Source of the DNA: Torpedo marmorata
Lineage: Eukaryota
Length of the DNA stretch: 64,000 nucleotides
Direction of reading: 5' to 3'
Assembly: GCA_977017645.1 (NCBI GenBank)
Contig: OZ360223.1
Coordinates: 180,172,001-180,236,000 of the forward strand
Positions 1-64,000 of the stretch are shown here, one piece after another. Made by a program: the position numbers and the translations under genes. Positions within the stretch are counted from its first letter, which is position 1. Every line of letters begins with the position of its first letter. The notes below the pieces were generated by a model that did no database searches, was not told where the DNA came from, and saw only the letters and a program-made list of their open reading frames with translations.

Positions 1-340
1 ATTATATAAATAGAATAAGGCTTAGAAGGATGTGGACCAAATATAGAACTCCAACTTGGTCGGAATTGTTTTCTGCTATATGACTCTACATTAAATTTAT
101 TCATGCTCTTAAAATGGAGAAAGGCAGCTTATTTGACACTATCAAGAAGCAGTACACCAGGAATTTTATTCCTGCAGCTAAATTTGTGAAAAAGTGTATA
201 GCACCTAGTAGCACATGACATGTCCTTAAGCATGGATATCCTGGTCTCTCGATATTCATGTGTGAGTTCATATTATGATTCAGTTGGACAGGTGTGCCTG
301 CTTTGCAGCGATTGTCTCAGACAGTCTGGAACATTTCAGT

Positions 341-1470
341 GCAATGCACTAAAGTGCTGGAGAAACTCAGCAGGTCATGCAGCATCTAGGATTCTATTCC
401 TTTCTCTCAATTCCTCCGCCTCATTGCATCTGCTCCCAGGATAAGGTCTTCCATTCCAGAACATCCAAGATTTCTTCCTTCTTCAAAAAACTGCCATTAA
501 CTCAGCCCTTACCAACATCTGCATTTCCCATACATCTGCTCTGACCCCCTCCGCCCCGAGGCGCAACAAGAACAGGGTTTCCCTTATCCTCACCTACCAC
601 CCTGCCAGCATCCGCATCCAAAATGTTATCATCTGCAATTTCCCCCACCTACAATGTGGACCCACCACCACACACATCTTCCCTTCCCCTCTCCGCATTC
701 CGCAGAGACCACTCCCTCTGGGGCTCCCTCTTCCTCGCATCCCTTCCCACTGATCGCCCCCTTGATACCTACCCCTGTGACTGCAAGGAATGCTACACTT
801 GCGGCCACACCTCCTCCCTCTGCAGGGGTTATCTACTGCATCCGGTGCTCCCATTGTGGCCTCCTCTCCATTGGAGAGACTGGACGCAGAGTGGGAGATC
901 GTTTTGTTGAGCACCTTCGCTCTGCCCACTGCAATAACAGGGACCTCCCAGTGGCCGACAATTTTAATTCCACACACCATTCCCACACCGACCTGTCTAT
1001 CCATGGCCTCATGCACTGCCAAAGCAAGGCTACCCCCAAATTGGAGGAACAACACCTAATATTCTGTCAGGGTACTCTACAGATCGCTTGACTATCGACC
1101 TCCAGTTTCTGTTAAACCCCTACCTCAAGTCTCTCTCTTTCACTATCCCTCTGTCTCCTTTTCTCCAGCTCCCCATCCCCTTCCCTTCCATCCCCATTCA
1201 AAGACCTACCCCCTTCCCCTATCATTTCCCAGATTTCTACCCTCCCACCTATATCCACCTGTGACTTCTTACCTGTTAGCCTGTGCTCTTCCCCCTGCCC
1301 CTTCCTCCCTCCTTTTCTCCCCCCAACCTGCTTTAGACCTTGACAAAGGCTCAGGCCCAAAAAGTTGATTACCCTTTATTTCCTATGGATGCTGCATGAC
1401 TTGCTGAGTTTCTCCAGCATTTTTGTGTATACCACCACAATCCTAGCATCTGCAGACTTTCCTGTTTAAG
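341..1470 (+). mobile_element. Penelope-like retroelement, 5'-truncated (RT C-terminus remnant + GIY-YIG endonuclease) with inverted ends
   Basis: ORF 654..1091 contains VIYCIRCSHCGLLSIGETGRRVGDRFVEHL (GIY-YIG). Left end TGCTGGAGAAACTCAGCAGGTCATGCAGCATC is the inverse of ~1388-1419. TSD TGGAACATTT(C/A)AGT at 327-340 and 1471-1484. Confidence 0.85.
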
Positions 1471-3521
1471 TGGAACATTTAAGTTCAAGTTTATTTCAGA
1501 TGTACTGTAGTGCAGTGAGAAAGTTTGTTTTATGAGCAGTCCAGCTAGTCAACCCATACAGATTACAGCAAGAAAAACACAGGACAGGGTGCAGAGTCAC
1601 AGAGAGAAATCAGTTCATAGAGAGCAACAGCAACATTATTTTATGGATCGCAAGTTTAAAGATTTTGACATTTTAATAGTTTAAGGGTGCAACCTGGCAT
1701 ATAAATGTGGGATATTTGTGCCTCTCTTACCCTGCAAATGAACTTGAGGGATTAAATAATGCCAGATGCTCCTAAACTTGAAGCTTTACCTGCAATGTCA
1801 GCACATGTTCACTGAGATATGTTTCTAGATCAGAGTGTAGCTAAAATTGCTTCAGTCAGGCAGCATACCTCAATCTCAAAATTTCAATGCAATAATGTAT
1901 ATTTATATCAGCAATGAAAATCACAATTCATATCAGTTTAGAATAATAAAATATTATGATACAATAGCAGAACATTCAGATATTCAAATATGCACCATGA
2001 TTCTCTCCACATGATCTGTTTAATCCTACTCTCCTCCTTAACTTTTGTTCTCCCTACTATTTCAAGTCATGATCTAATGCACGTTTAAAATTACTCATTC
2101 ATAATGATGTGTGACAGAGAATTTCACATTTTAATCACCATCAGTAGCATTTTACTAATTTCCTTTTTAATTTTGTTTTGATTGTTTTAAATACTCTTGG
2201 CACCATGACATTGTCCAGTGAAAACACTATCACAACATGCCCGAATGTTTGCTTCCATTTATTTTTGGGTGCTTTTATCAGGCCATCACTTTGCCTTCTC
2301 AGCTACAGTCAAACTAAACTCTCTTCACTGCAACTCTATCTTTGTTAAGTTCTGAAGCTTTATCTTGGTTGCATATTCTCTTTATTGTCTGGTATCAGAA
2401 ACTGCATGGTAACTGTCTTCCAAAGCATCAGGTCATTCAGGGATAAGTGTAGCATAGTTAATCCACAGTGCACAGATGCATCAAGCAGGTCACTAACGCT
2501 CATTTCACATGAACAACCAGCTGAGGAGAAAAAAATAAACAATGCTTATAGATTCACAATAACCAGTTCATGGGTTCCTGCAAGGTGTGTAATGTTCCAG
2601 TCATAAAAATCCAAATACAGGGAAATGTGCATTATTGCTTTTAAATTGTACTATAATACAATTTGGGAAGCTGTATTTCCTTCAAAATAAAAACCCAGAG
2701 CAAGATTTTAAAAAAAGGCCCTAAAATGAATTCTAAAATAGCTGACAACCCTATTGTTTTCTCCAAATGTCGTTGAGCTTCTGAAAGCTTCTTCACTTAC
2801 CATCCTGCACTCGTGCTTTCTCTTGTGCCCTGCTGCTGTTCTTCTACAAACAACTATGTACATCTTCCTATGGTAGTGTTATGTGGCACAAAACATCATG
2901 CCATCTCTCTGAGACGTTAAAGTATGGTCCAAATTCTCAAGACAGTGTTGGCGCATATACAGTTCTGGCTCTGAAGTATCTGTGGTGTTTATCAAGCATA
3001 CAAGTTGTGCAGAATACAAGAAAATAAAAGCAGGATCGGGCTACTTGGCCCCTCAAGCCTGTGCTACCATTCAATATGATCATGACCTTAACTCCTTTTC
3101 TTTGCCTTAATACCCTCTGTCCTTCAAAAAATTATATTTGCCAAGTCATGAACCATGTTTTGTCATGTTTTGAAAGTACTAGCTGACAAATATTTGCTGT
3201 ACACTCAAGTGTATAATTATTTAGTAATGGGGAACATTTAGATTTTTTTTCTGCAAATAAACAGTGAGAAATTGCATACACAATAACACAAGCATATTTG
3301 CACAAGAAAAAATAAAGTGTTCTCGCCTCTACTTTCCTACTGAGGTAATTTCATTATCAATTGATCATTTTTAGGAAACTCACTGAGGTAGCTTAGTTAA
3401 AGTCAAAAGGTGATGGAACTGTTGACTAATAAAGGTTTCTGGGCAATAAAACTAATTTCAGGCTCAATAATTTCCTGCTCCCTATGTTTATATCATTTAG
3501 TTCTGTTGTACTATTATGCAG

Positions 3522-4890
3522 TAAAAACACAAAAATGCTGGAGGAACTCAGCAGGCAGTACAGCGTCCATAGGAGGTAAAGATGTATAACCAACATTTTG
3601 GGCCTGAGCCCTTCGTCAAGGGTTAGGTTTAGGGTTAGGATTAGGTTGTCAATATGCGGACAGCAGGATAATTATCCCTCTTGTGTTCACTGGCCTCCCC
3701 TCTCAGAGGTTCTCTGTCACTATAAACTGCCACTTTTGGTTGGCCCATGCTTTCATTATCCTGTACCTGTTTCTAGCTTTTTTGGTGGGATCAGTGCCTT
3801 GCTTCTTCTCCGGTATTTATTGTACCTTTTGGTATGTCCTGGGTTGCGACCATCCTCTGTCTAGTGGGTGACCTTATATTTATCCCTTAGGATTAGGGTT
3901 TGGTGTGGGATTTGGGATGGAGTTAGGTGTGAGATTAGGGTTAGTTGGGGGGTTATGGTTTGGGTTAGGGTTGGGGTAGGGGGGTTGAGGTTGGGGTTAT
4001 TTGGGGAGTTCAGATTGGGGTTAGGGTTATTCTCATTTGGGCTCAGGCCCAAAATGAGAATAAAGCAGACAGGTGCCTGGAGAGGGAAGAATGGGCAGGG
4101 GGAGGAATACAGACCAACAGACAAAAGGTGTTAATGGGTATAGATGGGACACAGGAGAGAGGAAAGGTGAGAAGTGGCTGGGGGAGGGGGGGTTTTGTGG
4201 TTCTGTGGAAGCAGAGATCGGGGAAAGGAGACAGAGGGAAAATGGAAGAGGGAGAGAGAGATCTGGAGGAAAGGAAACATGGGGAAAGAAAGGGGGGAGG
4301 GTGGGGCTAACAGAAACCGGAGAAGTCGATGTTAATACCATCCAGTTGGAGGGTGCCCAGTCGAATATATGAGGTGTTCCTCCAATTTGCAGGTGGTCTC
4401 AGTCTGGCAGCGCATGACGCCATGGACAGACATGTCGGCAAAAGAATGGAGCAGGGAATTGAAATGGGTGGCCACTGGGAGATCCCTGCTATTGCAGCGG
4501 ACAGAGCCGAGGTGCTCAACGAAGTGATCTCCCAGTCGCCGTCCAGTCTCTCTGATGTAGAGGAGACCACAACGGGAGGACCGGATGCAGTAGATGACCC
4601 CTGCAGATTCATAAGTGAAGTGTTGCTTCACTTGGAAGGACTGTTTGGGGCCCCAAATTGAGGTGAGGGCTAAAGTGTGGCTGCAAGTGGAGAACCTCCT
4701 GCAGTCATATCCACAACTGTTTAATTCAGGCACCTGCCTGCTTTTCATTCATAACTTGAAAAAGGGCTCAGGCCTAAACATCAGTTATATATCTTTACCT
4801 CCTATGGACGCTGCGAGACCTGCTGAGTTCCTCCAGCATTTTTGTGTTTTTACTACAATCACAGCGTCTGCAGACTTTTGTGTTTGATAA
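3522..4890 (-). mobile_element. Penelope-like retroelement fragment (GIY-YIG) with inverted terminal structure
   Basis: ORF 4332..4748(-) has FTYESAGVIYCIRSSRCGLLYIRETGRRLGDHFVEH. ~100-bp inverted ends (3522-3620 vs ~4755-4855). TSD TGTAC(T/G)ATT(A/G)TGCAG at 3507-3521 and 4891-4905. Confidence 0.85.
3620..4030 (+). repeat. Degenerate (TTAGGG)n-like tracts (3620-3647, 3885-4030) flanking ~240 bp of unique sequence
   Basis: Runs such as GGTTAGGTTTAGGGTTAGGATTAGG, GATTAGGGTTAG and GGGTTAGGGTTGGGG are read directly. Confidence 0.7.
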
Positions 4891-4978
4891 TGTACGATTG
4901 TGCAGCAACTATTCCTGGTCATAAAACTCAAGCACAGATTTGGGGAGATTCATTTAAGGGTCATCTAATGTGCTGCAG

Positions 4979-5159
4979 GATGAAGATGGAAAAGGACTAT
5001 CTGATGAAGAGATCCGAGCAGAGGTTGACACCTTCATGTTTGAAGGTCAGCAAGTGGAATATCTTGGCTCCTGTACTGTCTGGCCCAACACCCGGAACAC
5101 CAGCAAAAGTGGAGGGAAGAAATCCAGGAGCTTCTCAAGCAGCACAAACAAATTGAATG
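4979..5159 (+). pseudogene. CYP4B1: CYP4 I-helix exon (exon 8 equivalent) with 10-bp frameshifting deletion
   Basis: cag|[23 protein letters not shown], then in the shifted frame [36 protein letters not shown](W)|gtgagt. The HDTT codons are missing. Confidence 0.9.
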
Positions 5160-5288
5160 GTGAGTTTTAAATAAATATTTTGTCTGTTGTTACATGGAAA
5201 TGGAAAAGAAAAACACTTTTCCAAGTTTGGAGATTGTGCAAAAAGCATGATTCTGCTGAATTTATCTTGGCCTGCGAGTGAGCTTGGT

Positions 5289-5619
5289 TACAGAACATTT
5301 TCAAGTACCTCTCTTATCCAGCGCTCTGTGGTCCGGCAACTCCCATGGTCCGGCACTTTTGAATCTGCTGCTGTTAGTACAAACTCCTTACAGACAGCGC
5401 GGGACTCGAACCCCGGTCCCGATCGCTGGCGCTGTAAAGGCGTTGCGCTAACCGCGACGCCAACCGTGCCGCCCCACAATATTATTTCCTGTTTTAAGCT
5501 TTGTTCTACCTTTGATATGTTTACATAGGGGGTACCCTTAGGGGTCAATTTCTGTTTTCCGGTATTTTCTGTGGTCCGGCAATGGCCAACGTCGCTGGAT
5601 AAAAGAGGTACAACCTGTA
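5289..5619. mobile_element. Short Tigger/pogo-like MITE
   Basis: Inverted ends GTACCTCTCTTATCCAGCG ... CGCTGGATAAAAGAGGTAC; TA-CAG...CTG-TA borders. Confidence 0.55.
5377..5475 (-). mobile_element. tRNA-derived SINE head (V-SINE/HE1-like)
   Basis: Minus strand GGGCGGCACGGTTGGCGTCGCGGTTAGC (A box) ... GGTTCGAGTCC (B box) ... CTGTCTGTAAGGAGTTTGTAC. Confidence 0.75.
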
Positions 5620-5741
5620 TATGGTGCAGTATTCTCCCTTATGAACCACAGGCTGTGCAACAATTATTCAACTGATGGTCGAGCAACTCTGCACTGAATT
5701 TGGAAGAACCTGTATGACTAAAACAACCCATAAAGCAGCAG

Positions 5742-6003
5742 TACAAACACAATGCTGGAGAAACTCAGCAGGTCAAACAGCGTATTTTATATAGCAAAGA
5801 TAAAGATACATAACCAACATTTCGGGCCAGAGCCGTTCATCAAGATATGAGCAAAACGTAGGCAGGCACCTGAATATCGGGCCCGAAACATTGGATATGT
5901 ATCTTTATCTTTGCTATATAAAATACGCTGTTTGAACTGCTGAGTTTCTCCAGCATTGCGTTTTTACTTCAATCACGGCGTCTGCAGACTTTCGTGTTTT
6001 ACT
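5742..6003. mobile_element. Non-coding Penelope-derived fold-back element (two inverted terminal units)
   Basis: ~80-bp near-perfect inverted repeat (5745-5827 vs 5880-5964), same terminal sequence as neighbouring Penelope copies. Exact 14-bp TSD CCATAAAGCAGCAG at 5728-5741 and 6004-6017. Confidence 0.85.
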
Positions 6004-6056
6004 CCATAAAGCAGCAGATCAGATTCATTGTAAGCCTATGTTTTTACTGTTATAAA

Positions 6057-7120
6057 ATCAGAATCAGAATCGGAATTTATTGTCATGAACAAGTCATGAA
6101 ATTCGGTGTTTTGTGGCAGCATCATAGTGCAATTAATATTCATATTATAACCATCTTACAACATTACTATAAAAAATTATAAATAGTAGTGCACGAAAAG
6201 TAAGGCAGTGTCTTTGGTTCATTGATTATTCAGGAATCTGATGGCAGCGGGGAAGAAGCTGTCCTTGTGCCGTTGAGTGCTCGTCTTTAGGCTCCTGTAC
6301 CTTTTTCCTGATGGTAGCAGAGTGAAGAGGGCACGGCCTGGGTGGTGGGTGTCTTTGAGGATAGAGGCTGCTTTTTTAAGACACCGCCTCATGTAGAAGG
6401 AATAATGGTATTGAAGGCCGAGCTGTAGTCGATGAAGAGCAGCCGTCTGTATCAATTGCTGTTTTCGAGGTGATCCAGAGCTGAGTGGAGAACCAGTGAT
6501 ATTGCATTTGCTGTGGAGCGATTGTGACGATAGGTGAATTGCAGTGGGTCCAAATCTTTGCTTAGGTACATGTTAATTCTGGCAATGACCAGCCTCTCAA
6601 AGCATTTCATCACAGTAGAAGTTAGTGCTACTGGGCGGTAGTCGTTGAGGCAGCCCACACTACTCTTGTGTACCGGGATGATTGATGCCCTTTTGAAACA
6701 GGTGGGAACCTCTGACTGCCGCAATGAGAGGTTGAAAATGTCCGTGAAAACTCCAGCTAGTTGGTTGGCACAGATTTTCAGTACCCTGCAAGGTACGCCT
6801 TGCGAGTGTTCACCCTCTTGAATGATGTTCTGACGTCGCCCTCAGAGACAGATATCACAGGGTCCTCAGCCTTCTTAGGGATTCTAGTAGGCACTGTTTG
6901 GTTCTTCTTCTCAAAGTGGGCATAGAAGGTATTCAGCTCATCGGGTAGTGAAGCATCACAGCCATCTAGAGTGTTCGCCCTCGCTTTGTAGGCTGTAATG
7001 GCCTGCACTCCCTGCCATAGCTGGCATGTATCTGTCTCTGTCTCTAGCTTCCTCCGGAATTGCCACTTTGCTTCAGAGATGGCCTTCCGCAGGTCGTACC
7101 TGGACTTCTTGTAAAGATCC
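6057..7120 (-). mobile_element. Rex1/Babar LINE fragment with large internal deletion
   Basis: [13 protein letters not shown]...[21 protein letters not shown]; C-terminus ...[12 protein letters not shown]; (TTCTGA)n tail. Most of the RT core is missing at ~6397. Confidence 0.85.
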
Positions 7121-7469
7121 CGGTCCCCAAATCCACAAATCACACATCCAGTGCTCCCTTTCAAAGTAGACTTTCTGTAAAAGACCCTGGAGAATTATTT
7201 TACAGAAGAGTAGGAAAATTATCCAAAATATCTTGGTCAAGTTTACCCCTCCACCCACACCACTTAATAAAATAATATCTGTTCACATCCAAACTGCTGT
7301 TTGAAGGGATGTGCTTGGTACAAATTGACCATCACGTATGCTGCTCAGTGGAATCCTCTAACCCAGATGCTCAGTCATTGATGGAGATGATAGATTTTGG
7401 GCATTGAAGGAATCAATGAATTTGCAAGCGAGCTCATGTTGTATTACAGACGTGTTGCGTAGAATGGAC

Positions 7470-7745
7470 CAGTGATAAGAGTTCAAATCTCCACTGAAGT
7501 TGCAAAATTTAAATTCACGTAATCAAGTAAATATACAATTTGGGAGAAAAACTGCTGGTCTTTGTAATAATAACCTGATTGTTCTGAAAATCAATCTGGT
7601 TCACTAATGTCCTTCGGGGAAAGAAAGCTGCCATCCTTACCAGATCTGGCCTGCTGGTGACTCTGGACTCTTAAATGTGGATGATTCCAAACTGACTGCC
7701 CAGTTTTAGGGGAATTAAGAATAACAATAAATGCCTGCATTGGCA
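7470..7745 (+). mobile_element. Old SINE-like repeat (second copy at ~60157-60325)
   Basis: Shared core ATCTGGTTCACT(A/C)ATGTCCTTC...ACC(A/T)GATCTG(G/A)CCT...ACTC; B-box-like GAGTTCAAATC. Confidence 0.5.
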
Positions 7746-8519
7746 GTATATGAATGAAATATTCAAATAAAATTAGCCAACTAACCTTCACTTAAGCAGG
7801 TGATGCACATATATCCATCAGAGGAGAATTAATTGCACAGCCAGAGGTAAACAAGAGAGGATGGAGACTGACCTAAGCTGATTAGTGGGGAAGTTGAGTT
7901 AAGATGGAGGATCATGCTTATTGACGGCCAACACAATCTTGATGGACTGCATGACTGCCTTCTTTTTCTATTTCTTATGTTCTATTTCTTATGTTTCTTT
8001 TGTTCTACTAAATGTTTAAACTTCAGTTTAAATTTTTACTTGCATAATAAGCAAATGGCATAGAAAGACACTTCCTTTAAGATTGTTTAAATCAATGAAG
8101 GACATTGAATAAACGTACATTCCACAAATAAAATGGTCCTTCTTGCAGCGTCCCGAACATCATCAAGTTGTCCCTCAATGATTAACTTTACTGGCAGTCA
8201 CATTGCTCTTGATATGAGTATTTGGTCATCTTGAGGTTAACGAGCACGAGCTGTGAAGCTGCATTGGCTGTGAAGTGCTTCAGGGACATCGTGAAAGGTA
8301 TAATGGAGATACAAGGTTTTCATTTCATTGTTCTTCTTTTGCAATGTTGCTATTACATTCTTAAGCATGAAAGTTGGCCTTAAGAACCATTTGCAAACAA
8401 TGGAAAAAAAATTCTCACTAAGATACAGAACAGATCTGAGGATGCATTCTCAAATGAATGTTGCAGCTCAGCCTCCACTCTGAATTGTGCATGTCCAATT
8501 CAAATACCAAGAGCACATA

Positions 8520-10109
8520 CAGTGCCCTCCATAATGTTTGGGACAAAGACACTTTTTTCCTTTATTTGCCCCTGTGCTCCACAGTTTTAAATTTGTAATC
8601 AAACAATTCACATGTAATTAAAGTGCACATTACAGATTTTATTCAAGGTTATTTGTATATATTTTGGTTTTACCATGTAGAAATTATGGCACTTTTTATA
8701 CATAGCCCCCTCATTTTAGGGCACCATAATGTTTGGGACATTTGGCTTCACAGGTGTTTGTGAGTACTCAGGTATGTTTAATTGCTTCTTTGGTGCAGGT
8801 ATAAGAGAGCTAGGCTTGCTTCTAAGCTTTTGATCACCTTTGGAGTCTGTAGCTGCTATTTTTCCAACATGAGGACCAGAGTTGTGCCAATGAAAATTAA
8901 AGAAGCTATTATGAGGCTGAAAAACGAGAATAAAACAGTAAGAGACATTTCCCAAACCTTAGGATTACCAAAATCAACAGTTTGGTAGAAAGAAGAAAGA
9001 GAGTACTGGTGAGCTCAGTAATCGCAAAGGGACTGGTATTTCAAGGAAGACCTCCACTGCTGGTGACTAAAGAATTCTCATCATAATGAAGAAAAATCCC
9101 TAAACATATGTCGGACAGATCAGAAACACACTTCAGGAGGCAGATGTGGATAAATCAGCTGTCCACAGAAGACTTCATGAAAAGAAATACAGAGGCTACA
9201 CTGCAAGATGCAAACCACTCGCTAGCCACAGAAAGGATGGCCAGATTACAGTTTCCAAGAAGTATTTAAAAGAGCCTGCAGAATTCCGGAAAAAGGTCTT
9301 GTGGACAGATGAGACCAAGATTAACCTGCATCAGAGTGATGGCAAGAGCAAAATGTAGAGGTGAAAAGGAACTGCCCAAGATCCAAAGCATACCACCTTT
9401 GCCATGGTTTGCATCTTGCAATGTAGCGTCTGTATTTATGTTCATGAAGTCTTCTGCAGACAGTAGTCATTGACATATCCACACCTGCCTCCTGAAGTGT
9501 GTTTCTTATCTGTCGGACATACGTTCTGGGACTTTTCTTCATTATGATGAGAATTCTTCTATCATCAGCAGTGGAGGTTTCCTTGAAAAACCAGTCCCTT
9601 TGCGATTACTGAGCTCACCAGTACACTCTTTCTTCTTAATAATGTTCCAAACTGTTGATTTTGGTAATCCTAAGATGAGGGCAGTCTCTTACTGTTTTAT
9701 TCTTATTTTTCACGCTCATAATGGCTTCTTTGACTTTCATTGGCACAACTCTGGTCCTCATGTTGAAAAATGGCAACTACAGACTCCACAGGTGATCAAA
9801 AGCTTAGAAGCAAGCCTAGCTCTGTTATACCTGCACCGATGAAGCAATTAAACATACCTGAGTACTCACAAACACCTGTGAAGCCAAATGTCCCAAACAT
9901 TATGGTGCCCTGAAATAAGGGGGCTATGTATAAAAAGTGCTGTAATTTATACATGGTCAAACCAAAATGTATACAAATAACCTTGAATAAAATCTGTAAT
10001 GTGCACTTTAATTACATGTGAATTGTTTGATTACAAATTTAAAACTGTGGAGCACAGGGGCAAATAAAGGAAAAAAGTGTCCTTGTCATAAACATTATTG
10101 TGGGCACTG
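8520..10109. mobile_element. Tc1/mariner fold-back derivative (two head-to-head left halves, truncated transposase)
   Basis: TA|CAGTGCCCTCC...GGGCACTG ends. Arms ~8520-9217 and ~9405-10109 are inverted copies. Transposase fragments VRDISQTLGLPKSTVW and ARCKPL...KVLWTDETKINL. Confidence 0.9.
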
Positions 10110-10111
10110 TG

Positions 10112-10690
10112 TAAAGTAAATGGCAGGGACCTCAGGATGTTGTTGTACAGGGTGCAAATTCATAGCTGTCTATAAATGGTGACACCAGTGGATAGGGGGT
10201 AGTGAGGAAGGCCTTTGGCATGTAGCCTTCACAGGCCAAGGCACAGTCATGTTGCAACTTTACCAAGCATTGGTCATGCTGCACCTGGAGTATTGTGTGC
10301 AATTCTGATCACCACACTGGAAGAAGGATTAGAGAGTTCAGAAGAGATTCATCAGGATGTTGCACTGGAATGTAGGGGACCAAGGGGTGACCTTCTACAG
10401 CTTTATAAAATTATGAAGGGCATAGATCGGTCAGGTAGTCTATTTCCTTGGGTGGGGGAAATTGAAACTAGTGGGGCAGGTTTTTCACACATAGGCTGAT
10501 AGTTGTATGGAACAAGCTACCAGAAGAAGTGGTCGAGGCAGATCTAATTACAACTTTTAAAAGGCAATTGAACAGGTACTCGGCTAGGAAAGGAGTAGAG
10601 CGATATGGGCCTAATGTGAGCAAATGGGATTAGTGGAGATGGGTGTCATGGATAAGTTGGGCTAGAGTGCCCATTTCTGTGCTGTACAAC
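10112..10690 (+). mobile_element. Degraded CR1 LINE 3' fragment
   Basis: CACCTGGAGTATTGTGTGCAATTCTG (HLEYCVQF) and RGDLLQLYKIMKGIDR motifs. Confidence 0.7.
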
Positions 10691-10699
10691 ACTGTGACT

Positions 10700-11385
10700 C
10701 TTGGAACATCTGTACTGCCCGCATGGAGTCCCAAGGCAGCATAAACTTCCACAGATTTTCCCAGCTCTCAGGCTGGAAAAAATTGCGTGTTGACATCCAA
10801 GAGGTTAGTACTGGCCAGAAACTCAACTGGACGAGCCACATAAGTAATTCAGCTGCAGAGCATGCTGTGGTAAATGACTCAGCTTCTGACACTCCAAGAC
10901 CTTTCCACCATCTCCATGACACAAATCAGGAGTGCGAAGGAATGTTCTTCACTTGCTTGGACGTGTGCAAGGCCAACCACACTCAAAAAGCTCAACACCA
11001 GGGCAAAACAGCATTCCCTCCACCTCCCACACACAGTGGCAGCAGTGTATGCCATCTAGAAAATGAACTATGGTAGCTCGCCAAGGCTACTCTTGAAAAT
11101 TTATTCAAAACCTATGACCTCTACCATCAAGGACAAGGGCAGTAAGCACATGGGAATACCACTATCAGTGGGATCGCCTCCAAATCACACACAATTCTGA
11201 CTTGATCCTTAATCGTTGCTGGGTCTGAATCCTGGAACTTCCCACTCACTGTTGCAGAACCTCTCCTAGAAGAGTGCAGAAGTTCAAGAAGGCAGCTCAC
11301 CACCATCTTCTGAAAGACCATTAGGAATAGGTGGTAACTGCTGGCTTTGCTAGCAATGCCTAGATCCAAAAAATGATGAATAAAT
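10700..11385 (+). mobile_element. Degraded old LINE 3' fragment (CR1/L2 group)
   Basis: QKLNWTSHI remnant; 3' tail similar to the SINE-like repeats at ~7700 and ~60300. Confidence 0.5.
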
Positions 11386-12237
11386 ATAAAGAACCTTGAC
11401 ACTTGTCCATTGGTAAAACTACAGATCCTATCTTCAATATCAGTCTGCTCTTCTGAGCAAGTACTAAAAATGTGGCTGTAGTTGGTATGGTTCTTTACAT
11501 ATTGCAGAAAAGGATCCCACGTTGTCAGGGAAAACATTGATGTACAAAAGCAGGTCCAGGACCCTAGGTCACTTCTAGCTTCTCTACTATGAATTCTTCC
11601 TCCCAAATGCTCCGATGTCCATTTACCTGAGAGCCTGTGAGGCTACCTTTGAGGTACTTGGTGGTCTGCACTCACCTGAGGTGGTATTCTGCCTTTTAAA
11701 TAGCTCTCTGACAATACAGAGAAGACAGAGAGTTAAAATCAGCCCTGGACTCTCAGTCTGCACCCTTACAGCCCAGATCCTTAGTCAAGGTTATAATCAG
11801 CTCTGTGCAGAATGTGTCAGTTTTATTTGGGCTGCTAATTTATTATCATGAGGGAGGTTGCATGCTTGTAAGTGATTGAGCATGTGTGGGGCAGGGGTAC
11901 AGGAGCTGAGCTGGGATTCTTCCCAGAATTCTTTAGCAGTCAATGAATATATGGTGACCAAAAAATAAACATGGCACTGGGGCAGCAGAAGACCAGGAGC
12001 ACTCAAACCACTCCACAGTTGATTAATTGTGAGCAGTTCAACGTTCCTGTCTTCAGGCAGACCAGCTACTTAATGGGGCCTGAATCTCAGCTTTGGCTAG
12101 CAATAGTTCTCCTGGTTCAAGCACACATTGTGATCTCTTCATTAACCAGTGACATGCACTCCTCTGTTCTTTGGGATTGCTCATAAGGTCACCCTTCTCT
12201 TCCAAAGTCACAGTCACATCCTTTTGTTCCTTGGCAG

Positions 12238-12371
12238 GGAGCTGCTCAACAAGATGCCTTACATCACAATGTGCATAAAGGAGTCTCTGCGTCTTTACCC
12301 ACCAGTCCCAGGAATATCTAGGAGGCTGAACAAACCACTCACGTTCTTTGATGGGAGAACAGTACCGGAAG
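12238..12371 (+). pseudogene. CYP4B1: CYP4 K-helix exon (exon 9 equivalent), frame open
   Basis: ttggcag|(W)[44 protein letters not shown](G)|gt; 134 bp; phase matches the previous exon. Confidence 0.92.
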
Positions 12372-13627
12372 GTTTTATTTTAAATTACATTTCTAATATT
12401 AGAGATTTATTTTTAGGGTCTGGACTTCTGAATTTGTGCCATTCTGATCTTTTGATATAATTTGGCTTTTCTCTCATACGGTGTGCTGAATTTAATATCG
12501 TGAAGGGCATGGAGTGGGATCGTGCCGTGTGTCACCGTATCAATAGTTACTTATCTAGTCAAAATAAAAGCTCCACAATCTAATTAATGTTAATGCTCAA
12601 ACTATCTCTTTTTAAAAACTGTGAAAACATTGAGTTTAGCTGCACGTTCAAACGTGTCCAACTAGGTGAATAATTCCAGATTTCTAAAATGTTTACAGTC
12701 TTAGCATCACTGCCACTTCTTAATGTCTTAGCTTATCCCTCCTTTCATCTCCTGTGTTACCCATAATGTTAAAAGCTTTTAACCAGTTGAGGTATTGACT
12801 TCATTTGATGGAGCAGAACATTAAATGAAAGAATTGTCTGTGGGCTTAACAACATCACAGCTTTCACTTCAAAATTGACTATGACCTATTGAGGGTCAAA
12901 TTGCAGAACTTTCTATGTTAGGTTCTTGGAAAAAAAAATTATTTTTTTCTTACTCGCTTAGTGCCTACACACACACACTGAAAGAAGGGAATATACATAC
13001 ATTAGTGATAGATAATAATGTCATTCCATTCTTATGAAAGCAGTGATGGACTAAATCTATAACTAGAGTTGGATGATCCATTAAGGACTGCTGTATCTTC
13101 TTAGGAAATCAACAGATTATTGTTAATTGATGTCATCATGTACCTTTGTACCAATGTAGAAATTTCAAACTGTTCATCATTTTGACTGCTTAAACCACAA
13201 TTATTCACTTTGCTGAAGAAATTGAACAATTTGTATGTTCTCTCCTTGAGGTGTACAAGTATATGATATGATGGATTGTATTTGTTTTGTTATGGCCTTT
13301 TTCTTTTGCATTATGTGGTTAACCACAAAATAATTATTGTTTTCCATTCAGTAAGGTCTTGAGCTTTAGTTATTTACAATTTAGGTACACATTTGTAGAT
13401 TTTAATTTCATGCCAATATGGGACTGAGGCATTCTGAAGCTGATACACCACTGGATTCCAGCTTGTATTTGATCTTGAGACCAAATTGTCCAGGAAAAGG
13501 CCTTATAAGTATGGCAGCAAAGTAGTCATGGATCAGTACATCCAATGCTTTCAGCTGCGCTGCTACTCCATGCCCCCAGCTCAGTCTGTTCTCAAAGTTT
13601 CAAGAACTCTGTGATTCACAGTCATTC

Positions 13628-15188
13628 GGTCTGGACAGAGTACCCGGACGAGTATTGAAACTCTGTGCTGACCAACTTATCAACATATTCACAGATCTCT
13701 TCAACATCTCACTCTGGCAGGGCGTGGTACCCACCTGTTTCACACAGACGTCAATCGTACCGGTGCCCAAGAAGAGTGTAGTAACCTGCCTAAATTACTA
13801 TCGACCAGTGGCACTCACATCAACAGTGATGAAGTGTTTTGAAAGGCTGGTGTTGAAGCATATCAGCTCCTGTCTGAACGGCGACGTGGATCTGTTCCAA
13901 TTTGCCTATCGTAGCAACAGGTCTATGGCGGATGCCATCTCACTGGCTCTACACAAAGCCCTGGAACACCTGGACAGCAAAGATGCATACATCAGGATGA
14001 TCTTTATCGACTACAGTTTGGCATTTAACACCATCATCCCCTCAAAACTGATTAGCAAACTCCAAGACCTGGGTCTCAACACCCCACTGTGTAATTGGAT
14101 CCTTGATTTCCTCACCCACAGACCACAATCAGTGAGGATTGATAAGAACATCTCCTCCACAATCTCCATCAGAACCAGAGCTACGTTCTTCGCCCCCTGC
14201 TCTACTCGCTTTATACCTATGACTATGTGGTACGACAACAACACCATCTACAAATTCACTGACGATACCACGGTAGCAGGTTGTATAAAAAGAGGCGAAG
14301 AGTCAGCATACAGGATGGAGATTGAAAACTTGGCCGAATGGTGTACCAACAATATCCTCGCTCTCAATGTCACCTAAACCAAGGAGCTGATTATTGACTT
14401 CAGGAAGGGAAAACCAGATGTGTACGATCCAGTGATCATTGGGGGATCAGAGGTGGAGAGGGAGAGCAAATTTAAGTTCTGAGGAGTCACTATTTCGGAG
14501 GATCTTTCCTGGACCTAACACACTAATGGCATCGTGAAGAAAGCACGTCAATGGCTCTACTTCCTCAGGAGTTTGCGGAGGTTTGATATGACACCGGAAA
14601 CTCCGGCAAATTTCTACAGATGCTTGGTGGAAAGTGTGCTGACTGGCTGCATCACGGTCTGTTATGGGGACACCAATACCCCTGACTGTAAAGCCTGCAA
14701 AAGGTAGTGGACACAGCCCAGGACATCACAAGCAAACCCCTTCCCACCATCGAGAACATCTATGGGGAACACTGCCGTCGGAGAGCAGCAGCAATCATCA
14801 AGGATCCACACCACCTAGCACTTCTCTATTCTCGTCGCTACCAACAGGAAAGAGGTAAATGTGCCACAAGACTAACACCACCAGGTTCAGGAACAGCTGC
14901 TACCCCTACACCATCAGACTCCTCAACAACAGACTCAATCAGGGACTCATTTAAGGACTTTTACTTTTGCTCTTTATTGATTGTTGGTTTTTTTCTTTTT
15001 TTCCCTCCAGTCTGTATTGCACAGTCAGTTGTTTAAATTTGTTTATTTATTTACATGTGTACATCGTGTACATTTTTTTTGCACTACCAATAAGTCGTAA
15101 TTCTGCCTGGCCCACAGGAAAAAAAATCTCAGGGTTGTATGTGATATCATGTATGTTCTCTGACAATATATCTGAAAATCTGAAATCA
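13628..15188 (+). mobile_element. Rex1/Babar LINE, 5'-truncated, decayed RT
   Basis: ORF 13655..14377 has [29 protein letters not shown] and YKFTDDTTV; 3' UTR with TCTGAAA repeats. Confidence 0.9.
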
Positions 15189-15869
15189 TTCAAAATCATT
15201 GAAAACGAATCAAACTCTTTTTTAACAAAAAAGTATTAATAAAAATAAATGGAAATGGAAAAGAAGCACTATAAAACAATTAACATTTAAATAAAATGAC
15301 ACATTTCAAAATTATGTATATTAACCTTCAAAGCTGGAAATATGTACCGCCATCTTCTTTCCCTTTGTAATCACCCTTAAGGATTTTTAATATTTAAAAT
15401 TATCTTTTGATCTTATCAATCTACCTCACTGCTACCCTTGCAATATTTTAGCCACATTTTTCTCTGCAACGCTATATTCTTCAGTTTTGTTTTATTTTGA
15501 ACTCCCTGATGTACGTACGTATGGGATGACTTGCTGGGATAATACACAAAGCAATGTTTTTCATTGTATCTCATCACATAACAATAAAAAGCAATTCCAA
15601 TTCAATTTCAATTTCCTCTCAAATGCAATAGCTGGCACAGGTTTCTCGGGCAGCAGTTGAATCCAGCATTAGAAGATGACCAGTAAAATACTGAGAAACA
15701 GCTGTCAGCAAGTTGGGGACTTCTGCATTCATGTACACACACTAAAATCCAACATCTGCCGGCATTTATGTAGAGACATAAACAGTTCCAGGTTGTCCTG
15801 CTGCCATCTCTTTGAATAATCTAGACCATTTTTAACATCAAACGGCATGCAACAGAAATTATCTATATT

Positions 15870-17978
15870 CCTTGATGTAGAGAAGACTGTGCAGAGAGTC
15901 TGGGGAGGCAGAGAGCAACTTTGAGACTGCCTGGAGTCAGTGGACTGGGCCATGTTGAAGGACTCGCCAGTGGACCTGAATGAATGTGCCACAGTGGTTA
16001 CCGACTTTATGAAGAAATACATGGAAGATTCTGTTCCTACTAAGATTATCTGAGTGCATCCTAATCAGAAGCCATGGATGAGCCAAGAGGTTTGGAAACT
16101 GTTGAAGACCAGATCTGTGGCGTTCAGATCAGGAAATTCAGAGAGATACAGGAAGACCTCTGGAATGCTATTACCAATGCATAAAAACAATTCTGAAGCA
16201 AGCTGGAGTCTCTGGCGGATGCTCGGCAGCACTGGCAGGGCTTGCACACCATCACACCCTCTAAGGTGAAACAAGGTTGTGTAATTAACTGCAATACATC
16301 TCTTCCAAGTGAGCTCAATGCCTCTTTGCTCGATTCGAGAAGGAAAACAATGGTCCACTGTTGCGAGTCCCACAGCCCCTGGCGACTCTGCGTTCCCAGT
16401 TTCTGAGGCTGATCTGATCAGAACAGCTGTGATGAGTGTGTCTCCACCAAATCGTTCAGGGTTTTCCCCAACCGGAAGCCTTGGACGAACAATGAAATTC
16501 ATAACCTGCTGAGAGCCAGATCACAGGCATTTAAGTCCAGACATCAAGAACACTACACAAGGCACAGGTATGATCTACACAAAGCCATCCGCCGGGTAAA
16601 GTGAGTTTCCGGATGAAAATGGAAACAACGAAAGATACCTGTCAGGACCTAAATGACATTGCCAGGTACAAAACCAAATCCGGTGCAGTAGGAAACAACA
16701 AAGCTTCACTCCCAGATGAGCTCAATGCCTTCTCCACTCGATTTGACCACCCGAACAAGGAAGAGCCACTGCACACTCCCATGTTCCCTGATGATCCTCT
16801 ACTGTCAGTATCTGAGGATGTTGTGCCTTCAGGAGAGTGAATCCAAGGAAAGCATCCGGTCTTGATGGAGTACCTAGTCGAGTACTGAAAACATGTGCTG
16901 ACCAATTTGCCAATGTATTCATGGATATCTTCAACATCTCACTCTGACAGGGAATGGTACCCACCTGTTTCAAACAGGCCTCAATCGTATCAGTGCCTAA
17001 GAAGAGTGTGGTAACCTGCCTGGACAACTATCGACCAGTGGCACTCACATCCTCAGTGATGAATTGTTTTGAGAGGCTGGTATTGAACCATATCAGCTCC
17101 TGTCTGAGCGGCAACATGAATCCATTCCAATTTGCCTATGTTGCAACAGGTCTCTGGTAGATGCTGTCTCACTGGCTCTACAAAAAACCCTGGAACTCCT
17201 GGACAGCAAAGATGCAAATATCAGAATGCTCTTTATTGACTACAGTTCACCATTCAACATCATCATCCCCTCAAAATTAATCAGCAAACACTGAGACCTG
17301 GGCCTCAACACCCCAATATGTAATTGGATCCTGGATTTCTTCATTCCCAGACCCCAATCAGTGCGGATTGGCAAGAACATCTCCTTCACAATCTCCATCA
17401 GCACCGGAGCCCCACATGGTTGCGTACTTAGCCCCCTGTTCTACTCGCTGTACACCTACGACTGTGTGACTAGGTACAACAACAACACATATACAAATTT
17501 ATTGACGATATGATCATAGTGGGCTGTATAAAAAGGGGCGATGAGTCAGCATACAGAAGGGAGATTGAAAACTTGGCTGAATGATGTACTAACAACAACC
17601 TCGCACTAAATGTGACCAAGACAAAGGAGCTGATTGTTGACTTTAGGAAAGGAAACCTAGAGGTGTACGATTCCATGATCATTGGGATATCTGAGGTGGA
17701 GAGGGTGATCTAATTTAAATTCTTGGGAGTCACTATCTCGGAAGACTTTTCCTGGACCCATCATACTAATGCCAACGTGAAGAAAGCTCGTCATTGCCTC
17801 TACTTCCTTAGGATTTGCGGAGGTTCAGTATGTCATCGGAAACCTTGGCAAACTTCCACAGATGTGTAGTGGAGAGTGTGCTGGCCAGCTGCATCATGGC
17901 CTGACATGGAGGCAACCAATACCTCTGAGTGGAAAGCCCTGCAAAAAGTAATGGAAACAGCCCAGTACATCACAGGCA
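15870..17978 (+). mobile_element. Rex1/Babar LINE fragments (at least two pieces, decayed)
   Basis: HPNQKPWM, SLPDELNAF and [25 protein letters not shown] motifs with stops and frameshifts. Confidence 0.85.
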
Positions 17979-17994
17979 GTAGATGACACTTGCA

Positions 17995-18582
17995 GTAAAA
18001 TACGAAAATCTGTAGACACAGTGGTTGAAGTAAAAACACAATGCTGGAGAAACTCAGCAGGTCAAGCAGTGTTCTTTAAATAGCAAATTTAAAAATACAT
18101 AACCGACATTTCGGGCTTGAGCCCTTCATCAAGGTATGGAAAAATGTCGGCAGGCGTCCGAACAAAAGAGTGGGGGGGAGGGGTGGTCGCAAAGGCAGGA
18201 AGTGATAGGTGGAGAAGGGAGGGAGGGACAAGGACGAGCAAGAGGAGGAGGGATGGCTAGGTGAATAGAGAGGGAAGGGGGGAGGAGAGCTGGAAGGGGG
18301 AAGGGGAGGGGAGCTGGAAGGGAGAAGGGAAGGGGGGATGGGAAAGAGGGGGAGAGGAGAGCAGGTTAGCAGAAACCGGAAAGGTCGATGTTAATGCCAT
18401 CTGGCTGGAGAGTGCCCAGACGGAATATCAGGTGTTGTTCCTCCAATTTACGGGTGATCTTGGTGGGATAGTACATAAGGCCATGGACAGACACGTGAGT
18501 ATGGGAGTGTGGCACAGAACTGAAATGGTTGGCTACTGGGAGGTCTCTTGTCACTGGTGTGGATGGAGCGAAGTTGCTCAGC
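17995..18582 (-). mobile_element. Penelope-like 3' fragment (GIY-YIG C-terminus + terminal repeat)
   Basis: LPVANHFSS..HSH...RKLEEQHLIFRLGTLQPDGINID; TSD TGACACTTGCA at 17984-17994 and 18583-18593. Confidence 0.85.
18098..18138 (-). ncRNA. Minimal type I hammerhead-ribozyme-like motif in Penelope terminal repeat
   Basis: Minus strand CAUACC-UUGAUGA-A-GGGCU-CA-AGCCC-GAAA-UGUC-GGUUAUG: core boxes, stem II hairpin and stem I pairing. Deviates from the canonical CUGAnGA. Confidence 0.55.
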
Positions 18583-18609
18583 TGACACTTGCATATGTGC
18601 ACTTTCAGG

Positions 18610-19440
18610 CATCAATCTCAGGTCATCATCAAATTGTTCCCTGAATCATTTTAGAGAATGAGTTTGTACTGGTCACTGCAAACAACACTTCCCCCAATAA
18701 AGGTTCATGACGGGACCCTGAACCACTTTCACTACCTCAGAAGCCATATCCCCACAAAGCAAACACATCGATGATGAAATTTGTCACATCTTTCAGTGCA
18801 TCAGTTTAATTGTTAACCATCTGAGGTAAAAGAATATTTTCGAGATCAGGACCTCAAAACCTAAACAGATCACATTGTTTACCAGGCAGCAGTGATACGC
18901 TTTTGAGACATGGATTACCTACAACAGGCAGTTTGAAGAATTGGAGAGGTACCACAATGCTGCTTCTGCAAAATCTGCTAAATCCACTGGCAGGATAAAT
19001 AATCCAATATGTGTGACCTCTCTGAGGCTAACCACTCATTAGTTTTCAATGGATATATGACATTCACAGGTCAATACAAGACTCACAAAATAGTCACTCT
19101 GTACCAAGTTCCAGCACTGCAAGAGGTTACAAAGGTAGACAGAGGACAAAGTACAAAAACATTCTCAAAGAGAAAATGTAAATTCCCTCTGACTTGTGAG
19201 AATCCTTAGTCTGCTCAAAATCAATGAGAAGCATTCAGCATGACACACTGAACTTTGAGACCGCTTGTTGTGTCTATGAGAATACCAACATAAAAACACC
19301 TTTGAATCTCCCCTTCAACCTATCATGTACACTCTGTCCCTGCTGTGGCAGATTCTGTGCTTCATGCATTGGCCTCATCAACTGCCTCAGAACCCAATTC
19401 ATGAGTACAAGCATCCTCAATCACATAAAGGGCAAAATAC
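18610..19440 (+). mobile_element. Highly degraded LINE remnant (RTE-like)
   Basis: Terminal CPCCGRFCASCIGLINCLRT zinc-finger-like motif in ORF 19224..19571. Confidence 0.45.
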
Positions 19441-20214
19441 TTAGATACTCTAATGGATGGGATTATTTAATCTTTTTTTTAATATCTAGTATTTTGGTAG
19501 AAGGCAGAGTGCTGTCCAAGGAAGAAAGAAAGCATAGAATGTACATTAAAGTGGGTGTAATTTATATCTGATTCAGCAGGTAGAATTCCTCCAGCCTCTT
19601 GCAACATTAAAAACTTTTACAAGTAACCTCATACAGCTTCCTCTAAATGACATGGAGTTCTACTTTTGCCCACCTGCTCTCTGTCTAACTTTTCCTTTGT
19701 GGTCTCTTACAAAGCTTTACTGTTCCCCAATCTTCTGTCTCTAACTGCTTTGCCTTTTTGATCATGAGCACAGATCTTTTTACCCTGGATTTCTCCTCCC
19801 CACCCACTTCTCCAGTGTCTGTTCTTTCTTAGCCGATGTGCATTTAATGGTCGTCCTCCTAATATCACTCAACCTGACTGCTGTGTGATATAGAATTGAC
19901 TTGATAGATCAAATTATATTTTCACCAATGAAATAATCAGTCAAACTATTCATGTGAAATTGATCTCATTAATCTGTAGCATTCTGAATTTTCTGTGTGC
20001 TCTGGTTGAACTTTGAAGCAGTATAATTTGAATCGATATTCAATGTACTGCATTATAGATGTGTTATAGTAATACAACTTTTCAGTCAGTACTGATGGAG
20101 AAAGCTCTTCAATTCTGATTATCAATTACTTAGCAATATGTAGTGTTCCTATATAATAACACTAATATTGAATGAAGAACTATATCTGAACATTATATTC
20201 TTATTCTTTTATAG

Positions 20215-20242
20215 CTATTTGATCCTTTATGATTTTCTCCTG
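20215..20242 (+). pseudogene. CYP4B1: 5' stub of CYP4 meander exon (exon 11 equivalent), interrupted by L1
   Basis: Polypyrimidine tract + tag|CTA TTT GAT CCT TTA TGA TTT TCT CCT G = LFDPL*FSP (cf. VFDPLRFSPE), followed immediately by an L1 5' end. Confidence 0.75.
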
Positions 20243-21563
20243 GGACTTCTGGTTGGCTACTGCATGGCTTAGGTGGCAGTAGTTAGGTGCTCCTGCCAGC
20301 TTTTAAACTTTTCTCATTCAAGCATCTTTAATTTTTAACCAAAGTGTCTTAAACTTTGCCCCTTCAATATTTAGTATTGCTGATTTTTGAAATGGCGGTG
20401 ACCAGAGGTGCTAAAGCAACAAAAAATGGTAAAGAAGGTAAAAAGGAAGAAGAGACAGCCACTCTGACTGCAGACTTCATTTCAGACATGTTGAAAAAGC
20501 ATTCACGGAATATAACGTAAGATATAACTGCAGCAGTAAAAGAAAGTCAACGAGAAATTGAATCTACTCTTGAAAAGGTTCTACAATTGATTGGAAACTG
20601 TTGAGGATGATTTGGAGTCTGTTAAGGATCGTATAGATAATTTAGAAACTCGATGTGCTGACATGTCTACTCTCAACTCCAAGTTAGCCTCGAAGGTGGT
20701 CGATTTGGAGAGCAGAAGCAGACGCCAAAACATACGGATCCTGGGCTTAAAAGAAGATACCGAAAAAGTCTAGTTAACTGACTTTTCTTCATATTTACTC
20801 ATGGAGGTGTTTGGAAGAAAGTTTTTTTGCTACCAAGCCCGAGCTCAACAGCACATAGGTGTTTGGCTCCCAAGCCAACCTCGGAACATCGTTCACGTTC
20901 GGTAATTCTTCGTTTTCATTACTACCAAGAAAAGGATCGTGTTATTCGTGAAGCTCGTTGGAAAATAAATTTGAATTACCAGGGTCAATAAATGAGACTC
21001 GTTGAAGATTTTTGCCCTGAAGTTATGGACATGCGGAAAGAATACAGAGAAGTCATGACAGCTAAACAAGGAAGGATTTAAACCTGCTTTGCTGTATCCA
21101 GCTTGTCTGTGGATCACCTTGGAAGACGGTCACAAGCAATTTTTGAATTCGGTGGATGAAGCTCGTAAAGTTTTGGAAGATTCCTCTTCAACTTCAATAT
21201 GAACTAATAGTCTGTGTCTGAAGTTTTTTCTATTTGAAGGGTTTCTTTTTGAGTGGGGGAAGTCTGGCCGCTCTTTTCTTTTGTTAATTGAAGGGTTAAT
21301 TAATTTAATAATTTTGTGGGTTTTTTTTATTTTAACTTTGTTTATTTAGCTTATTTTGTTTCTCTTTGATATTAAAGATTTAAATAGATGGTATTAATTT
21401 TACTTTATTAACGTTGACAGTATTTGCCTATTTTGATTATTCAGTTATTAATTGCGTAAGTGATATAATGTATGTAGTTTATTATTCAACCGTGGAAAAG
21501 TTTGCTTGTGTGGTTAGTTTATTATACGACCGTGGGAAAATGCGGTCAACATTGAATTAATGT

Positions 21564-23344
21564 GAATTAAATATTTGGGAGTTAAAGTGGATACAAAATT
21601 AGAAAATTTATATAAATTAAATTATGTACCTTTATTTATGAAAATAAAGAAAGATTTGGAAAATTGGAAAGATTTGCCTATAACTTTAATGGGGAGAGTA
21701 AATTGTATCAAGATGAATATTTTTCCAAGAATTCAATATCTTTTTCAATCAATTCCGTTTGGAATTCCAAAATTTTTTTTTAAAGATTTAAAGTTTATTA
21801 TTAGGAAATTTTTATGGAAAGAGAAGTTAGCAAGAGTGAGTATGGATAAGTTAACATGGAATTATGAGATGGGAGGATTGCAACTTCCTAATTTTCAATA
21901 TTATTATAAAGCAGCTCAATTAAAATTTGTTAATGAATTTTTTGATTTAACTAAAACTTCTGCCTGGGTTAATATAGAATTAAATAATATAGGAGAAAAT
22001 TATAAAGAGGATATTATCTATAAGTGGAATTCTAAATTATTATTAGTAAGAAAGAAAAATTCACCGATTATTAAACATTTGTTGGAAATATGGACACAGG
22101 TAGATAAAGAAATAGGTGGGAAAGGGTTAATTTCTTTAAATATGCCATTATATCAAAATCCACTTTTATTATATACTATGAATAATCAGTTACTGAAAGC
22201 ATGGTTTCAAAAAGGAATTAAGAATTTTAAAGATTGTTTTGAGGCTGGAAGATTTGTTACGTTTCAAAGATTGAAGGAAATTTTTAATGTATTAGATAAT
22301 ACATGGTTAGCTTATTATCAAGTTAAAGCTTTTTTGATTGAGAAATTAGGAGATGATTTGATTGCTCCAAGACATAATGAGTTAGAATTATTAATAACTA
22401 AAGCAAATGTTAATAAGTTTATTTCTCAAATGTATAAATTATTTCAGAGAAAAATGCCTAAAGTAGGATTACATAAATCAAGATTAAAATGGGAATTAGA
22501 TTTAAATGTTAATATAGCTGAAAATCACTGGAAAGATTTATGTAAATTAAGTATGACTAAAGTTATTAATGTTAGATATAGATTAGTACAATATAATTTT
22601 TTTCATCAATTATATTTAACACCAAAAAAATTAAAGAAATTTAATCCGACATTGTCAGATTTGTGTTTTAGATGTAAGAATGAAGTAGGTTCTTTTGTTC
22701 ATTCTACATGGATATGTCCAAAAATTCAAGATTTCTGGTTGAAAGTTAAGAATTTTTTAGATAGAGTTTTTAATGTTATGTTTCCAATGGACCCTATGTT
22801 ATTTTTATTTGGAGATATTAGAAAATTTAGTATTAGGAATAGATTGAATATGTATCAGGTAGAATTTTTGCGAATTGCTTTAGCTGTCTCAAAAAAATGT
22901 ATTGCTATTACTTGGAAATCAGATTTAGATTTAAGTTTAGATAGGTGGCATGCAGAACTTCGTTCGTGTATTCCTTTGGAAAAGATTACTTACAATTTAC
23001 GCAATAAATATCATTTTTTTTTAAATTTGGAGCCCATATATGAGAGTTATGGGTTTAAGGATTTGAAATCTCTAGAAATCAGGTCTATTGGCGAGTTTAA
23101 CCTCCAGGATAAAATTAGTTTTTAGATGGTTCTCCCCTCACTATTAATCTATTTTTCTTTTTTTTTTACTATGTATTTTTTTTTATAATTATTATTCTTT
23201 TTTTTTAGAATAGTGGGGTTGGGGGGGTTAGGGAAGGGAGGGAGGGTGTTGGGGGAGGAAATATATATCACCTGTATTTTGGAAATTACATATTTTGATT
23301 TATGTATTGTGTGATTTAAAATTTTAAATAAAATAATAAAAAAA
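21564..23344 (+). mobile_element. 5'-truncated L1 (ORF2 C-terminal 516 aa, poly-A)
   Basis: ORF 21575..23125 with GRVNCIKMNIFPR and CFRC..H..W.C; AATAAA + A tail; TSD CATTGAATTAATGT at 21550-21563 and 23346-23359. Confidence 0.9.
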
Positions 23345-23532
23345 GCATTGAATTAATGTATACGCGCTTAGTCTATTTTAGGTCTGGAAAATTTTATATT
23401 AATCAAATGTAAGTTATAGTTTTCATGTTACTGAGCTTGGAAAGTTAAATGTGGATTTTTATAGTTTAAGGAGCCTTTTTTTTTAATTACTAATGATTTG
23501 ATATTATTTTGAATGGTTAAGGTTTAAAAGCT

Positions 23533-24411
23533 GTCTAAAGTAGGGGCGCATAAATCTAGATTAAACTGGGAATTAGACTTAAATGTTAATATAGATGAAA
23601 ATCATTGGAAAGATTTATGTAAATTAAGTATGACTAAAGTTATTAATGTTAGATATAGATTAGTACAATATAATTTTTTCATCAATTATATTTAACACCT
23701 AAAAAATTGAAGAAATTTAATCCAGCGTTATCAGATATGTGTTTTAGATGTAAAAGTGAAATAGGTTCTTTTGTACATTGTACATGGTTATGTTCAAAAA
23801 TTCAAGATTTTTGGCTGAAAGTTAAGAATTATTTAGAGAAAATTTTTAATATTGAGTTTACAATGGATCCTATGTTATTTTTATTCGGGGATATTAAAAA
23901 ATTTAGTATTAGAAATAGATTAAATATGTACCAAGTAGAATTTTTACGTATAGTATTAGCAGTTTCGAAAAAGTATATAGCTATTACTTGGAAGTCAGAT
24001 GTGAATTTAAATTTAGAACGATGGCATGCAGAGTTACGTTCATGTATACCTTTAGAAAAAATTACTTATAATCTGCAAAATAAATATCATTCTTTTTTGA
24101 AAATTTGGGGCCCATATATGAGGATTATGGGTTTAACAATGTAAATTCTCTGGATGTCAGATCCACTGGCGAAATAACCTCTAAGGTAAATTAGTTTTAA
24201 GTTGTTGTCTCCTCATTCTATTTTTCTATCTTTCCTTTTTCTTTTCTCTTTACTATATTATTATTTTTTAGAGTAGAGGGGATATAGGGGTTAGGGTGGG
24301 GAGGGTGGGAAGGGGGGGAGAAAATGTAAATCACATGTATTTTTCTCTGAAATATATGCTAAATTATTTTATGTAATTTGTGATTTTAAAATTTAAATAA
24401 AATATTTTAAA
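23533..24411 (+). mobile_element. 5'-truncated L1, same family as 21564-23344
   Basis: ORF 23707..24144 is highly similar to the preceding copy; A tail; possible TSD AAAAGCT. Confidence 0.88.
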
Positions 24412-25825
24412 AAAAGCTTTGATATTAACGCGTCTGCGTATATTTTTTTTCATTTTGACTGATAGTGGGAAGGAGACATGAATCTATTGCGCATGTGCTT
24501 ATATTATATATCTCTATAGCAAACTTTTTTTTCTCACTTTGGTTAGATTCTTTTATAGAATTTTTTTCTTTGTTTGGGAAAATTTATTAATTATTCTTTT
24601 TTTTTAAATAAGGAGCTATATTAAGATTCTTCAGTAGAAGTGTGTAGGGTTAAAATGTATTTTTTTGAGCTGGTTACTGCTTGGTTTTGCAACCTTCAGA
24701 GCTGGGATGTTTGGGGGGGAGGGTTTTTGTTTGAGATTTTACTGGATTTGCAAGGTTATTTTGTTTTCATGGTTTATACATGCTGTGTTACAGTGTGGAT
24801 TCAAGGTGACGGCTCTTGGAATGGTGACAGACAGAGTTGGATTATTTTCATAATATTAATTAAGACACATGATTAACCCAATCAGACTTATCTCGTGGAA
24901 TGTTAAAGGTATGAACGGTCCAGTTAAACGCCGTAGGGTATTTGCTCATGTCAGACATTTAAAGGTTAATATTGTTTTTCTTCAATAAACCTATATCAGG
25001 AATTGTGATAAGGATAGGCTCATGTCTAAATGGAAAGGACAATGTTTTCATTCTTCTTCTGATGCTAAAGTCAGGAGAGTTTCTGTTTTAATTAACCAGA
25101 ACATTCCTTTTGTACTTCATAACACCTTATCAGACAAACATGGTCGTTATATTATTCTTACAGGTAAATTATATAATAAAATGGTTGTTTTTGCTAATAT
25201 ATACGCCGTAATTTTTTGAAAGATTTTTCTCAGCCCTACCTGACTTAAGTCAATACTCACTGGTATTGGGGGGGGATTTTAATTGTTGGCTAAATACTGT
25301 TTTAGATCGTTCTTCTTCTAAACCTGCTATTCTAAGTAAATCTGCAGCTGTAATTCATTATTTTTTAACAAATTTTGGTATTTCAGATGTTTGCCGTTTT
25401 TTATATCCTAATAGCAGAGAATTTTTTTTTCTAATGTGCATCGTACCTACTCTCGGATTGATTATTTTTTAATAGACAATCAATTGATTTCATTGACCAA
25501 ATCATGTGAATATCAAGAAATAGTGATATCTGATCATGCTCCTGTTATTTTGTCTTTGAATTTTCCTGACATTCCTTTTACAATGAGGCATTGGTGTTTT
25601 AATTCTACCTTACTCTCAGATAATGACTTTTTGAATTTTATGGAAGAGCAAATTCAGTTTTTCTTCATTACAAATTCTTCTCCATCAGTTTCTAACGTGA
25701 TTGCCTGGGATACTATGAAAGCATATTTTTGAGGGCAAATTATTTCTTATACAGCTAATATAAAGCAGAAGACCAACAAGGAAAGATTAGATATAATAAA
25801 TCAGATTAAACAAATTGATTTACAG

Positions 25826-26089
25826 TATAGTGACTTCAATCCAACAAATAGTCACTTGGAGGCTAGGTGAGATACTTGTTCTTGACGCTTTTCAATTAAT
25901 TTACTAACAAGTCCAATAGGTTCAAAACTTTATTTACACACGTTGACTTGTAGCAATCTTACTCCCGCGCATGCGCAGAGTACTAAATAAGCCCAGCACA
26001 TCCTACTAATCTCCGTGTCTCCTCCGAAACCTGCTGAGACCATCGGAACGCCGCGATTTAGGTAAGTAACCAAGCCTACGGCTCTTACA
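25826..26089 (-). repeat. BEL/Pao 3' LTR (264 bp, internally deleted)
   Basis: Matches both ends of 36361-36871 but lacks ~247 bp of its middle. Confidence 0.9.
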
Positions 26090-26977
26090 CCGGCCCCTAA
26101 TTATTATAATTAGACGCAATGTCTAAAATAATAATTACACAATCAATTACAAATAACAATAACCATATAACAGTCAAACAATATACAATTCTTCTTTCTT
26201 CACAAGACCATAGTTTACCATAACTCTGAATCAATAAAAGTCTGTAACCTGTGTAGTATACAACAATAAAATAAAGTCAGTTTGTATTTATCAAAGTTCT
26301 TTTATCTCCAGAATCATTGAGTTAGAATTTCGACCAGTAAACTTCAAGTCTTCCTCAGACAAAATAGATACAGTTTTTCTTTTGAATTTAACACGAGATA
26401 CTTCTTCAGCATGTCGTTCCACTTTATTCCTTTTTCAGCATTCTACTTCTCATGTGAAGAATTTAAACTCTTAGAACTAGAATTTGAATATTTATCTGAT
26501 CCTCTCGATTTTAATAAACGAGTCTCTTTAACCACTCTGGTTTCTATTGCCTTTTCCTGCAATTCCAAATCCAATTTTGCAACTTTCAATTCAGTCTCAG
26601 TTCTTTCCGAGAAATTAATAACTTTTTATTTTTTTATTTTTTTTAAATATTTTATTTTAAGATTTTCAATTTTTCACAATAATACAAAATAATGTAAAAT
26701 ATACATTAAACATCAGTTAAGTTCAATACATAGGAGTTTCGTATTACCATGAATCTAACCCCATCTAAACCCACCCTTACTAAAACAACCCACCCTCCAC
26801 CCTTCCCGTCCCTTACCCCCTCCCCACACTAGAACTAAAAAAGAAAAGAGAAGGGAAAAGCACAATTGAAAATATATCTATACACATCCATGGCTCGATG
26901 TAAGAGATTCAGCAATGTTCATTCTTCAAATTTAAACTTAGGAGAGTCAGCGGGGTCTGGGATGCAGGGCAACATAT

Positions 26978-29900
26978 TTAAATATTCATTCCTGATAATT
27001 GGATAAATGGACGCCAAATTTGTAAAAAGAGTCCATACTTATTCCTCATATTGTATGTTATTTTTTCCAATGGTATGCAACTCTGCATCTCTGAATTCCA
27101 TCTACTCATACTCAGATTTGTGTCCGATTTCCAGGTCACTGCTATACACTTCCTAGCTACTGCTAGTGCAATTTTCACGAATTTTAATTGCCATATGGAT
27201 AATTTCAATTTTGGTCTAGTTCCCTCTATATTCCCCAATAAGAACAAGTCAGGGTTTTGAGGAAATGCAACACCTGTAACTAGTTTCAACCGGTTTCCTA
27301 ACTCTGCCCAAAAATCTTTAACTTTTGAACATGACCACGTTGAGTGTAAGAATGTTCCTTCTTCTTCTCCACATCTAAAACATCTATTTGGTATTGCAGA
27401 GTTCATCTTGTTCAGTTTTTGTGGTGTGAAGTATATTTGGTGTAAGAAGTTATATTGTACAAGTCTGTATCTTACATTAACAGTATTAGTCATACTATCT
27501 AGGCATAGATCTGACCATCTTTTTTCATCAATTATAATATTAAGATCTTGTTCCCATCTTTGTCTGGACTTATGAAGTCCTCGTTTTTGAGCTCCCTTCT
27601 GTAACAAAGAATATACTATGGAAGTAAATTTCTTAATGTTTCCTTTCCTAATAATAGTTTCTACCTCGCTGCATTCTTGTAACAACATGTCTGGACCTAA
27701 TTTTCCTCTTAAGTAAGCTGTTAGTTGTAGATAGCAAAAAAATGTATTTCTAGGTATTCCATATTTATTCTGTAATTGTATGAATGACATCACTTGATTT
27801 CCTTCGTAACAATCTTCTATTTTCTTTATTCCTTTTAATGACCATGTATTTAAAAAAGGGTTATCTTTTGTAAATGGTATCAGATTGTTCTGTATCAGTG
27901 GCATTTTAGGTGATACATTTCCTTTTAATCCTATATCGTCATTAACCTTATTCCAAGCATTAATCAAATGTTTTAATAGCGGTGTTTCTTTAACACCTGT
28001 CAACAGTTTTGAGTTCCATTTATATATAAATTCTTGTGACTTCTTCTCTCCTATTTCTCCAAGCTCTATTCCAACCCACGCAGGTCTTTCTTCAGATTCA
28101 AAAAAAGAAGCAATAAAACGCATCTGTGCCGCTCTATAGTAGTTCTTAAAATTAGGGAGTTGTAAACCTCCCAGCTCATATTTCCATGTTAAACGTTCCA
28201 TCGAAACTCTTGACATTTTTCCTTTCCATAAAAACTTTCGCACCTGTTTATTTAAGTCTTGAAAAAATACCTGTGGTAGTGAAATAGGTATAGTCTGATA
28301 CAAGTACTGTATCCTTGGAAATATATTCATCTTAATACAATTAACTCTTCCTATCAATGTGATTGGCAGATTAATCCATTTCTCTAGATCCTCCTTAATC
28401 TTATTAAGCAATGGTATATAATTCCACTTGTATAAATTCTTTAATTTATTATCTGTCCGGACCCCTAGGTATTTTATTCCATTATGTGGCCATTTAAACT
28501 GGGTACTTCTCTTGCATACAGCGTAATCTCCTTCCGTAAGAGGCATAACTTCACTTTTATCCCAATTTATCTTATATCCAGAAACTTTTCCATATTCCTC
28601 CAACTTAAGATGTAGTTTTTGCAAAGAGGTCTCAGGTTCGGTCAAGTATATTAATACGTCATCCGCGAATAGACTTATTTTATGTCGCTCTTGACCAACT
28701 GTAAATCCTTTGATTTCCACATCACTTCTAATCACTTCTGCCAACGGTTCTATCGCTAGTACAAATAAAGCTGGTGACAATGGGCACCCTTGCCGACTAG
28801 ATCTTGTTAAGTAAAAGGGGGTTGATAATTGTCCATTTGTCACTACTTTGGCTTTTGGGGCATTATATAACGCTTTAATCCAATCTATGTACGTCTTCCC
28901 AAACCCGAATTTTTCCAAAACTTTAAATAAAAAGTCCCACTCTAACCTATCGAAAGCTTTTTCTGCATCCAGTGCCACTGCTACACTTCGTACTTTCCTT
29001 TTTTGAGCTAAATACATGATACTGAGTAGTCTTGCTACGTTATCTGCTGCTTGTCTTTTTTTTATGAAGCCTGTTTGGTCCATATTTACTAACTTTGGCA
29101 GAAAATTTGTTATCCTATTTGCCAGGATCTTTGCTACAATTTTATAATCTGTGTTCAGTAGTGAAATTGGTCTATAGGACGAGGGTTTCAATGGATCTCT
29201 ATCTTTTTTTGGTATTACTGTAATTATTGCAGTTGAGAAGGACTCTGGAAGTGTATGGGTCACTGACGCTTGTTGTAACATATCCATAAAAATGGGAGTC
29301 AATAATTCTTTGAATTCTTTATAAAACTCTGGTGGAAAACCATCTTCTCCCGGTGCTTTGTTACTTTGTAGTGCGCTAATTGCATCCTTTACTTCCCTTT
29401 GTGTAATCTGTGTGCTTAAATCTAGACGCTCTTGTACATTTAATGTTGGCAAGTTTATCTGAGATAAATAATTATCAATTTTTCTATCATCTTGTAATGA
29501 TTCTGATTTGTATAGATCAGAATAGAACTTCCTAAAAGAATCATTTATTGTTTGGGGTTTATAACTAATGACATCGGACTCTGTTTTAATTGCATTGATT
29601 GTTCTAGATGCCTGCTCTGTTTTTAATTGCCATGCTAATACTTTATGTGCACGTTCGCCTAGCTCATAGTATCTTTGTTTAGTTCTTATAATGGTTTTTT
29701 CCGTTCTATAAGTCTGTAACATATTATACTGTAACTTTTTATTAGTTAATTGCCTACTTTTATCTGTAGAACTCCTCTTTTGCAAGTCTTTTTCTAAAAT
29801 CGTTATCTCTTTTTCTAATTTATCTATTTCTTTCATATAGTCTTTTTTAATCTTTGAAGAGTAGCTTATAATTTGACCTCTTAAAAATACTTTTAAAGTT

Positions 29901-30758
29901 TCCCATATTACAAATTTATCAGTCACTGAATTTAGATTTGTTTCACAAAATATCTGAATTTGTCTCTTTATAAAATCACAAAAGTCTGTTCTTTTTAATA
30001 ACATAGGGTTTAGTCTCCATCTATATATCGATTTCTCTTTATCAGGTACCGTCACTGTCATCAGTAAAGGAGAATGATCAGACAGGATTCTAGCCTTATA
30101 ATCTATTTCCAAAATTCTATCTTGTATTTGAGCTGAGGTTAAAAATAAATCGATTCTAGAATAAGTATCATGTCTAGTAGAATAAAATGAGAAATCTTTA
30201 TCTCTCGGGTGGATTCTCCTCCACGCGTCAATCAAATTTAGATCCTTCATTAACACCAACGTGGCTTTTGCTGCTTTAGTTCTCCTTCCTCCTCTTGTAG
30301 ATTTGTCCAGCCCCGGATCTAAACAAAAGTTGAAGTCTCCCCCAATTATGATATTTTCATGCGCTTCCGCTATATTGAGAAAGGTCTCTTGAATAAATTT
30401 ATCATCGTCTATATTAGGAGCATATATATTCAAAAGTGTCCAAAATTCAGAGAATATCTGGCAGTTAATCATTACATATCTTCCTGCGGGGTCCGATACA
30501 ACACTTTGTATCTTAATTGGAAGATTCTTTTTTATTAAAATTGCCACACCCCTTGCCTTGCTGTTAAATGAAGATGCCCTTACATATCCCACCCAGTCTC
30601 TTTTTAATTTCAAATGTTCCTTCTCTGTTAAATGTGTCTCTTGTAAAAAAAGCTACATCCACACCCAGTTTTTTAATATACGCTAGAACTCTTTTCCTTT
30701 TAATTGGTCCATTTATCCCATTAATGTTAAAATTCAGGAATCTCAATATGTTACTCAT
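26978..30758 (-). CDS. L1 ORF2p (APE endonuclease + reverse transcriptase + Cys-rich domain); single +1 frameshift at 30645-30651
   Basis: MSNILRFLNFNINGIN...VAF/LQETHL, GGDFN, SRID, SDHSP, LDAEKAFDR, RQGCPLSP, FADD, CFRC..H..W.C; 1211 aa uninterrupted after the T7 run. Confidence 0.95.
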
Positions 30759-31203
30759 TTTTAATTATGTTTCGTTCCTATTGATGTCACCCCCTTCATC
30801 CCAGACCCCCCTCTCACCCTCCATAATTACTTTCTTCAATCTCCATCGAGCCAACATATAGTCCTTACAGTGATATATGCAGTTACTATAATAAAAATAT
30901 ACAGTTACTAAGTACATTCCCTTCTCCCTGTAAAAAAGAAAACATGCTCTAACTATAACCCCACTAGCGCTGCTAATATATACAGCGCTACCCCCCTCTA
31001 TTTTACGGGCCGCGGCCTTAGCCGCGGAAGTACACATGATTATAGCAGAAGTCAGGAACTCACCCTCCTCTCCCCGACCCCCCTGATATCACACTTTTAA
31101 CATAAACCATTCTTTATCATTAAGATTTCCAAGCTATAGGTTGTAAACTGATGTATTTTTTTTTACCAATATATACTAGAAAAAAGAAAAACACATTCAT
31201 CTT

Positions 31204-32313
31204 TCAACGTTCCTCTCTAATCGGTGGCAGCTCATTGGCAAATTCCTCTGCTAAAACATAGTTTGTAAAGAATTTGTTTTGCTGGTCCGGTATAAAGATC
31301 TTCAAGGTCGCTGGGTGTCGCAGCACAAATTTATACCCCTTCTCCCACAAAGTCTTTTTAGCTGTATTGAATTCTTTCCTCCTTTTCATCAAGTCGGCGC
31401 TTATGTCTGGGTAAAAAAGAACTTTGGCTGCTTTATATATCAAGGGACCTCCTCTCTGTCTTGCTGCCTCCATTGCGGTCTGTAAAATTCGCTCCCTGTC
31501 TTGGTATCTTAAAAACTTGACTAATATAGAACGTGGGTATTGATCTTGTGCTGGCCTTGCTCTTAAAGCCCTGTGGGCTCTTTCGATCTCAATTTCACGC
31601 TCAAACTTATCCGCGCCTAGCACGTCCGGTAGCCAAGTCTTCATGAAAGCGATCATGTCTTGTCCTTCCTCACCTTCTTTAAGACCAACGATCTTTATGT
31701 TATTTCTTCTACTAAAATTTTCCATTATGTCCATTTGCTGTTTGAGTTTTTTATTTTCCATCTCTAAAACAGTGTAATTATTTTCCAATGCCTCCACTCT
31801 TCCTTCAGTATTTTCCACTTCTGTTTTTATTTTCTTAACTTTATATTCAATCTTCTTTACTTTTAACTTCAAGTCTTTCATATCATCAATTACCTTTTTC
31901 ACATAGTTCATATCTTCCTTTAATTCCCTAACTGTTGTTAGTATAGCTGCAGTTGTTGACAGTTCCCCTTTAAATAGTTGCTGTGACGTCTCCGGCGGTT
32001 GTTGTTGTAGCGCTTCGGCCTCCAGCTGATCGTCCTCGTCTTCCGAATCGGAGCCACTCGTGCCTTCCTGGTCTGAGGTCGTTGTTGCCGGCTTTTCGCG
32101 CACGCGCGTAACAGGCCCGATTTCCCTGCCGGCGCCATGTTCTTGGCGTCGGGAGGGATCAATGCCTGTCGCCGTACCCATCAACGGAGCCTCCTCCTGG
32201 GGCTCTGTTCGCACTTCAGCTCCCTGCTGCCGAGGCCTCTTCTCTGTCGAGGTCTTCTCTTTCCGTTGGAGCCCAGGTAAGTCCTTTGTTGTTTTTTCTT
32301 TTTTCGGAGGCAT
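31204..32313 (-). CDS. L1 ORF1p (coiled coil + RRM + CTD), 369 aa, intact
   Basis: ENFSRRNNIKIVGLKEG, IERAHR, PRSILVKF, FYPDIS...RRKEF, PATLKI motifs. Confidence 0.95.
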   Translation of the reverse strand: MPPKKEKTTKDLPGLQRKEKTSTEKRPRQQGAEVRTEPQEEAPLMGTATGIDPSRRQEHGAGREIGPVTRVREKPATTTSDQEGTSGSDSEDEDDQLEAEALQQQPPETSQQLFKGELSTTAAILTTVRELKEDMNYVKKVIDDMKDLKLKVKKIEYKVKKIKTEVENTEGRVEALENNYTVLEMENKKLKQQMDIMENFSRRNNIKIVGLKEGEEGQDMIAFMKTWLPDVLGADKFEREIEIERAHRALRARPAQDQYPRSILVKFLRYQDRERILQTAMEAARQRGGPLIYKAAKVLFYPDISADLMKRRKEFNTAKKTLWEKGYKFVLRHPATLKIFIPDQQNKFFTNYVLAEEFANELPPIREER

Positions 32314-32526
32314 TTTTTTCTTTTCTTTTTAAAAGGTTAAAGCCCTTTTAAAGTGGTTTTTAGCTTACAAAAAGCGTTTTTTTTTTCACTTTTTTTAAAG
32401 TTCTCAGAGAGGTCGGGTTTCCACGACCTGACCCTACTCCATCACGTGACGTCCCCCCGAGAAATTAATAACTTGATCTGAAATGAAAATATCATGTGAT
32501 TCATTGGTACTTCTATTGTCAATCCT

Positions 32527-32835
32527 GCTGTGGTAAACTTGTAATTTTTTAATTTCTTCATCTTGCTTGTTACATTTCTGCAATGCAATATCACTTTATT
32601 TCTGCATTGTTAGTAGCTGAACCTTCAATTTACATTTTTGATTGTTTTCTATAATCAACTGTTTTGTGTTATTAACCAATAACTTGTTCTCTTTCAAAAT
32701 ATTAATCTCTTCCTCCAACCTTTTACATTTTGATAATGCTGAATCTCTTTCCTCAATAACTGTATTTATTTCTTCAGCAGTTATTCTTTTCTTCCGCTTT
32801 CTGACATTGCAAATTTTATTTACAATTAAATCTTT
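32527..32835 (-). pseudogene. MIPOL1: Intron-less MIPOL1-like coiled-coil segment inside the BEL element
   Basis: LIVNKICNVRKRKKRITAEEINTVIEERDSALSKCKRLEEE...ENNQKCKLKVQLLTMQK*SDIALQKCNKQDEEIKKLQVYHS aligns by eye with the recalled vertebrate MIPOL1 sequence. Confidence 0.75.
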
Positions 32836-33196
32836 CTGTTTACTGTTTTCATGATTATCCAATATTTCCAATTCCCCTTTCAACATTTTGTTCTCTGAAT
32901 TCAATTGCATTAAATTATCATTCACATTCTTCTTTATTCCATCAGCACAATTTTTTGTGTTCTCCAGTTTTACATCACATTGCGACATTTCTTCATTGAC
33001 TTTGTCTGCTGCAACCTCTGAACTACAAAATCTTCTTTCAAATTTGTTCTCAGTCACTTGCTTTATTCCTGCCTCTGATTCAATTACACAGGAATAATCA
33101 CTAGTATTATTTGCAACATCTTTTAATACTTCATTTTCATCCATTTCTGATGAAAATAATTCCTTCAATGTTGTTTTAATTACCTTTGATTTATTT

Positions 33197-35714
33197 TCAC
33201 ATTGATCTGTTTTCTTCAAAAGTGACTTTCTTATTCACAAACTTTTGCTCTTCCCTTAACTCATCAACTTTCACAACTGAAATCCTGTTAACATTTATCA
33301 CTAACTCTTCCTGTGCAATATCATTATTTCTTTCCAATGGTCCATTGATTGTCCAACCAAGCTTGGTTCCAACAGCGTAAGGTCCATTCCCTCCACTCCG
33401 TATTACTTCCAGTGGTTCCAAGACCTTTGGCACATCTGAACCAATCAGCATTTCTATCTCAGAGTTAACTTCAGGTAGATAAACTTTCCACAGATAAAGA
33501 CAAATGGTGGAAATCATTTTGATGTGGAATGTTTCCTTCGTGCACCAGCATAGTCTTCTGAGTATATAAACTTGGAAGATCACAAAATTTTTGTCATCCA
33601 ATCCAGCAACCTCTAAGCCTGAAACAATGCTGGTTTCAACGACCTTTTCTTGTCCTATGGTTTTCAACATAATTCTTGACCTTCCTTGAATATTAAGTTT
33701 GTTCATTAGTCCTTCCATGCAAAAAGATGCAGTGCTGCCTGGGTCAAGAAATGCATATGTATGTACTGTTGCATCCCTTTTCTTGGTCTTGACTTGTACA
33801 GGCACTATTGAAAGATTGCAGTTATCCACACTTGCCCCAGTAAGACCATTTGTCTGAACCGAGGTTATAACATTGTTTTCTGTTGTTTCATTTGTTTCTG
33901 TTTGCTCCTTTTCAAATTCCTTCTTTCTTTGATAGATATGCAACATTCTAGGATGGTTCAAATTGCATATGTTACAGTTAATTCGCTTCTCGCAGTTTTT
34001 ACTGATGTGCCCTTTACACAGACAGCTAAAACATACTCCATTTTCCTTTAAGAAAGCGATCTTCTCATTATGTTCCTTCTTTTCCAAATGTAAACACATT
34101 TCCAAAGCATGTCCACCTTTACAGAACAAACAACTCTTCTCATTAGTCAAACTTTCCTTTTCCTTATTTACTTTATCTTTTTCTTTATTTATAACTGACA
34201 CATTAGTAGCAAAAGTACTTCTTTTCAATTTTGGACTAGGCTGTGAGTTAAACCTCCGTACATCTTTGTTCCCCATTGAATTGTCTTTGGTATTTCCATA
34301 TATTGGATCTGTTTCAATGTAGACCTGTTGTTCGACTGTAATTTTCTTGTAAATCACAAGCCAAATTTCTCCATCTATCCCACAACTTGTAAGGTAATTT
34401 TTCTAAGATGATTTGCATATTACCAGGCACTTCAAGCTCACGAATATTATCGATATCTTCCATGGCATTACAACATCCTCTTAAAAATAGAGTATATGCT
34501 TGTAGAGCTTTTACATCATTCTGTTTTATTGATGTCCATTTAAGAGCTTTATCCATGTAAGCTAAAGCAATTCGATGCTTGTTGTAAAAAAGTTGTTCTA
34601 GTAAAGCCTTAGCTCTGTCTAATCCTCTTTCTGAGGACAAATGTTGACAAATCTTTACAAGTTTTCTTGGATGTCCTTTTGTGAACATTTCCTAATAATA
34701 AAGACATTCATCAGGGTCTTGGCATTTATTTTCAATATTGCGTTTGAAAGATCTCATGAACGCTTGGTACTGAAGTGGATCACTATCAAAAGTTTGTATC
34801 TCTTTCTTGGGTAAAGAAGAGAGAGACTGTAACTGAATCAATGATGCAGCAATTTCATTTTGTCTTCCCATGGATGACAATACATTGCTCTGTTCACCAC
34901 CTCTTGTTACAGGTAATGTATCTGGAAACCTCACTTGTGTAGTTTCTCCCATATTTCTGATGCTTGACTCAAATGCCAAGGGAGCTGCATCGTTTGACCG
35001 AACCCAAGCCGCAGCTTTATCTTCAGATGTTACCACTGGTACATGTGACTCGATAACACTATGCTCTTGAAGGATTTGTCCTTGTATTTTCAAGTCTTGT
35101 ACCCTTGGTACTAAAATATCTACCCTTTCGGTTGGTTTCTTTTCCTGTGATTCTTTTTTAAAATATGACTTTTTATCATCGCACACTTTAGATAATTTAA
35201 TCCGAGCACCAGATACCATTGAGCCTTCTAGTACCTCTTTGTTTGCTTCCAGCTCCTGCTGCTCCTTTCTCTGCCTTAGCTGCTCCTTCTCTTGCCTTAG
35301 CTGCTCCTTGTTCTGCCTTAGCTACTGCCTTAGCTGCTCCTTTCGCTGCTCCTCCTTTTGCCTTAGCTGCTCCTCCTGTCATTCTAAAATATGTTTATCC
35401 TTAAGCGTTTTTTGTTGCGCAAGAGTGGCCAAGTCAACTTCAACCTTTGCATGTGACGATGCAGAACTTGAAGTACGAGAAACTCTGAAGCTCGAATCAG
35501 AACTTTGTTTGCTTCTCCTGCTTTCAGCATTTGAGACACTGTCACATGATTGTATTTCATCCTGCAGGTCAGATGTTGTCTTCTTACTTACCTCTTTCTC
35601 CAATCCGAATTGTACATCCTTTGCATCTTCATCCTCTTCGTTTTCTTCATCATTTGGTGACACAATTGCAGCCATTTCCACCCTGCTGTCTTCTTGTTCA
35701 TCAAACGAAGCCAC
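33197..35714 (-). pseudogene. BEL/Pao gag-protease, decayed (several stops and frameshifts)
   Basis: SLPKKEIQTFDSDPLQYQAFMRSF, KLPYKLWDRWR, CLFCKGGHALEMC, CFSCLCKGHISKNC, CNICNLNHPRMLH, LSIVPVQVK..TYAFLDPGSTASF, GPYAVGTKLGWTING. Confidence 0.9.
35250..35378 (-). repeat. ~21-bp coding minisatellite in BEL gag (EQLRQxK heptads)
   Basis: Repeated GAGCAGCTAAGGCA units on the minus strand. Confidence 0.8.
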
Positions 35715-35900
35715 CTCTTCTTCCTTTGCCAGCTTCAGTCTTGCGATGAGAACCTTTTTATTTCAACTTATATCTAGTTTCAGTCGCTTCAATTCTTCTT
35801 TAATATCCACAACCTTCATGTCTTCAATATGTTGGTCCTCAACAGAAACATCAGCGGTTTCTGCGTCAGCTACTGCTGCATCAGCGGGTGCTGCGGCCAT
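35715..35900 (-). pseudogene. SLTM/SAFB-like N-terminal SAP domain fused in frame to BEL gag
   Basis: MAAAPADAAVADAETADVSVEDQHIEDMKVVDIKEELKRLKLDIS*NKKVLIARLKLAKEEE fits the SAP consensus; the stop sits at the conserved Gly. Confidence 0.75.
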
Positions 35901-36360
35901 TTTACTCGTCTTGTTCCACTGTCCTTCGAGAATACACGACATTAGCCAAATCAACAGTCCCCAATGGACGAGCAGCAGCAAATCCAATCTGTGTTCAAAC
36001 TTGCCAAAAATACACAGAAGGAGTCCACAGACTTATGCCTACCACTTCAGATGACTGTAATGTGCTGCTATTCACAATCGAGTTTCCACCACAACATCCG
36101 TCAATAATATCGCTGATTTTCAAGATATGGTTTCTCCAACTTATTTATAGGACACTTTACTATAAGATTTGAAGCTCTAAATCCCTCTCTGGCTGTTATT
36201 CATGGCAGGTAGATGTGGATTACAAACTGCCCCTAACTCGAGGCATCTCCAAGATGGCTGCCATTTTATTTTTAAATATCAGTCCAAAGCACAGAGAGAG
36301 TATTCTATCTTCTTTCCTTCAATTTTCTGTTCCAAACAATAAGCTTTTATTGACTAAACA

Positions 36361-36871
36361 TACAGTGACTTCAATCCAACAAATAGCCACTTGGAGGCTA
36401 GGTGAGATACTTGTTCTTGACGCATTTCAATTAATTTACTAACAAGTCCAATAGGTTCAAAACTTTATTTACACACGATGACTTGTAGCAATCTTCAATG
36501 ACTTAAATATCTTCTTTAACGAAATATAAACAATTCTTGATAACGATGCTTAATAACGATTCTTCAAAACGTCTTTAAACTTCCTTTAAAACGATTCACC
36601 CTCTTCTAAGTCGCCATATTCTTATACTACTTCTTCTCCGATTCGCGCATGCTCCCACGCGCATACTCCACCGCGCCTACTGCACACACTTCCCCACTGC
36701 GCATGATCCAGCCACTTGCCCACTGTGCATGCGCCCGTCGGCACTCCCACGCATGCGCAGAGTACTAAATAGGCCAAGCACGGCCTACTAATCTCCGTGT
36801 CTCCTCCGAAACCCGCTGAGACCATAGGAACGCCGCGATTAAGGTAAGTAACCAAGCCTACACCTCTTACA
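36361..36871 (-). repeat. BEL/Pao 5' LTR (511 bp)
   Basis: Paired with 25826-26089; GC-rich segment with repeated GCGCATGC motifs. Confidence 0.9.
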
Positions 36872-39229
36872 TACAGTATACACAAGTTAAAAACCCTGAT
36901 TTATATAAAAGGAGAGTTGAACTTAAAACTAAATTTGATCTTCTTTCTACTTATCCCATTGTAGAGCAACTTTTGAGGAGCAAGAGTCAGTTCTACATCC
37001 ATAGTGAAAAATCCGGTAAGCTTTTGGCCAGTCAATTGAAAAGTATGGCTGCTAAGAGACAAATTAATAAGATTCGGATGGAAGATGGTACGGATACTAC
37101 TGACCATTCTAAAATAAGTGATACCTTCAGAGAATTTTATTCCAGATTGTGCACTTCTGAATCTAATAATGAAAATACTTCAATGATGGACTTTTTGGAC
37201 CGCCTTAATTTGCCTATGCTTTCTTAGAATAAACGTATGAGTCTGGAGGCTCCTATTTCTCAAGAGGAAATACTTTTTTACAATCTGGTAAATCTCCAGG
37301 ACCTGATGGGTACCCTGTGTAATTTTATAAATCCTTTTCTAAATTGCTTGTGCCCCAATTGAGTTCTGTGCTTAATGACTCATTTAAACAAGGGAATCTT
37401 CCATCATCTTTTAATGAAGCTTGTATTTCTCTTATTCTGAAAAAGGGGATCCATTTGAATGTGCTTCTTATAGGCCTATCTCTTTACTCAATGTAGATAT
37501 GAAGATTTTGTCTAAAATATTGGCCCATAGATTGGAGAATATTTTACCATCAATCATTTCTGAAGATCAAACTGTTTTTATTAAAACTGTTATTCTTATT
37601 TTAATATACACCGTTTATTGAATATTTTATATTTACCTCCCACTCCTGTCCCTGAATGTGTTCTTTCTCTCGATGCAGAGACGGCTTTCGATCGGGTGGA
37701 ATGGGGGTATCTATTTGCGACTTTGGAAAAATGTAATTTTGGACCACGTTTTATTAAATGGATTAAATTATTATATTTATGTCCTACTGCGTCAATTCTT
37801 ACTAATTTACAGCAATCAAAACCTTTTAATCTTCAACAGGGTACTCGTCAAGGCTGTCCTTTAATCCATTACTTTTTGACTTGGTATTAGAACCTCTAGC
37901 AATTGCTCTTCGTGAATGTAGAGATTTTATAGGGATCCATAGGAACAGCATTGAACACAAGGTTTCCTTATATGCAGATGATCTTTTGCTTTTTGTATCT
38001 AATCCAGATGTTTCTTTACAAAGCATATTAGCTTTGCTAACTCATATTAGTCTGTTTCTGGGTATAAGTTGAATCTGCATAAAAGTGAACTTTTACCTTT
38101 AAATGGTTCTATACCAAGATATTCTATTTTTCGTTTTAAGATTGTGAAGGATCAATTTACCTATCTCGGTATTACAATTACTTTTTAAGGAAAGTTTTTC
38201 TAATTTATTTAATCAGGTTAAATTATTGTTATCGAGATGGTCACCTTTATCTATTTCCATGATTGGTCGTATCAATTCTATTAAAATGAACATTTTACCT
38301 AAATTTTTGTATCTTTTCCAATCTATACCAATTTTCATTCCCAAATCTTTTTTTGATTCACTTATTTCGCTTATATCTTCCTACATATGGAAAGGAAAAC
38401 ACCCTCGCTTAAATAAAGCTCATCTTGAAAAAGCTAAAAGGAATGGTGGATTGGCTTTTCCTAATTTTAGATTTTATTATTGGGCGGTCAATATATGTAA
38501 TTTGATTCTTTTGCTATATTTTGATAATCTAGTTGACCGCTCTTCATGGGTAGAAATAGAACTGAATTTTACTAAGAATACTTCCATGTTGGCAATTCTT
38601 GGGTCCTTTTTATCTTCTTCTTTATATAAACTAACTGATAATCTGATAACTAAACATAGTTTGAGAATATGGGCAAAAGTTAGAAGGTTTTTTGGATTTC
38701 AGAGTTTTTCTCTTGCTAGCCCTATTATATCTAATCACCTTTTCCAACCTTCTTTGCAAGATACCGCCTTAAATGTTTCAGACCTTTTTATTCGTATAAT
38801 TTTGCTTCTTTTGAACAATTGGTGGTAAAATTTAACTTACCAAACACTCATTTTTTTAGATATTTACAAGTTAGACATTTTGTTCAATCTCAGATCCCTC
38901 ACTTTCCGCGAATCCCCGAAGCAAACATCCTTGATACACTTTTTGATTTACAACTTTCTCATAAAGGCTTAATATCTCTTATTTATAATAATTTGCTTGA
39001 TTTAAGAATAGCCTCGTTAGTTAAAATCAAGAATGATGAGGTTTGGGACTCCATTTGTAATTTGATTAATACTACCTCCCTTTGTGCATGACACTGTTTG
39101 TTGCAATTTAAAGTGGTCCATAGAGTACATATGTCTAAAGTTAAATTGTCTCGTTTTTATTCAGATATAAATCCTCTATGTGACAAATGTAAAATTGGTG
39201 AGGCTTCTTTGGTTCACATGTTCTGGACT

Positions 39230-40566
39230 TCAGAATCAGAATTTATTGTCATGAACAAGTCATGAAATTCGGTGTTTTGCGGCAGCATCATAGTGCAAAC
39301 ATTCATATTATTACCATCTTACGACATTACTATAAAAAAAATAATAATAATAGTGCATGAAAAGTAAGGCAGTGTCTTTGGTTCATTGATTATTCAGGAA
39401 TCTGATGGCAGCGGGGTAGAAGCTGTCCTTGTGCCATTGAGTGCTTGACTTTAGGCACCTGTACATTTTTCCCGTTGGAAGCAGAGTGAAGAGGGCATGG
39501 CCTGGGTGGTGAGTGTCTTTGAGGACAGAGGCTGCTTTTTTAAGACACTGTCTCATGTAGATGTCCTCGATGGAGTGAAGTCTGATGCCTGTGATGTCAC
39601 AGGCCGAGTTAACAACACTCTGGAATTTATTCTTGTCCTGAGAGTTGGCTCCTCCATACCAGGCAGTGATGCAACCAGCCAGAATGCTCTCCACGGTACA
39701 CCTGTAGAAGCTTACGAGAGTCTTCGGTGACATACCGAATCTCCTCAGACACCTCACAAAGTATAGCCGCTGGCGAGCCTTCTTTGTGATTGCTTCAACG
39801 TGGAGGCTCCAGGACAGATCCTCGGAGATGTTGACACCCAGAAATTTGAAGTTTTTGACCCTCTCCACTACTGAGCACTCTATGAGGACTGGGTCGTGTT
39901 CCCCTAACTTCCTCCTGAAGACCACAATCATCTCCTTGGTTTTGCTGACGTTGAGCGCATGGTTGTTATCGTTACACCATTCAACGAGCTGATCTATCTC
40001 CATCCTGTACGCTTCCTCATTGCCGTTTGTGATTCTGCCGACAACTGTGGTGTCATCGGCAAACTTGTAGATGGCATTGGAATTGTGCCTGGCCACACAG
40101 TCATGGGTGTATAACGAGTAGAGCAGTGGGATAAGCACGCATCCTTGGCGTGCGCCTTTGTTGATAATCAGTGAGGAAGAGACGTTGTTTCCAATTCGTA
40201 CTGACTGTGGTCTTCCGATGAGAAAGTCAAGGATCCATTTCCAGAGGGGGGTACAGAGGCCTAGAGTTTGTAGCTTCTTGACCAGCACTGAGGGAATAAT
40301 CGTATTGAAGGCCGAGCTGTAGTCGATGAAGAGCAGCCGTATGTATGAATTGCTGTTTTCGAGGTGGTCCAGAGCTGAGTGGAGAGCCAGCGATATTGGA
40401 TCTGCTGTGGAGCAATTGTGACGATAGGCGAATTGCAGTAGGTCCAGATCTTTGCTAAGGAACGTGTTAATTCTGGCCATGACCAGCCTCTCAAAGCTTT
40501 TCATAACAGTAGAAGTTAGTGCTACTGGGCGGTAGTTGTTGAGGCAGCTCACAGTACTCTTCTTGG
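39230..40566 (-). mobile_element. Rex1/Babar LINE, 5'-truncated, RT frame open
   Basis: ORF 39383..40585 has [33 protein letters not shown]; (TTCTGA)n tail abuts the broken end of the host L1. Confidence 0.92.
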
Positions 40567-41533
40567 AAAGATGTTTTTCAAACATTATCTGATTGTCAAT
40601 TTTGTATTATTCAGAGAAAATTCATTTCCATGAAGGCCCAGTTTAGTTTGAATGGAAAGGTTCCAGTTCAGTAATGTAGTTAAATATTTTTTGCTAACTT
40701 GGATTGACATTTGATATTGTAAATTACAGTATATAACTGAGTTTTCAAGGGGAAGTAGAATGGCCAGTAGATTTTGCAGTAAGATTCATTGTTTAAAGTT
40801 GTAGAGCCTCCTAAAATTGTATAACCACTATTTCCACTACTACAGAATTGAGATCTGGACATTATTTTGTCACTCCCATTGTGTATTTATTTTTCTGGTC
40901 TTTGGCCTTTTTAAAAATCTTGGATTGCTGTTAAATATCCACTCAACATACGAGTGTGGTTGGAGAGAGTCAGTGGTGTACCTATAAAATACCCTTTGGC
41001 ATTTTAAAAAAGTTTTGCTTATTTTAAATCTGAACAATTTGCTGTATTTTCCAAGAAACTAAAATTGCTTTTAACAGTTCCACATTTAAAGAGGTACCAG
41101 ATAGATGTAACTTTAGGAACTGTACAAGTAAGTAATTGAACCAGGAATTTTAGAGGTGGTTTATGTGATGTGCTTACAATGCTTATGGCAGATGCTATTC
41201 TACTCTTTGGCTTCAGAATAAAGCTTGCAGTCATCCATCATTGGTTTCTTCCAGTCACTTCCTCCTGGCACCCCATTCCATCCCCAACCCTGTTCCTGCG
41301 TTTTTTTATGCTGGTGAGATGTAACTCCAAGAGTGCAAGAGAAAACACTTCTCCAATAACATACTCACGATTTATGTAACTTCATTATTTTGAACAGGTC
41401 AGTTTACACAAGTGCCTTCCCTCTCACTTCAGTTAATGGTTTGAAAGAGTAAAACACAGGAACAAGGGAAGAATGAGAAGTGTTAGATACCTTGGCTAAC
41501 TGTTTTATATTGAAGTTATGTATGATCCAGTAA

Positions 41534-41725
<192 letters not shown>

Positions 41726-42444
41726 GATCAGATACAAGGAAAAATACATTTTGAAAAGCATTCAACAATTGATCATTTCAAGGTCAGATAAATCAATCTT
41801 TCAGAGAGGTGATTCAAGGAATAGTTTTTTTTAATTGAATATCTCTGTTGAAGTAATTTATTTCCAGTCCCATTGATATCACTTCATCAATGTGTTGTTG
41901 TTCGAATGCAGGTAAAGGGAAATTTTGTGTAATATAACAATTTCTGTATTATTACATGACAATAAAAGGAATCTTGAAATCTTGAATCTTAAATGAAGGA
42001 CAAGAGTGTGTGAAGTGTTGTTGGTGCTTTAGGACATATTATGTGAAATTTGAATTTCTTTACTCTGGTTCATCACTTGAACAATGTAAAGTAGAAGAGC
42101 CAAAGGATCGTAAAACTGGAAATTTCCTCCTTTCTGGCCAGGGTTGGCTAAATGATCAATACACTGTGAACTCAATTAGGCCCACAGATTTTTATCCTTA
42201 CCTAGAGCTTCTCAGGCATTGAAAACAAATTTATAAATTTAAATTTAATGTAATTTAATTGTTTTTTAAATTTGTTTTTAAACATTTTTTAAATTACCGG
42301 TACATTTTAAATTAAAGTTAAATTAAATTTAAAGATCGAGAGCATATTTATTTGCTAAGCACTGATGGTGTTAATTCATGTAGCTGGTTACAACTAGTTT
42401 TGTCAAATTATTCCCTTTGATGCTATTTTGATATGAGTACCTGG

Positions 42445-44062
42445 CTGCCGTCGGAGGGCAGCAGCAATCATCAAAGACCCACACCACCCAGCACATGCTC
42501 TGTTCTCGCTGCTACCATCAGGAGAGAGGTATAGGTGCCACAAGACTCGCACCGCCATGTTTAGGAACAGCTGCTACCCCTCTACCATCAGAATCCTCAA
42601 CGACAAAGTCAAATTAGAGACTCATTTAAGGACTCTTACTCGTGCACTTTATTGATTTTTCTTTGCTCTCTCTGTATTGCAGTCAGTTTCATTTTCAGTT
42701 TCATTCGTTACCTGTTAGCAGTTCTTTTGATTGTTTACATATTTACGCTGTTGTGACGGATGTGTTAATGTTAATATTAATATTTAAAGTTAAGTTATAG
42801 AATTAGATATCTTAGTAAGGTTAGTTGTGGGCTGGTACAGGGTCACACACAGGTCACGGCACATTTGCAGGAAAAAAACTATTACTGAGAGAAAGAAATT
42901 GCAGCTGGGAGTCTTTCGGAGTCGACACGTCTATGAAAGACAAAAGCCATAAAACCTGAAGTGGTTGCTTAAAAACATTTAAGTGATTTAAAAACTGAAG
43001 TGGTTTTTAAAAGCCTTATGATAGCAGCTGTTGCAAACTCAAGTGCCATTTGAGTGACATATGCCAGACTATTCGGAGTCGTAATCACTTAAACCTCTTG
43101 GAACAGAGATGAGGTCAGATGTAAGTGATTTTGAAGAAAGGCATGAGGTAATGCTTTCTGAAAATGAAACTAAAATTGTGGTGATGTAATGTCACATGAT
43201 GTCAGAAATATATAATGAAAGCAAAGAGACATTTTTGAGGCAGATTGAACCAGACTGGAGAAAAACTCTGACACTTCGGAAAGATGAAGATATAAAGACT
43301 GAAGAACTTTAATATTCTGGAAAGGCAGAATTAAGTCTGAACAGTGATCTCTGAGTGAGGAGGTGCTGTTCTGTGTATTATCCTTATCATAGGAGATACA
43401 CCATATAAGTGGCTTTTAAAATAAGTAAGACCACTTTCAAATTGTTTCTAAGAAAAGAGGACATCAGCGTATGTTACTCCTGATTAAGAAAGAAATCATT
43501 TTGAAGATTACAGTTCCGTAACCCTAACAAGATAGGGGGAACCTTGTGAACACACTCGTATGAAGACTATCTCTGAAAGACAACTCATCAAAACACGTGT
43601 GAGTTTGAAAGAAATTGAATATTCCATTCTTGCTTTATAATAATTTCTGAATCACAATTTAAAGGGATCCTGAAGTTCAACAAAAGAAGTTGGAAACTGG
43701 ACTTTAAAAATTGACTTTTTCAGAATTAAGTTTGAACTGAACTAGTTTGGACTTTAACACACACACATTTGCATTTGCGCATAGTGGGGTTTAAGTTAGA
43801 GTTAAGTTTAGAGATAAGTATGATATGTTATGTTATTAATAGTTTAAATAAAAACTATTTTTGAATTTACCATTGTCTGGTGCATATTCCATTGCTGTTT
43901 CTTTGTTAGTACTAGCAAGGTTTGTTAGTTCGTAACACTGTGTGCAGTTTACTTTTTGCACTAACAATTAGTGGTAATTCTGCTGCGCCCGTAGGAAAAA
44001 GAATCTCAGGGTTGTATGTGACGTCATATATGTACTCTGACAATAAATCTGAAATCTGAATT
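42445..44062 (+). mobile_element. Rex1/Babar 3' end split by a solo LTR
   Basis: RRAAAIIKDPHHP..RYRCHKTRT remnant; 3' UTR resumes after 43941; TCTGAAA tail. Confidence 0.85.
42752..43937 (+). mobile_element. Solo LTR, Gypsy-type (1186 bp)
   Basis: TGTGACG...CGTAACA termini; 4-bp TSD CTGT (42748-42751, 43938-43941); AATAAA near the 3' end. Confidence 0.88.
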
Positions 44063-44199
44063 CCTTTAATACCTGTTCCTCTTACTGGTCTTAGATATCC
44101 TAGATAATCCATTAACAGGGATTTCTGATGGTCATTTCCAATGCCTCAAATTAGTTCTAAAGATACACTGTCTGCCTGAGCTTCCGCCTACAACCCAGT

Positions 44200-44560
44200 C
44201 TTGGAATTAGAGTCCTGGAGATATACAGCACAAAACAGGCCCTTTGCCCCAACTCGTCCATGCTGGCAAAGTAGCCTATCTGAGGTAGTATCATTTGCCT
44301 GTGTTTGGCCTATATTCCTCTATGCCTTCCCTGTTCATGGACCTGTCCAAATGTCTTTTAAATGTTGTAATTGTACTCACGTCCACAGCTTCCTCTGGCT
44401 GCTCGTTCCACATCCTGTGTGGAAAAAGTTGCTCTTAGGTCATTTAAAAATGTTCCCCTCTCACGTTAAACCTAAACCCTCTTGTTTTAGACTTCTCTAC
44501 TGCAGGGAATAAACTATGACCATTCACCTTACCCATGCCGCTCATGATTTTATTTACTTC
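44200..44560 (-). mobile_element. Degraded CR1 LINE 3' fragment
   Basis: CR1-like 3' UTR (ACAGCACAAAACAGGCCCTTTGCCCC) and inverted YKIMSGMGKV-like remnant. Confidence 0.6.
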
Positions 44561-45039
44561 AAATGATCTTTTCTCAGGATTATTATTACATTGTTTTCGA
44601 GAGTATCTTGAACGTAGGAAACCAATGTTTTATTTGGCATCTATATTCCTTATTATATTGGAAATTGAGGATGAATAAGGCAACTGAGGATCTGCAGTTC
44701 CAGTTTACGTAGATCCAATTTCAGGGGTGGGGGGTGGGAATGAAAGTTTATTGCACGTCTTACAGTGTTTGCCAATCTAATCAAGAGAAATCATCATTAA
44801 ATCACAAACCATAATAATTGGAAATGTGTAAAATGTTCTCATGGCAAAGCTATTATATTGAACAATGAAATAATCAGTCAAACTATTCATGTGAAATTGA
44901 TCTCATTAATTTGTAGCATTATGAATTATCTGTGTGCTCGTCAGTTTCTGGTGCAGTATAATTTGAATCAATATTGATGTGTTATAGCAATATAAGTTTT
45001 CATTCAGTGCAGATGGAGAAAGCTCTTCAGTTCTGACCA

Positions 45040-45190
45040 CAGTAAAATCCCCGATATCCAGAATTCAATCAACCGGCAAAAACATATTGCAAAAAATAAA
45101 TAGATAAAAAATACGAAATTTAAAATTGGTGCCCCCTAGCGGTCAGTTCGCCAATCATGCAACATGCAAAAATGGAGGTTTGATACTGTA
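45040..45190. mobile_element. Short Tigger-like MITE remnant
   Basis: CAGTAAAATCCCCGATATCC start and ...GGAGGTTTGATACTGTA end. Confidence 0.4.
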
Positions 45191-45486
45191 CTACATTCAT
45201 CCTGTGCATCTCTGAGTTAAATAACCCAACGTCACATGGTATTATGTGGTATTAATGTTCCAATTGCAGAAAATGTAACACATGAAATAACTATCAATAG
45301 GAGGAACAGTAAAAATGCAGCAGCTTGAAAACTGTGACGTAAAACCTGTGCCTAAAATCATTTTATTACATTATCCAAAATCAAAGTGTTTTATAAAATG
45401 AATGTAAGAGGTACTTAAAAATGTGTACTTTTTACCAATGCTTAATTTTTATATGTAATTATAACTATTGTTTTTAATTGCTTTAA

Positions 45487-46625
45487 AGGATCACCTCGAA
45501 AATAGCAATTCATACATACGGCTGCTCTTCATCGACTACAGCTCGGCCTTCAATACCATTATTCCCCCAGTGCTGGTCAAGAAGCTACAAACTCTAGGCC
45601 TCTGTACCCCCCTCTGCAACTGGATCCTTGACTTTCTCATCGGAAGACCACAGTCAGTACGAATTGGAAACAACGTCTCCTCCTCACTGATTATCAACAC
45701 AGGCGCACCCCAAGGATGCGTGCTTAGCCCACTGCTCTACTCGTTATACACCCATGACTGTGTGGCCAGGCACAATTCCAATGCTATCTACAAGTTTGCC
45801 GATGACACCACAGTTGTTGGCAGAATCACAAACGGCAATGAGGAAGCGTACAGGAGGGTGATAGATCAGCTCGTTGAATGGTGTAACGACAACAACCTTG
45901 CGCTCAACGTTAGCAAAACCAAGGAGATGATTGTGGACTTCAGGAGGAAGTCAGGGGAACATGACCCAGTCCTCATAGAGGGCTCAGTAGTGGAGAGGGT
46001 CAAGAACTTCAAATTCCTGGGTGTCAACAGCTCCGAGGATCTGTCCTGGAACCTCCATGTTGATGCAATCACGAAGGCTCGCCAGCGGCTATACTTTGTG
46101 AGGTGTCTGAGGAGATTCGGTATGTCATCAAAGACTCTCGAAAACTTCTACAGGTGTATCGTGGAGAGCATTCTGGCTGGTTGCATCACTGCCTGGTATG
46201 GAGGCGCCAACTCTCAGGACAAAAATAAACTCCAGAGTGTTGTTAACTCGGCCTGCGACATCACAGGCACCAGACTTCACTCCATCGAGGACATCTACAT
46301 GAGGCGGTGTCTTAGAAAAGCAGCCTCTATCCTCAAAGACCCCCACCACCCAGGCCATGCCCTCTTTACTTTGCTACCATCGGGAAAAAGGTACAGGAGC
46401 CTAAAAACGAACACTCAACGGCACAAGGACAGCTTCTTCCCCGCTGCCATCAGATTCCTGAATAATCAATGAACCAAAGACACTGCCTTACTTTTCGTGC
46501 ACTATTATTTATATTTTTTTATAGTAATGTTGTAAGATGGTTATAATATGAATGTTTGCACTATGATGCTGCTGCAAAACACCGAATTTCATGACTTGTT
46601 CATGACAATAAATTTGAATTCTGAT
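45487..46625 (+). mobile_element. Rex1/Babar LINE, 5'-truncated, RT frame open
   Basis: ORF 45468..46472 has [17 protein letters not shown] and YKFADD; near-identical to copies at 39230 and 51520. Confidence 0.92.
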
Positions 46626-47135
46626 ATATAAATAAAAGTCTGTCTTTTGTAGTTTAAAATCTGTCAACATTAGTTTGTCTTGAAATTAATCTAATAGAAA
46701 GCAAGGGTCTGGCTTCTGCCAGAAAAAAGTGTTATGGGTAGCACAAAAGGAATAACTCATAACTCTACACTTTTTGATAATTGAGCAACTCTCTGAAAGG
46801 ATAACAATGTTTTTGTTTCAAACTCCACTTAATATATCCTGTATTATTATTTTTAATTTGTCAATAAAGCATCCTATCTGTTAATAGTATTTGCATATTG
46901 TGTTACTGAGGTTATAAATGATATGATTTTTAATTTTAAAACATTCCAAAACAAGAAAATATAAAACAGAGCTCGTGATAATCATAACACAGCAGTGAAT
47001 GATCCAGCCTTCATTAGGTTAAATTAGAACTCAAAAGATTATGTTCTACATGTTTAGGTGTGAAATGGCTTTGAACAAAAATAAGATATGGAAACACTTC
47101 CTCACTGAATTACCTCAGCAGAATAACTCTGTAGA

Positions 47136-48133
47136 GGATTAATTGGAATTATATATGATAGATTATTAAAATTACGTCCAGTACTTCATGATAAGATTAA
47201 AAAGGCTTGGGAACTGGAACTTGCAAGACCCTTATCTGAGGATCTATGGGACAAGATTTTTAAATTGGTAAATACATCTTCTATATATGCCCGACATTCT
47301 TTAATCCAATTCAAAGTGGTGCATCGTGTTCACATGTCCAAAGATAAATTGGCTAGTATTTTTTTCTAATATTAACCCTATTTGTGACAGATGCAAATCT
47401 GAAATTGCTACATTGACACATATGTTTTGGTCTACTTCATCCTTAGAAAACTATTGGAAAGAAATTTTTAATATCTTTTCAACTATACTCCAGGTGAAGC
47501 TACGACCCAATCCAATAACTGCTCTTTTCGGGGTTATTGACCCAGACATAGGGAGTTTTTCTGTACCTGTTCAACGGGTTGTGGCCTTCTCCACATTGTT
47601 GGCTAGAAGAGCCATACTATTCAAATTGAAAGACTAGACCTCCAACAGTGTTTCAATGGTTTTCTCATATGATGTCTTGTTTAAGTTTAGAAAAAATTAG
47701 ATATCATGTATTTGATTCATCGGTGAAATTTGAAGATACATGCCAACCTTTTGTGTCTTATTTTCATATGATGTAAGTGTTTCTAATGTGATTAGATGTA
47801 TTTACTCTTCCTTTGTTTTTTGATTTACGGTAGGAACCAAAAATTACAAAATATATATAACCTTCAGGATAAGCTGCTCAGCTGTTTTTTGTTAGTTTTT
47901 TTTTATTAGAGTAGGTTAGGTGGGTTTTTTTATATATATATATATATAAAATACTTTTGATGTTTTTTTTCATTGTCACGTATTGCAGTGGAGGGGGATC
48001 AAGTTTATACTGTTTGAAGTTTTATTTTAATATATATATACATATTTGATGTAGTATTTTCAATTTTGTTCCCTTTTCTTCATTGTATTGTATTTCTTAT
48101 AAAAATCAATAAAAAAGATTGAAAAAGAAAGAA
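47136..48133 (+). mobile_element. 5'-truncated L1 3' fragment
   Basis: ARHSLIQFKVVHR, CDRCK..LTHMFWS, SLEKIRY remnants; AATAAA + A-rich tail; possible TSD CTGTAGA. Confidence 0.85.
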
Positions 48134-48254
48134 CTGTAGAAAAGCAGTTCTGCTGAATTTTGTAGAACAGACAATGGAAAAGGCACCAGAGCTGAGGTCA
48201 TATATTAGAGAATGGTAAAGAAAACAAAAGAGAAAATAGCAAGGTTATAGCCTC

Positions 48255-48590
48255 ATGATGTAGAAAGGTTGTTTCCCATGGTGGGAGTCTTGGACAAGAG
48301 GGCACAACTTCTGGATTGAAGGGCTTCTGCTTAGATCAGAGATGTGGAGGAATGTTTTCAGCCAGAGAGTAGTAAATCTGTGGAATTTTTTTACCACAGG
48401 CAGTTGTGGAGGCCAGGTCATTGGGTGTATTTAAGGCAGAGATTGAAAGGTTCTCGATTAACCAGGGCATCAAAGGTTATGGCGAGAAAACCGGGCAGTG
48501 GGGCTGAGTGGGAATATGGCTAAACTCATGATTAAATCGCGGGGCAGTCACGATGGGCTGAATAGCCTATTACTGCTCCTATGTCTTATA
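48255..48590 (+). mobile_element. CR1 LINE 3' fragment
   Basis: TRGH, FSQRVVNLWN motifs and 3' UTR; same family as 49095-53345. Confidence 0.8.
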
Positions 48591-50299
48591 GTCATAAATG
48601 AAGTTTCATTGGTTGTGGAAATTGTTCCATCTAATTACAAACAAGTTTATGAACAGATTTTGGACTCCTTGTTTTTACAGCCATAATATGCTTTGGGTTT
48701 GTTCATTGCCAGAAAGGGTTTAAGTTTCAGCAAAAAAAATGAGTAGCTTCTGAAGGCTCATCCTCATTGAGCAGTTTTTTTTGGAAAATCACAGATAAAC
48801 AGCCTGCAGTTCATACGATAGCAATAACGCAGTGGATTATGAGATAATAGTGTAAATCGGGCAATCTTTGAAGGATGATTCCCGAAGTACTTGGATTTTG
48901 AGTTTCATATACATTAGTCTGCAAGCTCTTGCATATTGCTTCTACCTGCACAAATGGGATTAATGCTCCACTCAATTTAGCTTGCTTGTGACTATCAGCA
49001 ATGTTAATAGTTCAATAACATCCAGCACACTTCATATCAAACCAGACCACCTTTATCTGATCCACAAAATGGATGGTTTAAATGTGGTTATACATAAGAC
49101 CAGAAGATGTAGGAGCAGAAATACGCTTTCAGCCCATTGAGTCTGCCCGCCATTTAATCATGAGCTGATCCATTTCCCCACTCAGCCCCACTGCCCAGCC
49201 TCTTCCCTATAACCTTTGATGCCCTGGCTAATCAAGAACCTATCAATCTCTGCCTTAAATACACCCAGTGACCTGGCCTCCACAACTGCCTGTGGCAACA
49301 AATTCCACAGATTTACCACCCTCTGGCTGAAGAAATTCCTCTGCACCTCTCTTCTAAGCGGACGCCCTTAAATCCTGAAGTTGTGCCCTCTTGTCCTAGA
49401 GTCTAGACTCTCCCACCATGGGAAAGAACCTTTCTGCATCTACTCTGTCCATGCCTTTCGACATTTGAAATGCTTCAATGAGATCCCCCCTCATTCTCCT
49501 AAATTCCAATGAGTACAGGCCAAGAACTGCCAAAAGCTCCTTATATGATAACCCTTTCATTTCCCAGAATCATGCTTGTGAACCTACTCTGAACCCTCTC
49601 CAACTTCAGAACATCCTTTCTTAAATGAAGAGCCCAAAACTGTTCACAATACTCCAAGTGAGGTCTCACCAGTGCTTTACGGAGCCTCAACATCACATCC
49701 CTGCTCTTGTATTCTATTCCTCTTGAAATTAATGCCAGCATTGCATTTGCCTTCTTCACCACTGACTCAAAATGCAAGTTTACCTTCAGGGTATCCTGCA
49801 CGAGGACTCCTAGGTCCCTTTGCATCTGGGTATTTTAAATTTTCTCCCCACTTAAAAAATACTCTCCTCGTTTGTTTTTTCTGCCAAAGTACACTTTCTG
49901 ACAGTGTATTTCATTTGTCACTTCTCTGCCCATTTTAGTAATCTAAGTCCTTCTGCAGCCTCTCTGTTTCTTAACACGACCTGCTCCTCCACCTACCTTC
50001 ATATCATCTGCAAACTCGGCCACAAAGTCATTCATTCCATAATCCAAATCATTAATAATAGACAACATATAAAGAAGCAGCCCCAACACTGACCCCTGTG
50101 GAACACCACTAGCAATTGGTAGCCAACCAGAATATTATCCCTGTATTTCGACTGCTTCCTGCCAATCAGCCAATGCTCTATCCACGCAAGTATGTTTCCT
50201 GTTATACCATGGGCTCCTATATTGTTCAGTAGCCCCGTGCGGCACCTTGTCAAATGCCTTCTGAAAATCCAAATACACAACATCCACTGCAACTCCCTT

Positions 50300-50965
50300 T
50301 GTAAGAGCCATAGGCTCACTACATACCCTATGTTTTGGCCGCGGGCGCCGGCGGTGTTCCGGGGCCCGTGGGCCTCTTCCATTAGGCTGCACGTGCGAGT
50401 GCCGCCACCGCTTGCGGAGCTGGAGGGTGGCGGCGCTCGCGTGGTTGGCTCAGCGGCGGCTTCGGCCAGGGCCGGCGTATCCATCAGTGCACATGCGCAC
50501 TGATGGACTGGGTCGACGCGTGCGCGGTTGTCTCGGCCCCGGCGGCGAGCGGTTGGAGCCGGGGCCAGCGCGTGTACTACGGAGCATGCGCAGGTGGGAC
50601 CTGCGCGTTTAAATGGAGGTTCCCCCGCGCGAGTCGACAGTTGAAAACCTGAGGAGGGTGAGTTAGATGTCGACAATCTCTGTCGACCGTTTAATACTTT
50701 TGGAACTCGTTTAATACTTTTGGAACTCGTTTAATACTTTTGGAACACTTTTTATAAACTTTTTACATTGTTTTAGATCCTTTTACATTATTTTACATCA
50801 TTTCAAGAAATGTTTATATTAAAGTCTGAAGATTACTGCAAGTCTAATGTAAATAAAGGTTTTTTGAACATTTTGGACTTTGTTGGTAAATGAATGAAAA
50901 CGCGTCGCAGACAAACACCTAACTTAGCCTCCAAGCGACTATTTTTATTGGATGAAGTCGCTACA
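50300..50965 (+). mobile_element. BEL/Pao solo LTR (666 bp), related to the LTRs of 25826-36871
   Basis: TGTAAGAG...GAAGTCGCTACA; 5-bp TSD CCCTT (50295-50299, 50966-50970); shared terminal TAGCCTCCAAG(C/T)GACTATT; internal 20-bp x3 tandem. Confidence 0.9.
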
Positions 50966-51519
50966 CCCTTATCCAGTCTGCTTGTCACCTTCAAAGAATT
51001 CCAATAGGTTTGTCAAGCCAGATTTTCCCTTAAGGAAACCATGCTGGATTTGGCCTTGTCATGTGCCTCCAAGTACTCCGTAACCTCATCCTTGACAATT
51101 TACTCCAACATCTTCCCAACCACTGTCGTCAGGCTAACTGGTCTATAATTTCCTTTCTGCTACTTCCCTCCCTTCTTGAATAGTGAGGTGACATTTGCGA
51201 ATTTCCAGTCCTCCGGAACCATTTCAGAATCTATTGATTCCTAAAAAATCATTACCAACGCCTCCACAATTTCTACCGCTACTTCTTTCAGAACCCAAGG
51301 GTGCTATCCACCTGGTCTGGGAGACTTATCCACCCTTCGACCATTCAGCTTTCTGAGGACCTTCTCCCTAGAAATAGTAACTGCACTCACTTCCCTTCCC
51401 TGATTCGACATCTGGCACACTGCTGGTGTCTTCTACAATGAAGACGGATGCATAGTACTCATTTAATTCCTCTGCAATCTCCTTGTCTCCCATTATTATT
51501 TCTCCAGCGTCATTTTCTA

Positions 51520-52920
51520 GTCAGAATCAGAATCAGAATTTATTGTCATGTACAAGTCATGGAATTCGGTGTTTTGCGGCAGCATCATAGTGCAAACATT
51601 CATATCAACCATCTAACGACATTACTATAAAAATTATAAACAATAGTGCACGAAAAGTAAGGCAGTGTCTTTGGTTCATTGATTATTCAGGAATCTGATG
51701 GCAGCGGGGAAGAAGCTGTCCTTGTGCTGTTGAGTGCTCATCTTTACGCTCCTGTACCTTTTTCCCGATGGAAGCAGAGTGAAGAGGGCATGGCCTGGGT
51801 GGTGGGGGTCTTTGAGGATAGAGGCTGCTTTTTTAAGACACCGCCTCATGTAGATGTCCTCGATGGAGTGAAGTTTGGTGCCTGTGATGTCACAGGCCGA
51901 GTTAACAACCCTCTGGCGTTTACTCTTGTCCTGGGAGTTGGCGCCTTCATACCAGGCAGTGATGCAACCAGCCAGAATGCTCTCCATGGTACACCTGTAG
52001 AAGTTTACGAGAGTCTTTGGTGACATACCGAATCTCCTCAGACACCTCACAAAGTATAGCCGCTGGCGAGCCTTCTTTGTGATTGCATCAACGTGGATGC
52101 TCCAGGACAGAACCTCGGAGATGTTGACACCCAGGAATTTGAAGTTCTTGACCCTCTCCATGACTGAGCCCTCGATGAGGACTGGGTCGTGTTCCCCTGA
52201 CTTCCTCCTGAAGTCCACAATCATCTCCTTGGTTTTGCTGACGTTGAGCTCAAGGTTGTTGCCATTACACCATTCAACGAGCTGATCTATCTCCCTCCTG
52301 TACGCTTCCTCATTGCCGTTTGTGATTCTGCCAACAACTGTGGTGTCAACGGCAAACTTGTATATGGCATTGGAATTGTGCCTGGCCACACAGTCATGGG
52401 TGTATAACGAGTAGAGCAGTGGACTAAGCACGCATCCTTGGGGTGCGCCTGTGTTGATAATCAGTGAGGAGGAGACGTTGTTTCCAATTCGTACTGACTG
52501 TGGTCTTCCGATGAGAAAGTCAAGGATCCAGTTGCAGAGTGGGGTACAGAGGCCTAGAGTTTGTAGCTTCTTGACCAGCACTGAGGGAATAATGGTATTG
52601 AAGGCCGAGATGTAGTCGATGAAGAGCAGCCGTATGTATGAATTGCTGCTTTCGAGGTGATCCAGAGCTGAGTGGAGAGCCAGCTATATTGCATCTGCTG
52701 TAGAGCGATTGTGGTGATAGGCGAATTGCAGTGGGTCCAGATCTTTGCTTAGGTATGTTTTAATTCTGGCCATGACCAGCCTCTCAAAGCATTTCATCAC
52801 AGTAGAAGTTAGTGCTACTGGGCGGTAGTCGTTGAGGCAGCCCACACTACTCTTCTTGGGTACCGGGATGATTGATGCCCTTTTGAAGCAGGTGGGAACC
52901 TCTGACTGCCGCAATGAGAG
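51520..52920 (-). mobile_element. Rex1/Babar LINE, 5'-truncated, inserted in CR1
   Basis: ORFs 52684..52914 and 51676..52581; (TTCTGA)3 tail. Confidence 0.92.
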
Positions 52921-53601
52921 ATCCTATATCTACTATCACGTCTCTTTTACTCTTTTTATACTTGAAGAAACTTTTTGTATCCTCTTAGATATTATTTGCT
53001 AGCCTTCTTTCATACTTATCTTTTCCCTCTTTATGAGTTTTTTAGTTGCCTTCTGCAAGTTTTTAAAAACTTCCAAATCCTCTATCTTCCCACTAATTTT
53101 TGCTTCCTTGAATGCCCTCTCTTTGTTGGCTTTGATATCCCTTGTCAGCCACAGTTGTGACCTTTTTCCATTTGAATATTTACTATTTTTGGTATGTATT
53201 TGTGGTATGTATTTATCTTGCACCTTCCTCATTTCTTGCAGAAACTCCATCCATTGCTGCTCTGCTGTCTTTCCTACAGGTGCCCCTTTCCAATCTACTT
53301 TGGCCAGTTCCTCTCTCATGCCACTGTAATTCCCTTTACTCTACTGAAATAAATGATTTGTAGAGAATTATAATATGGTTCCCAGAGAATCAGGTTTCAT
53401 AAATTATGTTATATAGGGTTTCATTGCTTAATATAAATGCATAAATTAAATTTATGTATCAAAGATTTCACCTGGTACACCAAAACATATTGACAGTACT
53501 TCACATCCTAGAAAGCTCCATGGCATTGTCTGGTATGGATTTAAAGGATTGCTGCTGCCTGCTGCAGAGGTGAGCCAAAAGTGAGCCCCCAGGGGAGAAA
53601 G

Positions 53602-54100
53602 TGTTATAGTCAGTCCGCGCTGTCAAGATAGAAAAATACACGGCAGAACTATAGAGCATACAATACAGGTTTATTACATTATGCTAGCGGGAGTGAGGAA
53701 TATTAAGTTCAGGTAGACAATGTCACCTTAGTCAATATCGACCCTCACTCAAAGATCACAGTGAAATAGCACAGTATTTAAGGCATTTTCTGGCAGCATA
53801 TCTCTTACAAATTGATAAGCATATCTCTGAATTCATTTGAGGCATATTGTTACAGTTCCTTGTTAACACTTGTAATTGTGTTCCTTCTTAAGAAATGTAA
53901 ATGATTGACGTCAATCAGCTACTCATATGTACAATTGATATTGTTAAAGTTTCATATCTTACAAACAGTTGAAGCAATGTCTAGAAGGTTTGCTTCCAAT
54001 ACACCTCGAACATCCGTGTCCTGTGTACATGAGGTTTAAGTTTTAATTATCACATGCTAATCATTAGTCTAGAGAATCAATTGAATCCTTAAGACCCACA
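53602..54100 (-). mobile_element. Possible solo LTR
   Basis: TG...CA ends, minus-strand AATAAA (~53669-53674) and TATA-like CTTAAATA (~53776-53783); flanks AAAG/AAGG are only an imperfect TSD. Confidence 0.35.
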
Positions 54101-54699
54101 AAGGAAAGAAACTTTAGATTAAGGTTGAAAGAGAAAAGGAAACTTTATCGGCGCCTAACGTTGATGTGTGAAACCTATGCCTTTTGTATTAGCTTGGACA
54201 AGCCATCTTGCGGCTGGCAGTTGTAATGTTAGACAGCTGTTTATTGCCCTGGAAAATATTTATGAATGGAGCTGCAGCTTCTGACAGGTTCCATTCGATC
54301 GCTAAGCCGTTAACGCTTCTGTCAACCTGTTTCACAATGCGCAATTGGAAGTGGCTTTGAACTGTTCGTTTAAATGCTAATTTAGCTTGTCTGGAAAAAG
54401 CAGTAAGTCTGCTTTCAGTAAACATGACCATGTGGTTTTTTTCTAACACTGGTTTTAAGGCTAGGGAATTCTGTATTTAATAAAGTGCTTTTCCTTAATA
54501 ATTGCTGTTTCTGGATGACTTAAAAATAAAATCTTTCACAAAAGGAGCGTCCAAACTGATACAGATTACGATCAACAACCTGTACGTATCTACAGAAGGA
54601 ATAATGTTGGCTTGTGTTTTCCTGAAAAATGATAGATTCAAGATTCCTTTTAGTGTCATGTAATAGTACAGAACATGTAATATTACACGAAGTTGCCTT

Positions 54700-55660
54700 T
54701 TGCCTGCGTTTCCCTGGCGCTGGCAAAGTGGCAGAGCGTTTCCAGCTGCTTGGGGGATTATGGATAACGAAGACGGCCATTGATCCCGCATTGAGCCGCC
54801 GCCCTGAGCGGGCCCGTTGTTTTTTGAAACATTGTCCTGTCCAATTATGATATCCCAGAGTATCCCAGATATACCCCAGCATATCTAGGTGCATCACAGA
54901 TGAGTCGAGATATGATTTTGATCTGGACTGTACATATATATTTCGCCTAAAATCCAGCACCGACTGACGGTCGTTCAACAGCTGACATCTTTATTTCAGT
55001 AAGCTCTGAAGCGGGAACCGCGTTAGCATTTCAGCAGCTCCCGGACCCGCTTCCCTTTAATCCTGAGAGTCAGACGAGGGCAGGGGAACATAGCGCTGAA
55101 GGGTAAATAACCCGTTCTGTTGGCAGAATGCCGGGCTCGGATCAGTCAGTTGGGTGGGAGTAGGGAGGTTGCATTAAACAGGTCGGTGTGCGCATTAGGA
55201 TTTCTCGGCGACGCTTGGTGCAGTGAAGATAGAGACGGAGATTAGTTGTTCGCTGGATTCCAGGAGCTGGTGAATTCCTCACCATGGTAGAGTGCTGGGA
55301 TCTCCCAGTATCATTCTTACAAACGCGAACTGTATGATAACGCCGCTCACCGCTCAGATCATTCTAACCTCTCACAATCCAACCCCGCCCCAAGATTGGA
55401 ATAAAAAGTGCTGGGCGTTTACAGTAATGCAGGTCTCGCATTGAGCTGCCGCCCTGAGCGGGCCCGTTGTTTTTTGAAACATTTCCTGTGAGTGCGTAAT
55501 GCGTCACTCGCATCATCATTGTTGGAGGCGGGACCGCCCTTAAATTGCCTGGTTGCTACTTTTCTAGGTAAGTTACGCTGCAGCCTGAAAGAACCCGCAG
55601 GCTTCGCTGGAACTTTTCCTGGGACACAAGATGTCGGCGGTCTGAAAACGCCTACTGACA
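54700..55660. promoter_or_regulatory. CpG-rich promoter-like region with a ~52-bp direct repeat
   Basis: Locally high CpG, GC boxes (GGAGGCGGGA, CCCCGCCCC), repeat at ~54787-54840 and ~55437-55489. Confidence 0.4.
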
Positions 55661-55913
55661 TAATGTGATTTGTTTCCATTTCCAATGTAGTGGGCAGTGT
55701 CTGGGCAGAGTGCCCACCTACTTTCCTACTACTACATTGGTCTGTTAACTCCTGAGATAAGGGCGGCATACATCCATATTAGTCTGTAATGGTCTTACAG
55801 TGAGCAGAGAGTTATACTTAATGTTTGTGAACTTGGAATATCTGTTCTAACCTCGTGTAACAACAGGCATGTTTTAGAAGCTGGCCATCAAATGTCTCAA
55901 GTTAATATTCAAG

Positions 55914-56752
55914 ATTCAATTTATTGTCATAGCAATAAGACAGTGTCATATACCACGAAATTTCTTTTTGCCTGCTGCAAGGCAGACAGATTCGCCATCG
56001 GCAGAAATTGCCTAAGCGCCTCTAACATTCCTTACAGTCAGAGAAAGAGAAGCAAAAGAGAGTCCCCCCAGAGTCACCGAGTGTCCATAGATTCGCCTCC
56101 AGCGCTTCCGCAGCCACACAGAGTCCAGTCCAAACGATTGGCATCCCGAGCTCCAGATCCGAACCGCCAACACGGTCAGGTCGCCCTCGGCACCCCCTCA
56201 CATCCTGGTTCCGATACCTGGTACTCCTCCAGCCAGTTCGAGCCAACCTCCAGCAGTCCGCAGCCCGTCCTGAGTCCCCCGACAGCAGTCTCCAGCAGCC
56301 CACAGCCTCCGCGAGTTCCTCGCCTCGAGTAGCCAGCAGCCGCCGCATGCACTGGTCCTTCAGCCTCAGAGCCCCTCACCGGTCCGCCGCTGTGCTCACC
56401 GTCCCGTGGGTCATCTCCTCCGCTTCTCCTTCTCAGACGGGGGTGATCTTCCCGTCCACTGGTTCCCTGCTCCAGTCCCCCGCTTCCCCGGAGTCTGCAG
56501 CCCCTCGTGGCTGCTGCCGATTAATAGGCGCTGCCATCTTGGGCGCAGACCCCGCGGTCCCGGGATCTCAAATAAAACCACCGTCGGCTCCTTTAACGGG
56601 CCGTTCAAAGCCTGTGCGGAACCGACGGCAGTCGACTGGGCGGCTGGACCCCGCGGGAGCGCTGTATCTCCGCTCCCACGCTCCCCGCGGGTCCGCACCA
56701 GCGGCAGCGCTGCCGTTACAGCGGCTCCGGCAGCGCCGCCATCTCTGCGGAG
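55914..56752 (-). mobile_element. GC-rich non-autonomous retroposon with LINE-type 3' tail
   Basis: Minus strand starts near GAGATGGCGGCG and ends ATGACAATAAATTGAAT; 9-bp TSD ATATTCAAG (55905-55913, 56753-56761); no RT coding. Confidence 0.65.
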
Positions 56753-57184
56753 ATATTCAAGTGCCTTGTGAGATCCTACCACTCTCCAGCCAGACCCTTG
56801 CAAATCCATGTGACAATGTTGTGTAGCGGGTAACACAACACGATGGAGAACCTAAAAGGTGCAGGAAGAAGGGGGAGCACACGGTTGACGATCAGGCTGT
56901 AGGCAAATGCTAAAAAACTAAATGCAGATCATTCAAGGTGCAAAGTACATACTGATCTCTCTGTTCATAACATTGTTTACTGTGCATTAACAGTCCTCCT
57001 GTAGCCCTCAGTCCTTCATTATTTAATCTTAATCTGAGTCAGACCAATTTCACGCTGTCAGTAGAGTAACAAGATGTTCCACATTCATTTGCCAATCCAA
57101 AGTGGCAAGGATGAATGTTTTAACCCAGATGCCATAACAAATAATTCTACCCTGCCCCAGTAGTGACTATCCCTCTTAGAAGAT

Positions 57185-57612
57185 ACATAGGACATGAAAC
57201 AGCACAGGAACTGGCTCTTCAGCCCACAATGTCTTCATCGTCAATGATGTCAAATTAAACTAAACACATATGCCTGCAGGTGACTGTCCATTCTCTGCCT
57301 GTTCATGTCACTGTTTAGACACTTCTTAAATATCACTATCGTAACTGCTTCCTGCTTCCATCTCCCTCTCAGCAGCATTTTCCACCTGTGTGTAAAATAA
57401 GTTGCTTCACACATCTCCTTTAAATTATCCCTTTATTCTCCTTAAAGCAATGCCCTCTAGTATTTGACATTATCATCCTGGGAGAAAGACTCTGACTGTT
57501 TACCCACTCTATGTCTCACAAATCGAAGTTTGTCCATCCTCTCCTTATAGTTAATCCTCTCCATTCCAGGCAACGCCCTGGTGAACCTCTTATGCACCCT
57601 CTCCAAAGCCTC
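57185..57612 (-). mobile_element. Degraded CR1 3' fragment
   Basis: ALERVHKRFTRALPGMERINYKERMDKL. Confidence 0.75.
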
Positions 57613-57615
57613 CAA

Positions 57616-58495
57616 TAGTTCAATTTTATTGTCACATGTATCAAAAATGCAGTGATAAAGGTTGTTTTGCAAGCAGACCAGTAGACATACAGAGTGCAAC
57701 AAATAAGACACAGTACAAAAGTGCTGAGTTCAGAGAGAGATCAGTTGGTATGGAGCAAAAACAATGTAATTGTACTATTTTGGGATTCATTCAGGTGTTT
57801 GATAATGACAGGAAAGAAATTGTCCTTGAATCTGGTGGTACATGATATCACAATTGTGAATCTTCTTCCTGAAGTAAGGAGGGTGAGTCTGTTAATAGGT
57901 TGGCTGCTTGTTGAGGCAGCTTGAGTTAAAAATGGAGACGATTTGGATGGGGGGGAGTGTTGGGTGGGTGGGGGGTTGTGTGATGGCCTGAGCCATGTTC
58001 TCAACCCTCTGTAGTTTCTTGCAGTCTTGGGCAGAGCAGTTCCCGTATCATGCACTTCCTGTACCATGCACTGCTTTCAGTGGTGCACCTATAGAGTTTG
58101 TTGAGAGATTCTGATGCCATGCTAACTTTCCTCAAGCTTCTGAAGAAGTAGAGGCACTGATGCACTTTCTTGGCCATTGCATTGACATGGGTGGACCAAG
58201 ACAAGTCACTGGAGATATTTAACCCAAGGAATTTAAAACTGTTTATTATCTCCACCTCAGCACTGTTGATGTGGACAGAGGAGTGAGCTTTGTCCCTCCT
58301 CCAGAATTCTATAACCAGCTCTTTGGTCTTGCTGACATTGACCTGGCACCAAGCCACAAGTCCCTCTATCTCTTTGTCATTGTTTGAGATCTTGCCTACA
58401 ACAGTGGTGCCATCTGCAAATTTATGGATGGAGTTGGATCTGTGTTTAGCCTCTCAGTTGTGGGTGTATTGGGAGTATAGTAGAGGATTGAATGC
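57616..58495 (-). mobile_element. Older Rex1/Babar-like LINE 3' fragment
   Basis: HKFADGTTVV, NVSKTKELVIEF, FKFLGLNISSDLSWS, TTRFKDNFFP. Confidence 0.8.
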
Positions 58496-59089
58496 ACAGG
58501 CTTCCTGTGATGTGACAATCTGCACTCTCCTTCTCAACTCGATTTTCCAGTTCTAGCAAGCAATGGGCTTGCACTCCAAGAGCCCTCTGTACATCAATGT
58601 TCTTGAGAGTCCTGTCATTTACTTGCCGAGAGAGAGATTGTGAGAGATGCATCTTACTTTGAAAGCCACGCTTAATAAATCCATTCATCAGTTTCAATGA
58701 GGTGAAGCAGACTCTGAATCCTCGAGTATGAATGGGAAGCAGGTTATCTTGCATCACAATAGAAGGATGGTGGCATAGATTTCTGCTGTGAGGATCAAGC
58801 TGATGTGTCCCTGGAGAGGTTTACAAGGTCCACAGTATTCAGAAGTCAAATAACAGAATGCACCTGTTGGCAGTCAGCTCTTGCATTCTTTCTGCCAGAA
58901 TGTGAAGATTTTTAAACCCCTGCCTTCAGTAACTATATTGCTCTTCCACTGATTCCCTCTCATGGCTAGAGTTCCACATTTCTGACATGCTAAGTAGAGC
59001 TTCTGGAGGTGGGACTCTCCACAGCCTGTACCCCAGGAAAACCAACTGAGCCACAAGGAATATACTGATATCTCACTGATAGTCCAATA

Positions 59090-59750
59090 CTTTATGGCAT
59101 CATGAAGAAAACACATCAGTGCCTCTACTTATTCAGGAGTTTGTGGAGGTTTGGTATGGCATCTAAACCCTGGCAAATTTGTACAGATGTGTGGTGGAAA
59201 GTGTGCTGACCGGCTGCATCATGGTCTGTTATGAGGACACCAATACTCCTGAGCGGAAAGCCCTGCAAAAGGTAGTGGACACAGCCCAAGACCTCACAAG
59301 CCAAACCCTCCCCACCATCGAGAACATCTACAGGGAACGCTGCCATCGGCGAGCAGCAGCAGTCATCAAGGATCCACATCACCCAGCACATGCTCTGTTC
59401 TCGGTTCTCACTGCTACCATCAGTAAAGGAGTATAGGTGCCACAAGACTCGCACCACCAGGTTCAGGAACAGCTGCTACCCCTCCACTATCAGACTCTTC
59501 AGCAACAAACTCAATCAGGGACACATTTAAGGACTCTTACTTTTGCACTTTATTGATTTTTTCCTCTCAGTATTGCACAGTCAGTTTGTTTACATTTCTT
59601 TATTTGTTTACATGTGTTCCTATCTTCTTGAGTATAGTTTTTCGCACTACCAATATGTGGTAATTCTGTTTTGCCTGCAGGAAAAAGTATCTCAGGGTTG
59701 TATGTGATGTCATGTATGCACTCTGACAATAAATCTGAACTTTGAACTTT
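59090..59750 (+). mobile_element. Rex1/Babar LINE 3' fragment
   Basis: YRCVVESVLTGCI...RRAAAVIKDPHHPAHALFS; TGAACTT tail. Confidence 0.85.
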
Positions 59751-59779
59751 AGTCCTCCCTATCCTCTCTAATCACCACA

Positions 59780-60075
59780 CCAAAATTGGTGGTATAGTGA
59801 ACAGTGAAGAAGGTTATCTTAGATTACAACATGATCCTGATGAACTGGAAAATAAGGCCAAGGAATAGCAGGTGGAATTTAATTCAGACAAGTGCAAGGT
59901 GTTGCACTTTGGTAGGTTAAACCAGGTCAGGACTTGCATGGTGCATGGTAGGGCCTTGGAGAGTACTGTAGAACAGAGAGACTTGGGGGTACAGATACAT
60001 AGTTCTCTGTAAGTAGTGACACACGTCGACAGGGTGGTGACGAAAGTGTTTGTCGTGCTTTCCTTCATTGGTCAG
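59780..60075 (+). mobile_element. CR1 LINE fragment
   Basis: FNSDKCKVLHFGR...EQRDLGVQIH on the + strand. Confidence 0.75.
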
Positions 60076-60541
60076 GATGTTTGGTTATGGAATTTCAATT
60101 CATTACATAAATGTGAAATAAAATGCTTCTGTCTGTTAAACTATTGGAATATTGTTAAAAACCTATCTGGTTCACTCATGTCCTTCATCTGTACCTGATC
60201 TGACCTATGTATAACTCCAGACCCATAGCAAAGTCGTTGGTCTTTAACTGACCTCTGAAATAGTTGATTCTGAGTTCAAGAGCTATGAGGGAAGAGTGAA
60301 AAAGACACCAGCTTTGCGAGCAACACCTTGAAAAGAAGACCTCCCATTTAAAAAAAAAATATCCTCAAAGGAGAAAGTATATCAATAAAACCTTTCTTTT
60401 CTAAAACACCCTCAAAAAGAAAGCTACTGAGCTTCTTGTACAATTTCTTTCAAGCTGAATCAGATACTTTGTCATTATGATGTTGCAGTTATTTGATTTA
60501 TTTGGAAACAGTAAATAGCCTTTACAGATTAAAGTATTTTG

Positions 60542-60570
60542 TTAACTTTGACCTTGCAGTGCCTTGACCT
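60542..60570 (-). promoter_or_regulatory. Nuclear-receptor DR1-like element plus an extra AGGTCA half-site upstream of CYP4
   Basis: Minus strand AGGTCA-A-AGTTAA (60542-60554) and a second AGGTCA at 60565-60570, ~600 bp upstream of the ATG. Confidence 0.45.
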
Positions 60571-61019
60571 GGGAGTGTCAGGAGAAGTAGACTCAATGCA
60601 TTTCTTCATTAGATTTAATCAGGGCAACTCCTTTAGATTATGGTCTGAATAATATCCAATAAACAATTTCAAGACACTGCCTTCTATTTACACAATATTT
60701 GGACAGCTTATGCATATTTACTAAAGAAGATTGCAGGGAGGCATTGCAAAATTTCTATGGAATACATATTTGGTTTTACAATTTACTTTGCTTTGAGCAT
60801 AAATTAATCTGATAGGATAACTACTTTTTGCCATGGTGATGTAAGTTAAGAAGGCTAAGTTTCACAATGGTAGCCAACATAGCTGCTACAAATTTCACAA
60901 TATTTCTGATTTAAATAGATATTGATAAAAAATCAAATCTTAGTTGACTGATAAAATATTGACTTACAAAACTGTAATATGAAACGTTATATGTTTGAGA
61001 GTTATAGTATTTGTAATGG

Positions 61020-61065
61020 ATTGGTTATCAGAACTTGATTAATACTGGAGGTGTGCCTATTAAAA
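61020..61065 (+). promoter_or_regulatory. Proximal promoter: inverted CCAAT and TATA-like box
   Basis: ATTGG at 61020-61024; TATTAAAA at 61058-61065, ~95 bp upstream of the ATG. Confidence 0.55.
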
Positions 61066-61156
61066 GGCAAATTCAGTGTGAAGTCCTCTCAGTTCAGTGT
61101 TTGTTCATCTCTTTGAATATTGCCATTCAAACAACAGCATTTGAAAATTACAGAAA

Positions 61157-61330
61157 ATGCTATCGTACACTATAGATCTCTATCAATTACTTCAACTAAT
61201 AGTTAGTATCTTTACAGCATATATTCTGATCAAAATATTGAAACTTTTTTGCAAGAGATGGATGTTGATGGAGGCAATGAAACCCTTCCCTGGACCTCCT
61301 TCGCACTGGTTATACGGGCATGCACTTGAG
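61157..61330 (+). CDS. CYP4B1: CYP4B1/CYP4T-like cytochrome P450, coding exon 1 (gene continues beyond the window)
   Basis: MLSYTIDLYQLLQLIVSIFTAYILIKILKLFCKRWMLMEAMKPFPGPPSHWLYGHALE|gtatgt: signal-anchor + PGPPxHWLxGH hinge, phase-0 donor. Confidence 0.92.
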
Positions 61331-61661
61331 GTATGTATAAAATTAAGTCAATGAACTTGCCTTGTTCTCTGAGGACTTGTCTTTCTCAGCAATTTTAGTA
61401 ATAGCCACTACTTGCAATTTTCTGGATTCATTGAATTTTGATATATTGCTTCAAATTATAACTTCAGCGGCTGTAGGAAAAATGGTATATTTTTCTGTAT
61501 CTATCATGATGTATTTCTAACTGCTCAGGTCATGTAATAGCACCTTCACCAATGGTGAATAAGGTTCTGAGTTTCAGCCTTTGAATGTTGATTTCAGCTT
61601 GGTGCTTCTTATGCAGAGGAGAACCATATTATTAAAATTGCCTTTCTTGGAATAAAGCTAA

Positions 61662-61790
61662 TCTTGAGCCCAAAATGTTGGTTATGTATCTTTATCTTTG
61701 CTCTGTACAGTACACTGTTCGACCTGTTGAGTTTCTCCAGCATTTTGTTTTTACTTCAATCACGGTGTCTTGCAGATTTTTGTATTTTAC
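61662..61790 (+). mobile_element. Penelope terminal-repeat fragment
   Basis: GAGCCCAAAATGTTGGTTATGTATC...GAGTTTCTCCAGCA...GCAGATTTTTG; same family as 5742-6003. Confidence 0.7.
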
Positions 61791-61879
61791 ATTATTAAGA
61801 AGGTGTGCAGAGTCTTCCCCACTTGGAAATGTTTCTCTTCATGTCTGATATGTCAATGAACTATTATACTATCACCAGG

Positions 61880-62206
61880 AGCATGACTTAAATAGGGCTC
61901 AAAGAATTATTGAGGACCCCTTCCATCCAGCACACAATATCTTTGATCTAATACCATTAAGAAGGAGGTACAGGACTGCCAGGCTGGGAAATAGCTTCTT
62001 CCCGCAGGCTGTGAGATTGATGAACAGTATCCTGTAACTGAGTAAATAATTCCAAATATTTAGATATATTTATTTTAAATTATATCTGTAGGTATATATG
62101 TGAATAATGTGTGCTGTGTATTTTGTGCGTGCACTGTGGTCTGAAGAAACGTTGTTTTGTCTGGTTGTATATGTACAGTCAGATGATAATAAACTTGAAC
62201 TTGAAC
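61880..62206 (+). mobile_element. Rex1/Babar-like LINE 3' end
   Basis: IIEDPFHPAH..NSFFPQAVRLMN; AATAAA(CTTGAA)n tail. Confidence 0.7.
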
Positions 62207-62505
62207 ATTATTAAGAGAGCATCACTGGGTTCTCCTGTTTTTGGCCCTTGATCTTCCTAACCAATTGGTCACTTATCAATTAAAGATTCAATTAATTAAA
62301 TTACATTAGATTTTGCTCATTGCACGCATTATACAGAAAGGGTCCATTCAAATATTAACATTAATAATAACGAAAGGTTACAGCACTTCCTGATGCATCT
62401 GTTGATAACTGCACATTTCCAATCTATATAATGGGCAATCCCAAGATCTATCATGCTATGGAGCTGGTGGCAGTGGTCTGAGAGATAATGATAATGAGTT
62501 TATTA

Positions 62506-64000
62506 TGTTACAAACTCAAACCAGCAACGACAGAAGACGCAATGCAAAAGGGGTAAAATTGAAATTTATATCTATTAAAGACAATTAAACATATAATTTC
62601 TTAACAATTAACCCCACTATAAAAATCTATAAACACTATTCTTATGTAAAGAATGTGTATGTCATAAAAATAAGTCAGTCCCAAAAATACAGTCCACAAA
62701 AATCACTCTCTATGTTCAGGGTCCAAATTCAGCTCTGTGCGCTGGCACGAAGGACTTCTTAATGAACGTTGGAGAGAGAGACAATGACTGTTTAAGCTTA
62801 CGAATGCTTGGCCTGCTTTACTTCCCTGATGACTTTGCCTTTTGGTAGGTGCACGAGGATAACGATTCCAAATAAGTATACCACTGATTGAGGCGTATAC
62901 TTGGATCTCACAGCATGTCTTGCTGATCACATGCCTGTTCTCCACGAAAGTTGCTTTATCTCAGGATTTTGATGATACAGGAGGCCGTGTGCTATTCTCC
63001 CAGTCTTTCTCACTGGAATGCAGAAGCCTGTTTCTGATGTTGTTATTTCAGCTTTTGCAACTCCAAACTGAATGCTTTTTGCAGAGGTTTGCACCTGCTT
63101 TTGCAAAAGTGCAACAAAGTATCTTTCCACAGCCTGTCTCTCTCTCTGTGTCTCTCTCTCTCTGTGAGCACAGCCAGTCCTGGCCAAGTTAACTCTTTCA
63201 TTACCTGGACTCAGTGTGTACTCCAAAAGATTTCATCCTTGTTGCTGACCGTCCGCAGTCCAAATGGTCAGTCATGGTCCATAACACCTCCCACCCACAA
63301 ATAAAGTTTTGGTCTGCAAGAACAAAATTTTGGAAATTTATTGAGGTGTAACAATATAAACAAAACCCACAATGTTCATCCACAAACACAAAAATATGAA
63401 CTATTTTCATTTATAAAGTTTAGCATCTAGAAAGACAATCAGCGATTACATTATCCTTCCCTTTTATATGTGTTATCATTAAATCATATTCTTGCAAAAT
63501 TAGACTCCAATTTAACAACCATTGATTCTTATTTTTCATTTTACAAAGAAAAACTAATGGATTATGGTCTGTACAGATATACACATCAAAGTGTTGTAGA
63601 GCCAACACAAGAGCTAACAACTCTTTTTCTATGGTTGAATAATTCCTTTGATGATCATTGAACTTCTTCGAGAAGTAGGATACCGGATGGTCAATGTCCT
63701 CTTCATTCTTCCTCTGCAACAGCACCGCACCCACTGCTTCATCACTGGCAATTACAGCTAAAGAAAATGGCTTTTCTAAATCAAGTGACTTAAGCACAGG
63801 TTGGTGGCATAAAATGACTTTCAATTTGACAAATGTGTCCTGATAACCTGTCAACCATACAAATTTTTCTCCATTTCTAAGCAAATTTGTGAGAGGGAAC
63901 TTCTGCAAAGTTTTTACAGAACTTGCGGTAAAGCCAATCATTCCCAGGAACCTCCTCAGAGTTTTCTTACCAGTTGGAACAGGGAACTCGGAAATAGTCA
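62506..64000 (-). mobile_element. Gypsy LTR retrotransposon 3' end (Gmr1-like order): RT-RNase H end, PPT, 3' LTR 62506-63286
   Basis: ORF 63420..63941 has ASDEAVGAVLLQ, HPVSYFSKKF, NYSTIEKELLA, TDHNPL, GKDNVIADCLSR*; PPT GGGTGGGAGG at 63287-63296; LTR TGTTAT...GTAACA. Confidence 0.9.

Follow-up and report, generated by a model that had tools for sequence, protein, structure and literature searches.

A high-copy, pol-less BEL/Pao element of Torpedo marmorata with spliced pieces of four host genes

Introduction

Host-gene capture by LTR elements is already known. Acutely transducing retroviruses, which are helper-dependent, carry host-derived sequence fused to Gag in place of pol. LTR-mediated retrocopies include a two-gene chimera of the BEL/Pao element BATUMI and a four-gene mouse ‘Super’ retrocopy (Tan et al. 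2016, PMC5131818). In these, partial spliced mRNAs of several genes replace the internal ORF between the LTRs, and the products, described at single or few loci, are able to re-transpose as non-autonomous elements. The same source treats maize Bs1, an LTR element whose hybrid ORF comes from three cellular genes; its 1-5 copies have switch points in common, and it is interpreted as a host gene that underwent neofunctionalisation. The mouse circRFWD2 pseudogenes (Dong et al. 2016, PMC4897178) possess a non-colinear splice-site junction, exons of the circle only and no poly(A); they are associated with LTR sequence and number 33 high-confidence copies. The mechanism by which an LTR retrotransposon could package and copy back-spliced RNA is called mysterious by these authors (PMC4897178).

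The element described here lies in a 64-kb stretch of the Torpedo marmorata genome (the window), and resembles the retrocopies, Bs1 and the circRFWD2 pseudogenes in the structural features just listed. It differs from the retrocopies in belonging to a family of at least 4,757 copies in several age classes, with an in-frame Gag-protease (PR) fusion and a back-spliced segment, that has recombined with helpers, and from Bs1 in being selfish and high-copy, with no amino-acid selection evident in its cargo. Compared with that of circRFWD2, its junction lies in frame within a retrotransposon polyprotein, flanked by two further host genes, and is more than 100 times more numerous. Unlike the situation in acutely transducing retroviruses, the cargo bears no sign of selection for protein activity, and no env was seen. 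A described family of this scale, with in-frame fusion and circRNA-type cargo, was not found in print in a search of the open-access literature.

Anatomy of the element

The element occupies positions 36871-25826 of the minus strand of the window and is interrupted by a nested L1 (Table 1). It possesses the hallmarks of BEL/Pao: paired LTRs, a 5-bp target-site duplication (TSD), a polypurine tract (PPT), a Gag with DUF1759 and three Cys/His knuckles, and a DxGS protease. The usual LTR termini are TG...CA; here the LTRs, which are 92-94% alike, terminate in TG...TA. No TGG-type tRNA primer-binding site was seen after the 5′ LTR, where a TAGTCAAT-like motif is found that is common to the chimeric copies and the relative L129. 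The broken frame of the window copy runs through SAP, gag DUF1759, three Cys/His knuckles, DPGS protease and a coil, with several frame breaks in gag. Both ORFs of the L1 are open (ORF1, 374 aa; ORF2, 1224 aa), and it is a later insertion private to this copy.

A tblastn search of the window with the 1,000-aa pol region of a relative returned no match; neither the window nor the cargo region of the copies contains RT, RNase H (Peptidase_A17) or integrase (DUF5641), from which we conclude that this is a non-autonomous derivative and not an autonomous member of BEL/Pao. Autonomous BEL/Pao elements (Belpaoviridae), among them relatives with full pol in the same genome, share its LTRs, 5-bp TSD, three-knuckle Gag and DxGS protease, but possess the RT, RNase H and integrase that it lacks. 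A further difference is that Gag in the Torpedo lineage, autonomous relatives included, begins with the SAP of host SLTM. The sequence-only reading of the locus as a pol-less BEL/Pao element with both LTRs, PPT, 5-bp TSD and nested L1 is borne out by the coordinates of these features and by the empty pol search.

Table 1. Features of the element in the window
Feature	Position	Strand	Remarks
5′ LTR, TG...TA	36361..36871	-	511 bp; start motif and terminal TA also in pol-bearing L129
3′ LTR	25826..26089	-	264 bp, internal deletion
TSD, 5-bp, 5′ side	36872..36876		identical 5-mer to 25821-25825
TSD, 5-bp, 3′ side	25821..25825		pairs with 36872-36876
PPT	26090-26105	-	adjoins 3′ LTR
BEL integrase-tail and 3′UTR remnant, PPT inside	26090..26310	-	82% to L129 and L127
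SLTM exon 1 capture (5′UTR remnant, ATG 35900, SAP)	35735..35937	-	best match Callorhinchus SLTM
BEL gag: acidic/Ser-rich N-terminal part, EQLRQ repeats, DUF1759 core, knuckles	33900..35734	-	83-87% nt to L127-129
Three Cys/His knuckles of gag	about 34110-33940	-	
Aspartic protease (FLDPGS at 33751), then BEL sequence ends	33250..33830	-	
BRCA1 mRNA fragment, two host exons	32828..33249	-	BRCA1 protein match and host exons on C61
MIPOL1 exons F (3′ part)-G-H, spliced	32528..32833	-	host exons C40:64492683-513, 64463599-492, 64385806-712
Back-splice-type junction, exon H donor to upstream exon B acceptor	32527..32528	-	
MIPOL1 exon B remnant, cut by L1	32459..32527	-	
Nested full-length L1	26625..32458	-	16-bp TSD at 26609-26624 and 32459-32474
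MIPOL1 exon B/C remnant	26521..26624	-	70% over 30 aa to P0002 residues 347-376
Elongin A remnant, two host exons, BC-box region deleted	26313..26533	-	82% nt to host ELOA exons, C41

Copy number and distribution

The same pol-less join was found in all 39 other young copies fetched, which were picked by best score and are therefore biased toward similar, complete ones; a tblastn search of these for pol yielded a single 29-aa match, in the L068 stretch and far from the cargo. Among 17 copies with both ends, 13 possess perfect 5-bp TSDs and two possess TSDs with one mismatch, and these TSDs are distinct. The exact 20-mer of the MIPOL1 H-B junction (see below) occurs 4,757 times genome-wide (control 20-mer, 0), which puts the family at a minimum of 4,757 copies; scaling by 25/39 gives about 7,400. 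An estimate from host-gene introns, where 4 copies lie within 375 kb (extrapolating to 18,000-170,000), was set aside. Several age classes exist, comprising a young subfamily, to which the window copy belongs, and older pol-less copies; the switch points are common to copies, indicating that retroposition was secondary. The earlier proposals of a non-autonomous family in which captured spliced mRNA replaced pol, and of many copies with distinct TSDs, are thus upheld, the host pieces being intron-less. Four sequencing runs with four organism labels cover 29-30 of 30 bins, and contigs of runs X3 and X4 bridge the H-B junction; this coverage is read as presence in other samples, not as expression. 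Among the listed sequencing runs none is registered as RNA.

Pol-bearing relatives

Full pol (RT, RNase H, integrase) is present in relatives L127-129, the first of which encodes within a single 2047-aa ORF SAP, DUF1759, RVT, Peptidase_A17, integrase and DUF5641. LTR ends are common to the pol-less family and pol-bearing relatives, which are candidates for the autonomous partner sought. In the protease tree the young and autonomous sequences group together at 100/100, apart from the older chimeras; the distances are 0.11 (autonomous to young), 0.20 (autonomous to older) and 0.19 (older to young). This grouping of young gag-PR with pol-bearing relatives implies recombination with helpers. Relative to L127, omega is 0.18 for the gag core and 0.29 for PR (p 1.5e-4 and 0.016, respectively). 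Polarisation assigns only 9 N : 4 S changes to the young lineage, so that purifying selection on gag-PR during the pol-less stage is not separable from selection at the helper stage.

The SAP domain

The SAP domain has a Pfam E of 0.011 in the window copy, where a stop occurs near 35762, and of 2e-10 and 5e-8 in relatives. The best match of the region is Callorhinchus SLTM (68% over 50 aa), and host SLTM exon 1 (C68:47494943-47495131) shows 74% nucleotide identity to the window copy and 81-88% to the SAP-bearing copies L131-135, with 37 nt of UTR in the match. These alignments identify the SAP as exon 1 of the host gene SLTM, together with 5′UTR and ATG. Only five residues matching onward into the spliced protein suggest that this piece was spliced, exon 2, and hence the intron, not having been located in the host. 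A weak search among 447 candidates yielded no named SAP-bearing BEL polyprotein, and extra domains receive no mention in passages of PMC3118150.

Relatives with full pol also carry SAP on Gag, and its capture is thus not specific to the pol-less family; it has been lost in three of six older pol-less copies with the N-terminus in view. Of the suggestion that a host DNA-binding module on Gag is a trait of this family, the host origin therefore stands and the exclusivity does not. Column counts give dN 0.21 and dS 1.03, a dN/dS of about 0.2 in which dS is likely inflated via GC/CpG loss; an MK-type test was not significant (p 0.35).

BRCA1, MIPOL1 and Elongin A

The coil of the window copy has no match in Pfam, and its identity came from homolog searches only. 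The cargo consists of spliced pieces of host BRCA1, MIPOL1 and Elongin A; with SLTM this makes four host genes. A purely MIPOL1-like coil was rejected, the coil being composed of BRCA1, two permuted pieces of MIPOL1 and an Elongin A remnant. The double host-gene capture seen earlier is consequently real as a capture but involves four genes rather than two, and the MIPOL1 recognised in the coil is both back-spliced and accompanied by the other two.

The BRCA1 fragment matches N. bancroftii BRCA1 (66% over 133 aa, E 8e-40), has a frameshift near 33216 in the window copy and comprises two host exons there and four in older copies, introns being absent. An annotation artefact was rejected, since an independent full-length BRCA1 with an N-terminal RING (P0074) and single-copy host exons match. 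The host BRCA1 (C61) and ELOA (C41) exons are separated by introns where the element has none; the last ELOA exon was not located in the host. Older copies match Elongin-A in the PDB (E 7.5e-37) and exceed the Pfam cut-off for PF06881; they have kept the BC-box, which is deleted in the young subfamily, the window copy included. The linker between MIPOL1 and ELOA resembles the LTR start. Microsimilarity visible at the BRCA1/MIPOL1 switch point is only about 2-5 nt; the BEL side is too diverged to read.

The MIPOL1 exons stand in the order F-G-H, then B-C-D, without the introns that split them in the host (C40), where each is present once in a 317-kb interval. The exon H donor is joined exactly to the upstream exon B acceptor, a back-splice (circRNA-type) junction, and host H end plus host B start was found in 11 of 11 older copies. 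Element matches cover only MIPOL1 residues about 295-385 and 437-553, corresponding to the exons of a 778-nt B-H circle, about 590 nt of which is present; no exon A or I sequence and no poly(A) was found in the copies examined. The MIPOL1 piece likely derives from a circular RNA. Alternatively, the permuted order could reflect a backward template switch on linear mRNA, trans-splicing or a lost genomic tandem duplication, without circular RNA. An AG common to the ends of exons H and A provides a 2-nt microhomology at the junction that permits such a switch, many template switches mark the history of the element, and other routes to non-colinear junctions are noted by Dong et al. 2016 (PMC4897178). 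We consider these routes improbable given that the join is exact to the base on both splice sites and, at a tandem acceptor, uses the proximal AG, while other placeable cargo junctions fall mid-exon, and given the confinement to B-H exons held singly by the host.

Reading frame and selection

Unbroken natural frames run from PR through BRCA1 and MIPOL1 to ELOA in L036 and L035, and ‘open’ is the largest class in 18 of 18 intervals. A frameshift ahead of the cargo occurs in six of 39 young copies, the window copy among them; a shared frameshifted sub-lineage is not supported (six changes on the tree, no clade), and the shifts are therefore read as recurrent slippage. Most of the 17 ‘shift’ calls made for the PR/BRCA1 join are attributable to an anchor artefact, 32 of 39 copies being without an indel there in the alignment.

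Stops account for none of 152 shared changes compared with 29 of 346 private ones (p 3e-5). Cargo omega is 0.67 versus 0.85 for private decay (p 0.36), and that of MIPOL1 0.93. The N:S ratio of the chassis is 50:36 for variants in at least four copies versus 447:135 for singletons (p 5e-4); the corresponding cargo values are 48:11 and 257:70 (p 0.73). The best reading is that the cargo is neutral at the amino-acid level yet kept open, i.e., an open-frame passenger and not a set of adapted proteins. The dN/dS comparison proposed for the captured segments thus gave a divided answer, about 0.2 for SAP and neutrality for the BRCA1/MIPOL1/ELOA cargo (p 0.36-0.73), and because the 3′ cargo is without amino-acid-level selection, the analogy once drawn to functional (oncogene) transduction by retroviruses is not shown.

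A functional protein freed by the element's protease, acting as a coiled-coil scaffold or, in older subfamilies, as an Elongin BC/cullin-recruiting box against host defence, is in our judgement doubtful. Every cargo join is in the sense, host-native frame; the measured shared deletions are all multiples of three (282/285, 24, 87, 81, 111, 291 and 30 nt), with two more frame-neutral by net count; and the BC-box was kept in older sub-lineages in which the middle of ELOA was deleted (L122, L123, L124, L126). Set against this are the lack of constraint evident from the omega and N:S values, the stepwise erosion of the cargo and the loss of the BC-box from the young subfamily. That the cargo is wholly neutral filler, open by historical accident and numerous from helper activity alone, agrees with its neutral omega and with one stop variant common to at least four young copies, but is least probable in view of the stop-free shared changes and of the in-frame joins and shared deletions.

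Origin and mobilisation

This is a high-copy, pol-less BEL/Pao element encoding in one frame SLTM SAP, Gag, PR and spliced BRCA1/MIPOL1/Elongin A, with a MIPOL1 piece likely derived from circular RNA, and we think the following history probable. An autonomous ancestor would have captured SLTM exon 1, and purifying selection would have maintained SAP, which plausibly serves Gag as a DNA/chromatin-binding module. Later captures, likely via reverse-transcriptase template switching among co-packaged RNAs, would then have replaced pol, and recombination may have transferred the cargo to a newer helper chassis, with renewed amplification. Selection on the 3′ cargo would concern only the openness of its frame and not the amino acids encoded; an early stop might, for example, destabilise the RNA or impair Gag-coupled packaging. 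Putative trans-mobilisation, with RT and integrase from pol-bearing relatives, is the likely means of movement.

SAFB/SLTM is a transposon-repressor family (PMC10901741). A bolder and quite speculative extension is that a vertebrate BEL lineage stole the SLTM SAP and used it on Gag for chromatin targeting or for countering SAFB-family repression of L1/LTR elements. The pol-less satellite would then be a long-lived RNA-capture vector, with a circular RNA frozen into a translated polyprotein, that once carried the Elongin BC-box as a Vif-like ubiquitin-ligase adaptor and was re-mounted on each new helper lineage.

Implications

The family offers a dated, high-copy fossil record of an LTR retrotransposon packaging and copying back-spliced RNA, and an instance of exon shuffling among four genes, multiplied into thousands of copies; if most of these approach full length, the family would represent about 0.5% of the genome. 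A domain of a transposon-repressor family (SAFB/SLTM) sits on the Gag of pol-bearing elements. The separation of frame selection from protein selection makes the cis-requirements of non-autonomous LTR elements testable. In these fish, thousands of BRCA1-, MIPOL1-, ELOA- and SLTM-like copies would be expected to confound gene annotation, RNA-seq and circRNA calls, and piRNA against the element could also target the host genes.

Structure of the element

The sequence-only reading had described a BEL/Pao retrotransposon devoid of pol, with LTRs, a PPT, a 5-bp TSD and the order SAP, gag, protease and coiled coil, a description that was borne out. A PPT is present and an identical 5-mer flanks the element on both sides. 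The broken frame runs from SAP through a gag with three Cys/His knuckles and a DPGS protease to the coiled coil, and the pol region of a relative finds no match anywhere in the window. Both ORFs of the nested L1 (374 and 1224 aa) are open. The element itself lies within a decayed, older L1 ORF2, forming a nest of three levels (old L1, BEL chimera, young L1). The residues past SAP resemble neither SLTM nor any named protein searched, and could be native BEL sequence or a fifth captured source.

Features of the element and its surroundings in the window
Feature	Position	Strand	Remarks
Element	36871-25826	minus	
5' LTR of element			511 bp
3' LTR of element			264 bp, internal deletion
Nested L1	26625-32458	minus	full length, 16-bp TSD, interrupts element
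Older L1 ORF2	24989-25825 + 36872-38072	plus	decayed, encloses element
Segment past SAP	about 35735-35600	minus	~50 residues
Cargo	32475-33240		29% GC, 45% A on element strand

Host genes in the coil

The coil had been taken as MIPOL1-like; MIPOL1 is indeed present (E 1.5e-22), but so are BRCA1 (66% over 133 aa, E 8e-40) and Elongin A (ELOA). The latter was found in older copies, where the cargo pieces are longer and their DNA is 90-98% identical to host exons, and includes the BC-box region (PDB 8oev_M, E 7.5e-37; PF06881 over the cut-off). BRCA1 and ELOA each occupy a single host locus, on contigs C61 and C41, respectively; the host exons show ~72-96% protein identity to Narcine bancroftii, which makes a ray the probable host. 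Since the host loci have introns, and the element joins four BRCA1 exons and the three located ELOA exons without them, the coil consists of pieces of three host genes (BRCA1, MIPOL1 and ELOA) derived from spliced RNAs. That host genes were captured is virtually certain.

Relative to the host exons, with 37% GC, the cargo has drifted to a lower GC content. Copies L116 and L119-L126 carry a linker of 17-20 nt between MIPOL1 exon D and ELOA, which opens exactly like the LTR of the older subfamily (16/17 to the LTR start of L125) and suggests either that a switch took place at the PPT/U3 cleavage point or that auto-integration left a scar. Near-identical matches containing ELOA occur on small host contigs (C2005, C1027, C2476). 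In a database BRCA1 isoform of N. bancroftii (P0001), residues 1-185 are repeat-derived, gag-like sequence where the RING domain is expected, and also match the flanks of copies L036, L037 and L068; this is probably mis-annotation or exonisation.

The permuted MIPOL1 piece

Host MIPOL1 is a single locus spread over 317 kb of C40, each exon occurring once in the interval. In the element the exons run F (3' part only), G, H, B, C and D (start only), and only exons belonging to a 778-nt B-H circle are represented. At the H-B junction, H ends at the host donor and B starts at a tandem acceptor whose proximal AG is used, a join exact to the base in 11/11 older copies; the remaining placeable cargo junctions all fall mid-exon. 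The same signature has been used to recognise circRNA-derived pseudogenes by Dong et al. (PMC4897178), and we consider it highly probable that the MIPOL1 piece came from a circular RNA. The host MIPOL1 introns (C40:64324001-64641500) contain four chimeric element copies and pieces of pol-bearing BEL, and one element copy (C42:9563886-9564965) has tandemly repeated MIPOL1 blocks.

SAP and pol-bearing relatives

The best protein match of the SAP segment is Callorhinchus SLTM. The host SLTM exon (C68) is 81-88% identical to the SAP-bearing copies, a match that takes in the ATG and 37 nt of 5'UTR; to the window copy the exon is 74% identical. Past the host donor position the element reads AIEEE, resembling spliced SLTM protein; SLTM exon 2 was not found, and splicing of this piece is read from these five residues. 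The captured SAP is exon 1 of SLTM. SAFB proteins, SLTM among them, suppress L1 and LTR elements (PMC10901741).

The pol-bearing relatives L127-129 have LTR ends in common with the pol-less family and show 83-87% identity to the gag-protease of the window copy; in L127, a single ORF of 2047 aa encodes SAP, gag, RT, Peptidase_A17 and integrase. The proposal that a host SAP had been added to the Gag of the pol-less family therefore stands as to source but not as to family: because pol-bearing relatives such as L127 carry it too, SAP is a trait of the lineage, and 3/6 older pol-less copies have lost it.

In the protease tree the young chimeras (the subfamily of the window copy) cluster with the pol-bearing relatives (100/100), separate from older chimeras. 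The mean protease distance is 0.11 between young and autonomous elements, 0.20 between old and autonomous ones and 0.19 between young and old, for which the cargo distance is 0.16-0.20. As a pol-less lineage cannot otherwise regain closeness to a later autonomous one, this argues for recombination, and chimera and helper RNAs were likely co-packaged. Mobilisation in trans by such helpers thereby gains indirect support.

Copy number and age

A first look for the protease-coil stretch across the 6.2-Gb host genome yielded 6,659 candidates, with identities of 94-100% in the 40 scored; copies were selected by score. In 39/39 other fetched copies there is no nested L1 and the coil runs directly into the 3' end, pol being absent. 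Seventeen copies have both ends, 15 of them with 5-bp TSDs (13 perfect, two with one mismatch), all distinct, and two unmatched, upholding the earlier view of a family. LTR pairs of the young subfamily differ by a median of 5.6% (n=19); those of an older subfamily (n=4) are 8-12% apart, and those of pol-bearing relatives (n=2) 1-2%. A 20-nt motif spanning the back-splice-type junction occurs 4,757 times in the genome (reversed control, 0). This is only a floor, because the motif matches 25/39 young and 9/11 older copies examined; scaling by this coverage gives a guess of roughly 7,400. Contigs from four sequencing runs under other organism labels cover the stretch, two bridging the back-splice junction, so the element is probably not confined to the present assembly.

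Reading frame and selection

A single open frame, as the sequence-only reading had envisaged, is recovered: in 18/18 intervals from the ATG to MIPOL1, more of the other copies are 'open' than fall into any other class, and L036 and L035 are unbroken from protease through ELOA in host-native frames. Per-column counts for SAP against the host give dN 0.21 and dS 1.03 (MK-type p 0.35); for the cargo they give an omega of 0.67, versus 0.85 for private decay (p 0.36). Relative to L127, omega is 0.18 for the gag core (p 1.5e-4) and 0.29 for protease (p 0.016). Among variants common to at least four copies, replacements are depleted in the BEL chassis (p 5e-4), not in cargo (p 0.73). Cargo stops account for 0/152 shared changes versus 29/346 private ones (p 3e-5), and shared deletions preserve the frame. 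Chassis changes polarised to the young lineage number 9 N : 4 S. At least four copies have one stop variant in common, and a frameshift ahead of the cargo is common to six copies that do not form a clade. With few polarised changes, these shared lesions and score-chosen copies, the selection reading is open to over-reading; on balance, we favour the cargo as an open-frame passenger.

Proposed mechanism

The pol-less chimeric family is real; LTR-mediated multi-gene capture itself is already known. Tan et al. (PMC5131818) describe such capture; among their examples are a Pao-element chimera, a mouse retrocopy built from four genes, and maize Bs1, which has 1-5 copies. The circRFWD2 copies are LTR-associated at 33 loci. 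A search of openly available papers found no account of the present family; nor did it turn up a BEL Gag with an SLTM SAP or a retrotransposon ORF that contains a back-splice junction. The most likely source of the captures would be template switching by RT among RNAs co-packaged in the particle. SLTM exon 1 would have been placed first on the Gag of an autonomous element, pol being replaced later by BRCA1 mRNA, the MIPOL1 circle and ELOA mRNA. The chimera would then have spread using helper enzymes, eroded through in-frame deletions and been re-mounted onto a newer helper. What keeps its cargo open would likely be RNA stability or a coupling of packaging to translation, and not the function of an encoded protein.

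Follow-up and report, generated by a model that had tools for sequence, protein, structure and literature searches.

A non-autonomous BEL/Pao retrotransposon of the electric ray with spliced BRCA1, MIPOL1 and Elongin A sequence in place of pol, its MIPOL1 piece probably copied from a back-spliced circular RNA

Pseudogenes derived from circular RNA have been described previously, among them 33 mouse circRFWD2 copies, and an exact non-colinear donor-acceptor junction serves as the criterion for recognizing such sequences (PMC4897178). In the available portion of that report, the involvement of LTR sequence amounts to flanking enrichment, and the mechanism is left open. LTR-mediated retrocopies, which include the BEL element BATUMI with its two-gene chimera and the four-gene 'Super' retrocopy of the mouse, have short shared sequence at their switch points (PMC5131818); the loci treated in the accessible sections of that paper are young or few, and the word 'circular' is absent from its main text. 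The maize element Bs1 is a plant element reported to be transcribed, translated and possibly functional, and permuted exons go unmentioned in the part of the review covering it that was available (PMC13317346). In cartilaginous fishes, MIPOL1 is the first-listed of the most-retrocopied genes in a recent preprint, whose accessible text treats retrocopies as independent, shaped by expression and selective filtering, and tracking non-LTR elements (bioRxiv 10.64898/2026.06.26.734816).

Here we examined an element located in the window, by which we mean the whole stretch of 64,000 nucleotides of Torpedo marmorata DNA that was analysed. Our reading, to which we assign a probability of about 0.72, is that this element is a non-autonomous BEL/Pao LTR retrotransposon in which pol was swapped for spliced BRCA1, MIPOL1 and Elongin A sequence, placed in frame behind gag-protease, and that its MIPOL1 piece was likely copied from a back-spliced circular RNA. 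The MIPOL1 piece resembles the circRFWD2 pseudogenes, as far as these are described in the available text (PMC4897178), in having an exact non-colinear junction, exons of the circle only, no poly(A) and LTR sequence around it. Unlike those copies, it lies inside a complete LTR element with a target duplication, in frame with gag-protease and beside pieces of two other genes, and the cargo is at least 100 times more numerous. As in LTR-mediated retrocopies, partial spliced RNAs from several genes have taken the place of internal ORFs, with further rounds of retroposition; however, a fixed open frame over thousands of copies is found in the ray element, whereas none is described for such retrocopies in the portion of PMC5131818 at hand. 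The ray element also shares with Bs1 an LTR element with three host-gene segments in one chimeric ORF (PMC13317346, in part), but differs from it in the absence of protein-level constraint and in a very high copy number. When the literature was searched (subscription papers and repeat databases excepted), no report of the element, or of back-spliced cargo fused to gag-protease, was found. Multi-gene LTR capture and circRNA pseudogenes are thus each known, and it is their combination and scale that were not found in print.

One copy of the element is present in the window, running from 36871 to 25826 on the minus strand and interrupted by a later L1; its features are collected in Table 1. The element was itself inserted within an older L1 fragment. 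The L1 that splits its cargo is a young insertion, with an ORF1 of 374 aa and an open ORF2 stretch of 1224 aa, the start of the latter falling out of frame near 30650.

Table 1. Features of the element copy in the window (window coordinates)
Feature	Position	Strand	Remarks
Target duplication TACAG, 5-bp	36872-36876 and 25821-25825		flanks element
5' LTR	36361..36871	-	511 bp, TG start, TA end
BEL/Pao gag (SAP domain, DUF1759-type capsid, zinc knuckles) and protease	33245..35945	-	stops and frameshifts in window copy
Protease motif FLDPGS	near 33740	-	
Captured BRCA1 piece	32821..33249	-	two spliced host exons in window; four in host-like copies
Captured MIPOL1 exons E (part), F and G	32528..32833	-	segment of the preliminary description
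Back-splice-type junction	32527..32528	-	exon G complete to its 3' end, followed directly by the 5' end of exon A, which lies upstream in the host gene
MIPOL1 exon A, first 69 nt	32459..32527	-	54/69 identical
Full-length L1, later insertion	26625..32456	-	~18-nt target duplication; splits cargo
MIPOL1 exon B piece	26521..26602	-	71/82 identical
Captured Elongin A pieces	26313..26533	-	129/154 and 50/61 identical to two host exons
Tract before 3' LTR (PPT position)	26090..26115	-	identical to autonomous BEL copies
3' LTR	25826..26089	-	264 bp, 247-bp internal deletion; 250/264 identical to 5' LTR

The backbone was identified by tblastn with the natural BEL ORF of an autonomous element, in which PF05380, RT and integrase domains are present; gag/protease is 68-78% identical to this ORF at the amino acid level. 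A Pfam search of the window's own broken gag and cargo ORFs gave no match; in a profile search of sister copies the SAP domain was found, and DUF1759 (E 1e-4) and DUF1758 (E 0.003) matched weakly, both below the cut-off. RT, RNaseH and integrase were absent from all 10 of the element pieces tested, in which at most a 49 aa linker was left, so the element is a non-autonomous derivative of BEL/Pao. The sequence 3' of the 5' LTR (window 36325-36360, minus strand) is common to the autonomous copies L222-L233 and mostly lacks a TGG start; judged from this, the priming site of the BEL family looks unusual. No tRNA genes were found in the window. Elsewhere in the window, a cytochrome P450 exon (PF00067, E 5e-11) was detected at 12146-12460 on the plus strand, and the window may lie inside a CYP gene, with the LTR element antisense to it. 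Three copies of one RT-bearing LINE family, 95% identical, were seen at 39383-40606, 45465-46472 and 51676-52683.

A preliminary description of this DNA, made from the sequence alone, had pointed to an intron-less MIPOL1-like segment without giving its strand. The peptide in question lies on the minus strand (32835 to 32527), and its identity as MIPOL1 was borne out: the 103 residues are 71% identical to electric-ray MIPOL1 (E 1e-45) and 47-65% identical to six other vertebrate MIPOL1s. When the 212-aa open stretch around it was used in the protein search, it matched MIPOL1 alone (3 hits among 271 candidates, mouse E 2.9e-10). Moreover, the segment is indeed intron-less, as host exons E (part), F and G are present without the 29-kb and 78-kb introns, with 93/104, 89/105 and 78/92 nt identical to the host, respectively, and the match spans the host exon junctions with exact joins. 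Coiled coils are known for spurious matches, and one could suppose that the element merely encodes a generic coiled coil here, or else that host exons were inserted at the DNA level. The host-like copies, 91-99% identical in DNA to six host MIPOL1 exons and devoid of introns, leave the odds of this at practically nil; a generic coiled coil and a single-exon DNA capture were both rejected.

Other parts of the preliminary description were revised. The segment had been placed where pol should start, which was wrong, since protease and MIPOL1 are separated by about 430 nt of BRCA1. The match of about 100 aa is real, but the residues YHS are not its end; it continues into the upstream exons A (32527-32459) and B (26602-26521, past the L1). 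That it reads through a stop codon was confirmed, the stop at 32596 being almost private (2 of 30 loci). The proposed drift towards an A-rich composition holds in part: A rose from 41 to 45%, while C dropped from 16.5 to 9.5%. Among 122 fixed changes, C>T (42), G>A (24) and C>A (22) predominate. Neither the two further captured genes nor the family of thousands of copies had been spotted.

Host MIPOL1 is a single-copy gene on G000:C40 (the C-D-E piece gave one match among four candidates genome-wide), and a genome search with the whole of MIPOL1 was dominated by copies of the element. Its exons A (136 nt), B (106), C (130), D (34), E (171), F (108) and G (95), followed by H and I, have AG..GT borders and lie at one locus, with the upstream exon ending 50 kb before exon A. 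The order A-B-C-(191 nt)-E-F-G was confirmed for the host in RNA-type contigs, whose loose ends are the upstream exon and H. Five type II copies of the element (types are defined below) lie in the introns of this gene (G000:C40, 64.28-64.50 Mb), four of the five in the gene's sense, with splice-less exon copies within them.

The piece that precedes MIPOL1 was identified as BRCA1 by 3 hits in 1.84 billion proteins, all three representatives being named BRCA1. It consists of four spliced colinear exons of a gene on G000:C61, 86-100% identical in six copies; in the window, 95/108 and 257/311 nt of the two exons are identical to this gene. An atlas assignment of this piece to MIPOL1 clusters (0.93) was wrong, and N-terminal MIPOL1 was ruled out as its source because the upstream host exons gave no match. 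The Elongin A piece comprises up to five spliced colinear exons of a gene on C41, 90-98% identical in five copies, and in host-like copies includes the start of the PF06881 region. When a host-like copy was used as the query, electric-ray MIPOL1 and Elongin A ranked first. No RING, BRCT or TFIIS part was found in the captured pieces. Another gene resembling Elongin A, though more distantly (69% over 42 aa), was noticed on G000:C25 near 175.31 Mb, minus strand (L126, L127).

The order of the MIPOL1 exons was then read in 12 host-like copies, picked from the best MIPOL1 matches. In 12 of 12, exon E from nt ~48 is followed by F, by G to its last base, and by A from its first base; where present, B and about 20 nt of C follow A, with 91-100% identity to the host. 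The window has the identical G-to-A join (32528|32527). This join of the G donor to the A acceptor is base-exact, although A lies 206 kb upstream of G in the single host gene, and 36 of the 39 type I copies and 30 of the 40 type II copies show it without loss of a nucleotide. Exons A-G add up to 780 nt, a multiple of 3, the introns on either side measuring 50 and 62 kb. Owing to this sum and to the same phase of both ends, the reading frame continues over the join. Exons H and I, which lie outside the circle, matched none of the 12 copies, and the upstream exon gave no match in the one copy tested. An A-tail is lacking, and the MIPOL1 cargo passes straight into Elongin A. The capture of MIPOL1 from mRNA, as earlier proposed, is thus upheld with respect to spliced RNA, given the exact exon-exon joins, but the permuted order is unlike the product of a linear mRNA. 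From the sequence, the G-to-A join is likely the back-splice signature of a 780-nt circular RNA.

At the level of the DNA junction alone, back-splicing cannot be told from the trans-splicing of two pre-mRNAs or from a tandem A-G duplication present at capture and since lost. Either would supply a linear RNA with repeated exons and yield the same exact donor-to-acceptor junction, and the copies contain a single pass over it: no copy with the remainder of the circle or a second turn was found, the C-D-E piece matching the host gene alone. We nevertheless regard this origin as unlikely. Each MIPOL1 exon is present once in the 480 kb host locus, and C-D-E has one locus genome-wide; a duplication would have had to span more than 200 kb and then be lost completely. 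Moreover, exonic Mipol1 circRNAs are listed in the mouse (PMC9888537, PMC8176118), the parts consulted giving no exon content. In the ray, the G-to-A circle was not seen in assembled RNA-type contigs, which show the linear order and from which assembly drops rare forms. Repeats shared between the flanking introns were no more commonly inverted (47) than direct (56).

It could also be argued that the reverse transcriptase switched twice on an ordinary MIPOL1 mRNA and joined the end of G to the start of A by chance. At least four other template switches occurred in the same element, and 3 nt (AG|C) are shared at the G-to-A junction. However, in-frame backward joins falling on two exon borders are rare (3 of 6,832 classes when 3 or more nt are shared, 4 of 22,688 when 2 or more are), and all other capture points fall within exons, which renders such a coincidence very improbable.

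The capture points are consistent, in part, with template switching as outlined in the available sections of PMC5131818. About 9 nt are shared at the BEL-BRCA1 point (judged against one RT-less BEL copy) and 2 nt (AG) at the BRCA1-MIPOL1 point; about 8 extra nt of unexplained source lie between MIPOL1 and Elongin A, and about 9 nt, judged from diverged relatives, are shared between Elongin A and the BEL tail. Loci with the BEL linker continue into BRCA1 in 29 of 30 cases and into RT-less BEL pol in one. A BEL copy in which the same linker is joined to post-RT pol without cargo (L183 / L221, G000:C52 near 45,913,378, minus strand) is, on its structure, a candidate RT-less precursor of the chimera. 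We propose that BRCA1, MIPOL1 and Elongin A RNAs would have been packaged together with the element, and that reverse transcription may have switched from BEL to BRCA1 mRNA, to the MIPOL1 circle over its back-splice junction, to Elongin A mRNA and back to BEL, in one or several rounds. The chimera would then have been mobilised by RT and integrase from autonomous BEL copies. Later, a shortened and diverged form may have recombined onto a backbone near that of the family active today and multiplied into the thousands.

The abundance of the family was assessed in several ways. The junction motif of type II, to which the window belongs, was found at 3,941 exact places and the host-identical 24-nt junction at 164, with 0 for the controls of both. 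As the type II motif was exact in 17 of 41 copies examined and in 2 of 6 unselected copies, about 10,000-12,000 copies are implied. A protein search returned 39,417 candidates, of which 150 were scored and found to be 88-100% identical, and six copies in 800 kb of host-gene regions extrapolate to about 47,000 (17,000-102,000). The family therefore has at least 3,941 copies and probably 10,000-50,000. In the same genome, autonomous BEL elements gave 6,618 candidates, with several ORFs of more than 2,000 aa, the intact ones being of ~2,050 aa. In a second organism (A), whose host exon is different, contigs from runs tentatively taken to be RNA cross the BRCA1-MIPOL1, G-A and MIPOL1-Elongin joins, so the chimera is common to the ray and a relative. 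In the sequencing-run search for the element, none of the runs listed as containing it was recorded as RNA.

When 83 distinct copies were compared, 42 were of type I (exon G 91-99% host-like) and 41 of type II (80-89%). A tree of 31 rows, comprising 14 named MIPOL1s, the host and, out of the 83, 8 copies of each type, grouped all cargo copies with the two electric-ray sequences (support 100/98), in agreement with an origin from MIPOL1 of the ray. In type II copies the larger part of Elongin A has been deleted, as have portions of BRCA1 and of exons A and B of MIPOL1. In the protease region, median identity was 90% between type II and a young autonomous copy, 81% between type II and type I, and 79% between type I and autonomous; four discordant copies are exceptions, and the type II copies nearest to the autonomous copy number five. 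LTR pairs are about 87-95% identical in both types. These comparisons suggest that the cargo moved to a new backbone before the large burst. In L176, L108, L028 and L062, backbone and cargo type conflict or the copies are nested; these are possible recombination intermediates or cases of misclassification.

The reading frame of the chimera has been preserved while its amino acids drift neutrally. In four natural copies the frame is open for 744-959 aa, running from gag across the cargo. The joins that copies share preserve the frame in nearly all of them (41/42, 33/35, 37/37, 30/30 and 35/35), the last type II join, at an A-run, being in frame in just 20/35, and the indels common in the cargo have lengths divisible by 3. 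Among the 122 changes fixed on the type II line over 331 polarised codons there are 0 stops, against an expectation of 6.2 from the private ratio (p 0.002) to 8.6 from the line's own spectrum (p 2e-4). Protein-level selection, on the other hand, was rejected: nonsynonymous and synonymous changes in the cargo number 89/33 among fixed and 376/143 among private differences (Fisher p 1.0, omega about 0.93; copies chosen by similarity), and the fixed ratio exceeds that of type I gag-protease (100/70, p 0.013). As a control, gag/protease showed constraint on the type I lineage only (p 0.005); autonomous (26/15) and type II (8/1) lineages were not significant, which makes the control weak, so that mild constraint on the cargo could escape detection. 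Taken by itself, Elongin A tends towards constraint (12/8, p 0.09).

A cargo kept for its protein, with the coiled coil and basic tail cleaved from or riding on Gag and aiding assembly or nuclear import, or decoying partners of MIPOL1, BRCA1 or Elongin, would account for the in-frame joins and the lack of a fixed stop. In the same direction, the cargo outlasted the change of backbone, the MIPOL1 coiled coil E-F-G is its least trimmed part, and the start of the Elongin A domain is retained in host-like copies. Such a role is nonetheless doubtful, given the neutral ratios above, the extensive deletions in the successful type II form, and the lack of RING or BRCT domains. From its pattern of change, the cargo looks like open-frame filler and not a working protein. 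A stop after the protease would leave a 3' UTR longer by 1-2 kb and prone to decay, and decay of stop-bearing RNA would be the likeliest cause of the kept frame. Whether the selected trait is translation to near the 3' LTR as such, through protection from long-3'UTR/nonsense-mediated decay or through cis use of Gag, and not any function of BRCA1, MIPOL1 or Elongin, we consider an even bet.

Unlike the independent retrocopies of the preprint, the ray locus represents one capture amplified as LTR cargo. If the copies counted there are the same, as we presume, amplified cargo likely explains the top rank of MIPOL1 in the cartilaginous-fish list. Among the other genes at the top of these lists, in the accessible text, are SUDS3, SDF2L1, SLU7 and ZNF276 in cartilaginous fishes and PIWIL2 and DND1 in amphibians (bioRxiv 10.64898/2026.06.26.734816); these too may be single captures amplified as transposon cargo. 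Lists of most-retrocopied genes outside mammals can thus reflect a single amplified capture. With fragments of BRCA1, MIPOL1 and Elongin A present in their thousands, read mapping and annotation could be disturbed, and the fragments could be a source of small RNAs against these host genes. The locus ties circRNA retroposition to a concrete product of LTR template switching, at a scale far beyond the tens of copies known, and offers a clean case of selection on frame with none on protein. Taken together, these data tip the balance slightly towards a view in which a host circRNA was built, in frame over its back-splice junction, into an LTR polyprotein gene together with BRCA1 and Elongin A, was moved to a new backbone, and came to be among the commonest coding sequences of the electric ray. 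Under selection for frame and not for protein, retrotransposons would then use host exons and circles as open-frame filler, and their fossil cargo would record ancient germ-line circRNAs.

Follow-up and report, generated by a model that had tools for sequence, protein, structure and literature searches.

A BEL/Pao-derived LTR element of Torpedo marmorata with a SAP domain at the start of Gag and a MIPOL1-like reading frame apparently in place of pol

LTR elements are known to capture genes, and the captured sequence is usually described as passenger cargo. Passages of Tan et al. 2016 (PMC5131818) describe LTR elements with internal ORFs replaced by partial mRNAs via template switches, including multi-gene chimeras, a BEL example (the mosquito BEL18_AG) and re-transposition of the products as non-autonomous elements; these passages describe no gag fusion of the kind reported here. 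The extra ORFs of rotifer LTR elements are downstream ORF3s according to passages of PMC5408684. SAP has been found as an accessory domain in mobile elements, namely in Zisupton and in Chlamys-1_pPol, which excerpts of PMC8557442 present as a DNA transposon and a Penelope-like element, respectively, neither of them carrying the domain in an LTR gag as here. Searches of the open-access literature gave no account of a BEL gag with a SAP domain, nor of an LTR element with MIPOL1, and the terms "N-terminal", "additional domain" and "shark" are absent from a BEL/Pao survey (PMC3118150).

The window analyzed here, a stretch of 64,000 nucleotides, contains on its minus strand a BEL-derived element (25826-36871) recognized by paired LTRs and a 5-bp target duplication. 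The homology matches indicate a vertebrate host, and the SINE-like repeats would suit a cartilaginous fish. In its gag core, zinc knuckles and protease the element is 35-58% identical to the BEL/Pao elements of teleosts (Belpaoviridae; for example those of Merluccius, Pimephales and Notolabrus), with which it also shares an LTR starting with TGT and the 5-bp target duplication, but it lacks their three-helix N-terminus, RT, RNase H and integrase. Like the LTR retrocopies in the passages of PMC5131818, it appears to hold partial host mRNA from several genes between two LTRs and is non-autonomous; unlike them, it has two separate replaced regions with gag-pro kept in between, and one of the inserts adds a domain in frame to Gag together with the start codon. 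Rather than travelling as cargo, the apparently captured piece takes the place, in frame, of a conserved domain of Gag and gives the protein its start codon, and a second host-like piece has replaced pol. The chimera itself is real and unusual; capture of this sort is a known route, the donor a candidate and the function hypothetical.

The features of the element are all on the minus strand. The 5' LTR (36361-36871, 511 bp) starts with TGT and, when set against a related solo LTR, deviates at its end from the usual CA, while alignment of the LTRs gives the 3' LTR (25826-26089) a 247-bp internal deletion. Comparison of the flanks identifies the target-site duplication, CTGTA on the minus strand, at 36872-36876 on the 5' side and at 25821-25825 on the 3' side. 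The LTR ends were fixed with the solo LTR (50300-50965, plus strand), a member of a related family with a GC-rich interior that is 75% identical to the element LTR over ~150 bp at its 3' end and has a 5-bp duplication of its own, CCCTT. Both element LTRs end with TA (36361-36362 and 25826-25827), and the solo LTR ends with CA. A leader of 460 nt (35901-36360) lies between the 5' LTR and the ATG; no primer-binding site was obvious by eye after the 5' LTR, and a G-rich tract (26090-26098) directly precedes the 3' LTR in the position of a polypurine tract.

The insertion target was an older L1 ORF2 on the plus strand (25500-25825 and 36872-39091), which is interrupted by the element and resumes across it, from ...KQIDLQ to YTQVKNP.... 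Because this ORF2 spans the whole element and there is one 5-bp duplication, we rejected a reading of the 5' repeat as a solo LTR. The two LTRs and the clean 5-bp target duplication mean that the chimera integrated as one unit. A later L1-type insertion (26625-32456, minus strand, recognized by Pfam and sequence), with ORF1 at 31204-32328 and ORF2 at 26978-30652, is flanked by an 18-bp target duplication (32457-32474, the same as 26607-26624); it is near full-length, with a 1224-codon open ORF2 stretch, and looks younger than the BEL element. The 1224-aa ORF was considered as the element's pol or env and rejected, as it is ORF2 of the inserted L1. Three layers are nested at the locus: L1, the BEL derivative and L1. 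Elsewhere in the window, long inverted-repeat pairs at 8519-10110 and 48285-49403 are probably non-autonomous DNA transposons. The two LTRs of the element have 14 differences in 264 aligned bases, which corresponds to ~2.65% change per copy since insertion, and the copy has decayed in that time through stops, frameshifts, the LTR deletion and the L1 insertion.

The initial annotation, which gave no strand, placed the start codon of Gag at 35900 and read it in frame with the downstream gag, and the sequence bears this out. The ATG (35900-35898, minus strand) is present in the context GTAAAATGGCC, and its frame runs without a frameshift through an Ala-rich leader (codons 1-24, 35829-35900, identified by translation), the SAP codons (35715-35828) and an acidic linker (35577-35714) into DEIQSCDSVSN...LKDKHILE. 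The frame spans 528 codons, with stops at codons 46 (35763-35765), 174 (35379-35381), 193 (35322-35324) and 403 (34692-34694), the first in the SAP domain and the others in gag; gag has a frameshift near 34330. Frame, homologues and profile place the gag at 34329-35642, and it is followed by the zinc knuckles and an aspartic protease (33242-34336, by profile and tblastn), of which 33504-33602 matches in another frame; Asp_protease_2 of Pfam matches the protease region weakly (E 0.11). When the best 7998 candidates were scored, the downstream Gag yielded 48 matches with 32-55% identity, most of them with BEL Pfam domains, the named ones being teleost proteins and one amphipod protein. The N-terminal 200 aa as query gave 7 matches, all BEL gag.

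The same annotation held that a SAP domain supplies the start codon and N-terminus of this Gag, and here too the profile evidence is in agreement. Pfam SAP (PF02037) matches with 31.0 bits (E 1.9e-7) for a 73 aa query and 33.2 bits (E 3.7e-8) for a 40 aa query, compared with a gathering cut-off of 23.9 bits; the matched residues 25-56 correspond to 35828-35733 of the window. By sequence, PDB entries that match at E ≤ 10 are all SAP domains, those of MKL1 (E 0.001) and hnRNPUL1 (E 0.95). GC content at third positions is not clearly higher in the SAP segment than in gag, so composition gives no sign of foreign origin.

In teleost BEL gags (residues 19-126 of P0051, and its relatives) the N-terminus forms a common three-helix domain, for which the Pfam scan gave no family. 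A fold model predicts three long helices with pLDDT > 90, and a PDB fold search with the native gag N-terminus produced nothing at E ≤ 0.001, only generic helical bundles. Of 55 relatives, 49 have a shared anchor motif in the first 300 residues and 43 of these have at least 100 residues before the anchor (12 were dropped). A profile of the native domain matches all 43 members at 83-182 bits, and nine members left out in turn still score 82-175 bits; the N-terminus in the window scores −0.1 bits, a value reached by 140 of 200 shuffled sequences. The BEL profile match starts near 35642, within the acidic linker, and the switch from SAP to BEL falls between about 35715 and 35642. Since the relatives carry the native domain and the window does not, we conclude from these comparisons that the SAP segment took its place in frame. 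In a tree of the gag core the window falls in a clade with 25 of 48 relatives (99/98) on a long terminal branch (0.67); the native domain is present also in relatives outside this clade, which indicates that the swap to SAP is derived.

A second region is replaced further downstream. Of the 2037 positions in a profile built from 41 BEL relatives, only 127-904 find a match (at 35642-33242), and no RT, RNase H or integrase was found beyond the protease with this profile or by tblastn with six named proteins. With a BEL-type gag and protease, two LTRs and a short target duplication, the element classifies by sequence as a BEL/Pao derivative and not as an autonomous member. The place of RT, RNase H and integrase is occupied by a predicted coiled-coil ORF (32475-33231, stop at 32596-32598) likened to MIPOL1 by ESM Atlas. 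Its 211-aa open frame (32599-33231) is nearest to MIPOL1 clusters, with a score of 0.96 (shuffled proteins reach 0.95 once in 100) and 179 of 256 features, although this is a feature score with no alignment and the recognition value is low here (1646). MIPOL1 accounts for 11 of the 30 ESM Atlas matches, and all are chordate. The ORF has no Pfam match, and PDB gives nothing useful; it also has motifs that may be MIPOL1-like. In this copy the ORF is not in the frame of the protease. The whole of 32475-33231 is 45% A and 29% GC, with one stop in 252 codons. A continuation of 60 codons lies beyond the L1 insertion (26446-26625, minus strand, by reading frame) and has no match in ESM Atlas or Pfam; it may correspond to a part of MIPOL1 nearer the N-terminus, in which case the order would be shuffled. 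Pol is replaced by a putative MIPOL1-like coiled coil. With native N-terminus and pol both missing, the internal ORF is replaced and not interrupted, as in LTR retrocopies.

These results lead us to lean towards a non-autonomous BEL/Pao element that took up genes while it was being reverse-transcribed, a reading that we hold with moderate confidence. Gag has lost its three-helix N-terminus and gained an in-frame start codon, Ala-rich leader and SAP. Both swaps would have arisen when reverse transcriptase jumped to host mRNAs packaged alongside its own template, one mRNA contributing the 5' end of a gene with an N-terminal SAP, probably of the SAFB/SLTM family, and the other part of MIPOL1. The chimera, with two LTRs and a 5-bp duplication, integrated as a unit, probably with RT and integrase provided in trans by an autonomous BEL element, and then decayed by stops, frameshifts, LTR deletion and L1 insertion. 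The main role of the captured 5' end was probably to give Gag a new start, with DNA binding by SAP, if any, weak and incidental. Capture of mRNA is made likelier by the presence of a second host-like insert, the MIPOL1-like one, in the same element, and having two regions replaced is consistent with template switching that occurred repeatedly.

The proposal that a captured host 5' end could tether Gag to chromatin or bias integration survives in part. The SAP domain is real, brings the ATG, is non-native and replaces the native domain in frame; tethering and integration bias find no support in a dead copy that has no integrase. The SAP of this copy is not intact for DNA binding, as it has a stop at codon 46 and differs at the position of a folding residue of SAFB2. 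A suggested link to L1 RNA draws on the SAFB proteins, which besides binding L1 RNA have an RRM and ER-rich repeats according to passages of PMC10901741, but this link is weak here, where no RRM is found and where, in the DNA tests described in passages of PMC9958909, the SAFB2 SAP bound only double-stranded DNA.

It is possible, though we give it clearly less weight than incidental capture, that SAP-Gag was selected in a pol-less family, where it tethered Gag or mixed particles to chromatin and biased where the integrase of a helper inserts; this would be compatible with capture. A conserved domain was swapped in frame with the ATG kept, and the DNA-contacting Lys53 position is retained in the SAFB2 register. 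The stops fit decay after insertion: at 2.65% per copy, 1 stop is observed against 0.3 expected in the SAP segment, 3 against 1.9 in gag and 1 against 1.1 in the MIPOL1-like ORF, so the reading frames were probably open at insertion. If an identity of 61% to SLTM holds, most of the SAP divergence predates insertion. Drift to 65% identity would, on the other hand, leave at most one stop in the SAP segment with P = 0.34, so that the stop count there cannot tell selection from drift and does not show selection; for the MIPOL1-like ORF the same drift, if it applied to the divergence from the host gene, gives P = 0.003.

Precedent for such a role comes from the Gag tether of foamy virus (passages of PMC6282019) and from MLV p12 (passages of PMC6021111), which offer a model for a Gag-borne chromatin binder steering integration; both bind nucleosomes, as shown experimentally, with an integrase present, which this element lacks. 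Against selection stand the single copy, the lack of an integrase, the absence of a second SAP-bearing BEL in homology searches (with gag, the N-terminal 200 aa and SAP only), and the micromolar affinity and slight AT preference of the SAFB2 SAP in passages of PMC9958909. Much of the chromosome association of Drosophila SAF-B needs no SAP, according to passages of PMC2857882. Somewhat less probable again is that a pol-less BEL family kept both the SAFB/SLTM SAP, as a chromatin-binding Gag head, and the MIPOL1 coiled coil under selection; if true, a retroelement would be making use of a domain whose protein family acts in mammals as a repressor of retroelements. Should other copies show selection on SAP, this would be a natural case of a host-derived DNA-binding Gag head on a retrotransposon, with an insertion-site bias testable from genome data alone; with no selection on SAP, the element would be a clear fossil of double capture.

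As for the donor, the SLTM string of the initial annotation is identical to the SAP segment at 23 of 38 positions in a by-eye count; tool alignments counted in the same way give MKL1 15 of 38 and hnRNPUL1 13 of 34. The difference points to the SAFB family only provided that the SLTM string is correct. In a homology search with SAP only, none of 70 candidates reached E ≤ 10. An exhaustive search gave 16 unnamed matches, the best with several matching stretches at 28-35% identity and none 900-1050 aa long, the length expected of a full SAFB/SLTM protein, and a motif search in the literature for a SAP donor found 0 matches. SAFB1, SAFB2 and SLTM, as described in passages of PMC9958909 and PMC10901741, have like this Gag an N-terminal SAP. 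In the SAFB2 register, which likens the two by residue numbers with an offset set by hand, Val35, Asn52 and Lys53 match (3 of 9 positions) and the other six positions differ, including Ser31, Arg45 and Ser54; the element further differs by the stop in the loop. Loss of Arg45 unfolds the SAFB2 SAP (passages of PMC9958909). Pfam scans of the element's ORFs detected no RRM, so at most a fragment of SAFB/SLTM could have been captured.

The occurrence of SAP in Zisupton DNA transposons and in one Penelope-like family of Chlamys (excerpts of PMC8557442) makes it possible that SAP came from another transposable element and not from a host gene. The low identity and multiple matching stretches of the best exhaustive matches, and the failure of the SAP-only search to return a named host donor, would suit such an origin. 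We nonetheless consider it improbable, as the ATG and Ala-rich leader before SAP fit the N-terminal SAP of the SAFB family (passages of PMC10901741), the Chlamys SAP is internal (PMC8557442, same excerpts) and the second insert of the element is host-like.

Less probable still is that in this host group a BEL sub-lineage under-sampled in databases has long had SAP as one of its regular domains. Even the nearest relatives reach no more than 58% identity in the gag core, the terminal branch is long and scoring in the gag search was limited to the top 7998 candidates. The SAP of the window is, however, matched by none of the 55 relatives (best E 0.52), and no SAP was displayed when 33 of them were scanned with Pfam (four had a sixth family outside the display), so that in this sample SAP is not already widespread in BEL gags; such a lineage would, moreover, itself need an origin by capture. 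Finally, that the SAP match is a chance resemblance or a decayed native N-terminal helix is very improbable, because although the segment is short and helical and its single-sequence fold gives two long helices with a break at the loop and no SAP shape (pTM 0.47), the Pfam match exceeds the curated cut-off at E 3.7e-8, the best PDB matches are SAP domains and the segment is unlike the native BEL N-terminal domain.

An Rfam scan of the window and of the leader gave no match near the gathering score. Three of the window's eight AA[AG]ATGGC motifs fall in the leader and ATG context (35890-36360, minus strand), a count for a motif that was picked after seeing the sequence. The motif is YY1-like, and its presence in the leader may be a mark of a host-gene 5' end. 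Two of the leader motifs face each other near 36264.
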